Position numbers and translations under genes: made by a program. This document shows positions 1 through 59,474 of a stretch of DNA of 59,474 nt, in pieces; the stretch's first letter is position 1; each line of letters opens with the position of its first letter. This DNA comes from Candidatus Binatia bacterium (GTDB taxonomy: Bacteria > Desulfobacterota > Binatia > Bin18), in contig JAJDZM010000225.1 in NCBI GenBank assembly GCA_022824615.1, positions 1 to 59,474 of the forward strand, read 5' to 3'. Under the pieces are notes generated by a model. It saw nothing but the letters and a program-made list of their open reading frames with translations, was not told the origin of the DNA and searched no databases.

Positions 1-2
1 GA

Positions 3-287
3 CCGATTGTTGACGCTACGCTTGGCGTTGTCGTGCTGACGCCAATCTGTCCGCATACGTTGACAAACCGTCCGGTGATTCTCCCGGACCAGGCCGAGAT
101 CAATGTTGTGATCCAGACTCCAGATGAGGACGTCACTCTGACCTTGGATGGCCAAGAGGGGCATCCGCTCAAGAGTGGGGACACCGTGTCTATCCAACGC
201 TCCCGCGTGACCGTCCCCCTCGTCATCTCCCCCAATCGGACCTTTTTTGATGTCCTGCGCAGCAAACTCCGCTGGGGGGAGAGATAG
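3..287 (+). CDS. nadK: NAD(+) kinase, C-terminal part (5'-truncated by window edge)
   Basis: Frame is open from position 3 (PIVDATLGVVVLTPICPHTLTNRP). Motifs TPICPH, LDGQ and FFDVLRSKLRW are typical of the NAD kinase C-terminus. Confidence 0.9.
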   Translation, partial: PIVDATLGVVVLTPICPHTLTNRPVILPDQAEINVVIQTPDEDVTLTLDGQEGHPLKSGDTVSIQRSRVTVPLVISPNRTFFDVLRSKLRWGER

Positions 288-376
288 CCCCGCTGTCCGA
301 CTAGGATATGCCTTGACCGGACTCGACGGGCTCCCATATATAAAATGCGGGCAGCCAAGAGAGAAGGAAAATCATC

Positions 377-1351
377 GTGAGATATTCTACTTGTGCTTTT
401 GTGACCGTGATCACACTGAGTTTCTTTTTTCAGCCGTCCCCCGTCGGGGCAAATCCCTGTCAGGAAGCGCAAGAATATCTGGGCCTCACCCTCCACCCAA
501 CCAAGCAAGAAGATGCGCCGGGCCTCCCCATTGCTGAGATTGCCCAACTCACTCCAGGTTCACGCGTTGGGTTGCGCAAGGGCGATATCCTTGAGCAGGT
601 GAATAGCTGGCCTATTCAGAACTGTAAGAGTTACCGTAACGCCGTCCGTGACGCTCAGAAAAAGCAGAAGGCCGTCCTGCTGTTGGTCGCCCGCAAGGGG
701 AAACGGCGTCCGATCTTTTTTGAGCCCGAAATCTGGCAACGGATAGAAGAGAAGAAAGAGGAGAAACAGGCGGTCGCCAGCCTGCAAACCATGTTGGCGG
801 CACCGTTGCCGGAAGGCGTGCAAACGAGAACGGAAGCCATAGGCGACCAGGCCCTCGCCACCCTGCGCGGACTGGAAACGCTGGCCGTGCTGTCCGGCCC
901 CCTTCCAGTCTACGAAAAGGGCGTACGAGAGGCCAGGAATCGTATCCGCAGCTTGAGCCGTCAGAGCCAAGGAGATGCAGAAAAGCGCGTGGTGGCCGGT
1001 GCCAGAGTCCTCTTTGGCTATTATGAGACGGCCCGTGCGATCCGTCAGTATAAGCATGACTACATCAGCAGTGATCGGAAAGACATCCGGCAGGGTCGGG
1101 CCATAAGCTTTACCTCCGAAGCCGTTCCTTATTTTTACGATTCGCCTGTCACCGCCTGGGTGGATAAATATCCGTTTCTCCGTTCGAGCATTAAAGACTC
1201 ACCGGATAAACTGGGTTTTGACTTTATTGAGCGGCCTGGCAGTTGGAACCCGGACCGCGCGGTTCAACTCCTGTGGCGGCAGGCCCGGAATGAAACAGAC
1301 AAATTTGCCCAATGGGTGAACGGGCAGGCGAACGTACGGCCGACACCCTAA
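377..1351 (+). CDS. Secreted PDZ-domain protein
   Basis: Hydrophobic N-terminal signal; PDZ-like GLRKGDILEQVNSWPI...VLLLVARKG; C-terminal region unrecognised. Confidence 0.65.
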   Translation: MRYSTCAFVTVITLSFFFQPSPVGANPCQEAQEYLGLTLHPTKQEDAPGLPIAEIAQLTPGSRVGLRKGDILEQVNSWPIQNCKSYRNAVRDAQKKQKAVLLLVARKGKRRPIFFEPEIWQRIEEKKEEKQAVASLQTMLAAPLPEGVQTRTEAIGDQALATLRGLETLAVLSGPLPVYEKGVREARNRIRSLSRQSQGDAEKRVVAGARVLFGYYETARAIRQYKHDYISSDRKDIRQGRAISFTSEAVPYFYDSPVTAWVDKYPFLRSSIKDSPDKLGFDFIERPGSWNPDRAVQLLWRQARNETDKFAQWVNGQANVRPTP

Positions 1352-1377
1352 GGTCTTGGGCCGCGAAAACAGAACCT

Positions 1378-1409
1378 GGGGTGCAGCCTCAGCTGCGCCC
1401 CTCTCTTCT
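1378..1409 (+). terminator. Probable intrinsic terminator hairpin
   Basis: GGGGTGCAGC-ctca-GCTGCGCCCC followed by a pyrimidine tract, just after the 377..1351 stop. Confidence 0.45.
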
Positions 1410-1576
1410 GCCAGTCAGCCGGAGGTCACCGGCGCAGGTGCCCTAGCTATTCGATATACGTCCGCAGATCTCCGCAGCTTGCCCTCTTGAAAAACACCAC
1501 CTACCCCAGATAAACATCTCATTCCGGTCATGGCCTATCGACCCAGCACAGCACGAATCACAGCAAGGAGGGAAGT

Positions 1577-2503
1577 ATGCCCCTAGGTCAGCAAGAACAA
1601 GCCTTTATTGATCAACTCGTGGCCGCCGGCGGTCGCGGCTTTAACGAAATGGAGGTTGCGGAAGCACGCCAGGCCATTGTTCCACTCTTCCAGGTTGAGA
1701 ATCCAGAGCCGGTTGCCAAGGTTGAAGATCGGACCATTCCGACCCCGAACGGCGCCCTGCCGGTCCGCATCTATACGCCCGAGGGAGACGGCCCGCTTCC
1801 CGTTCTGGTCTTTTTTCATGGGGGCGGCTGGGTGGTCGGCGACCTCGAAAGCCACGATGCAACCTGTCGCGTCCTGACCAACGCCGCCGGTTGCATGACG
1901 ATTGCCGTCGATTACCGCCTCGCTCCGGAGCACAAATTTCCCGCGGCGGCTGAGGATTGTTACGAAGCGACCAAATGGGCGGTGCTCAACGTGGCGTCCC
2001 TTGGCGGAGACCCGCAGCGGGTGGCGGTTGGCGGCGATAGCGCCGGCGGCAACCTGGCCGCAGCAGTGGCGCTCATGTCGGGAGACCGTGGCGCCCCTTC
2101 GCTCGCCTACCAGCTCTTGCTCTATCCGGTCACCAACCATTCCTTTGATACCGAGTCGTGTCGGCAGAACGGGGAAGGCTATCTGCTGACCAAGGACTCC
2201 ATGGTGTGGTTCTGGGACCACTATCTTGAAAACGATGAGGCGGGCAAGAATCCGTATGCCTCTCCGCTCCTGGCCAAATACGTGAACAGCCCGCCGCCGG
2301 GGCTGGTCATCACGGCCGAGTTTGATCCCCTGCGCGACGAGGGCGAAGCCTACGGCAAAAAGCTCCAGGACGCCGGCGCTGATATCACCATATCCCGCTA
2401 CAACGGAACGATTCACGGATTCTTCAGCTTCTTCCATCTTGACGCTCAGAAGAAAGCACTGGCAGAAGTGGCTGAGGGACTGAAAGCAGCGTTCGCTCAA
2501 TAA
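1577..2503 (+). CDS. Alpha/beta hydrolase, hormone-sensitive lipase (family IV) esterase
   Basis: HGGGW oxyanion loop, GDSAGG nucleophile elbow, DPLRDEG and HGF motifs; AGGAGG RBS. Confidence 0.92.
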
Positions 2504-2540
2504 ACGCGTATGGGGCCTATTTTTTTACCGTCGAATAGAG

Positions 2541-2573
2541 AGGGGCGGCCGCACCAGGCTGCCCCTTCTTTTT
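2541..2573 (+). terminator. Rho-independent terminator
   Basis: AGGGGCGGCC-gcacca-GGCTGCCCCT stem followed by TCTTTTT. Confidence 0.7.
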
Positions 2574-2698
2574 GCTCCACTGTCGGGGGGACCAATCCCT
2601 CCTTTTCACAATTCTTTCTTTTAATTTCGTCCGGCATTGACTGTCTCTTTGCAGGGCATTAGCCTGAAAAAAGGATACTCAACCCCACGGAGGTAGGT

Positions 2699-3406
2699 AT
2701 GGCTTCAACGATGACGTATTCCCAACCCGCGGCCTATGCATCTGAGGTGGCGCGTGCGGAGTTTATTCGCCGCACGTATACCCACCTCGCGTTGGCGATA
2801 TTGGCCTTTATCCTGGTTGAAAATCTCCTGTTACAGTCGTCGTTTGCACCCGCTCTGGTCCAGACCATGGTTGGGGGGTACGGCTGGTTCGTCGTGCTCG
2901 CCGCATTCATGGGCGTGTCCTGGCTGGCCGACCGCTGGGCGCAGTCTGATGCCTCGCCGCAGATGCAATACCTGGGACTGGGTCTGTATATCGTGGCCGA
3001 GGCGGTCATCTTTCTCCCCATGCTGTATATTGCGACGCACTATAGCTCGCCGGATGTGATTCCGACGGCCGGCCTGATGACCTTGCTGCTGTTTGGCGGG
3101 CTGACGTTCACGGCTTTCACCACCCGCAAAGACTTCTCTTTTCTGCGGGGCATTCTCGCCGTGGGCGGATTTGTCGCCCTGGGGGTGATCTTGGCCAGCA
3201 TGCTGTTTGGCTTTAGCCTGGGGTTGTTCTTCTCCACCATTATGGTTGCCTTTGCCGCCGGGTCCATTCTGTATACGACCTCGAACATTATTCACCACTA
3301 TCGGACCGACCAGCACGTTGCCGCCTCGCTGGCGCTGTTTGCCGGTGTGGCCCTGATGTTCTGGTATCTGTTGCAAATTCTGCTTTCCCTGGCGAATGAT
3401 GACTAG
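2699..3406 (+). CDS. Bax inhibitor-1/YccA family membrane protein
   Basis: About 7 hydrophobic segments; FIRRTY at the N-terminus, DFSFL, and C-terminal ASLALFAGVALMFWYLL. Confidence 0.85.
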   Translation: MASTMTYSQPAAYASEVARAEFIRRTYTHLALAILAFILVENLLLQSSFAPALVQTMVGGYGWFVVLAAFMGVSWLADRWAQSDASPQMQYLGLGLYIVAEAVIFLPMLYIATHYSSPDVIPTAGLMTLLLFGGLTFTAFTTRKDFSFLRGILAVGGFVALGVILASMLFGFSLGLFFSTIMVAFAAGSILYTTSNIIHHYRTDQHVAASLALFAGVALMFWYLLQILLSLANDD

Positions 3407-3432
3407 CGACCAGGGCATGTGGTTGCCCCGTG

Positions 3433-4374
3433 TCATGCGGTTGACTCATCCTCTCTATTCCGTCCCCGTTGCTGGCCCATCACAATCCCCGTCAGCAGGC
3501 CCACCGCTCCTATCCCCTGGAGCAGACCTACTGACTCGTCGAGAAATATCCAGGCCAGCAGGGCAGCTCCAAGCGGTTCGCCGAGAATCGCCAGTGCGAC
3601 CAGTGTTGGAGACATATAGGCCAGCGCCCAGTTCAGAATGGTATGACCCAATACCTGGGGAATAAGGGCAAGCAGGATCAGGACGAGATAGACCCGTGGG
3701 GTATAATCCAGCAGCGGCAGTTGGAGGACAAGACAGCCGGCGAGTAAGATAACCGCTGCACACCCATAGACCAGCCCGACATACACGCTCAGGCCGAGAC
3801 GCGGTCGGGCCAGGCGGCCACATAGCAGATAGGCAGAGATCATGACTGCACCGCATACGGCTAGGGCATCGCCGTACAGCGCGGACTCTCGGGCCGGACC
3901 TGCCTGCTGAAAATCGTTCCAGCCGATGCACAGGCTGCCGAGCAATGCCAAGCCTATCCCCAACCATTGACGCCGGACGAGACGTTCCCGCCAGATAAGA
4001 TAGCCGGCAATGGCGAGCAGGAGCGGATTGATCGTCACCAGTGCCACGGAACTCGCGACAGAGGTGTAGCGGAGCGAGGCAATCCAGGCAGCAAAGTGGA
4101 GAGCCAGACACAGACCGGCTACACTCACCACCCGCAGGTCAGGAAGCGAGAGTGAGCCGCCCGCAGTTCGGAGCCGGACGAGGCTCAGCGGGGTGAATAG
4201 CAGTGCGGCGAGACCCAGCCGAAAAGCAGCCACTACGAGCGGCGGGACGTCGGGGACAAGCTTTATCAGCGGCGCAGCCGTCGAGATGGCGAGAATGCCC
4301 ACCCCCAGAACAGCGAGCGTTCCACGCGGCCTGGCTCCACTCATCCGAGCTAAAGAGGAAACGTCTCCTTCCAT
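3433..4374 (-). CDS. DMT/EamA family transporter
   Basis: About 10 TM segments in two EamA-like halves (SLRYTSVASS, GHTILNWAL, GEPLGA). Confidence 0.88.
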   Translation of the reverse strand: MEGDVSSLARMSGARPRGTLAVLGVGILAISTAAPLIKLVPDVPPLVVAAFRLGLAALLFTPLSLVRLRTAGGSLSLPDLRVVSVAGLCLALHFAAWIASLRYTSVASSVALVTINPLLLAIAGYLIWRERLVRRQWLGIGLALLGSLCIGWNDFQQAGPARESALYGDALAVCGAVMISAYLLCGRLARPRLGLSVYVGLVYGCAAVILLAGCLVLQLPLLDYTPRVYLVLILLALIPQVLGHTILNWALAYMSPTLVALAILGEPLGAALLAWIFLDESVGLLQGIGAVGLLTGIVMGQQRGRNREDESTA

Positions 4375-4417
4375 AGCGACGAGATGCTGGAGACGTTTCC
4401 TCTTCGCGGAATGGGCT

Positions 4418-5239
4418 TTACAGTTGGAACTGCATCATGCCGAAGCCCACGACCATGGTTCCTTCTTCATACATGACGACTTCGCCTCGTGCGCCTTCGA
4501 CTGCCCCGGCCACCGCAATCCAGTTCCGGATTTCGTGCGTTCCGTTGCCGACCGCATCAATCTCCGCATCCGTAATATCGAACATGGCCGGGTCCTGTTG
4601 GCACAGGAGGTCGAGGAATTTTTTATCAAAGTGCGCGTCCACCTTGCCCATGTCCGGCGTGCCAACCGCATGCGACAATCCCCCCGTGCCGAGCAGAGCC
4701 ACGCGGCGGGAGCTGTCCCACGACCGGATGGCTTGCCCGACCATCCGCCCGAAATCATAACACCGCTTCAGGCTCGGCAGGGGCGGCAGGACGCAGTTCT
4801 GAATCAGCCACAGATAGGACATGTCCCACCGCGGCGTCAAAAAGTTCAGACAGGTCAGAAATCCATGGTCTAAGCCGACTTCACCAATTCGCGTCAAGTC
4901 GAAGCCTTGGCGGACCCCCTCGTCAAGGACCGCTTCGGCCAGCTCCGGTTCAAAATTGACCGAGATACTATTGCAGGGCATGCCGAGCCAGTTTTCGACC
5001 GGGCCGACGCTCGTCTCAGCCGTCACCACGCCGAACGACGGGTAGCGACGCGGGTCGAGCGCATTAAAATGTTCGTCTGAGATCACGACGATCGTATCGG
5101 CTCCGGCCGAGGTAAAGGTTTCTCGGAGGGTATCGAAGCCCGTATTGATCCTCCCCCAGGTGGCCTCATCCGCCATCTGGGGCGCGCTCATCATCAGGGG
5201 ACTGTGAACTGACGACATGGCTGCAACGATGTCCGCCAT
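4418..5239 (-). CDS. Class III extradiol ring-cleavage dioxygenase (LigB-like)
   Basis: SVHSP, DEH, LDHG, GTGGLSH and HEIRNWI motifs. Confidence 0.85.
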   Translation of the reverse strand: MADIVAAMSSVHSPLMMSAPQMADEATWGRINTGFDTLRETFTSAGADTIVVISDEHFNALDPRRYPSFGVVTAETSVGPVENWLGMPCNSISVNFEPELAEAVLDEGVRQGFDLTRIGEVGLDHGFLTCLNFLTPRWDMSYLWLIQNCVLPPLPSLKRCYDFGRMVGQAIRSWDSSRRVALLGTGGLSHAVGTPDMGKVDAHFDKKFLDLLCQQDPAMFDITDAEIDAVGNGTHEIRNWIAVAGAVEGARGEVVMYEEGTMVVGFGMMQFQL

Positions 5240-5261
5240 TGGATTCTCCTTTTTCCTTCCA

Positions 5262-5299
5262 TCCCCTCTCCCCTGGAGGGAGAGGGCTAGGGAGAGGGG
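5262..5299 (+). repeat. REP-like dispersed palindromic repeat, copy 1
   Basis: TCCCCTCTCCCCTGGAGGGAGAGGGCTAGGGAGAGGGG; near-identical copies at 53632, 55348 and 58800 (inverted). Confidence 0.8.
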
Positions 5300-5406
5300 G
5301 CCTCAAGTCTTTACCCCAGCCCCAATTCTTTCTTCGTTACTTTCAGGCATATCTTCTTCTTAGTCGGATGAGTCGGAGCGGCGCATAATGTGTTCTCAAC
5401 AAAACT

Positions 5407-5817
5407 CTACCACCAACTTTCATATTTGAACTTCTTCCCGTTTCTTTTGCCGGTGTGACGGACCCGTCCGTCTTGGTAAGCCGTGATCTTTCCCTTGTAT
5501 TTGTTGCCGCTCTCGTCTTTGTATTTATACCGTCGGAGTGTCGCCCCCGGTGGTGGCAGACCCAGCATATCCCGCACTAGGGTTTCGGTTCTCGTTGCTC
5601 CCGGCTCCAGACCCACCGCGTCCCGTAGCTCGGCCTCAGCGATGCCGGCAGCAAGTGCATTTTGATCGACGGGCGGTCTTTGATGGTATGTGCCATAGCC
5701 TGATAACATACGGGCCCAGTTGCCCTGGGGCGTCGGTCCACACCCCGCCAGGAGCAGTAGTGCTCCGATACCGACCAGTGCCCCCATCTGCCGCCTTACC
5801 GCTGAAAAAGTTTTCAT
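5407..5817 (-). CDS. Putative lipoprotein, unknown function
   Basis: Basic N-terminus, hydrophobic stretch and LAGC lipobox; Lys/Tyr-rich C-terminus; starts 8 nt after the aor stop. Confidence 0.6.
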   Translation of the reverse strand: MKTFSAVRRQMGALVGIGALLLLAGCGPTPQGNWARMLSGYGTYHQRPPVDQNALAAGIAEAELRDAVGLEPGATRTETLVRDMLGLPPPGATLRRYKYKDESGNKYKGKITAYQDGRVRHTGKRNGKKFKYESWW

Positions 5818-5825
5818 TGCCCGGT

Positions 5826-7685
5826 CTACTCCAACCCCAGCTCTTTCTTCTTTGCCTCGGAGATGATGCCGTCCTTATCCCAGCCTCGCAGTTCGTAATA
5901 CTCGGGCAGCATCTCACCCAGTCGGTTGACCTCGCCCTTGGCCGGGCCGGACGGGATGGGCTCTTCCAGAATCCGCTTGGGCAGGGTGTCGTCCTTGCCG
6001 GTGAAGCCCGCCCGTTCGTTCCACAGCCGCTCCAGGTTCCAGATCCGCTCCCCAATGTGGACCAGTTCTTCCAGCGTATACGGCACGCCCGTGGCGGCCG
6101 ACAGTTGGGGCAGCATCTCCTCCAGACCTACGCCGAAAGTGAGGAATTGGCACAGGCCGGTGGCATCAACGGTTGAGGTGGCGTCCTGGAAGATTTTAGT
6201 AATCTCCGCCTTCTCTTCTGTGGCGCGCGGGTCCATCTGACGCGGCAGGCCCAGAATTTCGGCCGCCACCGTATAGGCTTTCAAGTGACACGCCCCGCGG
6301 TTGGAAGTTGCATAGCCCAGGCCCATGCCCTGAATGGCGCGGGCCTCGTACGCGGCAAACTCCTGACCGCGGACGCCCATGAAGAACTCGGGTCGGCCCA
6401 GCGTCTCGGTCATGCGTTTGGAGCCTTCGGCCACGGCATCACCAAAGCCCTGCCGGTAGGCAGTCTTCTCGGCCATGGCGACGAGGGCTTCCGCGCTGCC
6501 GAACTCCAGCGGAATCTCGGTTTCGTCTTGGCTGACCACACCCTTCTCGAACAACTCCATGGCCGCGGCTACGCTGGCCCCAAAGCTGATGGAATCCATA
6601 CCCAGGTCGTTACACAGCCAGTTGGCCTTGATCAGCGCGTCCAGGTCGCCCACGCCACACTCCGAGCCCATGGCCCACGCCGCTTCGTACTCGGGGCCCT
6701 CGCCGGCGATTTTCCAGTTTTGCGGATTGGTGGTGACCGAGTATTTCGAGGAGGCCTCGCCCGGCAGAGTGCTGACTCGCCCACAGGCAATGGTACAGGA
6801 AAAACAGGCTTTATTGGCGACCAGGCGGGTTTCGGTCAGGGTTTCACCGCTGATGTTTTCGGCTTCATCAAAGACGGTCTGCTGATGGTTGCGGGTCGGT
6901 AGCGCGCCGTGCTCGTTAATCACGTTGACCAGCACTTCGGTGCCGTACATGGGCAGGCCCTCGGCGGTCACGGGCGACTGCCGCAGCTTTTCCTTCATGG
7001 CCCACTGGCCTTCCAGATATGCCTGCGGGTCTGCCAGAGAGACCCCGCCGGTGCCGCGCAGGGCAATGGCCTTGAGATTTTTGGAGCCCATCACCGCGCC
7101 CACGCCGGACCGGCCCGCGGCCCGGTGCAGGTCGTTCATGATACAGGCAAAGCGTACCAGGTTTTCTCCGGCCGGGCCGATGCTGGCAATGATGGTGTCG
7201 GGTACGCCGAGTTCGGTGCGGAGGGCCTCTTCGGTCTGCCAGACCGTCTTACCCCACAGGTGGGTCGCCTCGCGCAGTTCCACCCGGTCGTCATAGATCC
7301 ACAGATAGGACGGCTGCGCGGCCTTGCCCTCCAGGATGATCATGTCATAGCCGGCGAATTTCATCTCCGGCCCCCAGAAGCCGCCGGAATTCGAGGTGGT
7401 AATGGCGTTGGTCAGTGCGCCCTTGGTGACGACCATATAGCGTGAGCCACAGGAGGCGTTGGTGCCGGTCAGCGGCCCGGTGGCAAAGATCATCTTGTTT
7501 TCCGGGCTAAGCGGATCGACGCTGGGGTCCATCTCTTCGGAGAGATATTTGACGCCGAGCCCGCGACCGCCGACATAGTCTCTGGCCCATTCGGCGTTCA
7601 GCGGTTCCTTGGTGATGGTGCCGGTGGTCAGATTGACGCGCAGGACAGTCCCGGTCCAGCCGTGCATTGTGTTCGTCTCGCTCAT
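5826..7685 (-). CDS. aor: Tungsten-dependent aldehyde:ferredoxin oxidoreductase
   Basis: GGRGLG, SIGPAGE, AGRSGVGAVMGSKNLKA, CFSCTIAC, EYE, GMDSIS and RGACH motifs. Start moved to ATG 7685 (MSETNTM), which has an AGGAGG RBS. Confidence 0.92.
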   Translation of the reverse strand: MSETNTMHGWTGTVLRVNLTTGTITKEPLNAEWARDYVGGRGLGVKYLSEEMDPSVDPLSPENKMIFATGPLTGTNASCGSRYMVVTKGALTNAITTSNSGGFWGPEMKFAGYDMIILEGKAAQPSYLWIYDDRVELREATHLWGKTVWQTEEALRTELGVPDTIIASIGPAGENLVRFACIMNDLHRAAGRSGVGAVMGSKNLKAIALRGTGGVSLADPQAYLEGQWAMKEKLRQSPVTAEGLPMYGTEVLVNVINEHGALPTRNHQQTVFDEAENISGETLTETRLVANKACFSCTIACGRVSTLPGEASSKYSVTTNPQNWKIAGEGPEYEAAWAMGSECGVGDLDALIKANWLCNDLGMDSISFGASVAAAMELFEKGVVSQDETEIPLEFGSAEALVAMAEKTAYRQGFGDAVAEGSKRMTETLGRPEFFMGVRGQEFAAYEARAIQGMGLGYATSNRGACHLKAYTVAAEILGLPRQMDPRATEEKAEITKIFQDATSTVDATGLCQFLTFGVGLEEMLPQLSAATGVPYTLEELVHIGERIWNLERLWNERAGFTGKDDTLPKRILEEPIPSGPAKGEVNRLGEMLPEYYELRGWDKDGIISEAKKKELGLE

Positions 7686-7696
7686 GCGTTGCCTCC

Positions 7697-8173
7697 TTAC
7701 TCGTCCTGCATATGTTGAAAGCCCCGGTTGACTTTGTCCGCCCAACTGGCCAGCCAGTCCGGCTGATCCATATCCACATATTCGAGTGCGCCGGTCGGGC
7801 AGGACTTGACGCACGCCGGGTCACCGCCACACAGGTCACACTTGAAGGCTTTATGGCTATCCGGGTTATAGAACATGGTGCCGTAGGGGCAGGCCACCGT
7901 GCAGACTGCACAGCCGACACACACATCGTCCATCACGACCTTCGCGTCCGTGTTCGGGTCAATGCCGATCGCATTCACCGGACAGGCCGTCAGGCACCAG
8001 GCTTCATCGCACTGAAAGCAGGTATAGGGCGCGTAGACGGCCTGCTCGTCAAATATATGGACGCGGATAACGGAACGCGACGGCTGAAAGGTCCCGGTTT
8101 GAACAAAGGCACAAGCCAACTCGCACTGAATGCAGCTTGTGCATTTCTCGGTAATCACGCGGAGTTGTTTCAT
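7697..8173 (-). CDS. 4Fe-4S dicluster electron-transfer subunit (AorA/DmsB-like)
   Basis: Four Cys clusters (CTSCIQCELAC, CFQC...CP, CVGCAVCTVACP, CDLC...CP). Start at ATG 8173 with AGGAGG RBS. Confidence 0.9.
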   Translation of the reverse strand: MKQLRVITEKCTSCIQCELACAFVQTGTFQPSRSVIRVHIFDEQAVYAPYTCFQCDEAWCLTACPVNAIGIDPNTDAKVVMDDVCVGCAVCTVACPYGTMFYNPDSHKAFKCDLCGGDPACVKSCPTGALEYVDMDQPDWLASWADKVNRGFQHMQDE

Positions 8174-8240
8174 ACGGTGTTGTCCCTCCTGCACTTCCTC
8201 TAACAGATTCGTCCGAAGAATGCCACAAAAGTCGGTCGGT

Positions 8241-8261
8241 GGTAGTGCGTCAATTTGAAAT
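8241..8261 (+). repeat. Terminal inverted repeat (left)
   Basis: GGTAGTGCGTCAATTTGAAAT is the exact reverse complement of 10872..10892. Confidence 0.93.
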
Positions 8262-9072
8262 TCGTTTCTTGTACCGGCCTCGCGGCCCAGGCTCAGGGAA
8301 TGCCTGTTCAACCAACTCAACTATCCAGTCCACATCATGTAGAACGAGATCAATTCCTGCGGCCATCGCCGGCGTCATCCGCACCGACTGGTGTATCCGA
8401 CAAAAATTGTAGTACAGGAAATACAAGCAGATCATCGCCACATGATTCGCGGCCTTCTTGGAGAAGGCATTAGTCTTGCGCGTGAACCGGCGCATACACA
8501 TGCGCATCGTCAGGTTTTGCCGTTCGACATAAGCAGTTGAAATATGGTTGGGGTCAGGATTGCCCGACACCACCAGCGTGTCGCCAAAGCCTAAGTCCTG
8601 GGCATAATCTACGCCCCGTCCAAAGGCGTCGGAAATCGCCTCGGCATAGGCAGCATATCCGTCTGTCGTCAGTTGGCAGGGACCCGCCAGCCTCCCATTC
8701 AGATCGCGCAGAAAGGTGGTGGCGTATGTCAGACTCCGACCGCCCACCAAATAGGCAATGATGAGTTTGCTGTCGGCATCCAGGGCCGTCCATGTCCAGA
8801 TACTCCCGGCGTCGGAGGGAGCGGTTGGCATCTTGGCGACCTGCTTGGCCTTGGCGTACACATAGGACCATATCTCGTCGCACTGTATGCTCGGCCTCAA
8901 CATTGCGGAGATGCACATCATGGTAGGCAGCAGCAACTTTCCCCGCCTGTATGAGGAGGGTCTTTATGGTATTGAACGCCACACCAGTGATACGGTTGGT
9001 CGCCCGCATACTAGCCCCGTCCAATAGGGTCCGCAGCACCTGGACCCGCTTGTCATGAGGAATCCGGTTCAT
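8250..9072 (-). pseudogene. IS1-family transposase, frameshifted near 8887
   Basis: The N-terminal HTH part (MNRIPHDKRVQVLRTLLDGASMRATNRITG) is in ORF 8554..9072. The catalytic part (QCDEIW, WTWTALD, TTDGY, STAYVERQNLTMR, RRFTRKTNAFSK) is in ORF 8250..8936, a different frame. Confidence 0.85.
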
Positions 9073-9108
9073 TCGTCGAATCGTCTAACTGATTGTTTTT
9101 ATTGGACT

Positions 9109-9137
9109 ATTATGGATCAAAAGCAGTCAGATGTCAA
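9109..9137 (-). promoter_or_regulatory. Sigma70-type promoter for the transposase
   Basis: TTGACA-N17-CATAAT on the minus strand, about 37 nt upstream of ATG 9072. Confidence 0.65.
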
Positions 9138-9188
9138 CCGTTTTCCGGGGAAAGGTTCACTGCGGAGGGGGACCATCGGGCGAGAAAA

Positions 9189-9644
9189 TCAGGCAGCCAA
9201 CTTCCACTCTCCTTCCTTCTCTGCCATCAGCTCGAATGTCATCTCTCGCCTATGAGCCAGCTCATCTTCGAGATCGGCAATATGTTTCAACTGATCTTTG
9301 ATAAAGCTTTCCGAGCGCTCCATATACATAAATCTCAACCATGCCTCTGCTGCTCTTGACATGCTCGCTTTGCCTGTTTCCCATCGGTGAATGGTCTGCT
9401 CGCTGACATCGAGCAGGTGCGCCAGTGTGGATTGAGACATCAGCAACTCTCGACGCAGAAACCGAATCTCTTTTCCATTCAAGTCCTTTTTGTCGAGACA
9501 GAGATGCCTGCCAATGGCCCGATGGAGTGTATCAATGTCCCTGATGGCAATACTCGTTCCCCTCCTAGATTTCTTGCGTACAAATCCATTCACTAAATAC
9601 ACGTCATCGAGCCCGCATTCCACATAATGATATTTCTCATGCAT
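9189..9644 (-). CDS. XRE-HTH antitoxin-like regulator (MqsA/HigA-like)
   Basis: N-terminal YHYVECGLDDVYLVNG; HTH EIRFLRRELLMSQSTLAHLLDVSEQTIHRWETG; lies downstream of a DUF4258-like gene. Confidence 0.75.
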   Translation of the reverse strand: MHEKYHYVECGLDDVYLVNGFVRKKSRRGTSIAIRDIDTLHRAIGRHLCLDKKDLNGKEIRFLRRELLMSQSTLAHLLDVSEQTIHRWETGKASMSRAAEAWLRFMYMERSESFIKDQLKHIADLEDELAHRREMTFELMAEKEGEWKLAA

Positions 9645-9668
9645 AATCCTCCCTCCGTTGATATACTT

Positions 9669-10001
9669 CTACCAAGTGGTGATGCACTCCACATGGTCCA
9701 GGCAGACCGCCACCAGGACAGTCACGCGCCGCCCAGCAACCTTGCGACGCATCTTTATCCGCCAATCGCCATATTCATCCTGGTTGGCGCGTCCGATGGG
9801 TCTCCCATCACGCAAGACCTCCAAAACCGACCGCATATCGATCTCTCGTTCTAACATGCGCTCCTGAAAATGCGGTTCACCCATACGAACATTCAGACTA
9901 TCTGCCACAGATAACGTCCTCACACGCTCTGCCAGAACGTCTACTGAAGGCTCCTGCTTCTTCCGCCGCCTCTTGTGAATCGACACAACCTCCGCACCCA
10001 T
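9669..10001 (-). CDS. DUF4258-like putative toxin
   Basis: HFQERMLEREI...VLEVLRDG...C-terminal ITTW pattern; toxin-first arrangement with the HTH gene. Confidence 0.65.
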   Translation of the reverse strand: MGAEVVSIHKRRRKKQEPSVDVLAERVRTLSVADSLNVRMGEPHFQERMLEREIDMRSVLEVLRDGRPIGRANQDEYGDWRIKMRRKVAGRRVTVLVAVCLDHVECITTW

Positions 10002-10003
10002 TA

Positions 10004-10026
10004 CAACCTACCAATATGGTAGGTTG
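10004..10026. promoter_or_regulatory. Palindromic operator of the TA-like operon
   Basis: CAACCTACCA-ata-TGGTAGGTTG with perfect 10-bp arms. It overlaps the -10 of a minus-strand TTGACA(10040-10035)-N16-CATATT promoter and ends 2 nt before ATG 10001. Confidence 0.7.
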
Positions 10027-10067
10027 AGTTTCGCTGTCAAGGGGAGATTAGAGCGGACAAAACACGC

Positions 10068-10096
10068 TTGACATCTTCCCTTGTCCTTCTTACTCT
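10068..10096 (+). promoter_or_regulatory. Sigma70-type promoter for the plus-strand passenger ORF
   Basis: TTGACA-N17-TACTCT. Confidence 0.5.
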
Positions 10097-10240
10097 GCCA
10101 GTCGTCTTCATCATGTAAGTGACCCGCGTGTTGGGTCGCTTGCTGAATACAACAGAATCTAGTTGTATGGGAGTCATGACCCGTACACTCGAATAGGTGA
10201 AACCTCGCATTTACATTGAGGTGCATCTGGAGCCGAGGCA

Positions 10241-10639
10241 ATGACCGCAGAGGAGCGTGCTGTGCGCTTCCAGGCGGGCGTTAAATGCTGGAAAGGAATG
10301 TCGGAGGAAAATTGTCAGCGACGGATTGAAACAGCGGTACGACATTGGAGGGCAAAAAAGGCATACGAGCGTCGTAAAGCGGAACTGGATAAGCTGGAGC
10401 GTACTGCATCACGATTATCATTTATTGTGGTGTCGCACTCCCCATATCCCGACGTGTGCCAAACTGTTCAGGAGTGCAATGAGAAGGCAGAGGAAATGAT
10501 GGCCGATGTGCGCCAAGCGAAGAAGGAAAACTGGATACAATATCAACGCGCTATTGGGAAAGAGATTCCCAAAGAATCAACTATCGTGGAAGATTACTTT
10601 AGAGCCAAAGGCTGGATTAAAGAAGGAGCAAAGCAATGA
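10241..10639 (+). CDS. Hypothetical protein (IS passenger)
   Basis: 132-aa charged, helical-looking ORF with a GAGG RBS; no recognised motif. Confidence 0.5.
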   Translation: MTAEERAVRFQAGVKCWKGMSEENCQRRIETAVRHWRAKKAYERRKAELDKLERTASRLSFIVVSHSPYPDVCQTVQECNEKAEEMMADVRQAKKENWIQYQRAIGKEIPKESTIVEDYFRAKGWIKEGAKQ

Positions 10640-10644
10640 GTGAA

Positions 10645-10812
10645 TCACTTGCGCCCATGACGCTTCCGAGGTCCTTTCGCTGTATGAATCATCACCGTTT
10701 TCCGTGCAGAAGCAGGACTCTCTGACACCTGTCCCGTTGCGATCTTCGCAACCTGTACAGCGGCTGCTGTATCACTGGCTGGGCGTTTCTGACCTTGCGG
10801 CCCTGTTGGCAT
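10645..10812 (-). CDS. Small basic protein at the IS end (MPTGPQGQKRPA... type)
   Basis: 55 aa with a GAGG RBS; resembles the MPxGPxGxKRPxD...IATG small proteins I recall near the ends of this IS1 subgroup. Confidence 0.6.
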   Translation of the reverse strand: MPTGPQGQKRPASDTAAAVQVAKIATGQVSESPASARKTVMIHTAKGPRKRHGRK

Positions 10813-10871
10813 GGTTGCACCTCTCTGGCTTTGAAGTATGCATAGGAGGGAGAGGCAATGCAAGGGTGCAG

Positions 10872-10892
10872 ATTTCAAATTGACGCACTACC
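10872..10892 (-). repeat. Terminal inverted repeat (right)
   Basis: ATTTCAAATTGACGCACTACC, exact reverse complement of 8241..8261. Confidence 0.93.
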
Positions 10893-10953
10893 CAGGCGGT
10901 CTGGAACAATAACCAGCCTCACTTTTCCGTGGCGAAGGTCATTCCTGGGCTAC

Positions 10954-11685
10954 TTACCGAATAACCTGTAAACGCTTAACAAAGGCCGCGTGCTCAGGCG
11001 TCTCGACTCCTGTCTGGAGTTCGGCTAAGACTTGCTCTACATCCCCAGCCAGCAACGCTTCAACAGCGAGACGCAGGCCGGGGAAAATCCGGCTGTGGAG
11101 CAGGCCGGCGGTATCCGGCGTCAGCGGCCGGTATTCATCGTCTATCAGCATAAACCAGTCGAGTTGTTTCTCGTACACCCGCCAGACCAGATATTCTTGC
11201 ACGCCGTTGCGCCGGTAGGCCCGCAGCTTGTCATGCAGATCGTAGGCCGCGCTGCTGGCCGCAATTTCAACGATCAACTCCGGCGCTCCCTCAACGTAGT
11301 CGTCCTCGCTCAAACGAGAACGACCACCGGCTTGCGGCTCAATACGCAGCAGTGCGTCGGGTTGAGGTTCGTTGTCCAAGTCCAGACGAACCGTGGCATT
11401 ATCAGCTACCCGAACCCCCGAGGTGAAGGCGCAGTAGGTCCCAAGCCAAGTCAGAACGGCGACATGAGGTTCTCCGTGACCGGCAAAATGGACGGGTGAC
11501 GGCATGTAGACGACTCCCTCAATTAATTCGGCCTTTTTGATATCCAACCGAGCAGTATAGCGACGTTCAAACTCACGCCGGGTGAGTCGGTCGCCGTTTT
11601 CTAGCGGAAGTGGGCGCACTCCAGACAGAGGGTCAGATGTGCTTGTGGAAATAGCAGGGTTGCCCTGAACATTATGGACAGTCAT
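10954..11685 (-). CDS. Uma2 family endonuclease-like protein
   Basis: LENGDRL, AELIEGVVYM, PQPD, PELIVEIA and GVQEYLVW motifs. Confidence 0.9.
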   Translation of the reverse strand: MTVHNVQGNPAISTSTSDPLSGVRPLPLENGDRLTRREFERRYTARLDIKKAELIEGVVYMPSPVHFAGHGEPHVAVLTWLGTYCAFTSGVRVADNATVRLDLDNEPQPDALLRIEPQAGGRSRLSEDDYVEGAPELIVEIAASSAAYDLHDKLRAYRRNGVQEYLVWRVYEKQLDWFMLIDDEYRPLTPDTAGLLHSRIFPGLRLAVEALLAGDVEQVLAELQTGVETPEHAAFVKRLQVIR

Positions 11686-11834
11686 ATGGACATGCCTCCG
11701 AAACGTTCTATTGTCATCCTTGTATCATATCGGATGGACCGGGACGACATCGCTTTTTCGCCAGGAGCCGCCTTGCCGACCGCCTAGGGAAAGCGCTAGG
11801 CTACAGAGATCAACACCATACGGGAGGGCGTAGT

Positions 11835-12017
11835 ATGAAAGTGAACTGGGACGAGGAAGTCTGTACGCATTCGGCAAATTGTGTGAAGAGCCTGCCGCAA
11901 GTCTTCAAGGTCGAAGGCGGAGAATTCGTGATTGACCCCAGCGCGGCGCCAGAGGACGAGGTCCGGGCCGTTGTTGCCAAATGCCCGTCAGGGGCGCTGA
12001 GCGTGCAGGAAGATTAA
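11835..12017 (+). CDS. Small divergent 4Fe-4S protein (YjdI/Fer4_19-like)
   Basis: CTHSANCV...P.VF...CPSGAL; GGAGG RBS. Confidence 0.8.
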   Translation: MKVNWDEEVCTHSANCVKSLPQVFKVEGGEFVIDPSAAPEDEVRAVVAKCPSGALSVQED

Positions 12018-12051
12018 AGCGGGATAGGGCCGTTTTTCGGCGGCTGCTGGT

Positions 12052-12618
12052 ATGTCACAAACCTCAACGCCGCATATATTTCTCAACGGCCGTGTTTCCG
12101 TCCTGGTGGGTGACATTACCCAACAGCGGGTCGCTGCGGTGGTGAATGCGGCCAACGCAAGTCTGCTGGGTGGTGGGGGTGTGGACGGTGCTATTCATCG
12201 GGCGGGCGGGCCGGATATTCTCGCGGCCTGTCAGGAACTGCGGCGGACCCGTTATCCTGACGGACTGCCCACAGGCGAAGCCGTCCTCACCACAGCCGGC
12301 CGCCTGCCGGCCCGGCATGTGATTCATACGGTCGGGCCGGTCTATGGCGCTGCCGGAGAACAGGCGGAAGGTCTGCTCACTGTCTGTTATCGCAATTCTC
12401 TCTCGCTCGCCGTACAGCATAAGCTGACGACAGTGGCTTTCCCGGCCATCTCCACCGGTGTGTACGGCTATCCGCGTGAGGAGGCTGCGGCCGTTGCCTC
12501 GCGGGCCATTACCGACTTCTTGGCTACCGACTCTCCTATCACAGAAGTCCGTTTGGTGTTCTTCGCCCAGCAAGATGCAGACGTTTTCATCATGCACCAC
12601 ATATTTCCGGCTGCATAA
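12052..12618 (+). CDS. ymdB: Macrodomain O-acetyl-ADP-ribose deacetylase
   Basis: GDIT, VNAAN..LLGGGGVDGAIH, VIHTVGP and AFPAISTGVYGYP motifs. Confidence 0.9.
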   Translation: MSQTSTPHIFLNGRVSVLVGDITQQRVAAVVNAANASLLGGGGVDGAIHRAGGPDILAACQELRRTRYPDGLPTGEAVLTTAGRLPARHVIHTVGPVYGAAGEQAEGLLTVCYRNSLSLAVQHKLTTVAFPAISTGVYGYPREEAAAVASRAITDFLATDSPITEVRLVFFAQQDADVFIMHHIFPAA

Positions 12619-12702
12619 GAATCAGCCCACCCCGTTCTCCGCGCCCTCTCCCCTTCTCGTACCGAGTATGGTAGGGCTGGCTGCTCTGAAAGGGAGGGAC
12701 GT

Positions 12703-14049
12703 ATGTCGAGAGGGCAGACTGCTGCGAGCCTCATGCGCTGGTTCTGGGGAATACTTGTCTTGGGTTGCTGGCTGGGGGTGACTCCGGTTTCGGCTGAGGA
12801 CGACGAGCGCCGGACCTGGCGCACGCTGGACGAACTTTCCGCAGAAGAACTCGCCCGTTTCGACTTTTCAACGGACACGCCCCGTCACGCCGATATTCCG
12901 TATATGCCGGCGGAAGCCTATCCTTTCGAGCCACCCTATACGCCCGAAGAGGTTGGCTATCGGATCATGGAGTTCCCGCATATGCCCCGCTGGAACTGCG
13001 TTCAGATTGAAGACACGGGAACACTTACCCCGACCGGCTACCTCTTTGTCCAACAGATTATCGCCCTGGTGCATTATCGCGACCCGGAAGGACTGATGGG
13101 TCAGATTCTGGCCAAGCCAGGGGAAGTCTACTCGCGCTGGCTCACCCAGGATGTCGCTCCCCCGGAAAACTACGGTAATCAGATGCTCTTCAGTACGTTC
13201 CGGACCGATCAACACCTGACCAAAAAAGCGGACCTGTTTGGCTATTCCCTGAGCATGCGCCGGGTGCGTCGTTTTCCCCAGCCGCGGCGACAGGAAAAAT
13301 TTCCAAACGCGCCCATGGCCTATGACGATTTCTTGGGCCGTGACGCCTGGGAGTTCTCCTGGCGTATTGTGGGGACCGATGTGCTCTACAAAACCGCGCG
13401 CTTTCCAAAGACGCGCCAGTCGATCACGCTTCAGAGCGAGGACGGCACTTTTCAGGACGTACCGGCCAGCGCCATAAAACTGATGGGCGATGACTATCCG
13501 TTTTATACCGAAGATAACGGCGTCAAATGCTATCTGGTCGAGGCCATAGCCAAGTCGGATTGGTTGCCCGATTACTATGCGCCCCGGATTCTGTTCTGGG
13601 CGGACCAGCACTATTTCTATCCGTTGCGGACCGAAATCTACAGTAAGAACGGAGAGCCGGTTATGATAGAAGAGCGCGTGGCCAAGCTGATGAACCCACG
13701 CCTCAAGGAGCGCGGCTATCATAACCTGATCACGCTGTGGTGGGACCCGCAGCAGGACTTTTACTCATACGGCATCCACGACGCCATGCAGCTCCGGGAC
13801 TGGTCACAAGCGGATAAGGACGTGTTCTTTAACCCGGACTTCATGCGCCGCACCTGGTTTCCGGCACCGCTCAAGACGCAAGCCGGGATCAGTGTCCCCG
13901 AGGAGTTTTTCCTCCGACCCCAACTCCATCGCGGCAAGTTTCCCGAAGAGCGCAGCCTTGTCCTGCCAACCTACCTCGAAGAGAGAATTCAGGCCCAGGA
14001 GGACGCCGGCTATATTGTCTTTACCGGAGAGACGAACGGAGCGGAGTAG
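12703..14049 (+). CDS. Secreted DUF1329/LolA-like protein
   Basis: Signal peptide; SMRRVRRF..P, YDDFLG and CYLVEA..K patterns recall the DUF1329 family. Confidence 0.6.
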   Translation: MSRGQTAASLMRWFWGILVLGCWLGVTPVSAEDDERRTWRTLDELSAEELARFDFSTDTPRHADIPYMPAEAYPFEPPYTPEEVGYRIMEFPHMPRWNCVQIEDTGTLTPTGYLFVQQIIALVHYRDPEGLMGQILAKPGEVYSRWLTQDVAPPENYGNQMLFSTFRTDQHLTKKADLFGYSLSMRRVRRFPQPRRQEKFPNAPMAYDDFLGRDAWEFSWRIVGTDVLYKTARFPKTRQSITLQSEDGTFQDVPASAIKLMGDDYPFYTEDNGVKCYLVEAIAKSDWLPDYYAPRILFWADQHYFYPLRTEIYSKNGEPVMIEERVAKLMNPRLKERGYHNLITLWWDPQQDFYSYGIHDAMQLRDWSQADKDVFFNPDFMRRTWFPAPLKTQAGISVPEEFFLRPQLHRGKFPEERSLVLPTYLEERIQAQEDAGYIVFTGETNGAE

Positions 14050-14053
14050 GACC

Positions 14054-14083
14054 GGAAGGACGATCCTCTCGGACCGTCCTTCC
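14054..14083. terminator. Hairpin between convergent genes
   Basis: GGAAGGACG...CGTCCTTCC 9-bp arms between stops at 14049 and 14104. Confidence 0.55.
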
Positions 14084-14103
14084 TAAAGAAATCCTGTGGC
14101 CTT

Positions 14104-16404
14104 CTACGCTCCACCTGATCCGTTGGTCCCAGGTGAGCCGTTGGTTCCGTTGCCGCGCGTAGCCCAGAAAATCCGCTCGGGATTCATGGGCAGCTCGTAT
14201 AGCCGGGTACCGGTAGCACGGTAGATTGCATTGGCCAGGGCTGCGCCCGGTGGCACGATGGGCACTTCGCCTACGCCGCGCAGACCGTAGGGGCCTTCAG
14301 AGGCCGGGACTTCGGTCAGGACGGTTTCGATCATGGGCAGGTCCAGCGCCACCGGACAGCGATAGTCCAGCAGGCTGGCATTTTTCAGCTCGCCGTTATC
14401 AAAGATATATTCCTCATTCAGAGCCCAGCCGATGCCCTGCACAGCTCCCCCCTGGATCTGACCTTCAACCTGGGTTGGATTGATGGCCTTGCCCACATCC
14501 TGGAAGCAGGTATAGCGCAGGATGGTCACCTTGCCCGTCTCTGGGTCGATCTCAACATCCGCGACATGGGCGGCATAGGCGTGGGCCGGCTGCATCCGGG
14601 TGGTGCTGCCCTTGCCGATGATCGGGCCGCTGCCCCAGGCCACACTCTCGCGGGCCAGTTCGGACAGGCTGACTTCGTTCCGGGTATCATTCTTGGCCCG
14701 GAACCGTTTAGCCTGATACTCGACCTCATCGACCGACACCTTGAGCTTTTCCGCGGCCCGCTCTTTGAGTTGGGTCAATACATCCTGACTGGCCTGGTGG
14801 GCGGCGGCACTCATTGTGTAGGTAATTCGACTGCCGCCGCTCAGGTCGGCAAACGGCGCGCTGTCGGTATCACCCACTGTGATAGTGATATCTTGGGGAT
14901 CAAGCTGGAGTTCATCGGCCACCATCTGGGAAATCGTGGTACGGGTGCCGGTCAGGTCCACGGTCCCTACAAAAATCGAGGCGGTGGCGTCCGGGTTGAT
15001 CTTGACCTCAGCACTCGATGTGAAAGAGCCGCCGATCCAGTAACCCAGGGCCAGACCCCGGCCGCGGTGGGGGCCCTCCAGCGGCGTGGTCCAGCACGGA
15101 TGCGTCTCGATCTGTTTCAGCATCTCGGTCAGGCCGATACGGTTGAGCGGCATACCCAGGGGCAACGTATCGCCTTCTTCGGCGGCGTTTTTCTGACGGA
15201 ACGTCAGCGGGTCGACGCCGATCTCGTCCGCCAGGGCATCCATCAGCGCTTCAACTGCAAAGGCCGCTGGTGTGCCGCCAGGGGCGCGGTAGGCTTGAAC
15301 ACGGGGCTTGTTGGTCAGTACGTCAAACCCTTCGGCAACCATATTATCCAATTTATACGGGGCGAGACCAACCAGCAGGCCGCGGGCGACCGGTGAGCCG
15401 GGAAAGGCACCGGCATCGTAGCGCATGGTCGTCGTCAGCGCGGTAATCTTCCCGTCCTTGGTCGCGCCGGCCTTCACGGTGATGACCGCGGGTGCCCCTG
15501 GGCCGGTTGCGCGCAGCACTTCTTCCCGGGAGACCACGAGTTTGACCGGCCGGCTGGTCTTTTGGGCCAGTACAATAGCGGTGGGTTCAAACAGCGCCAG
15601 GGCTTTGCCGCCAAATCCGCCTCCGATCTCCATGGGTACGACCTTGAGTTGGCTGGCGGGGAGACCGAGCAGGGTCACGAGCTGGGTGCGGACGGTGAAA
15701 TGTCCCTGGGCCGAGGTCCACAAGGTGACCCGGCCGTTGGGCTCGACCCGCGCGGCGCAGGCCTGGGGTTCCAGATAGCCCTGGTGGACCATCTGGGTCG
15801 TATACGTTTTCTCAACAACCGCGTCGGCCACGGTGAACCCGGCCTCAACATCGCCCCGGGTATAGACCATATGGGTGGAAACATTACTCGGCTGGTCGGA
15901 CCTTTCCTGGGTTGCCTCTTCGAGTGTGTGCAGGTCTTCGTGCACGAGCGGGGCGTCAGGCTGCATGGCCTGGAGGACGTCTTCCACGACCGGCAGGGGT
16001 TCGTAGTCAACGTCAACCAGTCCGGCCGCTTCCTCGGCAATAAACGGGTCGGTGGCGGCCACCGCGGCCACGACCTGACCGTGATAGCGAACCTTGTCCG
16101 AGGCCATGACGATCTCGCGGATGGCGCTCATATCGATACTGACTTCTCCCACCAGGGGGGCGGTGGCGCCTTTTGGCAGAGAGGGCAGATCGTGCGCGGT
16201 AATGACGGCTTTCACGCCGGGCAGCGCTTTGGCCCGGCTGGTATCAATATGTTTGATGCGAGCGTGGGCATGCGGGCTACGGACGAGCTTCGCCCACAGC
16301 ATGCCGGGCAGGTCGAGGTCGGCCCCATAGGTCGCCTTGCCCGTGACCCGCTCCGGGGCGTCAACCTTGGCCAAAGACGTTCCAATCACACTATACTCAG
16401 CCAT
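14104..16404 (-). CDS. Xanthine dehydrogenase family molybdopterin-binding (large) subunit
   Basis: KVDAPERVTG, HQGYLEP, IGGGFGGK, AYRAPG, GGSR, GQIQGG and GVGE motifs. Confidence 0.92.
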   Translation of the reverse strand: MAEYSVIGTSLAKVDAPERVTGKATYGADLDLPGMLWAKLVRSPHAHARIKHIDTSRAKALPGVKAVITAHDLPSLPKGATAPLVGEVSIDMSAIREIVMASDKVRYHGQVVAAVAATDPFIAEEAAGLVDVDYEPLPVVEDVLQAMQPDAPLVHEDLHTLEEATQERSDQPSNVSTHMVYTRGDVEAGFTVADAVVEKTYTTQMVHQGYLEPQACAARVEPNGRVTLWTSAQGHFTVRTQLVTLLGLPASQLKVVPMEIGGGFGGKALALFEPTAIVLAQKTSRPVKLVVSREEVLRATGPGAPAVITVKAGATKDGKITALTTTMRYDAGAFPGSPVARGLLVGLAPYKLDNMVAEGFDVLTNKPRVQAYRAPGGTPAAFAVEALMDALADEIGVDPLTFRQKNAAEEGDTLPLGMPLNRIGLTEMLKQIETHPCWTTPLEGPHRGRGLALGYWIGGSFTSSAEVKINPDATASIFVGTVDLTGTRTTISQMVADELQLDPQDITITVGDTDSAPFADLSGGSRITYTMSAAAHQASQDVLTQLKERAAEKLKVSVDEVEYQAKRFRAKNDTRNEVSLSELARESVAWGSGPIIGKGSTTRMQPAHAYAAHVADVEIDPETGKVTILRYTCFQDVGKAINPTQVEGQIQGGAVQGIGWALNEEYIFDNGELKNASLLDYRCPVALDLPMIETVLTEVPASEGPYGLRGVGEVPIVPPGAALANAIYRATGTRLYELPMNPERIFWATRGNGTNGSPGTNGSGGA

Positions 16405-16415
16405 GCTGTCCCTCC

Positions 16416-16892
16416 TTAGGCGGTTTGTGAAAGCGCCTGTGACGCGGCCTGAATGGCGCGCACGATTTTGTCATAGCCCGTGCAGCGGCACAGGTTGCCG
16501 GAAATCGCCAGACGAATCTCGGGTTCGCTCGGGTTGGGGTTGCGCTCCAATAATGCCTTGGCCGACATGATAAAGCCCGGCGTACAAAACCCGCACTGCA
16601 ACGCCCCGTGTTCAATAAAGGCCTGCTGTACGGGGTGAAGGGTGCCCTCAGCCGCAACCCCTTCGACCGTGGTCACGTCCGCGCCCGCGGCTTCTACGGC
16701 GAACACCAGGCAGGCATTGACGACAGCGCCGTTCAAGACGACCGTACACGCCCCGCAGTTGCCATTGCCGCAGCCTTCCTTGGGCCCCATATGGCCCAGC
16801 TTGTAGCGTAGGGTGTCCAGCAGCGTTTCCCGGGTATCGACCAGCGCGGCGTGCGGCTCGCCGTTGACGTTCAGTTCAATCGCCTGCTTCAT
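16416..16892 (-). CDS. Xanthine dehydrogenase family 2Fe-2S (small) subunit
   Basis: KEGCGNGNCGACTV, QCGFCTPG and GNLCRCTGY motifs. Confidence 0.93.
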   Translation of the reverse strand: MKQAIELNVNGEPHAALVDTRETLLDTLRYKLGHMGPKEGCGNGNCGACTVVLNGAVVNACLVFAVEAAGADVTTVEGVAAEGTLHPVQQAFIEHGALQCGFCTPGFIMSAKALLERNPNPSEPEIRLAISGNLCRCTGYDKIVRAIQAASQALSQTA

Positions 16893-17764
16893 GATGCCTC
16901 TCCCTTGGCTCTCTCCAGTGCCTTGCCCAGCGTGCGCCGCGTCAGCACTTTGACCAATTCAATCCGATAGGCTGCCGAGCCACGCACATCGGAGATCGGA
17001 CTGGCAGCCTGGGAGGCCAACTCCCCGGCCTGGGCAATCGTTGTGTCGTCCAGAGACTGGCCCGCTAAAAACGCTTCGGCTTCTTTTGCTCGGACGGGAG
17101 TGGGCGCAACCGCAGCGAGCACGATACGGGCCTGCTCACAGGTACGAGTGTCCGGGCTGAGCTGGACAAACGAGCCCACCCCAGCCACCGCAATATCCAT
17201 CTCTTCGCGCGGGATAAAACGCAGATAGGCCGCCCCGGAATGGGGTGGGGGGGGTGGCAGGACAATCTCGACCAGGACTTCACCTTTTTCCAGTACGGTC
17301 TGGCCCGGTCCGACAAAGAAGTCTTCTGACGGAATCTCCCGCCGTCCGCCTGGTCCGGCAATCACCAGCGTCGCTCCATACGACACCGCCGGCGGAACGG
17401 CATCTGCGGATGGAGCAGCGTTGCAAAAGTTGCCGCCCAGCGTAGCGCGGTTCTGTATTTGATACGAGCCGATCAGGGCGCAGGCCTCGGCCAGGGCCGG
17501 GTAGTGGACACGCACCGGCTCGAACTCGGCGATCTGCGTACACGACACGGCCGCACCAATGTGGAGCCCGGCCTCGTAGGAGAGGACATTGAGCTCGGGA
17601 ATTTTTTTGACATCAACCACCAGAGCCGGGCTGTGGCGGTTCTCCTTCATCTGGGTAATGAGGTCGGTTCCGCCCGCCAGGGGCCGCGCCTCATCACTCG
17701 CCTCGGCCAGCAATGCCACGGCGTCTTGTAGATTCTGCGGAGCTGCGTACTCGAATGCGTCCAC
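16889..17764 (-). CDS. Xanthine dehydrogenase family FAD-binding (medium) subunit
   Basis: AGGTDL, QIQNRATLGGN and DVRGSAAYR motifs. Start moved to GTG 17764 (RBS AAGGAGG). Confidence 0.9.
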   Translation of the reverse strand: MDAFEYAAPQNLQDAVALLAEASDEARPLAGGTDLITQMKENRHSPALVVDVKKIPELNVLSYEAGLHIGAAVSCTQIAEFEPVRVHYPALAEACALIGSYQIQNRATLGGNFCNAAPSADAVPPAVSYGATLVIAGPGGRREIPSEDFFVGPGQTVLEKGEVLVEIVLPPPPPHSGAAYLRFIPREEMDIAVAGVGSFVQLSPDTRTCEQARIVLAAVAPTPVRAKEAEAFLAGQSLDDTTIAQAGELASQAASPISDVRGSAAYRIELVKVLTRRTLGKALERAKGEAS

Positions 17765-18073
17765 ACTCAGGCCCTCCTTCTCCTTGGACACCAGTACTCC
17801 TATCTCTTGAAGCAGGCGGAGATCAAGGGTAAAGGGCCAGCGGGAGGGGTTGCACAGAAAGGGGCGGCTTCGGAGTGGTCTTGGAGTCAGCACCAAAAAA
17901 ATCGATGAACGGAGGGACGCTGGCCCGGACACACTCGTGCACCGATGCAGAACGCCTGCTACTATCCGTGGGGATCGGCAGGACCGGTCCGGTTCGCCTT
18001 CACCGGATTTCTTCTGCCGGCGGCGGCGTCCGCCCCGGTTCGCTCGTATCGAAGACCATCCGCAGGAGCGGTC

Positions 18074-18829
18074 ATGCCGCCGGATCGAGCCATTGCGTTA
18101 TTCTACGAGCTGTTCAGTGGGCTGCCCCGGCAGGGACCGGGGACAGCGGCGAGCACGCGTCGAGCCCTCGGGCTGGTGCCGGACGTCGGGCCGCGGACCC
18201 GCGTGCTCGATGTCGGCTGCGGCACCGGTGCCCAGACCTTGGTTCTGGCGGACAGCTCGCCGTCACGCATCGTCGCCGTCGACAACCACCCCCCGTTCAT
18301 CGACGCGCTGAACCGCAAGGCGCACGAGTTGGGCATCGCCGATCGACTGGAAGCTCGCGTGGCGGACATGCGCCGACTCGACTTCGCCGCGGGTTCCTTC
18401 GACCTGCTCTGGTGCGAAGGCGCCATCTACAACATGGGTGTCGAAGCGGGCTTGCGCGCCTGGCGCCGGTTGCTCCGACGCAACGGGCATGTCGCGCTGA
18501 CAGAGGTGTCCTGGCGCAAGCCCGAACCGCCCGCCGCATGCGCAGCGTTCTGGAACCTGGAGTATCCGGCTATCCGCGACACCTCCGCGCTCCTGGAAGC
18601 CATCGAAGCGTGTGGCTATGAGACGGTCGGGCACTTTCCGCTCCCCGCGTCCGCATGGTGGGACGACTACTATCGACCACTGCAAGACAACGTGACCGCA
18701 TTCCGCAAGCGTCACCACGACGCGCCAGACGCACAGGCGTTGGCGGAACGGTGCCAGAGGGAAATAGATATCTGGCATGCCTACTCGGAGTTCTACGGCT
18801 ACGAGTTCTTTGTGCTCCGTGCCCGTTGA
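18074..18829 (+). CDS. Class I SAM-dependent methyltransferase
   Basis: LPRQGPG, VLDVGCGTG and FDLLWCEGAIY motifs; ATG 18074 has an AGGAG RBS. Confidence 0.88.
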   Translation: MPPDRAIALFYELFSGLPRQGPGTAASTRRALGLVPDVGPRTRVLDVGCGTGAQTLVLADSSPSRIVAVDNHPPFIDALNRKAHELGIADRLEARVADMRRLDFAAGSFDLLWCEGAIYNMGVEAGLRAWRRLLRRNGHVALTEVSWRKPEPPAACAAFWNLEYPAIRDTSALLEAIEACGYETVGHFPLPASAWWDDYYRPLQDNVTAFRKRHHDAPDAQALAERCQREIDIWHAYSEFYGYEFFVLRAR

Positions 18830-18901
18830 ATCGATCCCAACGCGCCCGGGTCGACCGCTACGCGGCGTGACGACAGCGCACAGCGCGGCCCGGGCGCTCG
18901 C

Positions 18902-20311
18902 TCATGAGCCGTCACCGCCGAGAAGTATTTGCACCTCGCGCGCGGTGCGGAGGCCACTCTCTATCGCGCCGTCGATAAACTCGTGCCAGCCGTTGGCGGT
19001 GATTGAGCCCCCGAAGAAGAGACGGCCTTCAGGCTGCTGCAGAGCCGGCAAGCGGCTGAGTTGTCCAACGCGGTACGCGGGCCATGCGCCGCGTGCAAAA
19101 GGATCTGCTGCCCAGTCGTAGCCGCGTGTGTCGATCACGTCGACGTCGCCGAACAGGCGGCGCACTTCGGCGGTGATTTGCGCTTTATCGTCCACATCGA
19201 TGGTCGATGCGCGGGCCACGGTGATAGAGAGAATCGTGCCGATGTCATCGCCGTAAGTGAGCGTTTGCACCCAGTTGAGCGGCTGCGCTTCGTCGCAGAA
19301 CGCAAATACGCGGCCCAGGTTCTCGCGCACGTGCACGAACAACTTCGCCCCTTTCGAGATCATGCCCTCGTTGATCCAGTTTTGCTTTGCGAGCGAGAGG
19401 GCGGGATCGAAATCAACGTCGGTATAGCAATTGAGTGGTAAGGTAATAACGGCAGCTTTGGCACTGACCGCGTTTCCGTCCCGGGTATGAAGACGAACCG
19501 CACCGATGTTGTGTTCGATGCGTTCAACCGCGGCGTTCAGGCGTACCTTGCAGCTGCTATCCTCAATGAGGCAGGTGATGAGACCAAGGGTGCCAGATTC
19601 TATGCGATAGTGGGTTTCGGCGTCGGCGAAGGCGTCGTAATTCCAGCCGCCGGCGGCGTAGAGCTTGAGCATGCCGGGCAGGCCAAATTGTGAGGTGACA
19701 GCACCGCCATATAAAGTCATGAAGGAATTGAGTTGGATACGCTGCGTGTCGGTGAGATCCAGTTCCGCAATGCGATCGGCGCACGAGAGTTCGTCGAGTT
19801 CCAGAACCTTCGGGTTATAGAGCGGCTCGTACGGCCGCGGGAACAGTTGCCACACGTCATGGCAGAATTTCTCGAAACCGTCGCGAATGTCCCTGAGGAA
19901 TTGATCCGGTGGAACAACGCTTGCCACGCCGTCGTTGCCCATCACGCGGGTCTCGTCAAGGCCGGTAAACGGATCTTCGATTACACCGAGACCGTAGCGG
20001 CGCATTTCCGCCCACACGTGCGGTTGCAGCCAGTGCACCCACGCGCCGCCAAGTTCGACCGGCCGACCCGCAAACTCCGCGGTGTACGTACGCCCGCCGA
20101 GTCGATCGCGCGCCTCGAGGAGAACCACGCGCAATCCTGCCTGACCAAGTTCGCGGGCCGCTGTCGCGCCGGCAAAGCCACCGCCAACGATGGCGACGTC
20201 GAAGTCCGTGTCCTTACGGTCCGCGGTGGTTGCGAGCGAACTGTCTGCTGCGTCAGGCGAGGTGGAGGCTTCAGGCCGCCGGTGTGGACCGGGTGTCCAC
20301 TTCGTGCTCAC
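18902..20311 (-). CDS. Flavin amine oxidase, close homolog of nicotine oxidoreductase NicA2
   Basis: GGGFAG and EARDRLGGRT FAD motifs. Segments GGAWVHWLQPHVWAEM.RYGL, GGWNYDAF..ETHYRI, NLGRVFAF.DE.QPLNWVQT and GTILSIT match NicA2 as I recall it. Confidence 0.85.
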   Translation of the reverse strand: MSTKWTPGPHRRPEASTSPDAADSSLATTADRKDTDFDVAIVGGGFAGATAARELGQAGLRVVLLEARDRLGGRTYTAEFAGRPVELGGAWVHWLQPHVWAEMRRYGLGVIEDPFTGLDETRVMGNDGVASVVPPDQFLRDIRDGFEKFCHDVWQLFPRPYEPLYNPKVLELDELSCADRIAELDLTDTQRIQLNSFMTLYGGAVTSQFGLPGMLKLYAAGGWNYDAFADAETHYRIESGTLGLITCLIEDSSCKVRLNAAVERIEHNIGAVRLHTRDGNAVSAKAAVITLPLNCYTDVDFDPALSLAKQNWINEGMISKGAKLFVHVRENLGRVFAFCDEAQPLNWVQTLTYGDDIGTILSITVARASTIDVDDKAQITAEVRRLFGDVDVIDTRGYDWAADPFARGAWPAYRVGQLSRLPALQQPEGRLFFGGSITANGWHEFIDGAIESGLRTAREVQILLGGDGS

Positions 20312-20369
20312 TGCTACTCCCGTTCGTCGATTATGTCCTCAACATGGAGCAGTTCCGTATTGCGGCAGG

Positions 20370-20891
20370 TCAGACTGGTCTATCCCCCACTCCGCCCTGA
20401 AAATCGCCTAGAGACAAGGTAAAGCGCTCCTGCATCCGAATATCATCCTCCGTCCCCATGTCTCGGGTCATGCAGCAATACTCCAGGGAAATATTGTTGG
20501 GATCTCTGAAGTAGATGGATTGAGCGGCATCGTGATGCACGATGTTCGAGACCTGCACCCCTTTGGCCAGGAGTTCCGCACGCTTCGCTTCCAGGGCTGC
20601 GACCGACCCGGCTTCAAAGGCAAAATGATAAAACGCGCTGGGCACCCCCAGTCCTTGATTGATACCCGCGTCGTACTCCGCAGGAATCCCCGGAACTCCT
20701 TGCGCTTCCATAAAGGCCAAGAGCTGGTCGCGGCCGATATGAAAGAACACATGCCGAATCTGCCCGCCTTCCTTGATCCTGAGCATATCACAGCGCACCG
20801 GCGTGAACCCCAGTACGTTTTCGTAGAAGTCGCACGTTTTGTCCAAGTCCAGGGTTGACAGTCCGATGTGGGAGAAACCCTTGTGTGACAT
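20370..20891 (-). CDS. VOC/glyoxalase family protein
   Basis: FSHIGL..., FYENVLG, HFAF and SIYFRDPNNISLE motifs; start at ATG 20891. Confidence 0.85.
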   Translation of the reverse strand: MSHKGFSHIGLSTLDLDKTCDFYENVLGFTPVRCDMLRIKEGGQIRHVFFHIGRDQLLAFMEAQGVPGIPAEYDAGINQGLGVPSAFYHFAFEAGSVAALEAKRAELLAKGVQVSNIVHHDAAQSIYFRDPNNISLEYCCMTRDMGTEDDIRMQERFTLSLGDFQGGVGDRPV

Positions 20892-20964
20892 ATCGAATCC
20901 TCCTTGTTGGATGGTCTTTCTATAGCTCAGCCGCACGTTCTTTACCAACACTACCCCAGTGAAA

Positions 20965-21310
20965 GCAGCTACGAGGCAAGGGGCCGGGCCGGATGGCGAC
21001 CGACGAAATCATGGCGCTCACTCGGGGGCCGCGCCCGTGAACGCCGTTCTGGTGGATAGCAAGGCCGATTGAAGACCTGGATGAGGCCCTCCCACCCGCG
21101 GTGTTTTGACGCGTCCCCTTGCCCTGGGAAGCCGCTTTTCTGGCCGGGAAGAGTTTTCTTGCCTATCGGAAACGAGGCGGCCGAAAGCGCTCCCCTTTAC
21201 CGGACTTCTATATTGGAGCCCACGCTGCGGTCGCAGGGATGCCTTTGCTCACCAGAGACGTGGCTCGCTTTCAGACAAGTTTTCCCACTGTCCAACTGAT
21301 CGCTCCCTAA
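20965..21310 (+). pseudogene. Decayed vapBC-type toxin-antitoxin locus (antitoxin tail plus broken PIN toxin)
   Basis: ...LRGKGPGRMATDEIMALTRG antitoxin-like tail overlaps GTG 21037 (VNAVLVDS). A deletion/frameshift and an in-frame TGA follow, then a PIN C-terminus WEAAFLAGK...PLPDFYIGAHA...LLTRD. Confidence 0.75.
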
Positions 21311-21413
21311 GTAAGAACGTGTGGACAATTCGGGTCGGGCCTGATTAAGTAACCCGGTTGTGGAGGGGAGGAGGCGTCCGAGTACGAAAACCTTGCGTAA
21401 GGAGGAAAGATTC

Positions 21414-22199
21414 TTGGCAAACTGGACTGAACAGAAGGCCCATATAGCTGAAGCTGAATTAACGCTCATTAAGGGCGGAGCAGGTAAACCCTTGTTAATG
21501 CTGCATGATGAGCTGGGATTCCCTGGTTGGGTGAAATGGAATGACGAGCTTGCGGCGGAGCACGCCTTTGTGATTCCGCTCCAGCCGGGTTTTGGCAAAA
21601 CCCCACGTCTGGGGTGGGTTCGGAGTTTCCGCGACCTGGCCGGCCTGTATAGCATGGCGGTTAGAGAAATGGGGCTCGACCCGGTGGACGTCATTGCATT
21701 CTCAGCCGGTGGATTCATTGCCGCTGAAATGGTCGCGGCCGATCCCAAGATTTTTGACCATTTGATTCTGGTGGGCCCGATGGGGCTCAAGCCCGAGAAG
21801 GGCGAAATCTGGGATATCTTCCCGGTGACGATTCGGACCCATTTGCGGCGAACAGTAGCGGACCCTGGTACTGCTGAGTTCGGAAACATTTACGGTGGCG
21901 AGATGACGCCGGAGCAATTCGAGGCGTTCGAAGATGCCCGAGCAGAAAGCGCGCGCATCGGCTGGGAGCCATATATGCATAATCCCAGCCTGCCCTATCT
22001 GTTGCGTGGCGTGAAAAACGTGCCCACCCTCCTGATCCGCGGCTCCGAAGACCAGATCGTGCCAGCGGGCTGCATTGCCACCTATACCAAAGCCATTGAC
22101 GGGGCCAAGGCGGTGGAAATGGCCAATGTCGGCCATCGTCCGGAAATCGAGAATTCCGTCGAATTTGTCAAAATCGTGCAAGACTTCCTGAAAGAGTAA
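21414..22199 (+). CDS. Alpha/beta fold hydrolase
   Basis: LLMLH, PGFG, AFSAGG elbow, GSEDQIVP and GHRPE motifs; TTG start after AAGGAGG. Confidence 0.85.
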   Translation: MANWTEQKAHIAEAELTLIKGGAGKPLLMLHDELGFPGWVKWNDELAAEHAFVIPLQPGFGKTPRLGWVRSFRDLAGLYSMAVREMGLDPVDVIAFSAGGFIAAEMVAADPKIFDHLILVGPMGLKPEKGEIWDIFPVTIRTHLRRTVADPGTAEFGNIYGGEMTPEQFEAFEDARAESARIGWEPYMHNPSLPYLLRGVKNVPTLLIRGSEDQIVPAGCIATYTKAIDGAKAVEMANVGHRPEIENSVEFVKIVQDFLKE

Positions 22200-22289
22200 C
22201 CGTGTCAACATCTGTCTATTTATTGGGGGACACGTTTACTCTTTGTGTCGTAATGGCGTAGGACGTGTTCGTCTGAAGGAGCAGGCCTT

Positions 22290-23624
22290 ATGCAAATTTC
22301 ATATTTCACCGAACGGCCCTATCGTGGTCTGAACGAGGACGAGATACTCAAGAATAAAGCCTACTTCGCTGTGCCCAACGCTCTGTTCGACCGTGAGCAG
22401 GCGGCGAACGATTACAATTATTATCTTGACGAATATTGCTATGCCGAAGAGCTGGGTTTCGATGCCGTTGCGCTCAACGAGCACCACGGCAACCCCTTCT
22501 GCATGGGCAGCGTCATGAATGTCGAAGCTTCCATTCTGGCCCGTATTACCAACAAGGTTCGCATTGTCCTGATCGGTAATCCGTTACCGGTGCTAAAGCA
22601 TCCGCTGCGGATGGCCGAAGAGCTGGCCGAGATTGATCTGATCTCGCGCGGGCGTCTCGTTACCGGCTGGGTGCGTGGGGCGGGCAGCGAGCAGTTCTTC
22701 AATAACGCCAACCCGGCCTATAACCGGGAGATGTTTAACGAGGCCCACGATTTTATCGTGCAGGCCTGGACCAAGCCCGGTCCGTGGCGCTACGAGGGCA
22801 AGCATTTTCACTACCGGCATGTGAACCCTTGGGCGTTGCCCTACCAGAAACCGCATCCCCCGATGTGGATTCCCGGTGTGTTGAGTCCGGAGACGGCCCG
22901 CTGGTGTGCGGAACACCGCTACCCCTATCTGGGTCTGGGCACGGCCTTGGGGCCAACCTGCGATCTGTGGGATTTCTATGCGGATGAAGCCGCTAAGCAC
23001 GGCTATCAGGCCGGTCCGGAAAACTTTGGCTATCTGATCCCGACCTTTCTAGCCGAGACGGAAGAGAAGGCCCAGGAAATCGGCAAGAATTTTGTGTTCG
23101 GTGGTGGCCAGAACGCCTTTTCCCGTCCCGAGCATACCCTGCCGCCAGGCTATAACTCCAAGGGGGCGATCCGCATGCTGGCCAAACATCCGGGCGGGAG
23201 CTGGCTGGGCGTCAGCCCCGAGAAGCTGCGCGCCCACTCGGACGGCGGTCGGCCCGACACCACCGACTTTGATACTGTCCGTCAGAAACTGCTCAAGGGC
23301 TACGGCAAGGCGCAGAAGAACCTCCAACTCCTCATCGGCACCCCGGAGTCCGTCCTGCCCAAAGCCAAGACTTTGCTGCGGGTGCTGCGACCGAGCATTT
23401 TTGTCTTCTTCAATATCCAGGGGCCGGTCGGTGACGAGGATCGCAAAACGAGCATGCGTCTGATTGCCCAGGAATTGACCCCGCAACTGCGGGAATACGC
23501 CAAGGAAATCGATCTGGTCGATCCGTTTGAACGGACCCCCGGCTCGGTGGCCTATCGCAACGGGGTGACGCGCGACCCGGTCGTGGACCGCGAACCGCTG
23601 GCTGCGTTGGGCATGGCCGGCTAG
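22290..23624 (+). CDS. Luciferase-like (LLM) flavin-dependent oxidoreductase
   Basis: AEELGFD..LNEHH, PLRMAEELAEIDLISRGRL and PYQKPHPP motifs. Confidence 0.9.
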   Translation: MQISYFTERPYRGLNEDEILKNKAYFAVPNALFDREQAANDYNYYLDEYCYAEELGFDAVALNEHHGNPFCMGSVMNVEASILARITNKVRIVLIGNPLPVLKHPLRMAEELAEIDLISRGRLVTGWVRGAGSEQFFNNANPAYNREMFNEAHDFIVQAWTKPGPWRYEGKHFHYRHVNPWALPYQKPHPPMWIPGVLSPETARWCAEHRYPYLGLGTALGPTCDLWDFYADEAAKHGYQAGPENFGYLIPTFLAETEEKAQEIGKNFVFGGGQNAFSRPEHTLPPGYNSKGAIRMLAKHPGGSWLGVSPEKLRAHSDGGRPDTTDFDTVRQKLLKGYGKAQKNLQLLIGTPESVLPKAKTLLRVLRPSIFVFFNIQGPVGDEDRKTSMRLIAQELTPQLREYAKEIDLVDPFERTPGSVAYRNGVTRDPVVDREPLAALGMAG

Positions 23625-23665
23625 GTCGCACATACGGGCCGGGTGTCGTTTGTGTTGACCGGCGG

Positions 23666-23693
23666 AAAGGGTGGTCGTGAGGCCGCCCTTTTT
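23666..23693 (+). terminator. Rho-independent terminator
   Basis: AAAGGGTGGTC-gtga-GGCCGCCCTTTTT. Confidence 0.7.
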
Positions 23694-23763
23694 GTTGTGC
23701 GCAGAACCGCGGTAGGATGTCCGCAGGAGAAACGTTACTTCCAGACTGAGGGGGACGCGCACG

Positions 23764-24795
23764 ATGAGTGATGCTCACGAACATGATACTGGCGCGGCCT
23801 TTCAGCAGCGCCAGTTGACACCCGACCGGAACCGTGAACGCGAGATTCAGGTCAAGGCGATCGAAGCCCTGCTTGCCGAGAAAAATTTTGTTTCCACCGC
23901 ACTGCTCGATACCGTTCTGGACTCGTATGAAAACGATATCGGACCGTTGAACGGCTGTCGGGTCGTTGCCCGGGCCTGGACGGACCCCGCCTATAAGGCC
24001 CGTCTGCTTGAGAATGGCACCGCCGCCATAGCCGAGCTGGGCTTTGGCGGCTTGCAGGGTGAGCATCTGGTTGTGGTGGAGAATACGCCCCGGACGCATA
24101 ATGTGATCGTCTGCGCGTTATGCTCGTGCTACCCCTGGCCGGTTCTGGGTCTGCCGCCGTTTTGGTATAAGAGCCAGTCGTATCGCTCCAGGGTCACCGG
24201 CCGGCCTCGTGAAGTGCTCCGGGAGTTTGGGCTTGAACTGGACGAAAACATCCAGATTCAGGTCTGGAACAGTACCTTTCAGACCCGCTATATGATCCTG
24301 CCGGAGCGGCCGTCCGGTACGGAGCAGATGACGCTCGATGAACTCGTATCCATTGTTACGCGGGATGCGATGATCGGGGTGGCGCGGGTCGAGCCTGAGA
24401 AAAAACAGCCGTCCGGCCTTTCTCAGAGACAGGTGTCTGATATGCAGGGCCCTGCCGCTCTGCCCCGACGGAGTGGCGAACTCCAGTTCCAGGACCCTTG
24501 GGAAGGCATTGCTTTTGCCCTGGCGGTCGCCCTATGCGAACAGGGTCTGTATGCCTGGTCCGAGTTTCAAGAGGGCTTGATTGCCGAGGTTGCCAGCGCG
24601 GACCGGCAGGCACCTGAGACGCGACCAACGTATTATGAAAGCTGGATGGCCGCCTTTGAAAAGCTGCTCGACGCTAAAAACATACTGGCGCAGACCGCAA
24701 TCAATCGCCATGTCCGGCAGATCAAACAGAGCCTCTCTCTGCGCCGCACCCGTCTACCGTTTGGCATCCGGCCCTGGCCGGATGATGAAGGTTAG
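23764..24795 (+). CDS. nthA: Nitrile hydratase alpha subunit fused to an NHase accessory/activator (P14K/NhlE-like) domain
   Basis: Residues ~1-210: [36 protein letters not shown] and VTRDAMIG. Residues ~225-320: [25 protein letters not shown]...[13 protein letters not shown]. The frame is continuous. Confidence 0.85.
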
Positions 24796-24874
24796 GGGTT
24801 GGGATTGGGAGATGGGGGTTGGGGACACGGCACGGTAAACCATCCTGGCGCCGGCTGGGCAAGCTGCCTCCGCT

Positions 24875-24892
24875 TCCCCTCCCAAGAGGGGA
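24875..24892. repeat. Second REP-like palindrome family, partial copy
   Basis: TCCCCTCCCAAGAGGGGA; its reverse complement matches 53721..53737 over 17 bp. Confidence 0.5.
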
Positions 24893-24919
24893 TGGACACC
24901 CCGGCGTGCACCGTCCTTA

Positions 24920-26158
24920 TCAGCCGTCTCCCGGTGGTGGACCGGCGATAATTTTTTGGCCTTCCAAGTCCGCTAGTTTCTCTGAATCCAGTCCCAGGAC
25001 TTCCTTGAGAACAAGATAGGTGTGCTCACCGGGATGGGGAGCGCTGGGCAGGTCGGAGGGTTCCAGGTCGCGGGCTTCGATCACCGGGCCGGGCACCCAG
25101 ATCGAACCGAGATCGGGGTCGTCAACATGGTGGAAGCAGGGCAGGCCCCGAGCGTGCTGTTCCGCTTCGATACTGTCCCGACACGGTTCGACCACCAGCC
25201 CGGCCTGGCCCAGAGTCTTGAGTACCTCTTCCTGCGACCGGGCCGCAATCCAGTCGGCAATCTGTTGTTTAATCGTATCGACCCGCTCATAGCGGGCATG
25301 GTCGCCGTGAATCTCGTGGCCCTGCTCATCGAGAGCGAGGTTGCGCAGGCCGGTGGCTTCGCGCAGCCGACGTAAAACCGAATCGCCAATCAGATTCAGG
25401 GTAACGAACTTACCGTCTCGAGCGCAGTAATGGCCATGAACGGCATCCAGTAGATTGTCGCCGATCGGTTCCCGGCCCTCGCCGGTTGTCTCAGCCTGGG
25501 CATACCAGCCCAGCTCTGCCAGGGTTTGAAACGCGACCTGTTCCAGCGCGATCTGATAGCAGTCGCCCCGCCCGGTTTCCGCCAGACGGCGCAGGGCGAC
25601 GTGGAAGGCGTTCAGGCCATGCAATCCGGTGAGCATATCGAAAAACGCCACTGGAATAGTGAGCGGTCTGCCGTGCGGCTCGCCGGTAGCATGCGCTAAC
25701 CCGGTTGCCCCTTGCATGGAGTAATCGTTGGCCGCCCGTCCGTCGTGCCCACCGTCGAACTGGATTTTAATGACGGACGGCCCGCAGTGCTCGACCAGAT
25801 GCGTGTAGTCGAGCCAGGGCGCCATGCGCGGGGGCCAGTTGCTGATCAGTACATGGGTTTCTCGAATGAGGTCGAGCACGAGCCGTCTGCCCGCCTCCTG
25901 ACGAAAGTCGATGGCCACCGCCTGCATACCGCGGTGCAGCATCTGCCAGGGGATGCTGACACCGGCCCGATTCAGGGGGCCACGCTCCCGGTCGGGCAGC
26001 CCGCGGCCATGATGCGCTCCCATAATGGGCTCGACCAGAATGACGCGCACGCCGAGTCGCATCAATTCGAGCAGCATCTTGTTCGGAGCGACAAACAGCC
26101 CAATGGCTACAACGGTAATCTCCTCGCCGTCTATGCTGTAGCGTAATTGGAAGGACAC
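24920..26158 (-). CDS. Family III CoA-transferase, divergent mesaconyl-CoA C1-C4 transferase (Mct)-like
   Basis: AVAIDFR, ISNWPPR, DGRAANDYSM, FDMLTG, TGRGD and APHPGEHT motifs; GGAGG RBS. Confidence 0.75.
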   Translation of the reverse strand: MSFQLRYSIDGEEITVVAIGLFVAPNKMLLELMRLGVRVILVEPIMGAHHGRGLPDRERGPLNRAGVSIPWQMLHRGMQAVAIDFRQEAGRRLVLDLIRETHVLISNWPPRMAPWLDYTHLVEHCGPSVIKIQFDGGHDGRAANDYSMQGATGLAHATGEPHGRPLTIPVAFFDMLTGLHGLNAFHVALRRLAETGRGDCYQIALEQVAFQTLAELGWYAQAETTGEGREPIGDNLLDAVHGHYCARDGKFVTLNLIGDSVLRRLREATGLRNLALDEQGHEIHGDHARYERVDTIKQQIADWIAARSQEEVLKTLGQAGLVVEPCRDSIEAEQHARGLPCFHHVDDPDLGSIWVPGPVIEARDLEPSDLPSAPHPGEHTYLVLKEVLGLDSEKLADLEGQKIIAGPPPGDG

Positions 26159-26210
26159 GCTTCACCTCCTCTATCACATCAATGATACCACAGCACCGCA
26201 CTGGCAGGCG

Positions 26211-26239
26211 ATTATTCTAGGGGGGTGTCTGGCTGTCAA
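26211..26239 (-). promoter_or_regulatory. Sigma70-type promoter for the CoA-transferase
   Basis: TTGACA-N17-AATAAT on the minus strand. Confidence 0.5.
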
Positions 26240-26332
26240 GCGTAATTTGCCAAGTGAGAGGGCCACGCTTGAACTCTTACCAATGCTCATATTAAATCGC
26301 GGGCTGCCAACGTCTCCGAGAGGTAGGGAAAT

Positions 26333-26542
26333 ATGGACGAAACAAGAACGCCCCAATTTAGCGATTTAGTTGAAAAGCAGTTAAGTTCCGATGAAAACTC
26401 GCGCGAGCTATGGAGACCCATAGCCGATGAGTTTAATAGGGGCGGGGGTGGACCTGATGCTGCCAAGGAATACCTTGACGCCGAGGCGCAACGGCTCCTG
26501 GAACGTGTAGAGAAATTACTTGGTCAAGTTGAAGGAGGGTGA
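26333..26542 (+). CDS. Small acidic helical protein, first gene of the SMC cassette
   Basis: 69 aa with RBS; stop overlaps the next start (GTGA). Confidence 0.7.
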   Translation: MDETRTPQFSDLVEKQLSSDENSRELWRPIADEFNRGGGGPDAAKEYLDAEAQRLLERVEKLLGQVEGG

Positions 26543-28629
26543 AGCCAGTGGCAAGCGGGTTCCGTATCCAGAAGATTGCAATTGAAGGATTCAAGGGATT
26601 CACGACACGCCAGGAGATTGGTCTTGACGAGTGTCATGCCTTTTTGCTGGGACAAAATGGCAATGGGAAGTCAAGCATAGTTGAAGCCATTCGCTGGGGA
26701 CTCTTTGGTTCTATAAGAAGGCGGAATGAAATCGTGGCGAATCGGGATTATTCAGGCCGCTGCCACGTTGAGATTACGCTCGTGCGTGAAGGGAAGGTCT
26801 GGCATCTTCGTCGCACTTTGATAAAGGGCAGCAGTGGTGGGAGTGATGCTGAGCTTACCGATGACCAAGGTGGGGAACATCCTATTCGGAACATTATGCC
26901 CCAATTGGACTCTGCGGAGGCGGGTGAAGGGATGCACATCATTTTTGCGCCTCAATCCACTCCGCTCCGTCGTCAGCCTGAAGACCTCAGTCCATTTGAA
27001 AGGACTGTTTTTAACCACCTGGGGCTTGCCCACCCCCGAGCCTTGTTGAGCCAACTGGACGGTTTCCTAGAGACACAGGAATTTGGGGAGACGAATCTAG
27101 CAGATAAGCTCACTGAGGCTCGCCGGAATATCGACGGAGACATTAGCCAGCTAGAGCACCAAAGAGACGATATCGTCGGTTCGCCACCCTGGGGGAGCAG
27201 TCCTGCACCCTCAATTGCAGAGTCCGAGAACAAAGTGCGAGAGATTATCAAAAAAACCACTGGCAACCCACCTGACGAGGCTTTTTCAGGGCTATCGCTA
27301 GGTGCCCTGATTGACGAAGCGGAAGATGTTCTGGAAAACAGACGATCCCAAGACCTAGGCGAACTTGAAAAAGAGATGGAAGAGATTGTCGAACGCCGGG
27401 AGCGTCTGGAAGAATTTCTAGGAATTCAAGAGGAAATCGAAACGCAGCAGTCCAGAGTCCGAGACAAACAATCGGAACTTGACGACACATTGGAGGATAT
27501 GAGCCTCGACGAACTCCAGAATAGAGTCAAAGAAAAACGGGCGGCGGTAGATGCTGAAGACTTGAGGCGTCAGATAGCCGAAACAGCGACTGACTGGCTA
27601 CATCGTAACGAGGAGAACTCGGTATCTTGTCCTGTTTGCGAAACAACACACTCCAGGAAAGATTTGGCGGTGCTCCTTCAACAGATCATTGATAAACCGT
27701 CCGACGCGACAACTTCAGAGCTAAACCAACTCGAAGCCAAACTCAAACAAGTCGAAGACCTTAAACGTGAGGTTCAGAGCTTCAAGGGCGATCTTGATAA
27801 GCTGGAGCAAGAGGCGGAGACGATCAAGGCACATATTGATTCAGACGATACGAAAGAACTCCCTGAAAGGATTAAGGAATGTTCAGACCATGAGGCTTCA
27901 ATCAAAGAACAGATTGACGGGAGCGAGGACCGACTTAATGAAATAGGACGCCGGCTTTCCAATCTGAGGGAGGAAGACAGATTCCATGACATCAGAAAGC
28001 GGCTTGCGAGTATTAAGCAATCCAGAAAGCGATTTGAGGGTGTCGAGAAAGCATATCAAGACCTTGTTGCATTCGGTGAATCAGTTCGGTCAATACGGCA
28101 AGCGGTTGAGATTTGTCTAAGAGAGCGACTTGAGAACGATATTCCTCAAGTATCTGATAATCTTTCAAAAGTCTTTGCATCCCTCACTCGCCATCCGTGG
28201 TATGATCGACTGGCCATTGTAAAAGACAAATTGCCAAAGCTGGAGTTACAGGTGGCGAGTAGTCACGACCCTTCTGGTCGCGGATATCCCACCGATGTAC
28301 TGAACGGACAGTCCGAGAGTGCGTTAGAACTTGTCCCGTACTTCGCGTTCAGCCAGACGGACGATGCGCCTACCGAGGTGTATTTAGTCCTGTTGGACGA
28401 TCCCACGCGAGCGTTTGACGAAGAGCATACCGAGATATTGGTCGAACGCTTAGCCGAGTTGGGGAATCATGTACAACTCGTAGTTGCATCGCAGGAGACA
28501 TCTCGCTTTCGCTCGCTATTGCCGAAGAATTTCCAACCGGCCGACTATGTTATCGTTGAACCTAACCAGTGGACGCATTCCGACGGCCCGCAACTAACGA
28601 TTGAGCGTGATGAGTCGTGCCAGACCTGA
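26539..28629 (+). CDS. Rad50/SbcC/SMC-like ABC ATPase with zinc hook
   Basis: IEGFKGF, Walker A GQNGNGKSS, long coiled coils, central CPVC hook, Walker B/D-loop VLLDDPTRAFD. Confidence 0.88.
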   Translation: MKPVASGFRIQKIAIEGFKGFTTRQEIGLDECHAFLLGQNGNGKSSIVEAIRWGLFGSIRRRNEIVANRDYSGRCHVEITLVREGKVWHLRRTLIKGSSGGSDAELTDDQGGEHPIRNIMPQLDSAEAGEGMHIIFAPQSTPLRRQPEDLSPFERTVFNHLGLAHPRALLSQLDGFLETQEFGETNLADKLTEARRNIDGDISQLEHQRDDIVGSPPWGSSPAPSIAESENKVREIIKKTTGNPPDEAFSGLSLGALIDEAEDVLENRRSQDLGELEKEMEEIVERRERLEEFLGIQEEIETQQSRVRDKQSELDDTLEDMSLDELQNRVKEKRAAVDAEDLRRQIAETATDWLHRNEENSVSCPVCETTHSRKDLAVLLQQIIDKPSDATTSELNQLEAKLKQVEDLKREVQSFKGDLDKLEQEAETIKAHIDSDDTKELPERIKECSDHEASIKEQIDGSEDRLNEIGRRLSNLREEDRFHDIRKRLASIKQSRKRFEGVEKAYQDLVAFGESVRSIRQAVEICLRERLENDIPQVSDNLSKVFASLTRHPWYDRLAIVKDKLPKLELQVASSHDPSGRGYPTDVLNGQSESALELVPYFAFSQTDDAPTEVYLVLLDDPTRAFDEEHTEILVERLAELGNHVQLVVASQETSRFRSLLPKNFQPADYVIVEPNQWTHSDGPQLTIERDESCQT

Positions 28630-29131
28630 TGCAAGCGAGTGTATCGAACGCATACGCTCAAGCATCTCCCCAGGTGAGTTTGGTTACAAAATCCAAGCTC
28701 TTGCCGCGCATATCTTATTACGTCTCGGCTATCGGATAGAGGCGGTCAACCGCGCAGGTCATCCAGATATCGTCGCTATCGGAGGAGGAAGGGAGTTCCG
28801 ATTTGAGGTGGAGGCCGAAGCATTCGGGCCGCGTCCTCGTCAGTTGACCGCCGCCGACTTCGCCTCGCTGATTGAAACTCCCAACATAGTCGGCTACTAC
28901 GCGCTGGCAATTAGTTGTCCTAAGCCTTACTGGGTACTGGTGCCAGCCTCGATACTTGCTTGCAGAACACGGCCTGCCCCAAACATTCTGCTGGAAGCCC
29001 TCAGTGATAAAGAATACTCGGCGGAATGGACACGCGAGTACGTCGGACTGCTTCAGGAGGCGTGCCGTCAAGTCAGACTGGCATCGTTCAGCGACCTATG
29101 CGAAATGGCGTTAGAAGGGCACGGGCTATGA
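28610..29131 (+). CDS. PD-(D/E)XK-like restriction endonuclease-fold protein
   Basis: LLRLGY...GHPDIVA...FEVEAE; overlaps both neighbours. Confidence 0.6.
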   Translation: MSRARPDASECIERIRSSISPGEFGYKIQALAAHILLRLGYRIEAVNRAGHPDIVAIGGGREFRFEVEAEAFGPRPRQLTAADFASLIETPNIVGYYALAISCPKPYWVLVPASILACRTRPAPNILLEALSDKEYSAEWTREYVGLLQEACRQVRLASFSDLCEMALEGHGL

Positions 29132-30090
29132 GATGTGAAGGTGGAGTTCTGAATAAACCAAAGAACCAACACTTATATGTTCCAAAATCCATCATAAAGA
29201 ATTTCGTTGATCCATTAGCCAGTCAGAAGAAGGTTTTCAGCGCTCGTAAAGATCGACCTAACAAGGTAAGAAATTGCTCGCCTAAAAAAGTATTCACTGA
29301 AGGCGATGTATTTACGTTACATAACGAGAGACCGGAGAATCGTTATAGAGTAGAGACCTATATCAGTAGAGTGGAGAATGGCTTTGCTGCCGTCTATCAT
29401 AAGAAGATACGTCCGGCTGTTAAAAGACAAGAATGTCCCGCTCTATCTGCGAACGACCTCGGAGCGGTCATTTTGTTCTTCGCCTTGCAAGCTAGGCGAT
29501 CCCTTGCAGGGAGAGGTGCGGCAGAAGACTACATACACTCTGACGAAGCCGTCAATGACTTGACCGATGATTTTATTAGATATGAGAGAAAAAGGTATAT
29601 TGGCTATGGCAACATAGTCTTGCCTGGCACATATAATAATGTTCGTAGCTGTATTGCTCTAGGTCTCAAAAGAGTTGACGTAAAAGAAATGTCCGCAAAG
29701 GCAATGCTTGCGCAGGAAGATAGAACTCACCCTAACTCATTGAGCCATGAGCTCTGTAGAAGGGGATTGACTATAGGAGTGATTAAAAATCCTACGCCCA
29801 AGAATAGCTTTGTCCTTGGGAATAATCCCATTATAGAGGCAGGCAGTGGAGGCTCTTCTAATCTGAAGACAAACCCGGAAGCGGAACGTATACTTCCCAT
29901 CGCGCCCGACGTAGGAATATCCTTGGTAGGCCCTACAGGATCAGTAAGTCTGATCTCACTTGAGGACATAAGCCACATCGAAGAATTAAACTTAGCTGTG
30001 ACCAAACAGAGTACCGAAATTGTCGCTAACAACAGAGAATTATTGGAAAGCTTGGGACGTAGTATGTGGTGGGAGCGAGTAGCAAAATAG
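29128..30090 (+). CDS. DUF4238-like protein
   Basis: N-terminal QHLYVPKSIIKNF, ETYISRVEN, FVLGNNP and LPIAPD patterns; ATGA overlap with the upstream stop; low GC. Confidence 0.7.
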   Translation: MRCEGGVLNKPKNQHLYVPKSIIKNFVDPLASQKKVFSARKDRPNKVRNCSPKKVFTEGDVFTLHNERPENRYRVETYISRVENGFAAVYHKKIRPAVKRQECPALSANDLGAVILFFALQARRSLAGRGAAEDYIHSDEAVNDLTDDFIRYERKRYIGYGNIVLPGTYNNVRSCIALGLKRVDVKEMSAKAMLAQEDRTHPNSLSHELCRRGLTIGVIKNPTPKNSFVLGNNPIIEAGSGGSSNLKTNPEAERILPIAPDVGISLVGPTGSVSLISLEDISHIEELNLAVTKQSTEIVANNRELLESLGRSMWWERVAK

Positions 30091-30149
30091 CGGCTGATAA
30101 AAACTTCCCTTTACCAATGAGAGCCCGGTCGAGCCAGACTGCGTGGGTC

Positions 30150-31187
30150 TTACCGACAGTGCGGAAGGACTTCCCTGGCAAAGCGTTCCATCGAGCGTTT
30201 GACAATGGCGTGATCGACCAGCCCGCCCTGGTTGAAATAGCCAATAAACTCGGTCATGGGAAATTCCTGCTTGAAGTGCCGAATGCGTTCGATGCAGTAA
30301 TCCGGGGCGCCAAAGGCGCCCATCTTGTTGTCCAACCCCTCGTAGTTAACCCGCTCCAATCGCTCCACTATCTGTTGAAAGGCTTCGTAGCTTTTGATGG
30401 TGGTCTTGCCGAGCGGACGGAGCCGTTCTCCTGCGGCACGAAAAAAATTCATCAGGCTCGGTTCGTATTCCTCCCGGGCTTTGGCCCGGCTGTCGGCAAC
30501 GTGGACGGGAAACATCAGCGCGACATCGGGCCGGACCCCAGGGTTCAGATTACGCTGATACTCCGCGATATAGTCGCGCAGTTTATCGGGTGGGTTAATC
30601 AACGGAGAAGCAAAGATCGACAGGCCGAGCTGCCCGGCTAAAGCAAAGGTGTCCGGGCTGTTTGCCGCCATGCGTATCGGAGGGTAGGGCTGCTGAATGG
30701 GACGCGGCACGACCGGCAGATCCTCGGCCTGGAAGTATTTACCCTGATAGGACAGACGGTCCGTTGTCCAGGCGGTGCGAATCACGTCGAGGGCTTCCGC
30801 AAAGCGCTCCCGACTCTCTTCCATAGGCACGTTATAACCTTGGTAATGCACCGGCGCGGTGCCGCGTCCGACGCCGAACTCCAGCCGTCCGCCGCTCAGA
30901 ATATCGGCGGTGGCCGCTTCTTCCGCCATTTTCATTGGGCTGTGCAGCGGCAGCAGGGTGACGGCGGTGCCCAGACGGATGCGCTCGGTATGCTGGGCCG
31001 CGGTTGCCAGCACCATCAGTGGCGAGGCCATAATCGAGGTGCTCGGCCCAAAGTGCAGTTCGCCCAGCCAGACGGTATCAAAGCCGACTTCGTCGCCCAG
31101 GCGAATCTGGGCCAGAATATCGTGGTAGCGCTGGCGCTCTGACTGCGTGGGCGCGCACGGCAACTGATCGAAAAACCCAAAGCGCAT
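30150..31187 (-). CDS. LLM class flavin-dependent oxidoreductase
   Basis: MRFGFF, GFDTVWLGELHF and AEEAATADILSGGRLEFGVGRG motifs. Confidence 0.9.
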   Translation of the reverse strand: MRFGFFDQLPCAPTQSERQRYHDILAQIRLGDEVGFDTVWLGELHFGPSTSIMASPLMVLATAAQHTERIRLGTAVTLLPLHSPMKMAEEAATADILSGGRLEFGVGRGTAPVHYQGYNVPMEESRERFAEALDVIRTAWTTDRLSYQGKYFQAEDLPVVPRPIQQPYPPIRMAANSPDTFALAGQLGLSIFASPLINPPDKLRDYIAEYQRNLNPGVRPDVALMFPVHVADSRAKAREEYEPSLMNFFRAAGERLRPLGKTTIKSYEAFQQIVERLERVNYEGLDNKMGAFGAPDYCIERIRHFKQEFPMTEFIGYFNQGGLVDHAIVKRSMERFAREVLPHCR

Positions 31188-31227
31188 GAATCCCTCCTTA
31201 TTTGCTTGGGCGTATCGTTCGCTCTTT

Positions 31228-31977
31228 TTAGCGGGCGGTATATCCTCCGTCGATAACCAATTCTGCGCCGGTCACATACGAGGACTCATCCGAAGCAAGA
31301 TAGAGCACGCCATACGCGACTTCTGCGGCTGTGCCGTCCCTGCCCAGAGGAGTGAGCCGCAAGAGCATCTCCCGTCGTTCCGGGGCCAGCGGGGCAGTCA
31401 TTGGAGTTTCGATACGACCGGGATGAACAGAGTTGACCCGAATCTTGTCCGGCGCATACTGGACCGCGGCGTTCTTCGTGAGAAGCCGGACCGCGCCCTT
31501 GCTGGCTTGATAGGCCGGGATATTAGGCAGGCCGATCAGGCCGGCAATAGACGAAATATTCACAATAGAGCCACCACCGGCCCGACGCATGGCCGGAACC
31601 GCGTGTTTCATGCCGAGAAAGACCCCGGTTTGATTCACGCCGATTACTTCATTCCAGGCTTCGAGGCTGGTTTCATCGAGCGGCGCCATGCGGACAATAC
31701 CGGCATTGTTGACTAAAATATCCAGCCTGCCGTAGGTCTGTTCGGCAGTCTCAACGGCCCGTTGCCAGTCTTGTTCGTGTGTAACATCAAGCGGGACAAA
31801 TGTGGCGCTTCCGCCCTGTTGAGTGATGTTCTCGACCGCAGATCGACCTTGATCTTCAAGGATATCGCCCAAGACGACCTGCGCTCCCTCACGTGCGAAT
31901 AAACATGCTTCGCTCTCGCCCATACCACGGGCAGCACCGGAGATAAGGGCAACTTTTCCAGAGAGTCGTCCCGCCAT
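31228..31977 (-). CDS. Short-chain dehydrogenase/reductase
   Basis: SGAARGMG, NNAG, YQASK and NSVHPG motifs. Confidence 0.93.
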   Translation of the reverse strand: MAGRLSGKVALISGAARGMGESEACLFAREGAQVVLGDILEDQGRSAVENITQQGGSATFVPLDVTHEQDWQRAVETAEQTYGRLDILVNNAGIVRMAPLDETSLEAWNEVIGVNQTGVFLGMKHAVPAMRRAGGGSIVNISSIAGLIGLPNIPAYQASKGAVRLLTKNAAVQYAPDKIRVNSVHPGRIETPMTAPLAPERREMLLRLTPLGRDGTAAEVAYGVLYLASDESSYVTGAELVIDGGYTAR

Positions 31978-31990
31978 CTATCGTTTTCCC

Positions 31991-32407
31991 TTAGGACGTA
32001 TGGGGCCGTGACTCGTGGTAGTGGATGACTTTCCAGGCCGCGTCTGTGCGCCGCAGGATAAAGGTGTCGCGTCCACCGGTCACAAAGGGTTCGGACAGTC
32101 GCCTGAGATCGGCCTCAAAGTGGAAATTGCAAAACGCGTAGGCCGTATCGCCGAACACGTCGATGGTGATGTCGCTCAGTTGCATGGCCCCAACGCGGAT
32201 GACCGACTCTGCGGCATGGCGAAAGTACGCCTCGACTTCGGCCCAGCCTCGGATCGGCTGGGCGCGCTCCTCGGGAATATAGAGGATATGTTCATAGTCG
32301 GGGTCCCAGATGCTTTTGAGCCCTTCCCAGTCCATGGCTTCCCAGCTTTTGGAATAACGCTCAAGAACAGCCTCGATCTGCTGTGTGTCCTGTTCCGTGG
32401 TCGGCAT
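31991..32407 (-). CDS. SnoaL/NTF2-like protein
   Basis: GDTAYA...RDTFILRR...WKVIHYHES; start at ATG 32407. Confidence 0.8.
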   Translation of the reverse strand: MPTTEQDTQQIEAVLERYSKSWEAMDWEGLKSIWDPDYEHILYIPEERAQPIRGWAEVEAYFRHAAESVIRVGAMQLSDITIDVFGDTAYAFCNFHFEADLRRLSEPFVTGGRDTFILRRTDAAWKVIHYHESRPHTS

Positions 32408-32417
32408 AGGTGGGTCC

Positions 32418-33218
32418 TCATCCGAGCTGGGTAACAAAGGTCTCCAGGGTCTGGTTGAACGCCAGCGGCTGCTCAATCTGGTACATATGGGCAACGTCGG
32501 TGACGATCTGCAAGTCCGCATTCGGCATGTGTTCGGCCAGAATCCGGTTGGCTTCAACCGGCGTGGCCTCATCTTCTTCGCCCACTACGATCAGCGTGGG
32601 CTGAGTAATCTCCGTGAGCCTGGGCGTAATATCCCAATTCCATACGCCGTCGGGGTGTTCGACCAAGGCGCAGGCCACGCGTCGCGGAAAGGCGACAGGA
32701 TCGAGCAGGTTGTTTTTGAGCAAACTACAGACCTCGGGCCGCTCGCGCCGCGTTCGCTGGGAAAAACAGCGCCGCACAAACTCGTCGGTCATCTCTTCGT
32801 ATTTGGTCCGCAGGTCTCTCAGCAGATCGGTCGAATCCACAAACCGGGTCAGATTCGTCGCGCTGCTGATAATCAGATTGCCGGCGACGAGGTCCGGGTT
32901 GTCCAGGCATATCTGCATGGCCCGCATGCCGCCCATGGAATTGCCAACCAGAATCGCACGGTCAAGGCCCAAAGCGGCCAGCACGGCGGCATCGTCGGCC
33001 GCCATCTCCTGAATGGAATACCCGCTCAGCGGCTTGCTCGAACGTCCGTGGCCCCGGGCTTCGATCACAATACAGCGATAGCGGTGGGCCAGGAGCGGGA
33101 CCTGATAGGTCCATATCCAGGCGTTGCAGGAATACCCGTGCAGAAAAACGAGCGGCCGACCCTGCCCATAATCGTCGTAATGCACGCGAATCCCGTGCTC
33201 CCTTTCAACGAATGGCAT
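32418..33218 (-). CDS. Alpha/beta fold hydrolase
   Basis: FLHG, RGHGRS, GNSMGG, GEEDEATP and AHM motifs. Confidence 0.9.
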   Translation of the reverse strand: MPFVEREHGIRVHYDDYGQGRPLVFLHGYSCNAWIWTYQVPLLAHRYRCIVIEARGHGRSSKPLSGYSIQEMAADDAAVLAALGLDRAILVGNSMGGMRAMQICLDNPDLVAGNLIISSATNLTRFVDSTDLLRDLRTKYEEMTDEFVRRCFSQRTRRERPEVCSLLKNNLLDPVAFPRRVACALVEHPDGVWNWDITPRLTEITQPTLIVVGEEDEATPVEANRILAEHMPNADLQIVTDVAHMYQIEQPLAFNQTLETFVTQLG

Positions 33219-33239
33219 GGACGCTCCTCTGCTCTTTGT

Positions 33240-33710
33240 CTACTGGCCGAGAAAGGGGGTTTTCACCCAGCCGTCGCCGTACGGGGTAAAGAAGAAGGGC
33301 GTCACGCTGAGGTGTTTGAATTTCCACTCGCCGTCCCGCTTCTCATAGCGCTCTTCGTAGCGACCGGTCAGCCAGGCGGCCTGGTTGCCCTCGGCCAGGG
33401 TGCAGGGCTGAAACAGGTACCACTGGCCCGTGGCGGTGTCTGCGTCTACCTCAATAATGGGGTTCATGACGTTGTGGACCGCAAAAGGAAAGATTTCAGC
33501 CGCACCCTGAAAGAAGGTGCGGATGGCCTCACGGCCTTCGTGCTTGCCAAATTTTCCGCCATCCCAGACCGCGTCCTCGGTAAACAGTTCGGCAATACCG
33601 TCCGCGTCGTACTGATTGTCGCAGAAGGCACAGTAGCGAGCTTTGAGCTTTTTGATGGCTTCAATGCTCTCCAGGGTTTGAATGCGTTGAGCAATATCGT
33701 CAGCGTTCAT
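33240..33710 (-). CDS. SnoaL-like (LinA/BaiE-like) NTF2 protein
   Basis: AIKKLKARYCAFCD, LFTEDAVW, H...NPII and GRYEERY..RDGEWKF motifs. Confidence 0.85.
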   Translation of the reverse strand: MNADDIAQRIQTLESIEAIKKLKARYCAFCDNQYDADGIAELFTEDAVWDGGKFGKHEGREAIRTFFQGAAEIFPFAVHNVMNPIIEVDADTATGQWYLFQPCTLAEGNQAAWLTGRYEERYEKRDGEWKFKHLSVTPFFFTPYGDGWVKTPFLGQ

Positions 33711-33734
33711 ATTTTCTCCCTCCTTGGTGAGATA

Positions 33735-36005
33735 TTATTGTCCTGTTGTTGAAGACCCGGAAGGTGTGGCCTGCCCCGTCTTGACCAGACGGCACGGTAG
33801 ACCGCGCAGCAGCCAAGTGCCCATCATGGGGTCGCACTGCGCCGGGTCATCATCGGTACACATATTGATATTCGTTTCCCACAGGCCGTACAGCTCCGGG
33901 GCCTGTCCCGGGCGCTCGGGATACCACCAGCGGTCGGCCTGGACGACGCGTGGATGGAGCGTTTTATTCAAACGGGCGACGTGTCGCACGCTACCGATTG
34001 GGGTCTCGATGGCGACCCACGTCCCGTCCTCAATACCGAGTTCCGCCGCGGCGTGCGGGTGAAGCTGGACCACCGGGTGGGGATATTTCTTGCGGAACCA
34101 CGGCATCTGGTGGCTGTTCTGGTGAAAGCCTTCGATGACCCGCCCTCCGGTTGTCAGCACCAGCGGATAGTCGGCGGACCAGCGTGTAAAGATTTCCGGT
34201 TCCTCGTAGACGGGCAGGGCCGGGTAGTCGAGTTCGGTCAGGATGGCCGAGCGTAACTCCACCCGCCCGGATGGGGTCCCAAAGCGCGGTTCATTGTCCT
34301 GGGCCGACCGGCCAGTGAATTTTCCGTAGCGCGGCGTGGCGGACATCCACGGCCCGCTCTGCTGAGCAAGGGTGTGAAAGCTGAGGCCGGCCGGTTGCAG
34401 GCAGGTGTCCCAGAACTCCTCAACGGTTTCCGGCCAGTCGGTCTCCTGACCCAGCCGCCGCCCGAGGTCTCTCCACAGCTCATAATCGTTCCGGTGACCC
34501 TGCTCGGGCTCAATGGCCGCGTGGCTCGCCGCGGCGTAATCGCCGGCGGTACCCATATAGCCCAGGCCGGTGGAGAAGGACGGCTTTTCGAGCCAGTGGC
34601 TGGCCGGCAGGACGTAGTCGGCCAACTGCGCGGTCGGAGACAGAAACAGGTCGTGGACCACCAACAGTTCCAGGTTGGCACTCCGTAGCGCCTGTTCGAC
34701 CCGCCTGGCATTGCCACTCCCACCCAGCGGATTATGGTGCTGGACAAACAGCCCCTTGACCGGATACGGCTCGCCCTGGGTAATCGCCTGCCACAGGCTG
34801 GGCTCATGGGCCGAAGCCGTCCAACTCAGCAGGTGGTGCTTGCCGTGCCAGGCCGGCGCCATGGCCGCATCAAGCTGCTTATACCCGTCGCCCAGCAGAC
34901 GAAAGCGATCGATCCCCAGTCGCTTGCGCCACTGTTCTTCGGGCAGGCGGTCCATCAGCATCACGTCCCCGTTTGCCACGACCTGCCGGGGAGGGCCGGA
35001 CAGGGAGTGGCCACCCTCGCGATCCAGATTGCCGCTAATGGCCACCAGACAAGCAATTGCCCGCGCAGCCTGGAGGCTCGCCGGGCCGAGCTGGCACACC
35101 CCGTTGCCGCTATTGATAATGCCCGGTCGGCTACGGGCAAACAGCCGCGCCGCTTTGACCAGGAGTTCTTTCGGGACCCAGGTGAGTTCGGCGGCCCGTT
35201 GCGGCGAGTAGGCAGCCACGTGCTGCTGCAAGGCGTCGAACCCAGTGGCGTACTGCTCGACAAACTCCCGGTCGTGCAGACCCTCTTCAATAAGAACCGA
35301 GAGCCAGCCCAAGGCTAAGGCGCCATCCGCTCCAGGGCGGAGCTGCAACCACAGATCGGCCTGCTTTGCTTCGGTGGTATAGTGGGGATCAACCACAATG
35401 AGTGTAGCCCCCTGGCGGTGGGCTTTGACGATCTGTTTCCACAGGAGGGGCACCGAAGCACTCGGCCGCATCCCCCACAGCACTATGCATTTCGTCAGGC
35501 CGGGGACGGGAGAGGTGTGCGCGGTCGGGCCATAGCCATAGGTCAGTGCCTCGGCCATGGTCGTTGGGCCGGAGCAGATTTTATCCTGTCCGGCGCTGTT
35601 GGGGCTGCCGAAAAGGTTCAGAAAGCGCTCGCCAAGGCCCCAGTCCGCGCCATGAAACGTGCCGAAGGTGACGGCAACACTCTCAGGGCCGTGCTGGTGC
35701 TTCAGGGTTTTGAGCCGTGCGGCAATATCGTCCAGGGCTTCGTCCCAGCTGACCTGCTGCCAGGCCCCCTCGCCCCGTTGCCCGGTGCGTTTGAGTGGCC
35801 AGTGGACGCGCCCCTCCTGGTAATGCAATTCAGCAGCCCGGCGACCCTTAATACAGACAAACCCCTGACTGATCGGATGCTCTGCGTCGCCGCTGATGTG
35901 GGTGATTCGTCCCTGCTCCACATGGGCGAGCACGCCACACTGCTGAGAACAGCTACAACATATAACGGGCCTGACGGCTGTCTGCTCTTGGGTGGAATGA
36001 GTCAT
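33735..36005 (-). CDS. Bis-MGD molybdopterin oxidoreductase (acetylene-hydratase-like clade)
   Basis: N-terminal CxxCxxxC...C 4Fe-4S motif, putative Cys ligand in DKICSGP, ADYVLPA, TPSGRVEL and RWWYPE; no Tat signal; start at ATG 36005. Confidence 0.85.
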   Translation of the reverse strand: MTHSTQEQTAVRPVICCSCSQQCGVLAHVEQGRITHISGDAEHPISQGFVCIKGRRAAELHYQEGRVHWPLKRTGQRGEGAWQQVSWDEALDDIAARLKTLKHQHGPESVAVTFGTFHGADWGLGERFLNLFGSPNSAGQDKICSGPTTMAEALTYGYGPTAHTSPVPGLTKCIVLWGMRPSASVPLLWKQIVKAHRQGATLIVVDPHYTTEAKQADLWLQLRPGADGALALGWLSVLIEEGLHDREFVEQYATGFDALQQHVAAYSPQRAAELTWVPKELLVKAARLFARSRPGIINSGNGVCQLGPASLQAARAIACLVAISGNLDREGGHSLSGPPRQVVANGDVMLMDRLPEEQWRKRLGIDRFRLLGDGYKQLDAAMAPAWHGKHHLLSWTASAHEPSLWQAITQGEPYPVKGLFVQHHNPLGGSGNARRVEQALRSANLELLVVHDLFLSPTAQLADYVLPASHWLEKPSFSTGLGYMGTAGDYAAASHAAIEPEQGHRNDYELWRDLGRRLGQETDWPETVEEFWDTCLQPAGLSFHTLAQQSGPWMSATPRYGKFTGRSAQDNEPRFGTPSGRVELRSAILTELDYPALPVYEEPEIFTRWSADYPLVLTTGGRVIEGFHQNSHQMPWFRKKYPHPVVQLHPHAAAELGIEDGTWVAIETPIGSVRHVARLNKTLHPRVVQADRWWYPERPGQAPELYGLWETNINMCTDDDPAQCDPMMGTWLLRGLPCRLVKTGQATPSGSSTTGQ

Positions 36006-36172
36006 GGCGCGCCTTTCACGCAAAGAATATGAAATCGCTCTAGTCCATCTCAGACCGAGTGTCAATGAAAAAATGGTTTCAGAAATTCGAGACCGTAAGT
36101 AAAGAGGATGTCTTGCCAACAAGAGGGAAAAGGGCGTAGAGAGGAAAACGGCTATAGAGAAGGGAGGCGTCG

Positions 36173-37270
36173 GTGAAATTCGGAATTTTCTCTACCGTGA
36201 CAAAGGCTGACGAGCGCAGTGTGCAGCGGCTCTTCCAAGAAAACCTGGAACAGGTCGTGTACGCCGAACAACTCGGCTATGACAGCTTCTGGTTTGCAGA
36301 ACACCACTTTTCTACCTACAGCATGATTGCCTCGCCCAACCTGATGGTGGCCTCGGCCGCTCAGCGGACCAGCCGCATCAAGCTTGGCCCGGCGGTGAAT
36401 GTCCTGCCGTTCCACCACCCGATTCGTCTGGCCGAAGAAGGGGCCATGCTGGATATGATGAGTGCGGGCCGTTTGCTGTGGGGCGTAGGCCGGGGCATCC
36501 AGCCCGGAGAATTTATCCCTTGGCAGGTGGACCATAACCAGAGCCGTGAGATTTTTGACGAAACCCATGAAGCCGTCATCCGTGCCTGGACGCAGCCCAC
36601 ATTTTCTTACCGCGGCCGGTTTATTGATATTCCTGAGACGACCCTGGAACTCCGACCGGTCCAAAAACCCCATCCTCCGGTCTGGACCGCGGGTCTGTCC
36701 GAACCGTCTGTCCGCTGGGCGGCGAAGCAGAACTATCCGTGTATGGAAGTGTATACCCTACTCCCGACCATGCAGCAGCATTGGGAGATATACAAGGAGG
36801 AAAATGCCCGGCATGGCCATCAGATTGATCACGTTGGTCTGGTGCCGACACGTCACGTATATCTGGCCGCTACGGATGAGCAGGCAAAAGCGGAAGTCTT
36901 ACCCACGCTCGCCACCCGTTGGCAGCAGCTCCTCAAGCTCGCAAAACCGGCTGAAATGGCCCAGTCGTCTTCCTACGCCTATCTCAAGGGAACATTTGAT
37001 GCCGCGGCCAGAGGCGACCTGACCGAACTCATGGACCTGGGTATGCTCCTAATCGGCAGCCCGGAAACCTGTGTTCGGCTGATTAAGCGCCATCAGGAGT
37101 TTTTGCCCGACCTCCAATACATGATTCTCTTTTTTGCCTACGGCAGCCTCAGTCAGGCGCAAATCCGGAACTCGATGCGGCTGTTTGCCGAGGAGGTCAT
37201 GCCGGAGTTTCCAGAGGCCGAAGCCCACATTCCGATGGTCAACGGACAGCGTGTACAGGAGAGGATATGA
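36173..37270 (+). CDS. LLM class flavin-dependent oxidoreductase
   Basis: MKFGIF, GYDSFWFAEHHF and PIRLAEEGAMLD motifs. Confidence 0.9.
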   Translation: MKFGIFSTVTKADERSVQRLFQENLEQVVYAEQLGYDSFWFAEHHFSTYSMIASPNLMVASAAQRTSRIKLGPAVNVLPFHHPIRLAEEGAMLDMMSAGRLLWGVGRGIQPGEFIPWQVDHNQSREIFDETHEAVIRAWTQPTFSYRGRFIDIPETTLELRPVQKPHPPVWTAGLSEPSVRWAAKQNYPCMEVYTLLPTMQQHWEIYKEENARHGHQIDHVGLVPTRHVYLAATDEQAKAEVLPTLATRWQQLLKLAKPAEMAQSSSYAYLKGTFDAAARGDLTELMDLGMLLIGSPETCVRLIKRHQEFLPDLQYMILFFAYGSLSQAQIRNSMRLFAEEVMPEFPEAEAHIPMVNGQRVQERI

Positions 37271-37947
37271 CCACCGCCGCTCAAGAAGCCTGGTTTGGGA
37301 AGCCGCTTGTGCCGGGCAAAAAGCCGATCAAGAAAAATCTGTTTGAGGAAGTCATGCACGCTACCGGAACCCTGGAACTCGTGCCAGTTTTTCCCTATCT
37401 CGACGATGGGGCGATCGTGCCGTGCCTGAGCGTCTCGATCGGTGGGCCGAACGCCAGAAAATTCCAGTTTTTTCACGAGAATGTCGTGCCTGAAGTGCTG
37501 CTCTGTCTCGCGGGCGAAGACAGCGCACTCCAGGCGGGCCAGATGATGGTGCTGCCCGATATGCACGGGGTGAATAATTTCTTGAAAGACCTGGCGAACG
37601 AACACGCCTACATGGTTGTCCTGATTACCATTCGCATGAACTCCCAGGACAATCAAAACGAGGGATTTGTGATCCGGTGCGAGCAGTGCAACGAGGTCGT
37701 CTATCGGCGCGAGACCAATATCAAGCGCGGACCGGAGCGTCCGTATTACCCGGAGTTCTATGCACTTGGTTTCTATGCCGATGCGGTTGATGAGTTCAAC
37801 GCCTCGGCTCGAGTGTGTCCTAAGTGCGGTCATGTGCAGGCACCCTTTCCTGCTGAGCAGGTTGGCTGGCGACGCTACGCTCAGCAGGTTGCGGTTGCCA
37901 ACCGTGCCCGGACAGCCAGCGAGCAGCGCGCCGCGCGCGACGGGTAG
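37267..37947 (+). CDS. 3-hydroxyanthranilate 3,4-dioxygenase-like cupin with rubredoxin-type Cys4 site (metal ligands retained)
   Basis: GGPNAR.FQFFHENVVPE (H-x5-E), a later His, and CEQC...FN....RVCPKCG. Confidence 0.6.
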   Translation: MTTAAQEAWFGKPLVPGKKPIKKNLFEEVMHATGTLELVPVFPYLDDGAIVPCLSVSIGGPNARKFQFFHENVVPEVLLCLAGEDSALQAGQMMVLPDMHGVNNFLKDLANEHAYMVVLITIRMNSQDNQNEGFVIRCEQCNEVVYRRETNIKRGPERPYYPEFYALGFYADAVDEFNASARVCPKCGHVQAPFPAEQVGWRRYAQQVAVANRARTASEQRAARDG

Positions 37948-37958
37948 GGGGAGCGGTT

Positions 37959-38525
37959 ATGGAACGCAGACGTATGGTGCAGCTCTTTGAGGCCGCCGAA
38001 CACCTCTGGGGATCGTTCGATGATTTCCCCGCTCTGTCGCCTGGTATCGATCCCATGCCGCATCTCAGTCGGAATACCATTTCGCAACCCTTCTTTCTGG
38101 TTAGCGACCAGGACCAGACCTTGATCAACCTGAGCGGAGAAGGAGAGGTCTGGTTCGGGGGGGAGCGGCCGGAGCAATTCCAGCTTGCGGTCGGGGACAG
38201 TGTCTATATTCCGGCCGGTATTCCCAGTCGAGTCATAACCCACACGCCGAGTGTACAGGTTCGCTTCAAGGCCGAGACAGCAGGCAGAGAAGCCGTCGTG
38301 TGGTACTGCTCCGACTGCCGGGCTGTCGTGCATTGGCGGTCTATTGATACCCAGGCTGAAATCCCCCAGACGGCCTATTGGCAAGCGGTTCAGCAGTTCA
38401 ACACTGACGCTGCGCTCCGCGTGTGCTCCGCCTGTCAGCAAGAACATCCTCGGGTTGAGCTGGGTGATATTGCCTGGCCGGCAGTCGCTCAAGCTATTCA
38501 AAGCAATACGGAAAAGACGGACTGA
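37959..38525 (+). CDS. 3-hydroxyanthranilate dioxygenase-like cupin with Cys4 site (catalytic His ligands apparently absent)
   Basis: [11 protein letters not shown] and WYCSDC...FN.D..LRVCSAC; no His at the cupin ligand positions. Confidence 0.6.
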
Positions 38526-38550
38526 AAACAGGAGCGTCCAGGAGAGCCAG

Positions 38551-40005
38551 ATGAGTCACACACAACTGCTTAATTTTGTGGACGGCGAGTGGTGTCATTC
38601 GAGCGCAACGGAGTCGCTGACCATTCCGAATCCGGCGACCGCACAGGAAATCGCCCTCCTGCCCGTCTCTCCAGCTCCTGACGTCGACGCCACAGTCCGG
38701 GCGGCAAGCCGTGCTTTTCCCGAGTGGCGGCGCACCCCGGCGGGTGAGCGGATACAGTATTTGTTCACATTCAAGACGCTGCTGGAGGAGCACCTCGACA
38801 ACCTCGCCCAGACCGTGACCAACGAATGCGGCAAGACCTATACCGAAGCGACCGGAGAAATGCGGCGCGGCATTGAGAATGTCGAGGTGGCCTGTGGCAT
38901 CCCCAGTCTGCTCCAAGGTTTGTATAGCGAGGATATTGCGCGCGGTATTGATGAGACCATGATCCGGCAGCCGGTCGGCGTGGTGGCGGCGATTACGCCG
39001 TTTAATTTTCCGGGCATGATTCCGCTGTGGTTTCTGCCCTATGCTATTGCGTGCGGGAACACGTTTATCCTCAAGCCGTCGGACAAAACGCCCCTCACCG
39101 CCCAAAAGATCTTTGCCCTGTTGGAGCAAACCGGCCTACCCAAAGGCGTGGCCAATCTGGTCAACGGCGCAAAAGAAACCGTAGACGCATTGGTTGACCA
39201 TCCTGAGGTGCGGGCCATCAGTCTGGTCGGTTCCACGCCGGTTGCCAGGGCGGTGTACGCCCGCGCCACCGCAAACGGCAAGCGCGCGCAATGCCAGGGC
39301 GGGGCGAAAAATCCGATTATCGTGCTGCCTGACGCCGATATTGAAGAGGTGGCCCAGGTCGCGGCTGAGTCGGCCTTTGGCTGTGCCGGTCAACGCTGTC
39401 TGGCGGCCTCGTTGGCCATCACGGTGGGTGACGCGGAACAACCATTTGTTGAGGCCATGGCCGACATCGCAACACGGCGAAACGTCGGTTACGGGCTGGA
39501 CGCCGGAGTGGAAATGGGGCCGGTGATCCGAGCCGAGAGTAAAGCGCGCATTGAACAGCTTATCCAAACCGGTCTCGACGACGGGGCACAGGCCCTCGTT
39601 GACGGCCGCCAGGCCCAGGTCGCCACATATGAACAGGGCTATTTTGTCAAGCCAACTATCCTCACTGAGGTGCAGCCGAGGAGCCAGATCGCGACCACTG
39701 AGATATTTGGACCAGTCCTGAGCGTGATGCCGGCAAAAGATGTTGACGACGCGCTCAGCTTGGTGAACGGCCAGCACTACGGCAATATGGCCTGTCTCTT
39801 TACCCGGAGTGGGGCGGCGGCCCGAAAATTTCGATACGAAGCTCAGGTGGGCAACCTGGGGATTAACGTCGGCGTTGCCGCGCCCATGGCTTTCTTTCCG
39901 TTTAGCGGCTGGAAAGACAGCTTTTTTGGTGATCTGCATGGCCAGGGGCGCGACGCCATTGATTTTTATACGGAAAAGAAGGTGGTCGTAGAGCGCTGGG
40001 GATGA
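38551..40005 (+). CDS. mmsA: CoA-acylating (methyl)malonate-semialdehyde dehydrogenase
   Basis: [11 protein letters not shown] (no catalytic Glu), [15 protein letters not shown] and [11 protein letters not shown] motifs; start at ATG 38551. Confidence 0.88.
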
Positions 40006-40106
40006 GCAGGAGAAGGTGATCGTGGAGTGCGTGCCTCTTGCAGCAGAACCCCGTGTCTTCTTCCCCATCCCTGAACATGATACGTCTTGTGCAATGACAT
40101 TGGAGA

Positions 40107-40571
40107 ATGACCATGTTTCCTCGTGCTGATCTTGCTCTCTACAATCGTGATGGACAGCTCATTGCTGTTGTCGAAGTGAAGAACAAGTTAGGAACATCAG
40201 CCCTTTGGGCCGCTCAGTTGCGCCGTAATATTCTTGCCCACGGAGGTCTTCAGAACGCGCCCTATTTCCTTCTTATGACACCGGATCGAATATACCTCTG
40301 GAAGGATGCTGGGACCGACCCTGTCTCTGTCTTTCCAACCTATGAAAGGGTAGCTCAAGACATCTTTTCATCCTATTTTGATAGATCGGCTATAGAGCCG
40401 AGTGAGGTAAGTAGTGCCGCGTTTGAGCTTATTGTGACAGCATGGCTAGGGAATCTTGTCAGGACGGCAGACAAGCCGGAGGATTTGACGAGTGAAGTCT
40501 CCTGGCTTGTTGAGTCCGGATTGCTCGGTGCACTTCAAGACGGGCGTCTTGAGTACGAAGTTGCCGCGTGA
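40107..40571 (+). CDS. Hypothetical protein with N-terminal PD-(D/E)XK-like motif
   Basis: ADLALYNRDGQLIAVVEVK; GTGA overlap with the next gene. Confidence 0.6.
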   Translation: MTMFPRADLALYNRDGQLIAVVEVKNKLGTSALWAAQLRRNILAHGGLQNAPYFLLMTPDRIYLWKDAGTDPVSVFPTYERVAQDIFSSYFDRSAIEPSEVSSAAFELIVTAWLGNLVRTADKPEDLTSEVSWLVESGLLGALQDGRLEYEVAA

Positions 40572-41185
40572 ATATCTACGTTGAAACGAATTTCGTTCTT
40601 GAATTGGCTTTGGAGCAGGAGCAACGTGAAAACTGTGAGCAGATCCTTTCTCTGTGCGAGAAGGGCAAGGCTCAACTCATCATTCCTGCCTACTCTTTTG
40701 CTGAGCCTTCCGAGACGCTTACGCGGCATCACGGGGAACGAGAGCGGTTGAAAATAGCTCTTGACCGGGAATTGCAGCAACTCGCGCGTACCGAATTATA
40801 TAGGAGTCGGCTGAGTGATCTACAGAGTTTGACAACTCTCCTCATAGACAGTGCGGACGATGAAGCAAAACGATTTGACGCCACTCGCTCTCGGCTTCTC
40901 AAAATTTCCGAAATCATCCCCCTCACCGCGCAGATTTTGGGCGAAGTGGCTCGTAATCAAAAGGTACACGACCTCTCTCCTCAGGACGCTCTGGTCTATA
41001 CGTCCGTCCTCCAACATCTCAAGCAAGGTGTTTCAGCCCAGGGGTGTTTCTTAAACAAAGATAGAGATTTTAATGATCCGGATATTGTTGAAGAACTGAG
41101 CACGTATAATTGTAAGTTGTTCCCTCGATTCGATAGCGGCTATCAATTTATCCTGCACGCGATTTCTCAAGCTTCGCCTCTCTGA
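40568..41185 (+). CDS. PIN domain protein
   Basis: IYVETNFV, SFAE, DALVY and NKDRDF acidic motifs. Confidence 0.75.
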   Translation: MNIYVETNFVLELALEQEQRENCEQILSLCEKGKAQLIIPAYSFAEPSETLTRHHGERERLKIALDRELQQLARTELYRSRLSDLQSLTTLLIDSADDEAKRFDATRSRLLKISEIIPLTAQILGEVARNQKVHDLSPQDALVYTSVLQHLKQGVSAQGCFLNKDRDFNDPDIVEELSTYNCKLFPRFDSGYQFILHAISQASPL

Positions 41186-41212
41186 CCCTGAAAGGAAGTC
41201 CAAGGAGGTCCC

Positions 41213-42976
41213 ATGTCAATCGACAGTCTGTCTGACGCTGGAACCGAAACACGAACCGTAGCCGCCCATCGACCGACCATCCGGGGTACCCGCCACATGG
41301 TCGTGGCCGGGCACTATTTGGCGGCGCACGCCGGCTTTCACATTCTTGAAGCCGGCGGCAACGCGGTTGACGCGGGTGTTGCTGCCGGTATCGCCCTGGG
41401 TGTCTTGCAGAGCGATCTGGTGAATGTGGCCGGGGTGGCTCCCATCATCCTGTATCTGGCCGACCGGCGTGAGGTGATAACGATCAGCGGTCTGGGTCAC
41501 TGGCCGCAGGCCGCCTCGGTGGAGATGTTTCAGAAAAAGCACGCCGGCCATATTCCGACGGGGATTCTCCGCACCGTTGTGCCCAGCGCGCCCGACGCCT
41601 GGATTACCGCGCTGGAGCAGTACGGAACCATGAGCTTTGGTGAGGTCGCGGCAGCCGCAATCCGTTTTGCGCGAGACGGGTTTCCCATCCATGCTTTTAC
41701 GGCGGGCATCATCAAGGCGAATGCCGACAAGTATCGACGCTGGCCCTCGAACGCGGCCATCTATCTACCTGGCGGTCAGGCTCCCCAGCCGGGCGACATC
41801 TTCAAACAAACCGACCTGGCCGGCACCTTGCAGTATATAGCCGACGAAGAGGCGCACGCCCGGAGCCAGGGACGAAAGGCCGGTCTCCAGGCGGCCCGGG
41901 CGGCTTTTTATCAAGGCGATATTGCCGCGGCGATTGTCAAGTTTCACGCGGAGAATGACGGGCTACTGACCGCCAAAGACCTGGCCGAATTTCGGGTCGC
42001 CGTAGAATCCCCAACGCGGACGGCATTCCAGGACCTTGAAGTCTACGCCTGTGGCCCGTGGTGTCAGGGGCCGGTCTTGCAGCAAGCGCTGAATCTCCTG
42101 GAAGGCTACGATCTTGCGGCCCAAGGCCACAATTCGCCCCAGTATATTCACACGGTGACCGAAGCGCTCAAACTGGCGTTTGCCGACCGGGACCGCTACT
42201 ACGGCGACCCGCGCTTCGTTGAGGTGCCCATCGAAGCACTGTTGTCCAAGGACTATGCCGAGCAGCGCCGTTCCCTGATTCGGGAGAATGAAGCCTGGCC
42301 CGAGATGCCACCGGCCGGCGACCCCCGGCGCTGCCGGGCGGCGGTTGACGCCGGGCTCGGTCCGGCGCCGAACGAAACGGCCCAGCCCGGCCTGGACACC
42401 TCGTATGTCTGCGTCATAGACCGGCATGGCAATGCTTTCTCCGCCACGCCGAGCGATACCTCATCTGATATGCCGGTCGTGCCTGGTACGGGTCTGTGTC
42501 CGTCCTCACGCGGTTCGCAGTCCTGGGCCGATCCGCATCATGCTTCCTGTGTCGCCCCTGGCAAACGACCTCGCCTGACCCCCAACCCGGCGTTAGTTCT
42601 GCGTGACGGACGCCCCTTTCTGGTACTGGGCTCTCCCGGTGGTGATGTCCAGCCCCAGGCCATGTTGCAGACCCTGCTCAACAGTGCGGTTTTTGGCATG
42701 GAGGCCCAGGAAGCGGTCGAAGCGCCACGCTTTGCCAGCTACAGCTTCCCGGATTCCTTTGAACCGCACGCCTACCATCCTGGTCGGCTGAATATCGAGA
42801 GCCGTATCGTTGAGGAGACCGGAGCGTCGTTGTCCGAGCGTGGGCACCAGGTGCACTGGTGGCCGGACTGGGTGTGGCGAGCCGGTGCCGTGTGCTGCAT
42901 TCACGTCGAGCCAACAACCGGTGTGCTGGCCGGTGGCGCCGACCCACGCCGTGCGTCGTATGCCGTAGGCTGGTAA
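41213..42976 (+). CDS. ggt: Gamma-glutamyltransferase family protein
   Basis: GGNAVDA, LAFADRDRYYGDP, DTS (nucleophile Thr), PGKRP, GSPGG and ADPRR motifs. Confidence 0.9.
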   Translation: MSIDSLSDAGTETRTVAAHRPTIRGTRHMVVAGHYLAAHAGFHILEAGGNAVDAGVAAGIALGVLQSDLVNVAGVAPIILYLADRREVITISGLGHWPQAASVEMFQKKHAGHIPTGILRTVVPSAPDAWITALEQYGTMSFGEVAAAAIRFARDGFPIHAFTAGIIKANADKYRRWPSNAAIYLPGGQAPQPGDIFKQTDLAGTLQYIADEEAHARSQGRKAGLQAARAAFYQGDIAAAIVKFHAENDGLLTAKDLAEFRVAVESPTRTAFQDLEVYACGPWCQGPVLQQALNLLEGYDLAAQGHNSPQYIHTVTEALKLAFADRDRYYGDPRFVEVPIEALLSKDYAEQRRSLIRENEAWPEMPPAGDPRRCRAAVDAGLGPAPNETAQPGLDTSYVCVIDRHGNAFSATPSDTSSDMPVVPGTGLCPSSRGSQSWADPHHASCVAPGKRPRLTPNPALVLRDGRPFLVLGSPGGDVQPQAMLQTLLNSAVFGMEAQEAVEAPRFASYSFPDSFEPHAYHPGRLNIESRIVEETGASLSERGHQVHWWPDWVWRAGAVCCIHVEPTTGVLAGGADPRRASYAVGW

Positions 42977-43006
42977 CAGGGGTCTTACTGTAAAGGAGGG
43001 AAGACA

Positions 43007-44473
43007 ATGGCATCCACCCAAGAATATCTGGTGAGCTGTGGCACGACAAAGACGCCCGCCCATCTACCGGTTGACCGAACCCGTATCCCGCCCGGACCGC
43101 CACCCTCTCTCGCTCCTTTGCCCGACGCGGCAGCCGCCTTTCGTACCGCGGTCACGCAGCCGGTTGGCATGCCGGCCCTGGAGAAGCTGGTCAAACCTGG
43201 AGCAAAAGTCACCATCGGCATTCAGGACGGCCGGGCCACGCACTACCATCCCGACGACCAGGATTTGCGCATTCTCGGGCTGCCCATCTTACTCGATCTA
43301 CTGAACCAGTACGGGGTCAAACCCGAAGACATCCAGATTAAAGTTGCCAACGCGCTCCACCGCATGTGGACCCGTAAGGAGATGACCCACATCCTGGGCC
43401 CGAAATTGCCCTACACGCTGGGGGGCCGCCTGGCCTGTATTGATGCGACCGACCCGGACCAGTTTGTCAATCTGGGTATGACCCGGCGGGGTATGGAAGT
43501 CATGGTTCATCGCTCGGTCGTTGAGTCCGATCTGTTCATCTTTATGTCCGTGCCGGGCGGATTCTTCCAGGGGGGCTGGAAGTCCATTCTGGTGGGGATG
43601 AGTAATTGGGAGTCCATCCGCTATCATCACCGCCCCTGGCCGTTTGCCTCGGGGCACTCGGTCCAGGACCCCAAAAACAGCTCCTTCCACAAGCTGCTGA
43701 ATGAGATGGGAGCTCTGGTGGACGCCGAGCTGGAGCATCGCAGCCACCCGCCCATCATGAAGATAGAGGGCGTCCTGACCACGAGTAGCCCGCAGCGTTT
43801 TGCGGCCATCGACGCCGGGCTGATCGCTCCGGTACGGGAGATGCACATCGATATGCTACTCTCCCAGCTTGTCACCGACGTGGAAGGGCAGACGGATGTG
43901 CTGCTGCTGGGGATGGCGGATGGGGACGGCTACTCACGGCTATCAGTCTTTAATCCCATTCACTGTCGCAACAAGGCCTTATCCGGGTTGTTCAACGCCT
44001 ATCACGAGAATCCCCTGGTCCGAAAAGGCGGGATTCTCATCGTCGCCAATCCCTTCGACCCCAAGTTCAGTTTGCTCAACCACCCCTCGTATCACACCCT
44101 CTACCACGAGGTGTTGCCAGCCGTGCAGGACCCGATCGAGGTATGGGATACATACTCTGAAGAGTACGCCTACCGCCCGGAGTTTGTTCACAAGTATCGC
44201 AACGGTTTTGCGTTCCACGGGGCACACCCGTGTATTCTATACGGGCAGGGCTTGTATGCGCTCAACCATCTGGGCGGTGTCCTGGCTGCGGGCGTGCCCA
44301 AAGAAAACGAAGCGGTCGCTCGGCGGATGGGCTTTGAGCCGTTCCCGACCATTGAGACCGCGCTCAGCGAGGCCGAGGCGCGACTCGGCAAAGACTGCAC
44401 GATCACCTATCACCAACACCTGGAGGAACACGGCTATTTCACGCGAGTGCATGTGAACGGTAATACCGCCTAG
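43007..44473 (+). CDS. Lactate racemase (LarA/DUF2088) domain protein
   Basis: PVGMPALEKLV...VTIGIQDGR, VANALHR and GGWKS motifs. Confidence 0.75.
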   Translation: MASTQEYLVSCGTTKTPAHLPVDRTRIPPGPPPSLAPLPDAAAAFRTAVTQPVGMPALEKLVKPGAKVTIGIQDGRATHYHPDDQDLRILGLPILLDLLNQYGVKPEDIQIKVANALHRMWTRKEMTHILGPKLPYTLGGRLACIDATDPDQFVNLGMTRRGMEVMVHRSVVESDLFIFMSVPGGFFQGGWKSILVGMSNWESIRYHHRPWPFASGHSVQDPKNSSFHKLLNEMGALVDAELEHRSHPPIMKIEGVLTTSSPQRFAAIDAGLIAPVREMHIDMLLSQLVTDVEGQTDVLLLGMADGDGYSRLSVFNPIHCRNKALSGLFNAYHENPLVRKGGILIVANPFDPKFSLLNHPSYHTLYHEVLPAVQDPIEVWDTYSEEYAYRPEFVHKYRNGFAFHGAHPCILYGQGLYALNHLGGVLAAGVPKENEAVARRMGFEPFPTIETALSEAEARLGKDCTITYHQHLEEHGYFTRVHVNGNTA

Positions 44474-44521
44474 TTCAGAAGCGTGCTGTGCTCTACGATG
44501 CTTTTGTCGGAGGTCGGCCCG

Positions 44522-45181
44522 ATGAATGAACCTCAGCCTCATAAGGACTATGCGACGCTTGAAGACCTGACGTATACGTCGGGCAAGGCGGAATTGGTGG
44601 ATGGAAGGATTGTATCGATGGCACCGCCTGGCGGCGCTCCGGGCTACGCTGGTGATGAGATATTCGTTTCCCTGCGTGCCTATGCGCGACGGGTTCAGAG
44701 AGGGATTGCGGTTGGAGATAACAAAGGCTTTCGCGTCAATCTGCCGCACCGCCAGTCCTTCAGCCCGGACGCGGCCTATTATACCGGTCCTAATCCCGGG
44801 ATGAATTTTTATGCCGGTGCTCCTGTATTTGCTGCCGAGATGAGAAGCGAGGGCAATTATGGAGCAGAGGCCGAGTTGGCACAAAAACGGGCAGACTATT
44901 TTGCGGCCGGGACGCAGGGCGTATGGGATGTCGATTTGCTCAGCGATGCGGTTGTCAGAGTCTATCGAGCAAGTGATCCTGACCACCCTACCGTCTATCG
45001 GCGCGGTGAGGAGGCTGAAGCCGAACCGGCAGTGCCCGGCTGGTCCATGCCGGTCGCTGAGTTGTTTTTCGACTGTTCAGTCCAGCTCTATCCCGTACAG
45101 CTTTGCGGCATTGTCGTACACAATTTTGTGCGTGATATGGGCCGGGACGTTGGCAAAGTCTCGTTCAATGACTTTACGTGA
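44522..45181 (+). CDS. Uma2 family protein with an extended C-terminus
   Basis: KAELVDG, FSPDAA, PVFAAE, KRADYFAAGT..VWDVD and EPAVPGW motifs; GGAGG RBS. Confidence 0.8.
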   Translation: MNEPQPHKDYATLEDLTYTSGKAELVDGRIVSMAPPGGAPGYAGDEIFVSLRAYARRVQRGIAVGDNKGFRVNLPHRQSFSPDAAYYTGPNPGMNFYAGAPVFAAEMRSEGNYGAEAELAQKRADYFAAGTQGVWDVDLLSDAVVRVYRASDPDHPTVYRRGEEAEAEPAVPGWSMPVAELFFDCSVQLYPVQLCGIVVHNFVRDMGRDVGKVSFNDFT

Positions 45182-46210
45182 ATGCGGCCAGGTGGTGTCC
45201 GTGTGCGGAAAATCGGACGCCCACATGCAGTTATCCTCGCCAAAGACCACGGCGTTTGCAGCCCCGATCGGGTCGTCCTGAAAGGTCGCCCAGACCTGGT
45301 GGCGGACGTATTCGCTCGGTTTCATGGGGAGCGGATGTTCCACCATCACCCCAAACTTCTCATAGGTATGGTCCAGGCGCTGGACATAATGGGCCAGCCA
45401 GCCGATGTCACTTTCCGCGGAAACAATTTGGAGTCCGGGAAAACGGGCCAATACCCCGCCAAAGATGAGACTGGTCAGAGATTTTTGAACCTCGTGAATG
45501 AGGTGCACGAACCGTATGGCCGTCTGGTTGACCCAGCCGCTGGAGCCACGGTCCATGACCACGCGGGTGTTATTGTCCCGGCTGGTTACGACGTGCAGGG
45601 AGAGCGGCATATGCAGTTCCTGTGCCGTGGTCCAGAACGGATCGTACACCGGATTATAATACGGCCGGTCTTCGGGCGGAGCACCCCAGATCATGCCGCC
45701 GCTGAGGCCCAATTTTGCCGCACGTTCGAGCTCTTTGACCGCGGCCGGAATATCCTCAAGCGAGATCAGTGCCACGGGATAGAGCCGTTTGGGATCGTGC
45801 GACCGAAACTCTGCCACCCAGTCGTTATAGACCCGAAAACATGCCTGTTGGAGTTCGGCGTCCGCAAGCTGGAACAGGGCCAGACCCAGGGTAGTGTAGA
45901 TCACCTCGGCCCGGACCCCATCGATATCCTGATCTTTAATACGCTCAACCGGATCCCAGCCGCTGGGCCGGGCCGCTTCATAACCGCGGGTGAGATGTTT
46001 TTTGAGCTCTTCGCCACTCCGGCCTGTCGAAAATCCACCCGCCACCGGGAAGGGCGTGATGCCGGGGGCCATGAAAAAATGTCCGGGTTTTTCTTTGTCC
46101 TCGACTACCCGCGGGGCGCGGTCCCGGAACTGTTTATCGAGTCGGCTAGTCCACAGATCGGGCGGCTCTGTCATATGCGAATCAGCAGAAATAACGCGCA
46201 GCGGTTCCAT
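45077..46210 (-). CDS. Amidohydrolase_2 family protein
   Basis: ISADSH, YNDW, PLSLH and WASDFPH motifs. Confidence 0.9.
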   Translation of the reverse strand: MEPLRVISADSHMTEPPDLWTSRLDKQFRDRAPRVVEDKEKPGHFFMAPGITPFPVAGGFSTGRSGEELKKHLTRGYEAARPSGWDPVERIKDQDIDGVRAEVIYTTLGLALFQLADAELQQACFRVYNDWVAEFRSHDPKRLYPVALISLEDIPAAVKELERAAKLGLSGGMIWGAPPEDRPYYNPVYDPFWTTAQELHMPLSLHVVTSRDNNTRVVMDRGSSGWVNQTAIRFVHLIHEVQKSLTSLIFGGVLARFPGLQIVSAESDIGWLAHYVQRLDHTYEKFGVMVEHPLPMKPSEYVRHQVWATFQDDPIGAANAVVFGEDNCMWASDFPHTDTTWPHSRKVIERDFANVPAHITHKIVYDNAAKLYGIELD

Positions 46211-46335
46211 TTCTCCCCCTGTGTCCGGTCATTCGTGGGCGGCAATCCCGTACACTGACCGAGCAACGCCTAGCATTTTCGCCTCTGACGTGTCAAACAA
46301 CACCATGTAAAATGCTGATAACGGGAGGGGCCCCT

Positions 46336-46917
46336 ATGAGTTGTTCGACGGTGATGCGTGGGAAGAGAAGAAGCGTTCTGACGGTGCTGACAGCGGCCAT
46401 CGTGCTGGGCTGGCCTCTGGGCCTGAGCGTTGCCGCAGAGCAGACCAGCCGGTTGCAGGACGAGGCGGATATTCGCAAACTGACTCTCTGTTATGCGCAC
46501 GGAACGGACGCCATCGGACGAGGTGAGGTTGCGGCAGGGAGGGCAATCTACCAGCCGTGCTTTACAAAAGACGCCACCTTCTCGGCGGCCTTTCCGAACG
46601 GACTAGAAGAGAAAAGGACCGGCTCAGACGCTTGGGCGGATTTTGTGGCGTCGGTCTTTCAGGGTGCTGGCTATACGAGTACGCAACATCTGATCGGAAC
46701 CATCAGTATTGAGGTGCAGGATAAGAGCGCCACCATGAGTACCTATCTGCACGCCACCCACGTTCTCCCGAACGGCAGTGTTGATATTGCGAATGGCACC
46801 TATGAAGACAGCGTGGTGAAGACCGCAGAGGGCTGGCGCATTCAAAGCCGCAGGCTCACCCTCATCACCTTTCTCAACCTTGCGCCGACGGCACCGCATC
46901 CGCGGAGTGAAGAGTAG
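46336..46917 (+). CDS. Secreted SnoaL/NTF2-like protein
   Basis: Signal peptide; TQHLIG and GTYED..VKTAEGWRI motifs; GGAGG RBS. Confidence 0.8.
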   Translation: MSCSTVMRGKRRSVLTVLTAAIVLGWPLGLSVAAEQTSRLQDEADIRKLTLCYAHGTDAIGRGEVAAGRAIYQPCFTKDATFSAAFPNGLEEKRTGSDAWADFVASVFQGAGYTSTQHLIGTISIEVQDKSATMSTYLHATHVLPNGSVDIANGTYEDSVVKTAEGWRIQSRRLTLITFLNLAPTAPHPRSEE

Positions 46918-46929
46918 AGATATCTTCGG

Positions 46930-48987
46930 TTAGAATAATCCCGGATGAAAGGTTCCGCTGGTATCTTCGGTCGTGCACAGGGCGGCGGACACGATATCTC
47001 CAGTGTCCGCGCAGCACACATCTGTCGGGCCACAGGTAAAGCCGTCAAACAAGATGCGAGCGGCTGCATCCTGCCCCTGAAACGACGGGTGGAAACAGTC
47101 ACAGCACGAAATCTGCTCGCTCGTAAACTTGTACACCCAAGACGCGTTGCTGAAGCTGAGGGAAGTGCCGGCCGCCTTCTTGGCTGTCCCGCCGACTGTC
47201 TCGCCGCCTACTGTCACCACGGGAGAAGTTTCGTCATCGGCCAAGGCAGCATACTCCGCGGAGACGCGCTCCATAATGTCACGATAGGCCTTGGCTGTTT
47301 CGTAGCCATCCCTCAGGCGACGTTCGTCTGAGCAGTCGATAGTGATAGACCCGCACAGGCCAGTCGGTCGTAGCTCGAGTAGAGCATCCGACTTCCACAG
47401 GGATTCGCAGGTTCCGCCAAGAATAGAGCAGTTCGTTTTAGCCTTGTGATTGCACAACTGGGTTACCCGCACGGGCGCGGCAATGCCGATTTTCAATTCC
47501 GGGACGGCAATCAAAACGTCAAGCCCTTTGCGAAACTCGCGTTCAAACGCCGCCTCTGTGGTTCGACAGTGGTTCATCGGATCCTGATCGTCCCCCCTGT
47601 CACAGTCTGCTTGAATACGCTCAATGGTGCCGCTGCAAATATCGTTATGGCCCATTTCGACCGTGACATAACGCGGAGCAGCCGGGGGATCTATCCCGAA
47701 AAGCGCTGCCGATTCCTGCGCCTGGGCGAAAAAATCCTTGAGCATCTCGGCACCGGATTCCGCGCTATTGGGGTCGGCATTCACAATCATAGCGTCCTGA
47801 CGACATTCGATCCGTTCCGCCTGGCTAAAAACCCCGTCCTCACCGGCGCTGCAAAGCGCACTGCCATGAGTAATGCTGGTTGCCCAGTTGAAGTTCTCCT
47901 GGTCTAGATTAGTACACTCCCCGGCCCCCCCGGCGTTCACTGCTTTGCTGATGCTGTCCCCGATGGCGTCGATGGAGGCAATCCGGGGCGCGAGATTATC
48001 GAGCCGCGCAATCGTGAAGTTCTGGAGAGACTGTTGCCAGGCGACAATGAGGTCCGTTCCGGCCTCGGGGAAATTTTTCAGACGGGCGTGTTTGCCAACG
48101 TCCTCCAGGAATTCTGTATGAAAGGTCGAGACCCTGACCACGGCGCTGCCGAACTCCACTCCATCGGCCCGTGCGCTGACCGTATGCTGGCCATCGCTGA
48201 GCCGATTCCAGTTGAAGAGCAAGCCAAAGCCGTTGTCGGTGTCCCCGCAGAGGGTCTCCCCCTCCGGGGTATACTCAGTGTCCGGGCGGGTGGTCTTATA
48301 GCCGGCTCGCCAGGTCTCTTCCGTGGCGGTGCCGGGATTAAAGACAATGTCAATCTGCTCGGCCTCACACACCCAGCCGGAAATCACTCCTATACCGCTC
48401 TGAAACGAGCCCGGCTGCGGGTTCCCAAGCCTCATACGCGGTGGCGCAACGATCGTCCCACCGCTACTCCTGATGTCCCCCTGAATCACGAAGTTTTGGA
48501 GAGACTGTTGCCAGGCGAGGGTGATATCCTGGCCTTCAGTCGGAAAATCTTCAACGACAAACTCTCCGCTTACGTTTTCCTTGAATTCTTCCCCGAGGGT
48601 GGTGACTGTGAAGATCGCGCGACCAAACTCCTCCCCGTCAGCCCGGGCACTGACCGTATGCTGGCCATCGCCGAGCCGATTCCAGTTGAACAAGAGCCCA
48701 AAGCCGTTGTCGGTGTCCCCGCAGAGCACTTCTCCCTCCGGCGTATACGCCGTGTCTGGGCGGGTGGTCTTATAGCCGGCTCGCCAGGTCTCTTCCTTAG
48801 CGGTGCCGGGATTAAAGACAATATCAATCTGCTCGGCCTCGCACACCCAGCCGGAAATTACCCCCACACCACTCTGAAACGAGCCCGGCTGCGGGTTCTC
48901 AAAAGATGACTGCGCCCAGAGTGATTGGGGTAACAGGAAGACCCCGATCAGGGTGACAAAAAGTGCAATAAGGAGTGTGGCTTTCAT
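46930..48987 (-). CDS. Secreted SGNH/GDSL hydrolase with two tandem N-terminal repeat domains
   Basis: Signal peptide MKATLLIALF; two NPQPGSFQSG...WQQSLQNF domains; GDSIS, GHND and DCFHP catalytic blocks; Cys-rich. Confidence 0.8.
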   Translation of the reverse strand: MKATLLIALFVTLIGVFLLPQSLWAQSSFENPQPGSFQSGVGVISGWVCEAEQIDIVFNPGTAKEETWRAGYKTTRPDTAYTPEGEVLCGDTDNGFGLLFNWNRLGDGQHTVSARADGEEFGRAIFTVTTLGEEFKENVSGEFVVEDFPTEGQDITLAWQQSLQNFVIQGDIRSSGGTIVAPPRMRLGNPQPGSFQSGIGVISGWVCEAEQIDIVFNPGTATEETWRAGYKTTRPDTEYTPEGETLCGDTDNGFGLLFNWNRLSDGQHTVSARADGVEFGSAVVRVSTFHTEFLEDVGKHARLKNFPEAGTDLIVAWQQSLQNFTIARLDNLAPRIASIDAIGDSISKAVNAGGAGECTNLDQENFNWATSITHGSALCSAGEDGVFSQAERIECRQDAMIVNADPNSAESGAEMLKDFFAQAQESAALFGIDPPAAPRYVTVEMGHNDICSGTIERIQADCDRGDDQDPMNHCRTTEAAFEREFRKGLDVLIAVPELKIGIAAPVRVTQLCNHKAKTNCSILGGTCESLWKSDALLELRPTGLCGSITIDCSDERRLRDGYETAKAYRDIMERVSAEYAALADDETSPVVTVGGETVGGTAKKAAGTSLSFSNASWVYKFTSEQISCCDCFHPSFQGQDAAARILFDGFTCGPTDVCCADTGDIVSAALCTTEDTSGTFHPGLF
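48016..48897. repeat. Intragenic direct repeat: two ~408-bp copies with 474-bp period
   Basis: 48016..48423 versus 48490..48897; for example GCCGGCTCGCCAGGTCTCTTCC occurs at 48301 and 48775. Confidence 0.9.
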
Positions 48988-49106
48988 GACTATGCCTCGT
49001 AACATTCCTCCGACAGGTTGACAAATCCTTGGCAGGGGTATCCCATGGCCGGTCATAGTAAGAAAAGCTTTTCAGATGGGTAATCGTTCCAGAAGAAGGA
49101 GGGAGA

Positions 49107-50819
49107 ATGCAGTACGATCTGATTATTAAAAATGGGACCGTCGTTGATGGCTCGGGTATGCCCCGATTCCGTGCCGATGTGGGCATCGTGGATGGGAAAA
49201 TCGCCTCGATTGGTCGCATTCGCGACAGCGCGCAAGAGACGATCGACGCCGAGGGCCACGTCGTCACCCCCGGCTTTATTGATGGCCATACCCATATGGA
49301 CGCCCAAGTCTCCTGGGACCCGCTCGGAACGTGTTCCTGCTGGCATGGCATTACCAGCGTGGTGATGGGCAACTGCGGATTTTCGCTCGCGCCGTGCAAG
49401 GAGAGCGAAAAGGACATGGTCATGCGCAATCTGGAGCGGGCCGAAGACATTGCGCCCGAGGCCATGAATGCCGGCATCAAATGGACCTGGGAGACCTTTC
49501 CCGAGTATCTAGATTCGGTTGAGCGGCTGCCCAAAGGCATCAACTATGCCGCCTATATGGGGCATTCCGCCCTGCGTACCCACGTGATGGGCGAGCGTGC
49601 CTTTACCGACCCGGCCACCGAGCAGGATTTGGAGCAGATGAAACAGGCGGTGCGCGAAGCGATTCAGGCCGGCGCGATAGGGTTCACCACCTCGCGTACC
49701 CGCAACCACCAGACGCCGCAGCGCCAGCCCGTGGCTAGTCGGCTGGCCACCTGGGATGAGGTCCGGCAGTTGGTTGGCACGATGGGCGAAATGGGGGCCG
49801 GCATCTTTGAAATCGCCGGAGAAGACACCGGCCAGAACCCGGAGCGCATCCGTGAATACATGGACCGTCTCAAGGCTCTGGCGGTCGATACCGGAGTCCC
49901 GGTGACCTACGGCATGTTCAGCATGCGCCGGGCGCCGGACTGCTGGCAGCCCTATCTCGATTTAACCGAGGAAACCGCAGCCGCGGGCGGCCGCATGTTT
50001 CTTCAGGTACACAGCCGCGCGCTGAATGCGGTCCTGTCCTTTCAGACCAATACGCCGTTCGACCGGCTGCCGAGCTGGCGTGCGCTCAAGAAGATGAAGT
50101 CACTCGAAGAGAAGGAAGCAGCCCTGCGGAATCCTGACTACCGGCGCAAACTGGTTGAAGAGGCTCACACCCAAGAGGACGACGGCAACCGGGGGGTCGG
50201 TCCCGAAGCGCGGGCGGCGAATTTCAAATGGCTGTTCTTGATGGACAAGCCCAATCCGCCCCACCGCTCCATTGAGGAGATCGCCGCGGAGCGGAACCAG
50301 GACCCGGTCGAGACCTTTATTGATCTGGCCCTGGAGAAAAACCTCAAGCAGTTCTTCCTGCAACCGCTGGCCAATGAGAACCAGGAGCATGTGCTGGAGA
50401 TGATGCGGCACCCGCGTTCCGTCATCACTTTCTCTGACTCCGGCGCGCACGTGTCCCAGATTATGGATTCGTCCTTACAGACCCATCTGCTGAGCCATTG
50501 GGTGCGCGAGCAGCAAGCCATCACCCTCGAAGATGCGGTCCGGCAACTCACCTTTGTGCCGGCCTCTCAGTGGGGGTTGCACGGGCGCGGCCTGCTGCGC
50601 GAGGGGATGACCGCGGACGTCGTGGTCTTCGACCCGGAAACGGTTGGGCCGATGATGCCGGAGTTGACCTACGATCTGCCCGCAGGCGCGCGGCGGCTCA
50701 AACAGAAAGCCGCGGGTTTTCTGGCTTCGGTCGTCAACGGCCAGGTGGTCCTGCGTGAAAACGAACCTACCGGTGCGCTGCCCGGCCAGTTGTTGCGCGG
50801 GCCGCTAGCTCAACGTTAA
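49107..50819 (+). CDS. N-acyl-D-amino-acid deacylase family amidohydrolase
   Basis: VVDGSG, PGFIDGHTHMD, VMGNCG and SDSGAH motifs. Confidence 0.9.
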   Translation: MQYDLIIKNGTVVDGSGMPRFRADVGIVDGKIASIGRIRDSAQETIDAEGHVVTPGFIDGHTHMDAQVSWDPLGTCSCWHGITSVVMGNCGFSLAPCKESEKDMVMRNLERAEDIAPEAMNAGIKWTWETFPEYLDSVERLPKGINYAAYMGHSALRTHVMGERAFTDPATEQDLEQMKQAVREAIQAGAIGFTTSRTRNHQTPQRQPVASRLATWDEVRQLVGTMGEMGAGIFEIAGEDTGQNPERIREYMDRLKALAVDTGVPVTYGMFSMRRAPDCWQPYLDLTEETAAAGGRMFLQVHSRALNAVLSFQTNTPFDRLPSWRALKKMKSLEEKEAALRNPDYRRKLVEEAHTQEDDGNRGVGPEARAANFKWLFLMDKPNPPHRSIEEIAAERNQDPVETFIDLALEKNLKQFFLQPLANENQEHVLEMMRHPRSVITFSDSGAHVSQIMDSSLQTHLLSHWVREQQAITLEDAVRQLTFVPASQWGLHGRGLLREGMTADVVVFDPETVGPMMPELTYDLPAGARRLKQKAAGFLASVVNGQVVLRENEPTGALPGQLLRGPLAQR

Positions 50820-50880
50820 GCGTCGGATTTTTGACTTTCCACACGGGCGGATGTGAGCGATCATGTCTGCCCGTCTGTGT

Positions 50881-51594
50881 TTATCCCGGCAGCGCCCGGC
50901 ACTCCTGACCGCTATAGAGCTGTGGGTCAAGCCCAACGGTTTCTCCAGCCACCTGTCCGGCGGCGTAGCCCTCAGGATCAACTTTCAGCGAGCGTGGTGT
51001 ACCGGACAGCTTGCGCAGGCGAGTCCCCTGGCCGGCCAGATAGGTATAGACCTCGTCGCGATAGTTTTTCCGTACCGCGGGCAAGGTAGTCTTGGCAGCG
51101 GCCGGCTCTCGTTCGGCAATCAGGGCTTTGATCTTGTCGGTGATAGACTGGGCGCAGCCATAGGCAAAGGAGTCCAGAAAACGTCGCCCCTTGCCGTAAT
51201 GCTCCTTGCGCAAACGCTGGACAGTGTGAATCAGATAGCTCAGCATCTCTTTGGCAACAACGACATTATGCGAACGACCGATAATAAACGACCGGCCCAC
51301 GGACAGGGTCGAACAGCAGAAATACAGTTTGCAGGTTGCGAGCCAGAGCAGCCGTTCCCACGGGAGCAGGCGGCTCGTTTTCCAGCCCTCGACTCGCATG
51401 TCCTGTTCGCTCTGTACGCCCTGGGCCTCAACCTCTGTCAACGAGAGATTATAGGAGGCCAGGAGCTGATGAACCTTGGCCGCTGCCAGGGCCGCTTCGT
51501 GTTCGGTCGCGGCTTCATCGCGGCTGAGTTGGAGCAGTTTCTGGATTTTATGGATGAGGGAATCCGGAGCAACGGAATCGATAGCGGTATTCAT
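50881..51594 (-). CDS. DUF2786 domain protein
   Basis: KIQKLLQLS...EHEAALAAAKVHQLLASYNL and C-terminal GYAAG; start uncertain (51594 or 51648). Confidence 0.75.
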   Translation of the reverse strand: MNTAIDSVAPDSLIHKIQKLLQLSRDEAATEHEAALAAAKVHQLLASYNLSLTEVEAQGVQSEQDMRVEGWKTSRLLPWERLLWLATCKLYFCCSTLSVGRSFIIGRSHNVVVAKEMLSYLIHTVQRLRKEHYGKGRRFLDSFAYGCAQSITDKIKALIAEREPAAAKTTLPAVRKNYRDEVYTYLAGQGTRLRKLSGTPRSLKVDPEGYAAGQVAGETVGLDPQLYSGQECRALPG

Positions 51595-51659
51595 TCCTAC
51601 CCATTCTACTGGGCACTCTGAGAAAACACTAGGGCGTATGATCGCCACCGGTGCTGCAC

Positions 51660-52454
51660 TCAGCTCCCGAGCTGACCGATACCCCAGCGGATGCCGCGCC
51701 TGAGCAGTTCATAATACACCGCTGACTCCCACGAACAGCGCTCAACAGAGCAGACCGGCATAAAGGGCTGCATGTCGTATTTCCCTCGACAGTGACCGAG
51801 CGTCAGATAGAGGACTTCCCCCTGACCGCAGGGGTGCAGATAGAGCTGGGGTCGCGGGTCGTCATTACCCAGGTCCTCGCGAACATAGCCCTCCGATTTG
51901 GCGCTATAGCGTGACTCCAGCAGCGTGTGGATTTCACCGTAAAATTCGCAGTAATACGGCTCGTCCGTGACCTCGAAGGGTTGAATGTCGCGGACGAGCG
52001 GGTGGCTGGGGTCGGCGACCGTGACGTGAATGGGCTGAATGGGTGGATGCGACACAAAGTGGTTGCCCAGCATGTCAGACAAGGCCGGTGCTTTCCGTGG
52101 CGTATCAACCTTGCCGGGAATCACAACCCCGTCGGTCTCCAGACTTTCTCCGACAAACTCCAGCAGCGCACTCGTACCGTGCAGGGCAAACCAGCGCCCG
52201 CCGCTGTTGAGAAACTGCTGGAGACCCTCCTGTTGCTCCGAGGTCGGACACACATCGCAGGTATAGGTGACGAGAAGTCTGGATTGCCGGATGGCGTCAT
52301 GATCGCGGTAATCTTCGGCGACCCGGACAACCACGTCCTCGTGTTCGGCCAGAAGCTTGAGCAGTTCAAGTCGAGCAAAATTGGTGTCGTGATATCTGGC
52401 GTTACAGATGAGATAGACATCAATACGAGCATCCCCATTACTATTTTCTGCCAT
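51660..52454 (-). CDS. ThuA-like (class I glutamine amidotransferase-like) domain protein
   Basis: GGRWFALHG, F.SHPP, DEPY and YLTLGH motifs; start at ATG 52454. Confidence 0.82.
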   Translation of the reverse strand: MAENSNGDARIDVYLICNARYHDTNFARLELLKLLAEHEDVVVRVAEDYRDHDAIRQSRLLVTYTCDVCPTSEQQEGLQQFLNSGGRWFALHGTSALLEFVGESLETDGVVIPGKVDTPRKAPALSDMLGNHFVSHPPIQPIHVTVADPSHPLVRDIQPFEVTDEPYYCEFYGEIHTLLESRYSAKSEGYVREDLGNDDPRPQLYLHPCGQGEVLYLTLGHCRGKYDMQPFMPVCSVERCSWESAVYYELLRRGIRWGIGQLGS

Positions 52455-52628
52455 AGCGCTCTCCTCCGGCTGGTATAACCTTAGCTCCATTATCCAGTTC
52501 GTGGACCAGAAAGATATCCTGGAGCGCTATGCCGGGAAAGAGACCGTCCCCATACATCTTTGCACCTGAGCCTGGGAGTGCTATGCCGTCAGTATTGAAA
52601 CGCATTTTCAGTATGCAGGAGGGGCATT

Positions 52629-53627
52629 ATGGAAAACGGACATACCATTTGTGTCGGAACTGTTGGCGCCGGGGTGTGGTATAGCTCGGACAGTGGCACC
52701 CGTTGGCGGCGGAGTCGCATGAAGCTGCCGTTCCACGCCGAACCTGGGGAAATCCAGATTCGCTCGCTGGTGGTGTCTCCGCACAACCCCAACGTGGTGT
52801 ATGCCGGCTCCGAGGTCGGGCTGTATCGCAGCGAGGACAAAGGGGCGGTTTGGGACCTGATAGAATCACCCGCAGACGGCAAACAAATCTGGTCCATTGC
52901 CGTGCATCCTGACAACCCGGACATCGTTCTTATTGGGACCAAACCGCCGTGTGTCTTTCGCACCAAGGACGATGGTCAGAACTGGGAGGAACTCCCCCTT
53001 AACGCCGCCGAGCGTTGCCTCGCCGGCGCGCCCAAGGTCACCAATCTCCTTTTTGATCCGCGTGACTCCGGCACGGTCTGGGCCAGTGTCGAGATCGACG
53101 GCGTCTATCGGAGTCTCGATGGCGGCGACACCTGGGAGCATCTGCCCGCCCTGGGCGACAGCGAGCTGAACCAGGATATCCACGGTCTGACCATCAGTCC
53201 CGACCCGCACCGAAAAATCATTGCCACCACCCCGGATGGCATCTGGACCAGCACGGACGAAGGCCAGAGCTGGGCGCTGCACGCGTTCCCACGTTTCTCC
53301 GAGCGAGGCATTTCATACTGTCGTGGCGTGGCGCTGAAAGCCGACGACCCCAACGTCATGTTTGTGGGCAATGGCGATTTCATCCCAGGCAAGGTCGGGG
53401 CTATCCAGCGTTCGACCGACGGTGGGCAAACCTGGCAGTCCGCCCCGTTACCCGTGGTGCCAAACTCGACCATGTACTGGTTTGCCACGCATCCGGCGGA
53501 CCCCGACTTTATCGTGGCCAACAGCCTGCACGGCTATGTCTACACCAGTCAGGACGGCGGAGCGTCGTGGACCAAATCGGAACGAGAGTTCGGTGAGGTC
53601 CGGGCCTTGGCCTGGGTGCCAAACTAA
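52629..53627 (+). CDS. BNR/Asp-box repeat beta-propeller protein
   Basis: Repeated S.D.G.(T/S)W boxes (SSDSGTRW, SLDGGDTW, STDGGQTW, SQDGGASW). Confidence 0.85.
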   Translation: MENGHTICVGTVGAGVWYSSDSGTRWRRSRMKLPFHAEPGEIQIRSLVVSPHNPNVVYAGSEVGLYRSEDKGAVWDLIESPADGKQIWSIAVHPDNPDIVLIGTKPPCVFRTKDDGQNWEELPLNAAERCLAGAPKVTNLLFDPRDSGTVWASVEIDGVYRSLDGGDTWEHLPALGDSELNQDIHGLTISPDPHRKIIATTPDGIWTSTDEGQSWALHAFPRFSERGISYCRGVALKADDPNVMFVGNGDFIPGKVGAIQRSTDGGQTWQSAPLPVVPNSTMYWFATHPADPDFIVANSLHGYVYTSQDGGASWTKSEREFGEVRALAWVPN

Positions 53628-53631
53628 CAAG

Positions 53632-53669
53632 TCCCCTCTCCCCTGGTGGGAGAGGGCCAGGGTGAGGGG
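53632..53669 (+). repeat. REP-like repeat, copy 2
   Basis: TCCCCTCTCCCCTGGTGGGAGAGGGCCAGGGTGAGGGG. Confidence 0.8.
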
Positions 53670-53720
53670 GATAGTCTCGCGGGTGCAGCCCATGCACCTC
53701 TGCCGCCAGCGCGCCCCCCA

Positions 53721-53757
53721 TCCCCTCTTGGGAGGGGTGGCCGAAGGCCGGGGTGGG
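53721..53757 (+). repeat. Second REP-like palindrome family copy
   Basis: TCCCCTCTTGGGAGGGGTGGCCGAAGGCCGGGGTGGG. Confidence 0.55.
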
Positions 53758-53763
53758 TTGCCC

Positions 53764-55263
53764 TTACCCGACTCCATATTTTTTCATCCAGTTGGTAAAC
53801 GTCTGGTAGTTCGGCAGGCCGACCAGTTTGCAGGCCGCGGACTTATTGCTCCGAGCCTCGCTGTACGCCCGGCTCAGATAATGTCGTGCTACCTCGGCCA
53901 GCAGGTCGGGCAGATCGAATCCATCGCCCAGGCTGCGGTTCAGTACCGACTCGGAAGCAGGGAGCTCTTTTCTGACCGGAAAGAGCGCCGCCTGAATGTC
54001 CTGCGCGTTAATGACTTGTGTCACGGCCCAGATGGCAGCCCGAGATAGGGTGTTGGACAGCTCACGGACATTTCCCGGCCAGGGGTGTTGGAGGAGAAGA
54101 TTTCTTGCCTCAACAGACAATTGTTTGTGAACCCACCCGGGCTGCCGCGCACAGTCGGTATTGATTTTCTCCAACACGTGATCAATCAGTAGGCCCACGT
54201 CCCCGGTTCGCTCGCGCAGAGCCGGCAGGCGTAGCACGCCGACTGCCAGCCGGTGGAACAGGTCTTCTCGGAAGCGTTGTCCGGCAACTTCATCCCGAAG
54301 GTTGCGATTGGTGGCGGCAATGACTCGAATGTCTATCTTCCTGGGCTTGGTCGAACCGATCCGTTGGACCGTGCCTTCCTGAAGACAGCGCAGCAGCTTG
54401 ACCTGGGCGGCCAGCGGAAGCTCGCCGATTTCATCCAGAAACAGGGTACCGGTATGCGCGGCTTCCAAATAACCGGCTTTGGCCTCGGCTCCGGTGAAGG
54501 CTCCTTTGGTAGTGCCGAAAAACTCGGCTTCGACCAACTCACCCGGAATCGCTCCGCAGTTGACCTCGATGAACGGCCGTCCGGCCCTGTGGCTGGACGC
54601 ATGAATCGCTCGCGCGAACAGTTCTTTGCCGGTGCCAGACTCGCCCTGAATCAACACCGGCACATCGTGCACGGCCAGTCGTCTGGCTCGGGCAATCTCT
54701 GTTTTCACTGCCTGACAGCGATGGATGATTGCCCCAAATTCCGGGGCTTCCGCCGGTAGCCCTTGCGTGAGGCGGACAATCTGGTCAGCATTGATCTGCG
54801 GCAGGTATTCAGCCGCAAGGTCGAATGGAAACGAGACGGTCCGGACACCGTCCTGCACGGACGACTCTATGAGTTCCGCAGGATGGGTGGTTTTGGCCAG
54901 CACGATCCACACCGCAGCCATAGCCGGGGTGCCCGGACTGAGATGATACACGAACCGGGCAGAGCCGTTTGCCTTGTCGCGCAGACTATTGAGCACCGCT
55001 ACAGCGGCTTCATAGATTTCGTCGAATCGGGTAGGGCTGCTCAGAGAGACTGTGTGAAGGGTAGCCTTGATCCTGCACCGCTCGTTCAGCCATGTGCGGT
55101 AAGTCTGTGACTGATGAGGCGCATGGTCGGTCAGGAGATGGACAGTATCAAACTCCCGTGCCTGCACAGCCTGTCCGATGGGGCCGAGTTCACCGTCCAA
55201 TTCGTTACCGGAAGCCCGCAAATCCGTATTGCCCAGCCAGGCGACAAGAACACATTGAGACAT
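53764..55263 (-). CDS. Sigma-54-dependent enhancer-binding protein with RtcR/CARF-like N-terminal domain
   Basis: GESGTGKE, GAFTGA, LFLDEIG, FREDL and WPGNVREL motifs plus C-terminal HTH. N-terminus VAWLGNTD...HLSPGTPAM resembles the RtcR sensor domain. Confidence 0.88.
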   Translation of the reverse strand: MSQCVLVAWLGNTDLRASGNELDGELGPIGQAVQAREFDTVHLLTDHAPHQSQTYRTWLNERCRIKATLHTVSLSSPTRFDEIYEAAVAVLNSLRDKANGSARFVYHLSPGTPAMAAVWIVLAKTTHPAELIESSVQDGVRTVSFPFDLAAEYLPQINADQIVRLTQGLPAEAPEFGAIIHRCQAVKTEIARARRLAVHDVPVLIQGESGTGKELFARAIHASSHRAGRPFIEVNCGAIPGELVEAEFFGTTKGAFTGAEAKAGYLEAAHTGTLFLDEIGELPLAAQVKLLRCLQEGTVQRIGSTKPRKIDIRVIAATNRNLRDEVAGQRFREDLFHRLAVGVLRLPALRERTGDVGLLIDHVLEKINTDCARQPGWVHKQLSVEARNLLLQHPWPGNVRELSNTLSRAAIWAVTQVINAQDIQAALFPVRKELPASESVLNRSLGDGFDLPDLLAEVARHYLSRAYSEARSNKSAACKLVGLPNYQTFTNWMKKYGVG

Positions 55264-55274
55264 GGCCTGTTCAT

Positions 55275-55288
55275 ACAAGATTTCTTGT
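55275..55288. promoter_or_regulatory. Candidate enhancer/operator palindrome
   Basis: ACAAGA-tt-TCTTGT, about 200 bp upstream of the sigma-54 promoter and next to the activator start. Confidence 0.3.
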
Positions 55289-55347
55289 TCCATGCAAAGT
55301 TTTGTGTGACCCAATTCCCTCCTTTTCCCGGAGAGAGGCATGTTTTT

Positions 55348-55384
55348 TCCCTCTCCCCTGGAGGGAGAGGGCTAGGGTGAGGGG
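55348..55384 (+). repeat. REP-like repeat, copy 3
   Basis: TCCCTCTCCCCTGGAGGGAGAGGGCTAGGGTGAGGGG. Confidence 0.8.
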
Positions 55385-55482
55385 GAAATGCAAACTGAAT
55401 CACTGCCCAAAAATGGAGTTCAATAGCCAAGCGTCGTTAATTTCCGTACAGTGGGGCCGTTCAATGCAAGGCGGTACCATCG

Positions 55483-55498
55483 TGGCACGGGAGTTGCA
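55483..55498 (+). promoter_or_regulatory. Sigma-54 (-24/-12) promoter
   Basis: TGGCAC-GGGAG-TTGCA with exact GG-N10-GC spacing, 47 nt upstream of ATG 55546 and facing away from a GAFTGA activator. Confidence 0.85.
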
Positions 55499-55545
55499 CT
55501 ATCCTCTAAGCAGAAAGCTGAACAACGGAACCGGAGAACAAGAAC

Positions 55546-57306
55546 ATGCTGCGTGAGTACCGGCTGACCAACTTCAAAGCCTTCGGCGAAACCGTCACCA
55601 TCCCCATTCGCCCCCTCACGCTTATCTTTGGTGCAAACTCGTCCGGCAAAAGCTCGATCTTCCAGTCGTTGTTGCTCCTGAAGCAGACACTTGAAGAAGC
55701 CAAAAACCCGAAGACTGCTCTACTCCCCAAAGGTAGCTTGGTTGATTTGGGGACGTATTCTGACTTCGTTCATGGTCATGACACCACTCTAAATTTCGAG
55801 GTTGACGCGCTGTTCGATGACGTGGAGAACTCAAATCTACATATTGAGTTTCGTTATGATAAAAAGCTCAAGAACCCGGGTCGGGTCATAACTTTGAGAG
55901 GAGATAGTTACCAGAATCGAAATGATGCGCGACCTGCAATTTCATGGTCACTGAAGTTATTTGAACGGAATGACAAGGGAGCTTTTAAGTCTATCATTGA
56001 ACCGGCCAAAGAGGAGACGGACAAAGAGCAAGCTGAATACACTAGGAGCGTTATCAGGAGATCGGTGCCGGATAGAGTGAAAGCTGAAGATGCGCTGGCT
56101 AAACTGGATAAAGAATATGCTCAGGAGGTTGAGGCCCTGTGGGCGAAAGAGTCAGAGTTGGTAGGAGCCGATAGTAAAAGTTTTGGTATGTTTCAGGTTG
56201 ACTTTGGGCCGGATTCTGCGCGCTGTTGGTGGGATAAAATTAAAAAATCCCTTGAAGCAGAATTTATTGGGAAGGCGTATGCCGTGGACTTTGATGAAGA
56301 GTCGTATAACCCTGAAGATTTCTTTCGGGATTTTTTAGCTGACTATCCACTAGATCAGATTGTTCAATCCTTGAGAACAGGTGTTGTCTTCGATCTTCGC
56401 CGTACTAATTTTTCACCAACCGATATTAAGGGACTCTCAGAATTTCTAGGAGTCCCAGGAGAGGATAACATTTTTCGAGCAGAATCGTACGGTTGGACGA
56501 CATGGCAAACAGAGGAGTACCCATTTAGGAAAGAGGGTGAGTCCTATAGGCAGTCTCTTGGAGCTTATGTCCTCCCTCCAATGTTCCTTCCCGTCTGTTC
56601 AAAATTTAGTGATACCCTCAAAAATCTCCTGTACCTGGGGCCTTTGCGGAGTCAGCCGGAACGCTATTACACATTCAGTGGCGACACGACTGACTATGTT
56701 GGCCAATCAGGCGAATACCTGTCTTCTCTCCTTTTCGAGGATCAGGAATTAGTAGAACAAATTAACAGCGACCTGGAACGGCTTGGCGTAAAATACCAAG
56801 TAAAACTTGACAAACTGCAATACGAAGACAAGAGCCCAAGCAACGTATTTTCCCTTCGCTTAGTTGATACGGAAACCAAGACAGATGCTAGCCTGCGGGA
56901 TGTCGGCTTCGGCATCAGTCAAGTCCTGCCTATCGTCGTGCAAAGTCGACTTTCCGAAAAGAAGACGCTGTTAATTGAACAACCGGAAATCCATCTTCAC
57001 CCCGCTCATCAGGCCGAACTCGGAGACTTGTTTATCAGGTCTGCTAAGGAACGGGGCAACACCCTTCTTTTGGAGACGCATAGCGAACATCTGCTACTGA
57101 GAATCATGCGACGGATGCGTGAGACGAGTACGGGCAAACTCTCCGAAGGTGCCATTGCAGTCCGACCGGAGGACGTAATGGTGCTCTTTGTAGAGTCAGA
57201 CGGCTCGCAGAGCGTCGTTCGCGAGATGCCGCTCGACGAGCGTGGCGAGCTTGTGAAGGCGTGGCCGGGCGGATTTTTCGAGGAAGGCTTGCGAGAAATC
57301 TTCTGA
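55546..57306 (+). CDS. ABC/AAA_21-type ATPase with DUF3696-like C-terminus
   Basis: NFKAF, GANSSGKSS, YLGPLR, DVGFGISQVLP, IEQPEIHLHP, ETHSEH and WPGGFFE motifs. Confidence 0.88.
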   Translation: MLREYRLTNFKAFGETVTIPIRPLTLIFGANSSGKSSIFQSLLLLKQTLEEAKNPKTALLPKGSLVDLGTYSDFVHGHDTTLNFEVDALFDDVENSNLHIEFRYDKKLKNPGRVITLRGDSYQNRNDARPAISWSLKLFERNDKGAFKSIIEPAKEETDKEQAEYTRSVIRRSVPDRVKAEDALAKLDKEYAQEVEALWAKESELVGADSKSFGMFQVDFGPDSARCWWDKIKKSLEAEFIGKAYAVDFDEESYNPEDFFRDFLADYPLDQIVQSLRTGVVFDLRRTNFSPTDIKGLSEFLGVPGEDNIFRAESYGWTTWQTEEYPFRKEGESYRQSLGAYVLPPMFLPVCSKFSDTLKNLLYLGPLRSQPERYYTFSGDTTDYVGQSGEYLSSLLFEDQELVEQINSDLERLGVKYQVKLDKLQYEDKSPSNVFSLRLVDTETKTDASLRDVGFGISQVLPIVVQSRLSEKKTLLIEQPEIHLHPAHQAELGDLFIRSAKERGNTLLLETHSEHLLLRIMRRMRETSTGKLSEGAIAVRPEDVMVLFVESDGSQSVVREMPLDERGELVKAWPGGFFEEGLREIF

Positions 57307-58244
57307 TGTCCCTGCTGGCCGACTACGCGCTCACGCCGGATGTTTTCGACCTGACTTCGTACTCGAACGAGGACGCCTGCCGCGCATACATCGAGCTTAT
57401 TCGAGAACCGCTCCTCACCGAAGGGCTCGTTCGAGACCTTCGGAAGGGGGAGTGGAGGCGGCTTTTCAATGACGACCGTCGTCCCTGGCATCAACGAGGC
57501 AAAGAACTCGTTAAGAAGCTATTCACCCAACAGCGACTGATCGAATTTGGGCCTGCCTTGAGCAACAGACCCGTCGAAGACCAAGATTGGTGCGTCGAGG
57601 CGCTTGCTACTCACCAACTGTTCCGATTTACGGGTGGAATAATCTCGACCGAAGCGGTCAAGAACGCATATCCTGATGAGCCGCTTGTTGCCAGAATTGA
57701 CCGACTTGGGAGCGCGCAGTGGTGGGCGTCACGAAGTCCGTCTGTCCGTCCGTATCGCACGACCGAGGACTACAAGGAACATCTTGACTTGGTTCTGCGC
57801 CACTCCAACTCGCTCCTGTTCATTGATCCTTACCTTGATCCCACGAAACGACAATATCAGAGGTTTCACGAACTCCTTGTCCACGCGGGCAACCGCACCC
57901 CATCGCCGCTAATTGAAATTCACCGAGTGTGGTACGAAGGATCAGGGCCGGGCCAAAGGGATGTTCGAGAAAGTCTGGTGTCGAATTTTCGAGAGAGACT
58001 CGAAAGTCCTCTGTGTTCTGCTGGTCTTCAAATCGAAGTCTTTGTTTGGGACGACTTCCACGATCGCTACCTGATTAGCAATCTGATGGGGATATCACTA
58101 CCCAACGGCTTTGATACCACGGCGAAGCCGAACGACCGTACTACCTGGAATCGCCTTGGACGCGACGACCGGGACGACGTCCAGCGCGAGTTCGACAAGG
58201 CCAGCAAGCGACACACACTACATAGGCAGTTCACGATTCCGTAG
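57306..58244 (+). CDS. Protein with C-terminal PLD-like (MIT_C-type) domain, putative effector
   Basis: FIDPYL...FHDRYLI...LPNGFD; TGATG stop/start overlap with the ATPase. Confidence 0.6.
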   Translation: MSLLADYALTPDVFDLTSYSNEDACRAYIELIREPLLTEGLVRDLRKGEWRRLFNDDRRPWHQRGKELVKKLFTQQRLIEFGPALSNRPVEDQDWCVEALATHQLFRFTGGIISTEAVKNAYPDEPLVARIDRLGSAQWWASRSPSVRPYRTTEDYKEHLDLVLRHSNSLLFIDPYLDPTKRQYQRFHELLVHAGNRTPSPLIEIHRVWYEGSGPGQRDVRESLVSNFRERLESPLCSAGLQIEVFVWDDFHDRYLISNLMGISLPNGFDTTAKPNDRTTWNRLGRDDRDDVQREFDKASKRHTLHRQFTIP

Positions 58245-58278
58245 TGCCAAGTTGCTGATAGAGAAACGGAGCGAACAC

Positions 58279-58740
58279 TCACAACAGCCGAAACTGCCGC
58301 AATACATCTGCTACCCGTTCGTCGCTCTTGCCCAGGGAGCGGAAGGCTTCGAGCAGGGAGTGCAGGCTCTCGCGGTCACGGGCTAACTCTTCTTCCATGG
58401 CCTGCACCTTGCTCTCGAACGGTCGGACCATCGTCCGGCGGTCCCACAGGGCAAAGCCAATCGTCACCGCCACGAGGGCGGTAAAGGCTCCGAGAATCCC
58501 GAGCATGAGTTGAGACAGGCGGTCAAACTGCGCATTCATATCTTGTCGAAGTTGAGCAATGGTGGCAGTGTTGGCGTCGATTTTTGCCACCAAGTGGCTT
58601 TGCCCTGCTTCCAGCTTTGTCAAGCGTTCAATGATCTCCCGGTCGGAGAGGGGCGGGGCGGTCTCAAGGGCTTCCACCTTGATTGGACCTAGCAGGGCCA
58701 GGAACATAAGGAGGGCTGCCGTTTCGCCAAATCTCAGCAT
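58279..58740 (-). CDS. Hypothetical membrane protein with coiled coils
   Basis: Signal-like N-terminus, EIIERLTKLEAGQ coiled coil, one TM segment, WDRRT motif. Confidence 0.7.
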   Translation of the reverse strand: MLRFGETAALLMFLALLGPIKVEALETAPPLSDREIIERLTKLEAGQSHLVAKIDANTATIAQLRQDMNAQFDRLSQLMLGILGAFTALVAVTIGFALWDRRTMVRPFESKVQAMEEELARDRESLHSLLEAFRSLGKSDERVADVLRQFRLL

Positions 58741-58799
58741 AATATTTATGAAACGGGACTGAGGGGGAGAAGTCAACCGGCGATCGTGCCTCCACTCTC

Positions 58800-58836
58800 C
58801 CCCTCACCCCATCCCTCTCCCTCCAGGGGAGAGGGA
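58800..58836 (-). repeat. REP-like repeat, copy 4 (inverted)
   Basis: Reverse complement reads TCCCTCTCCCCTGGAGGGAGAGGGATGGGGTGAGGGG. Confidence 0.8.
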
Positions 58837-58923
58837 GCGGTATACCAACCGGCGGCTCGCCCAAGCTTGTATAGGGACCGAGAAGCGCATATGAAGTGAC
58901 GGGTACAAAAAACGGAGGAAGAC

Positions 58924-59474
58924 ATGCAGGCAGCGAGCGATGTGACAACGAGCGATTATGGGACCGCTGAATCGGCCATGCAGGCGTATCTGCGCGAAGG
59001 GGAGAAACGGGCCTATGCGCTCGATAATCGTGGCCCGATTCGTTTTCACGCCGATGGCAGGGTCCACACCGACATTCTTGATGCCTATTGGAAATATGGC
59101 TTCTATGTCTTCGAAGGGGTGCTCAAGCAAGAGGAACTGAACGATATCGAAGCCGACCTGTTCGACATCATGGAACGTCTCCCGACCGAGCGGGGCTCTG
59201 CGGTCGATGCTCAGGGGCGTCCGGCCTTGGGGGCTGATTGTGAGGCGCGGACGCTGTTCTGGTCCAAACCGCTCGGCGACCCTTTTGGCGGGACCGATCT
59301 CGCCAACGGTCGCCATCCGGTCAAAATGCTGGAGCCCACCCCGGCTACCGGTCTGCCCCAGGAAGTAGTCTATCTCATCATCGGCTCGCTTCAATTTTCC
59401 GAAGCCAGCCTCCGCACCTATGCCCATCCGCAGCTCCTGGCCGTGGCGGCAGCCGTCAACGGTGAGGATTTTGT
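58924..59474 (+). CDS. Phytanoyl-CoA dioxygenase family protein (3'-truncated by window edge; absent from the ORF track)
   Basis: GGAGG RBS; open frame MQAASDV...NRGPIRF...YWKYGFYVFEGVL...YAHPQLLAVAAAVNGEDF running off the end. Confidence 0.72.
   Translation, partial: MQAASDVTTSDYGTAESAMQAYLREGEKRAYALDNRGPIRFHADGRVHTDILDAYWKYGFYVFEGVLKQEELNDIEADLFDIMERLPTERGSAVDAQGRPALGADCEARTLFWSKPLGDPFGGTDLANGRHPVKMLEPTPATGLPQEVVYLIIGSLQFSEASLRTYAHPQLLAVAAAVNGEDF

Follow-up and report, generated by a model that had tools for sequence, protein, structure and literature searches.

A putative sigma-54-gated defence cassette links an RtcR-like activator to a Menshen-like ATPase and effector

An activator gene divergent from a translationally coupled gene pair

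In the window (the whole stretch of DNA that was analysed, 59,474 nucleotides), a gene for a sigma-54 enhancer-binding activator lies divergent from two genes that encode an ABC ATPase and a partner protein, its putative effector (Table 1). All of the sequence features listed in a preliminary description of this DNA were found in place, including the intact GAFTGA motif of the activator, the IDPY, HDRY and NGFD motifs of the effector, and the coupling of the pair, in which the stop codon of the ATPase gene (TGA) and the ATG of the effector gene overlap by 1 nt (TGATG). Homologues of the effector begin at the same ATG (57306).

Table 1 Features of the activator–ATPase–effector locus (positions in the window).
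Feature	Position	Strand	Basis
Sigma-54 enhancer-binding activator, RtcR_PspF2 family (CARF - AAA+ - HTH), 525 aa	53764..55341	-	ORF, PADLOC, Pfam
C-terminal HTH region, ~residues 480-524	53770..53904	-	full-length PADLOC CARF_AAA_HTH model reaches residue 524
AAA+ sigma-54 interaction domain	54238..54726	-	Pfam and motif coordinates
GAFTGA, residues 280-285	54487-54504	-	
Walker A GESGTGKE of activator	54622-54645	-	
CARF-like sensor domain, ~residues 30-190	54772..55254	-	PADLOC CARF4, E 1.9e-12
Divergent intergenic region, presumed location of the activator's upstream binding sites	55342..55482	.	
Sigma-54 -24/-12 promoter, TGGCAC-GGGAG-TTGCA	55483..55498	+	exact match to TGGCAC-N5-TTGCA
GGAG ribosome-binding site, 9 nt before ATPase ATG (55546)	55533..55536	+	sequence
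NsnB-like ABC ATPase, 586 aa	55546..57306	+	Pfam, PADLOC
Walker A GANSSGKS of ATPase	55630-55653	+	
LGPLR, Arg replacing Q-loop Gln	56635-56649	+	
GFG signature	56905-56913	+	
Walker B LLIEQPE	56968-56988	+	
ETHSEH	57073-57090	+	
DUF3696 tail	57166-57288	+	
Effector (partner), 312 aa	57306..58244	+	ORF
PIN-like N-terminal domain, residues 1-144	57306..57737	+	
MIT_C/PLD-like C-terminal domain, residues 145-312, with stop codon	57738..58244	+	
FIDPYLDP, residues 172-179 (D174 in FIDP)	57819-57842	+	
EIHR (H206-R207)	57915-57926	+	
FHDRY, residues 251-255 (H252-D253-R254)	58059-58067 (HDR)	+	
PNGFDT, residues 266-271		+	

The activator matches the PADLOC model RtcR_PspF2--CARF_AAA_HTH over residues 30-524 (625.6 bits), as well as Pfam Sigma54_activat (219 bits) and AAA_lid_14 (69.6 bits); no match to Pfam HTH_8 was reported at E<=0.1. 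All 13 of the homologous activators tested are of the RtcR_PspF2 family too (454-682 bits). Translation may start at an internal methionine (M17 or M27) instead of at the start of the ORF. The proposal that the N-terminus is RtcR-like, or CARF-like, was borne out by the PADLOC CARF4 match and by a match to Csx1/Csm6 (PADLOC, E 6e-4), with Pfam Cas_Csm6_CARF (E 0.023) falling below its cut-off; against NCBIfam RtcR the protein scores 327 bits over residues 62-514, which is below the cut-off of 650. Like RtcR, the activator has a CARF - AAA+ (GAFTGA) - HTH architecture, a sigma-54 promoter of the adjoining operon as its putative target and, in the window, a divergent layout. Unlike RtcR, it falls in the RtcR_PspF2 branch (the PADLOC RtcR model gives 186.8 bits), and its cargo is an ATPase and a PIN-PLD protein where that of RtcR is a ligase and a cyclase. 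A search of the whole assembly (89.6% complete) found neither rtcB nor rtcA, which had been reported as lacking, and located rpoN on contig C182.

A conserved -24/-12 box precedes the pair

The promoter TGGCACGGGAGTTGCA at 55483-55498 on the plus strand, noted earlier as an exact TGGCAC-N5-TTGCA element divergent from the activator, is the only exact match to this pattern on either strand of the window; shuffled sequences held 0.03 matches on average, with at least one in 3 of 100 shuffles. If a single mismatch is tolerated, chance alone would give 1.11 matches per window, i.e. the relaxed pattern is not rare, and the statistical weight of the promoter therefore comes from its exactness, its position 47 nt ahead of the ATPase ATG, and comparative data. 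The box is conserved behind homologous activators. A uniform scan for TGGCA[CT]-N5-NTGC upstream of the ATPase found it at 18 of 21 loci with the activator as compared to 0 of 32 without it, and the three misses have a box elsewhere (at 4186 in locus L061, and directly after the activator, before intervening genes, in L013 and L066); once all positions were inspected, the box was present at 25/25 tandem activator loci. In all six further activator homologues from the same phylum the box adjoins the activator gene, abutting its stop codon in five and lying divergent in one (L092), and the box and the activator family occur together across phyla.

It is conceivable that the -24/-12 match is fortuitous and that the activator has another target, as the expected number of one-mismatch motifs and the divergent layout of the window (the 25 other activator loci are tandem) might suggest. 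We regard this as extremely improbable given the low number of exact matches expected, the location of the box just before the ATPase gene, its presence at every tandem locus and at none of the activator-less loci, and an intergenic region (55342..55482) in which no sigma-70-like promoter was found. Judged from sequence comparison, the sigma-54 box is real. A REP-like dispersed repeat (55348-55386) fills part of the divergent intergenic region; no activator binding site was identified in that region, a point against reading the locus as a defence cassette.

The pair resembles NsnB and NsnC of Menshen

The ATPase, previously assigned to an ABC/DUF3696 type, matches Pfam AAA_15 (89.6 bits), AAA_21 (64.3 bits) and DUF3696 (26.1 bits, cut-off 22). 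Its best match in PADLOC is NsnB of Menshen (196.7 bits), with PDC-M55A (186.7 bits) and HEC-03B (182.8 bits) scoring nearly as well, and with weaker matches to AriA (96 bits), GajA and PtuA. PDC-M55 and HEC-03 are candidate systems in PADLOC, and the effector matches none of their partner models (E<=0.1, PADLOC). The comparison to PARIS and Septu drawn in the preliminary description holds at the level of an ABC ATPase plus a nuclease and fails at the partner. Specifically, PARIS (AriA-AriB), Septu (PtuA-PtuB) and Gabija (GajA) likewise combine an OLD/AAA_15-clade ABC ATPase with a nuclease-type effector, whereas their effectors are TOPRIM or HNH proteins and the one here is PIN plus PLD; the ATPase scores far lower on their models than on NsnB, and no match to AriB, PtuB or a TOPRIM or HNH partner was found for the pair.

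The predicted model of the effector (pLDDT 96) comprises a PIN-like N-terminal domain and a MIT_C-like PLD C-terminal domain, in agreement with the MIT_C/PLD-like fold suggested from its motifs, and two of its features, D174 following strand 2 and HDR preceding strand 5, show no variation in 57/57 partner sequences. The passages on NsnB and NsnC in the Menshen study (PMC12065111; Li et al., NAR 2025) describe NsnC as inPIN plus PB-PLD1, in which strand 2 of PB-PLD1 is followed by an acidic residue and strand 5 is preceded by HDR, and NsnB as having a GxG signature, a Q-loop in which Arg replaces Gln, and a Walker B that is non-canonical. Measured against those passages, the effector has a PIN-like domain and a PB-PLD1 domain with its acidic residue and HDR in the same places, and the ATPase, an AAA_15 protein with a DUF3696 tail, has the same GxG, Arg and non-canonical Walker B, all invariant in a 35-sequence alignment of its family. 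The PADLOC NsnC model is matched by 4/57 members of the partner family (best E 1.3e-5). The earlier claim that the locus matches no named system is not supported in that wording, since a best PADLOC match to NsnB together with an inPIN/PB-PLD1 partner makes this a Menshen-like NsnB-NsnC pair without NsnA; on sequence and structural modelling, the cassette appears to resemble two of the three components of Menshen, an anti-phage system.

The pair also departs from Menshen in several respects. Its expression would be controlled by a CARF activator acting at a sigma-54 promoter, and the ATPase is ~240 residues longer (586 aa as compared to 345 positions in the PADLOC NsnB model). Its Walker B is E-Q, invariantly so in its family, where the NsnB passages of PMC12065111 give E-N, and from its sequence the ATPase may bind ATP rather than hydrolyse it. 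The effector is highly conserved (~60% identity across phyla; mean column identity 72% in 30 sequences), whereas published NsnC proteins are, in those same passages, hypervariable. The defining sensor NsnA (ParB-DUF262) is absent beside the pair, with none adjacent in the window and none among the three upstream ORFs at 27 loci examined. The E-Q Walker B, the lack of NsnA and the degree of effector conservation, which would be unusual for a defence effector, count against the defence-cassette reading.

The ATPase is predicted to bind the effector through its DUF3696 tail, as in the Menshen models described in PMC12065111. The complex model scored 0.73 and the best control 0.02; in the benchmark of this score, 58 of 80 solved complexes attained that mark, as did 2 of 110 mismatched pairs. 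Three runs had at least 93% of contacts in common, with a partner pLDDT of at least 89, for a complex modelled 1:1 whose real assembly is probably a higher oligomer. On the effector, the predicted interface is mostly in the PLD domain (residues 168-169, 199, 202, 257-260 and 286-302), whereas the published NsnB-NsnC models, as the passages concerned describe them, make contact through the PIN-like domain (PMC12065111); this difference between models likewise counts against the defence-cassette reading.

The pair is patchily distributed and repeatedly linked to type I R-M genes

The pair was found at 79 loci in 79 species-representative genomes (185,579 species genomes scanned), and at 53 of these loci the effector start lies no more than 400 nt from the end of a full-length ATPase ORF. 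At 25 other loci the pair stands behind an activator of the same family. In the window and at 23 other loci it comes straight after the activator and box, and no R-M genes intervene; only in L066, among the tandem loci, does a type I methyltransferase gene separate activator and pair. Of 27 activator-less loci examined, 18 have type I R-M genes within the three ORFs upstream, the pair there forming the 3' end of the type I R-M operon, and a 4-nt overlap of the ATPase gene with the gene before it (hsdS or an intervening ORF) is frequent. This context, with OLD, YhcG, pP_pnuc_1, DUF6119, KwaB-like and SIR2 genes also near pair loci, upholds the earlier view that the surroundings point to defence. 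Activator homologues themselves lead type I R-M operons at 4/6 phylum loci, the order in L090 being activator, box, hsdR, hsdM, hsdS, NsnB-like ATPase and PLD paralogue. Tandem paralogous pairs are common, and activator-led arrays of two or three pairs occur in Vicinamibacterales and Latescibacterota; second-module ATPases score 128-146 bits on NsnB or PDC-M55A, and 0/15 second-module partners match any PADLOC model at E<=0.001.

The pair could be a guard or back-up of type I R-M that is triggered, in the manner of PrrC or PARIS, when restriction is inhibited, with the window copy an orphaned remnant and the association with the activator secondary. Such a role would fit the upstream type I R-M genes, the 4-nt overlaps, the strings of activator, box, type I R-M genes and pair in L090 and L066, and an effector tree (quick tree only) that requires the activator label to change 5 to 10 times, which implies that the association was gained or lost repeatedly. 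We think it unlikely because R-M genes are lacking between activator and pair in the window and at 23 other loci, L066 being the exception among the tandem loci, and because the retained activator-led arrays indicate that the activator-led form is stable in its own right.

The locus has an accessory character: the activator CARF domain is patchy (present in 7/301 genomes of the phylum and not found in the same-genus genome G110), IS elements break 3/27 activator-linked loci, and the ATPase gene has a GC content as low as 0.45 between flanks of 0.58-0.63. It is also syntenic in a related species. Among 2.9 million viral contigs there was one distant relative, a near-absence that is neutral on defence and removes a mobile-element argument. 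That the pair acts selfishly, as an addiction or toxin module or as a weapon between mobile elements, with sigma-54 gating serving only to limit its cost and with no anti-phage benefit, is very unlikely. The GC dip would suggest horizontal acquisition, the IS disruptions suggest cost, and Pfam labels AAA_21 'putative AbiEii toxin, Type IV TA system'; set against this are synteny in a relative, the near-absence from viral contigs and a window with no antitoxin-like small gene or mobile-element backbone nearby.

The same data bear on whether the operon serves nucleic-acid repair or end-healing instead of immunity, as a functional analogue of rtcBA in which the CARF activator senses damaged RNA and an ATPase-aided PIN-PLD protein trims damaged ends of RNA or DNA or heals them; Tdp1, a PLD-family enzyme, removes 3' adducts. 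The regulator is RtcR-related and, with rtcB and rtcA not found in the genome, must control something else, the locus is syntenic, and cross-phylum conservation of the effector is as expected for an enzyme with a universal substrate. We nevertheless consider a repair role distinctly unlikely, as activator and effector are both patchily distributed, the pair repeatedly adjoins type I R-M operons and has other defence genes nearby, the closest models of the ATPase are all defence ATPases, IS elements disrupt three loci, and diversified tandem paralogue pairs resemble an arms race and not housekeeping. The immediate neighbours in the window are metabolic or unrelated (amidohydrolase-like, ThuA, BNR repeat), so this copy is not in a recognisable defence island, a further point against the defence-cassette reading.

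A model for inducible defence

Makarova et al. (2014, PMC4012209) connected RtcR-like CARF activators outside rtc operons with R-M systems, and Bell et al. (2024, PMC11090510) connected such activators with CoCoNuT defence superoperons; going by the relevant passages, the idea that they accompany R-M or defence genes is already in print. The regulators described there share with those studied here the same architecture, a place 5' of defence genes that run in the same direction, a cargo of type I R-M genes (here in 4/6 phylum homologues) and the hypothesis that an RNA-fragment signal induces defence. Those passages make no mention of an NsnB/NsnC-like pair as cargo, of tandem arrays of such pairs, or of a conserved -24/-12 box abutting the activator stop codon, and, unlike CoCoNuT, the locus has no McrBC-type genes. 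The parts are known; the combination of activator, sigma-54 switch and Menshen-like pair has not been described.

The locus is a real module and probably an inducible defence module. Computation shows what the domains are, that the promoter is conserved and the genes are linked, a setting among defence genes at related loci, and a predicted interface; we hold it moderately likely that it is a sigma-54-dependent, ligand-gated defence cassette with an NsnB-type ATPase and an NsnC-type effector. The CARF domain of the RtcR_PspF2-family activator would bind a signal, which by analogy with RtcR may be an RNA-damage or infection-derived nucleic-acid product, much as the preliminary description supposed in proposing nucleic-acid damage as the inducer. 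The signal-bound activator would then remodel sigma-54 RNA polymerase at the -24/-12 box, turning on, in an rpoN-dependent fashion, an otherwise silent two-gene operon. Its products, the Menshen-like ABC ATPase and an effector with PIN-like and MIT_C/PLD-like phosphodiesterase domains, would assemble through the DUF3696 tail, and the nucleotide state of the ATPase may restrain or free the putative PLD-type nuclease. Once freed, the nuclease would attack nucleic acid and so stop the propagation of phage or plasmid.

An RtcR-like activator lies divergent from an exact sigma-54 promoter

The preliminary description had read three genes and one promoter in this region as an undescribed inducible defence operon, consisting of a CARF-like activator, a sigma-54 promoter, an ATPase and a PLD-like effector. 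The genes and the promoter are as it described them, as judged by the open reading frames, the domain matches, the exact promoter box and the TGATG coupling of the pair. The activator, in which GAFTGA occupies residues 280-285, is matched along its full length by the PADLOC model RtcR_PspF2--CARF_AAA_HTH (PDLC01995; residues 30-524 against positions 2-480 of the 481 in the model) at 625.6 bits, for a model that has no curated cut-off, and more weakly by CARF4 (E 1.9e-12) and Csx1/Csm6 (E 6e-4). The NCBIfam RtcR equivalog NF038308, in contrast, aligns with residues 62-514 at only 327.2 bits against a cut-off of 650. Because it has RtcR_PspF2 and CARF matches together with a sub-cut-off RtcR score, the activator is RtcR-like and CARF-like, yet not RtcR. 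It differs from RtcR also in that adjacent rtcB and rtcA genes are missing; neither gene was detected in the assembly (89.6% complete). A sequence search of the PDB with the activator returned relatives of the AAA+ and lid parts only, and no solved relative of the CARF domain.

Features of the module and its surroundings
Feature	Position	Strand or orientation	Description
DUF2786/DUF7168 protein	50881-51648	minus	2 kb from the module, amid ThuA and BNR-repeat genes
Palindromic element	53633-53672		G+C-rich, ~40 nt
Activator, 525 aa	53764-55341	minus	ORF; Pfam Sigma54_activat 219 bits and AAA lid
Palindromic element	55348-55386		inside the activator-promoter spacer
-24/-12 box, TGGCACGGGAGTTGCA	55483-55498	divergent from activator	sole exact TGGCAC-N5-TTGCA in the window; 0.03 expected by chance
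ATPase, 586 aa	55546-57306	plus	ABC ATPase of the AAA_15/AAA_21 kind with DUF3696 tail (Pfam)
Effector	57306-58244	plus	start overlaps the ATPase stop codon by one base (TGATG)
Putative gene, 165 aa	58279-58776	minus	convergent with the effector gene
Palindromic element	58794-58836		G+C-rich, ~40 nt

The box has the hallmarks of a sigma-54 promoter, namely GG at -24, GC at -12 and the TGGCAC-N5-TTGC spacing, in a genome that contains rpoN and encodes a GAFTGA-bearing enhancer-binding protein (bEBP). Tolerating one mismatch makes the pattern unremarkable, 1.11 occurrences being expected in the window. The box is situated 47 nt before the ATG of the ATPase gene, and a GGAG stands 9 nt before that ATG. 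No sigma-70-like promoter was found in the activator-ATPase spacer. Terminator-like sites were not found in the spacer, just beyond it or 3' of the effector stop codon, and the few matches elsewhere do not exceed the shuffle level; no Rfam family is represented between 50000 and 59474, and no tRNA gene was found in the window. Among the public runs listed, none of RNA contains this sequence. A GTTCAAT repeated at about 55418 and 55461, noticed by eye, is too weak a candidate to claim as an activator binding site. The three copies of the palindromic element (CCCTCTCCCCTGG.GGGAGAGGG..AGGGTGAGGGGGA) bracket the activator and the whole module; the element is of the dispersed REP-like kind and is present at least 38 times in a genome of the same genus.

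The gene pair resembles NsnB and NsnC of the Menshen system

The PADLOC models that score highest on the ATPase are those for NsnB of Menshen (196.7 bits), PDC-M55A (186.7 bits) and HEC-03B (182.8 bits), with AriA, GajA and PtuA far below NsnB. The domains of NsnB and NsnC were defined by Li et al. 2025 (PMC12065111), in whose account NsnB is peculiar in its GxG signature, in an Arg in place of Gln and in an altered Walker B. All of these are present in the ATPase, along with AAA_15 and a C-terminal DUF3696 helix (26.1 bits against a cut-off of 22). In an alignment of 35 orthologues the Walker A GxNxxGKS, LGPLR, the GxG signature, the Walker B IEQPE and ETHSEH are invariant (including R368, G454-x-G456 and E478-Q479), the Arg of LGPLR occupies the position of the Q-loop Gln of ABC ATPases, and the tail KAWPGGFFEE is nearly invariant. 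The invariant E-Q of the Walker B motif suggests, from sequence, that the enzyme would bind ATP and hydrolyse it slowly. GC content, at 0.58-0.63 in the flanks and 0.60 in the activator gene, is 0.45-0.47 between 55600 and 56800, in the insertion-rich centre of the ATPase gene, a contrast that suggests a recombined or foreign segment.

The effector, for which homologues use the same Met, has no Pfam or NCBIfam match, and none of 57 family members matches Pfam at E<=0.01. A single-sequence AlphaFold model was unusable (pLDDT 39); a model from the 57-sequence alignment (pLDDT 96, pTM 0.90) predicts an N-terminal PIN-like domain and a C-terminal MIT_C/PLD-like domain of the PB-PLD1 type, the domain composition of NsnC, and so bears out the PLD-like fold that had been proposed. 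The C-terminal domain has a PLD fold, an acidic residue after strand 2 and HDR before strand 5, and D174 (in FIDP), H206, W248, F251, H252, D253 and R254 are invariant in 57/57 effectors. The effector is not a classical PLD nuclease of the Nuc or BfiI kind, which carry HxK(x)4D ('HKD'): it has FHDRYLISN and no HxK, with Arg for Lys displaced by one position. Catalytic PIN nucleases have four conserved acidic residues (D-E-D-D), and the candidate positions here are, by number of the 57 sequences, D/E6 (56), D12 (50), E39 (49), E98 (57) and D132 (36). At the sequence level the NsnC match is thin (PADLOC E 0.018 for the window's effector); four of the 57 family members match the NsnC model (best E 1.3e-5) and one matches BrxL, while MIT_C-bearing and BrxL clusters are among the neighbours of the effector in a protein-language-model atlas. 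This MIT_C-like PLD domain also occurs in BrxL and human MITD1.

The family is large and unusually conserved: it comprises 982 proteins at E<=0.001, the best 120 of which are 58-97% identical, and alignment columns are on average 72% identical in 30 sequences drawn from several phyla. A scan of viral contigs returned a single distant relative, at 31% identity. One effector sequence (locus L042), with four in-frame stops and no ATPase, looks like a pseudogene and was dropped from the alignment. The product of the putative gene downstream of the effector shows, by eye, a hydrophobic segment at its N-terminus and a heptad-like sequence; Pfam gives no match to it, and none of the loci examined contains a homologue.

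PARIS and Septu had been named as systems built on an ABC ATPase and a nuclease. The partner in both would have to be of another kind: the window's has a predicted PIN and PLD fold and matches neither AriB (TOPRIM) nor PtuB (HNH) at E<=0.1 (PADLOC). PARIS, Septu, Gabija and AbiL each score lower than NsnB on the ATPase, and none of their partner domains is present.

The ATPase is predicted to bind the effector through its DUF3696 tail

A 1:1 complex of ATPase and effector was predicted with a score of 0.73, against 0.02 for the best control; 58 of 80 solved complexes attain this mark, as do 2 of 110 mismatched pairs. The runs have at least 93% of contacts in common, with partner pLDDT of at least 89. 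In the model the DUF3696 region (550-579) meets residues 168-169, 199, 202, 257-260 and 286-302 of the PLD domain, beside its catalytic motifs, and residues 71 and 74-76 in a PIN-like-domain helix. In published AlphaFold 3 models of NsnB4-NsnC2, by contrast, it is the PIN-like domain that is contacted, sandwiched by two DUF3696 tails (PMC12065111). Some of the score may come from likeness to known ABC-ATPase-nuclease complexes. The ATPase thus probably binds the PIN-PLD effector via DUF3696, in a geometry that the model leaves unsettled.

Activator, box and gene pair recur together in several phyla

A scan with the effector, one genome per species, yielded 79 loci from Binatia, Acidobacteriota (mainly Vicinamibacterales), Latescibacterota, Planctomycetota, Gammaproteobacteria, Thermodesulfobacteriota, Nitrospirota, Spirochaetia, Verrucomicrobiota, Cyanobacteria and others. 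In 53 of them a full-length ATPase ORF terminates no more than 400 nt from the effector start, the remainder being mostly contig-edge or fragmentary matches. Two arrangements dominate, one without and one with the activator. In the first, type I restriction-modification (R-M) genes (hsdR C-terminus, hsdM, hsdS) lie within three upstream ORFs in 18 of the 27 annotated loci; the pair stands at their 3' end, in many cases with a 4-nt overlap with the gene before it, and with genes for OLD, YhcG, pP_pnuc_1, DUF6119, DUF3800, KwaB-like or DUF2130 proteins sometimes wedged between. The other nine have other ATPases, SIR2, reverse transcriptase or nothing recognisable, and no DUF262/NsnA gene is reported in the up to three upstream ORFs of any of the 27.

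In the second arrangement, an activator homologue accompanies the pair in 27 loci: upstream on the same strand in 25, divergent in a Binatia relative (L001) as in the window, and downstream, facing another operon, in L033. All 13 homologues tested are RtcR_PspF2 (454-682 bits). The survey of what lies behind homologous activators, which the preliminary description had called for, showed a -24/-12 box between activator and next gene in 25/25 tandem loci. A uniform scan for TGGCA[CT]-N5-NTGC upstream of the ATPase was positive in 18 of 21 loci with an upstream activator versus 0 of 32 without one; of the three misses, one has its box at 4186, just beyond the scanned stretch (L061), and two have it directly 3' of the activator, before an intervening module or hsdM (L013 and L066). 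In Vicinamibacterales the box begins at the base following the activator stop codon, and in Latescibacterota it reads TGGCACGAAATATGCT. Seven Latescibacterota loci (L045, L046, L049, L050, L053, L059 and L070) have an activator-to-ATPase interval of ~230 nt with a long, highly conserved leader 3' of the box (CAATGGGCGTGACAGCG...CCTGAAAGAATTTCTTGACAAAGCTGCTGT...), which might be a regulatory 5' UTR.

Within the phylum of the window the activator's CARF domain occurs in 7 of 301 genomes and is absent from a genome of the same genus (CARF-only search). Six further activator homologues from the phylum all adjoin such a box, abutting the stop codon in five and divergent as in the window in one (L092). 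Their cargo is a type I R-M operon in four cases, an unfamiliar ATPase pair in one and a single unfamiliar gene in one; in one of the R-M cases (L090) the order is activator, box, hsdR, hsdM, hsdS, NsnB-like ATPase and PLD paralogue.

One or two further ATPase-partner pairs come after the first in Vicinamibacterales and Latescibacterota. The second and third ATPases score best on NsnB or PDC-M55A in 7/7 tested (128-146 bits). Their partners (310-347 aa) match no PADLOC model at E<=0.001 (0/15); they make up one family, with the motifs FxDPxF and FH[N/A/D]RY, whose alignment shows full-length homology to the window effector (hhalign probability 99.7%, E 3e-25). Other defence-type genes flank the pair in several loci: RVT_1 reverse transcriptases (L036, L038), an AEP-TOTE primase-helicase (L014), a 1,273-aa SIR2_2 protein (L034), and ShosA-like and RmuC/ZorA-like proteins (L033).

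The association of activator and effector is clustered and polyphyletic

On a quick effector tree with SH-aLRT support (63 rows, those shorter than 280 aa left out), presence of the activator requires 10 parsimony changes, at least 5 of them forced by well-supported branches, compared with an average of 19.8 for shuffled labels, and we therefore regard the association as clustered but polyphyletic. On this quick tree there has been repeated exchange between R-M-rider and activator-led contexts. The window falls together with L001, which has ~91% DNA identity and the same chromosomal context. There, an 870-bp IS4/IS5-family element (4459-5328; DUF4096, DDE_Tnp_1) replaces window positions 54589-56633, so that two thirds of the ATPase are lost along with the promoter and the CARF domain; window positions 58246-58846 are also missing, and with them the 165-aa ORF. 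Among Latescibacterota, a Mutator-family transposase splits the effector gene of L070 (4615-5958), and an IS4/5 transposase lies between ATPase and effector in L059 (5290-6090). Synteny with the same-genus genome did not yield island borders: one flanking gene matched (77% identity) and the other matches were copies of the REP-like repeat.

Possible transcriptional control in place of a sensor subunit

The interpretation offered in the preliminary description holds in part. The computed results support a CARF-bEBP with a cognate sigma-54 promoter in a defence-type genomic ecology; the module is real and conserved, and is probably an inducible defence module. Since it consists of described parts, in an undescribed combination, it does not amount to a categorically new system. 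A family with an RtcR-like CARF domain, an NtrC-type AAA+ domain and an HTH, unlinked to rtc, was described by Makarova et al. 2014 (PMC4012209) as 'often associated with restriction-modification systems'. RtcR homologues head CoCoNuT defence superoperons according to Bell et al. 2024 (PMC11090510), who propose that RNA fragments bearing a cyclic phosphate at their ends act as inducers. The Menshen main text is silent on RtcR and on sigma-54 control (PMC12065111), and in the passages on RtcR and on Menshen that were compared, no RtcR-like activator is coupled to an NsnB/NsnC-like pair.

[quoted passage not shown] On one of these contigs a shorter ATPase paralogue (455-aa frame) is directly upstream of a DUF262 gene (G000:C168:210-3096), a candidate Menshen-like locus of canonical or type II form.

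By analogy with RtcR (Hughes 2020, Kotta-Loizou 2022), the CARF domain would hold the AAA+ motor off until a ligand, likely an RNA-damage product, arrives. Sigma-54 control would keep basal expression essentially at zero, as would suit toxic cargo; the ATPase-effector complex, once made, would answer nucleotide state or a second cue and free the predicted PLD-type phosphodiesterase to cut nucleic acid. More tentatively, and with rather less than even confidence, we propose that NsnA is replaced here by a transcription factor: the RtcR_PspF2 CARF activator would detect a ligand derived from infection or RNA damage, and an absolutely silent sigma-54 promoter would release one or several tandem NsnB-NsnC (PIN-PLD) cassettes, moving threat sensing to transcription, with the DUF3696 tail plugging the PLD active site until nucleotide state changes. 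As part of the same tentative proposal, RtcR_PspF2 with a stop-abutting box would be a portable 'inducible defence switch' that many phyla set before type I R-M and other systems.

Bacterial defence systems are for the most part regarded as constitutively produced and switched on after translation. Here a toxic-looking nuclease module stands behind the tightest type of bacterial promoter and a ligand-sensing CARF activator, an arrangement shared by Binatia, Acidobacteriota (mainly Vicinamibacterales), Latescibacterota, Nitrospirota and other lineages. NsnB-NsnC-like pairs also exist without NsnA, frequently appended to the 3' end of type I R-M operons; such pairs lie beyond the Menshen census and could not emerge from it, because that census, as described in the paper, was seeded on NsnA (PMC12065111). 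With three genes and one promoter the module is compact, and therefore handy for asking what non-CRISPR CARF domains sense. It likewise allows one to ask whether transcriptional induction can take the place of the dedicated sensor subunit NsnA, and what enzymatic role the MIT_C-like PLD domain has.
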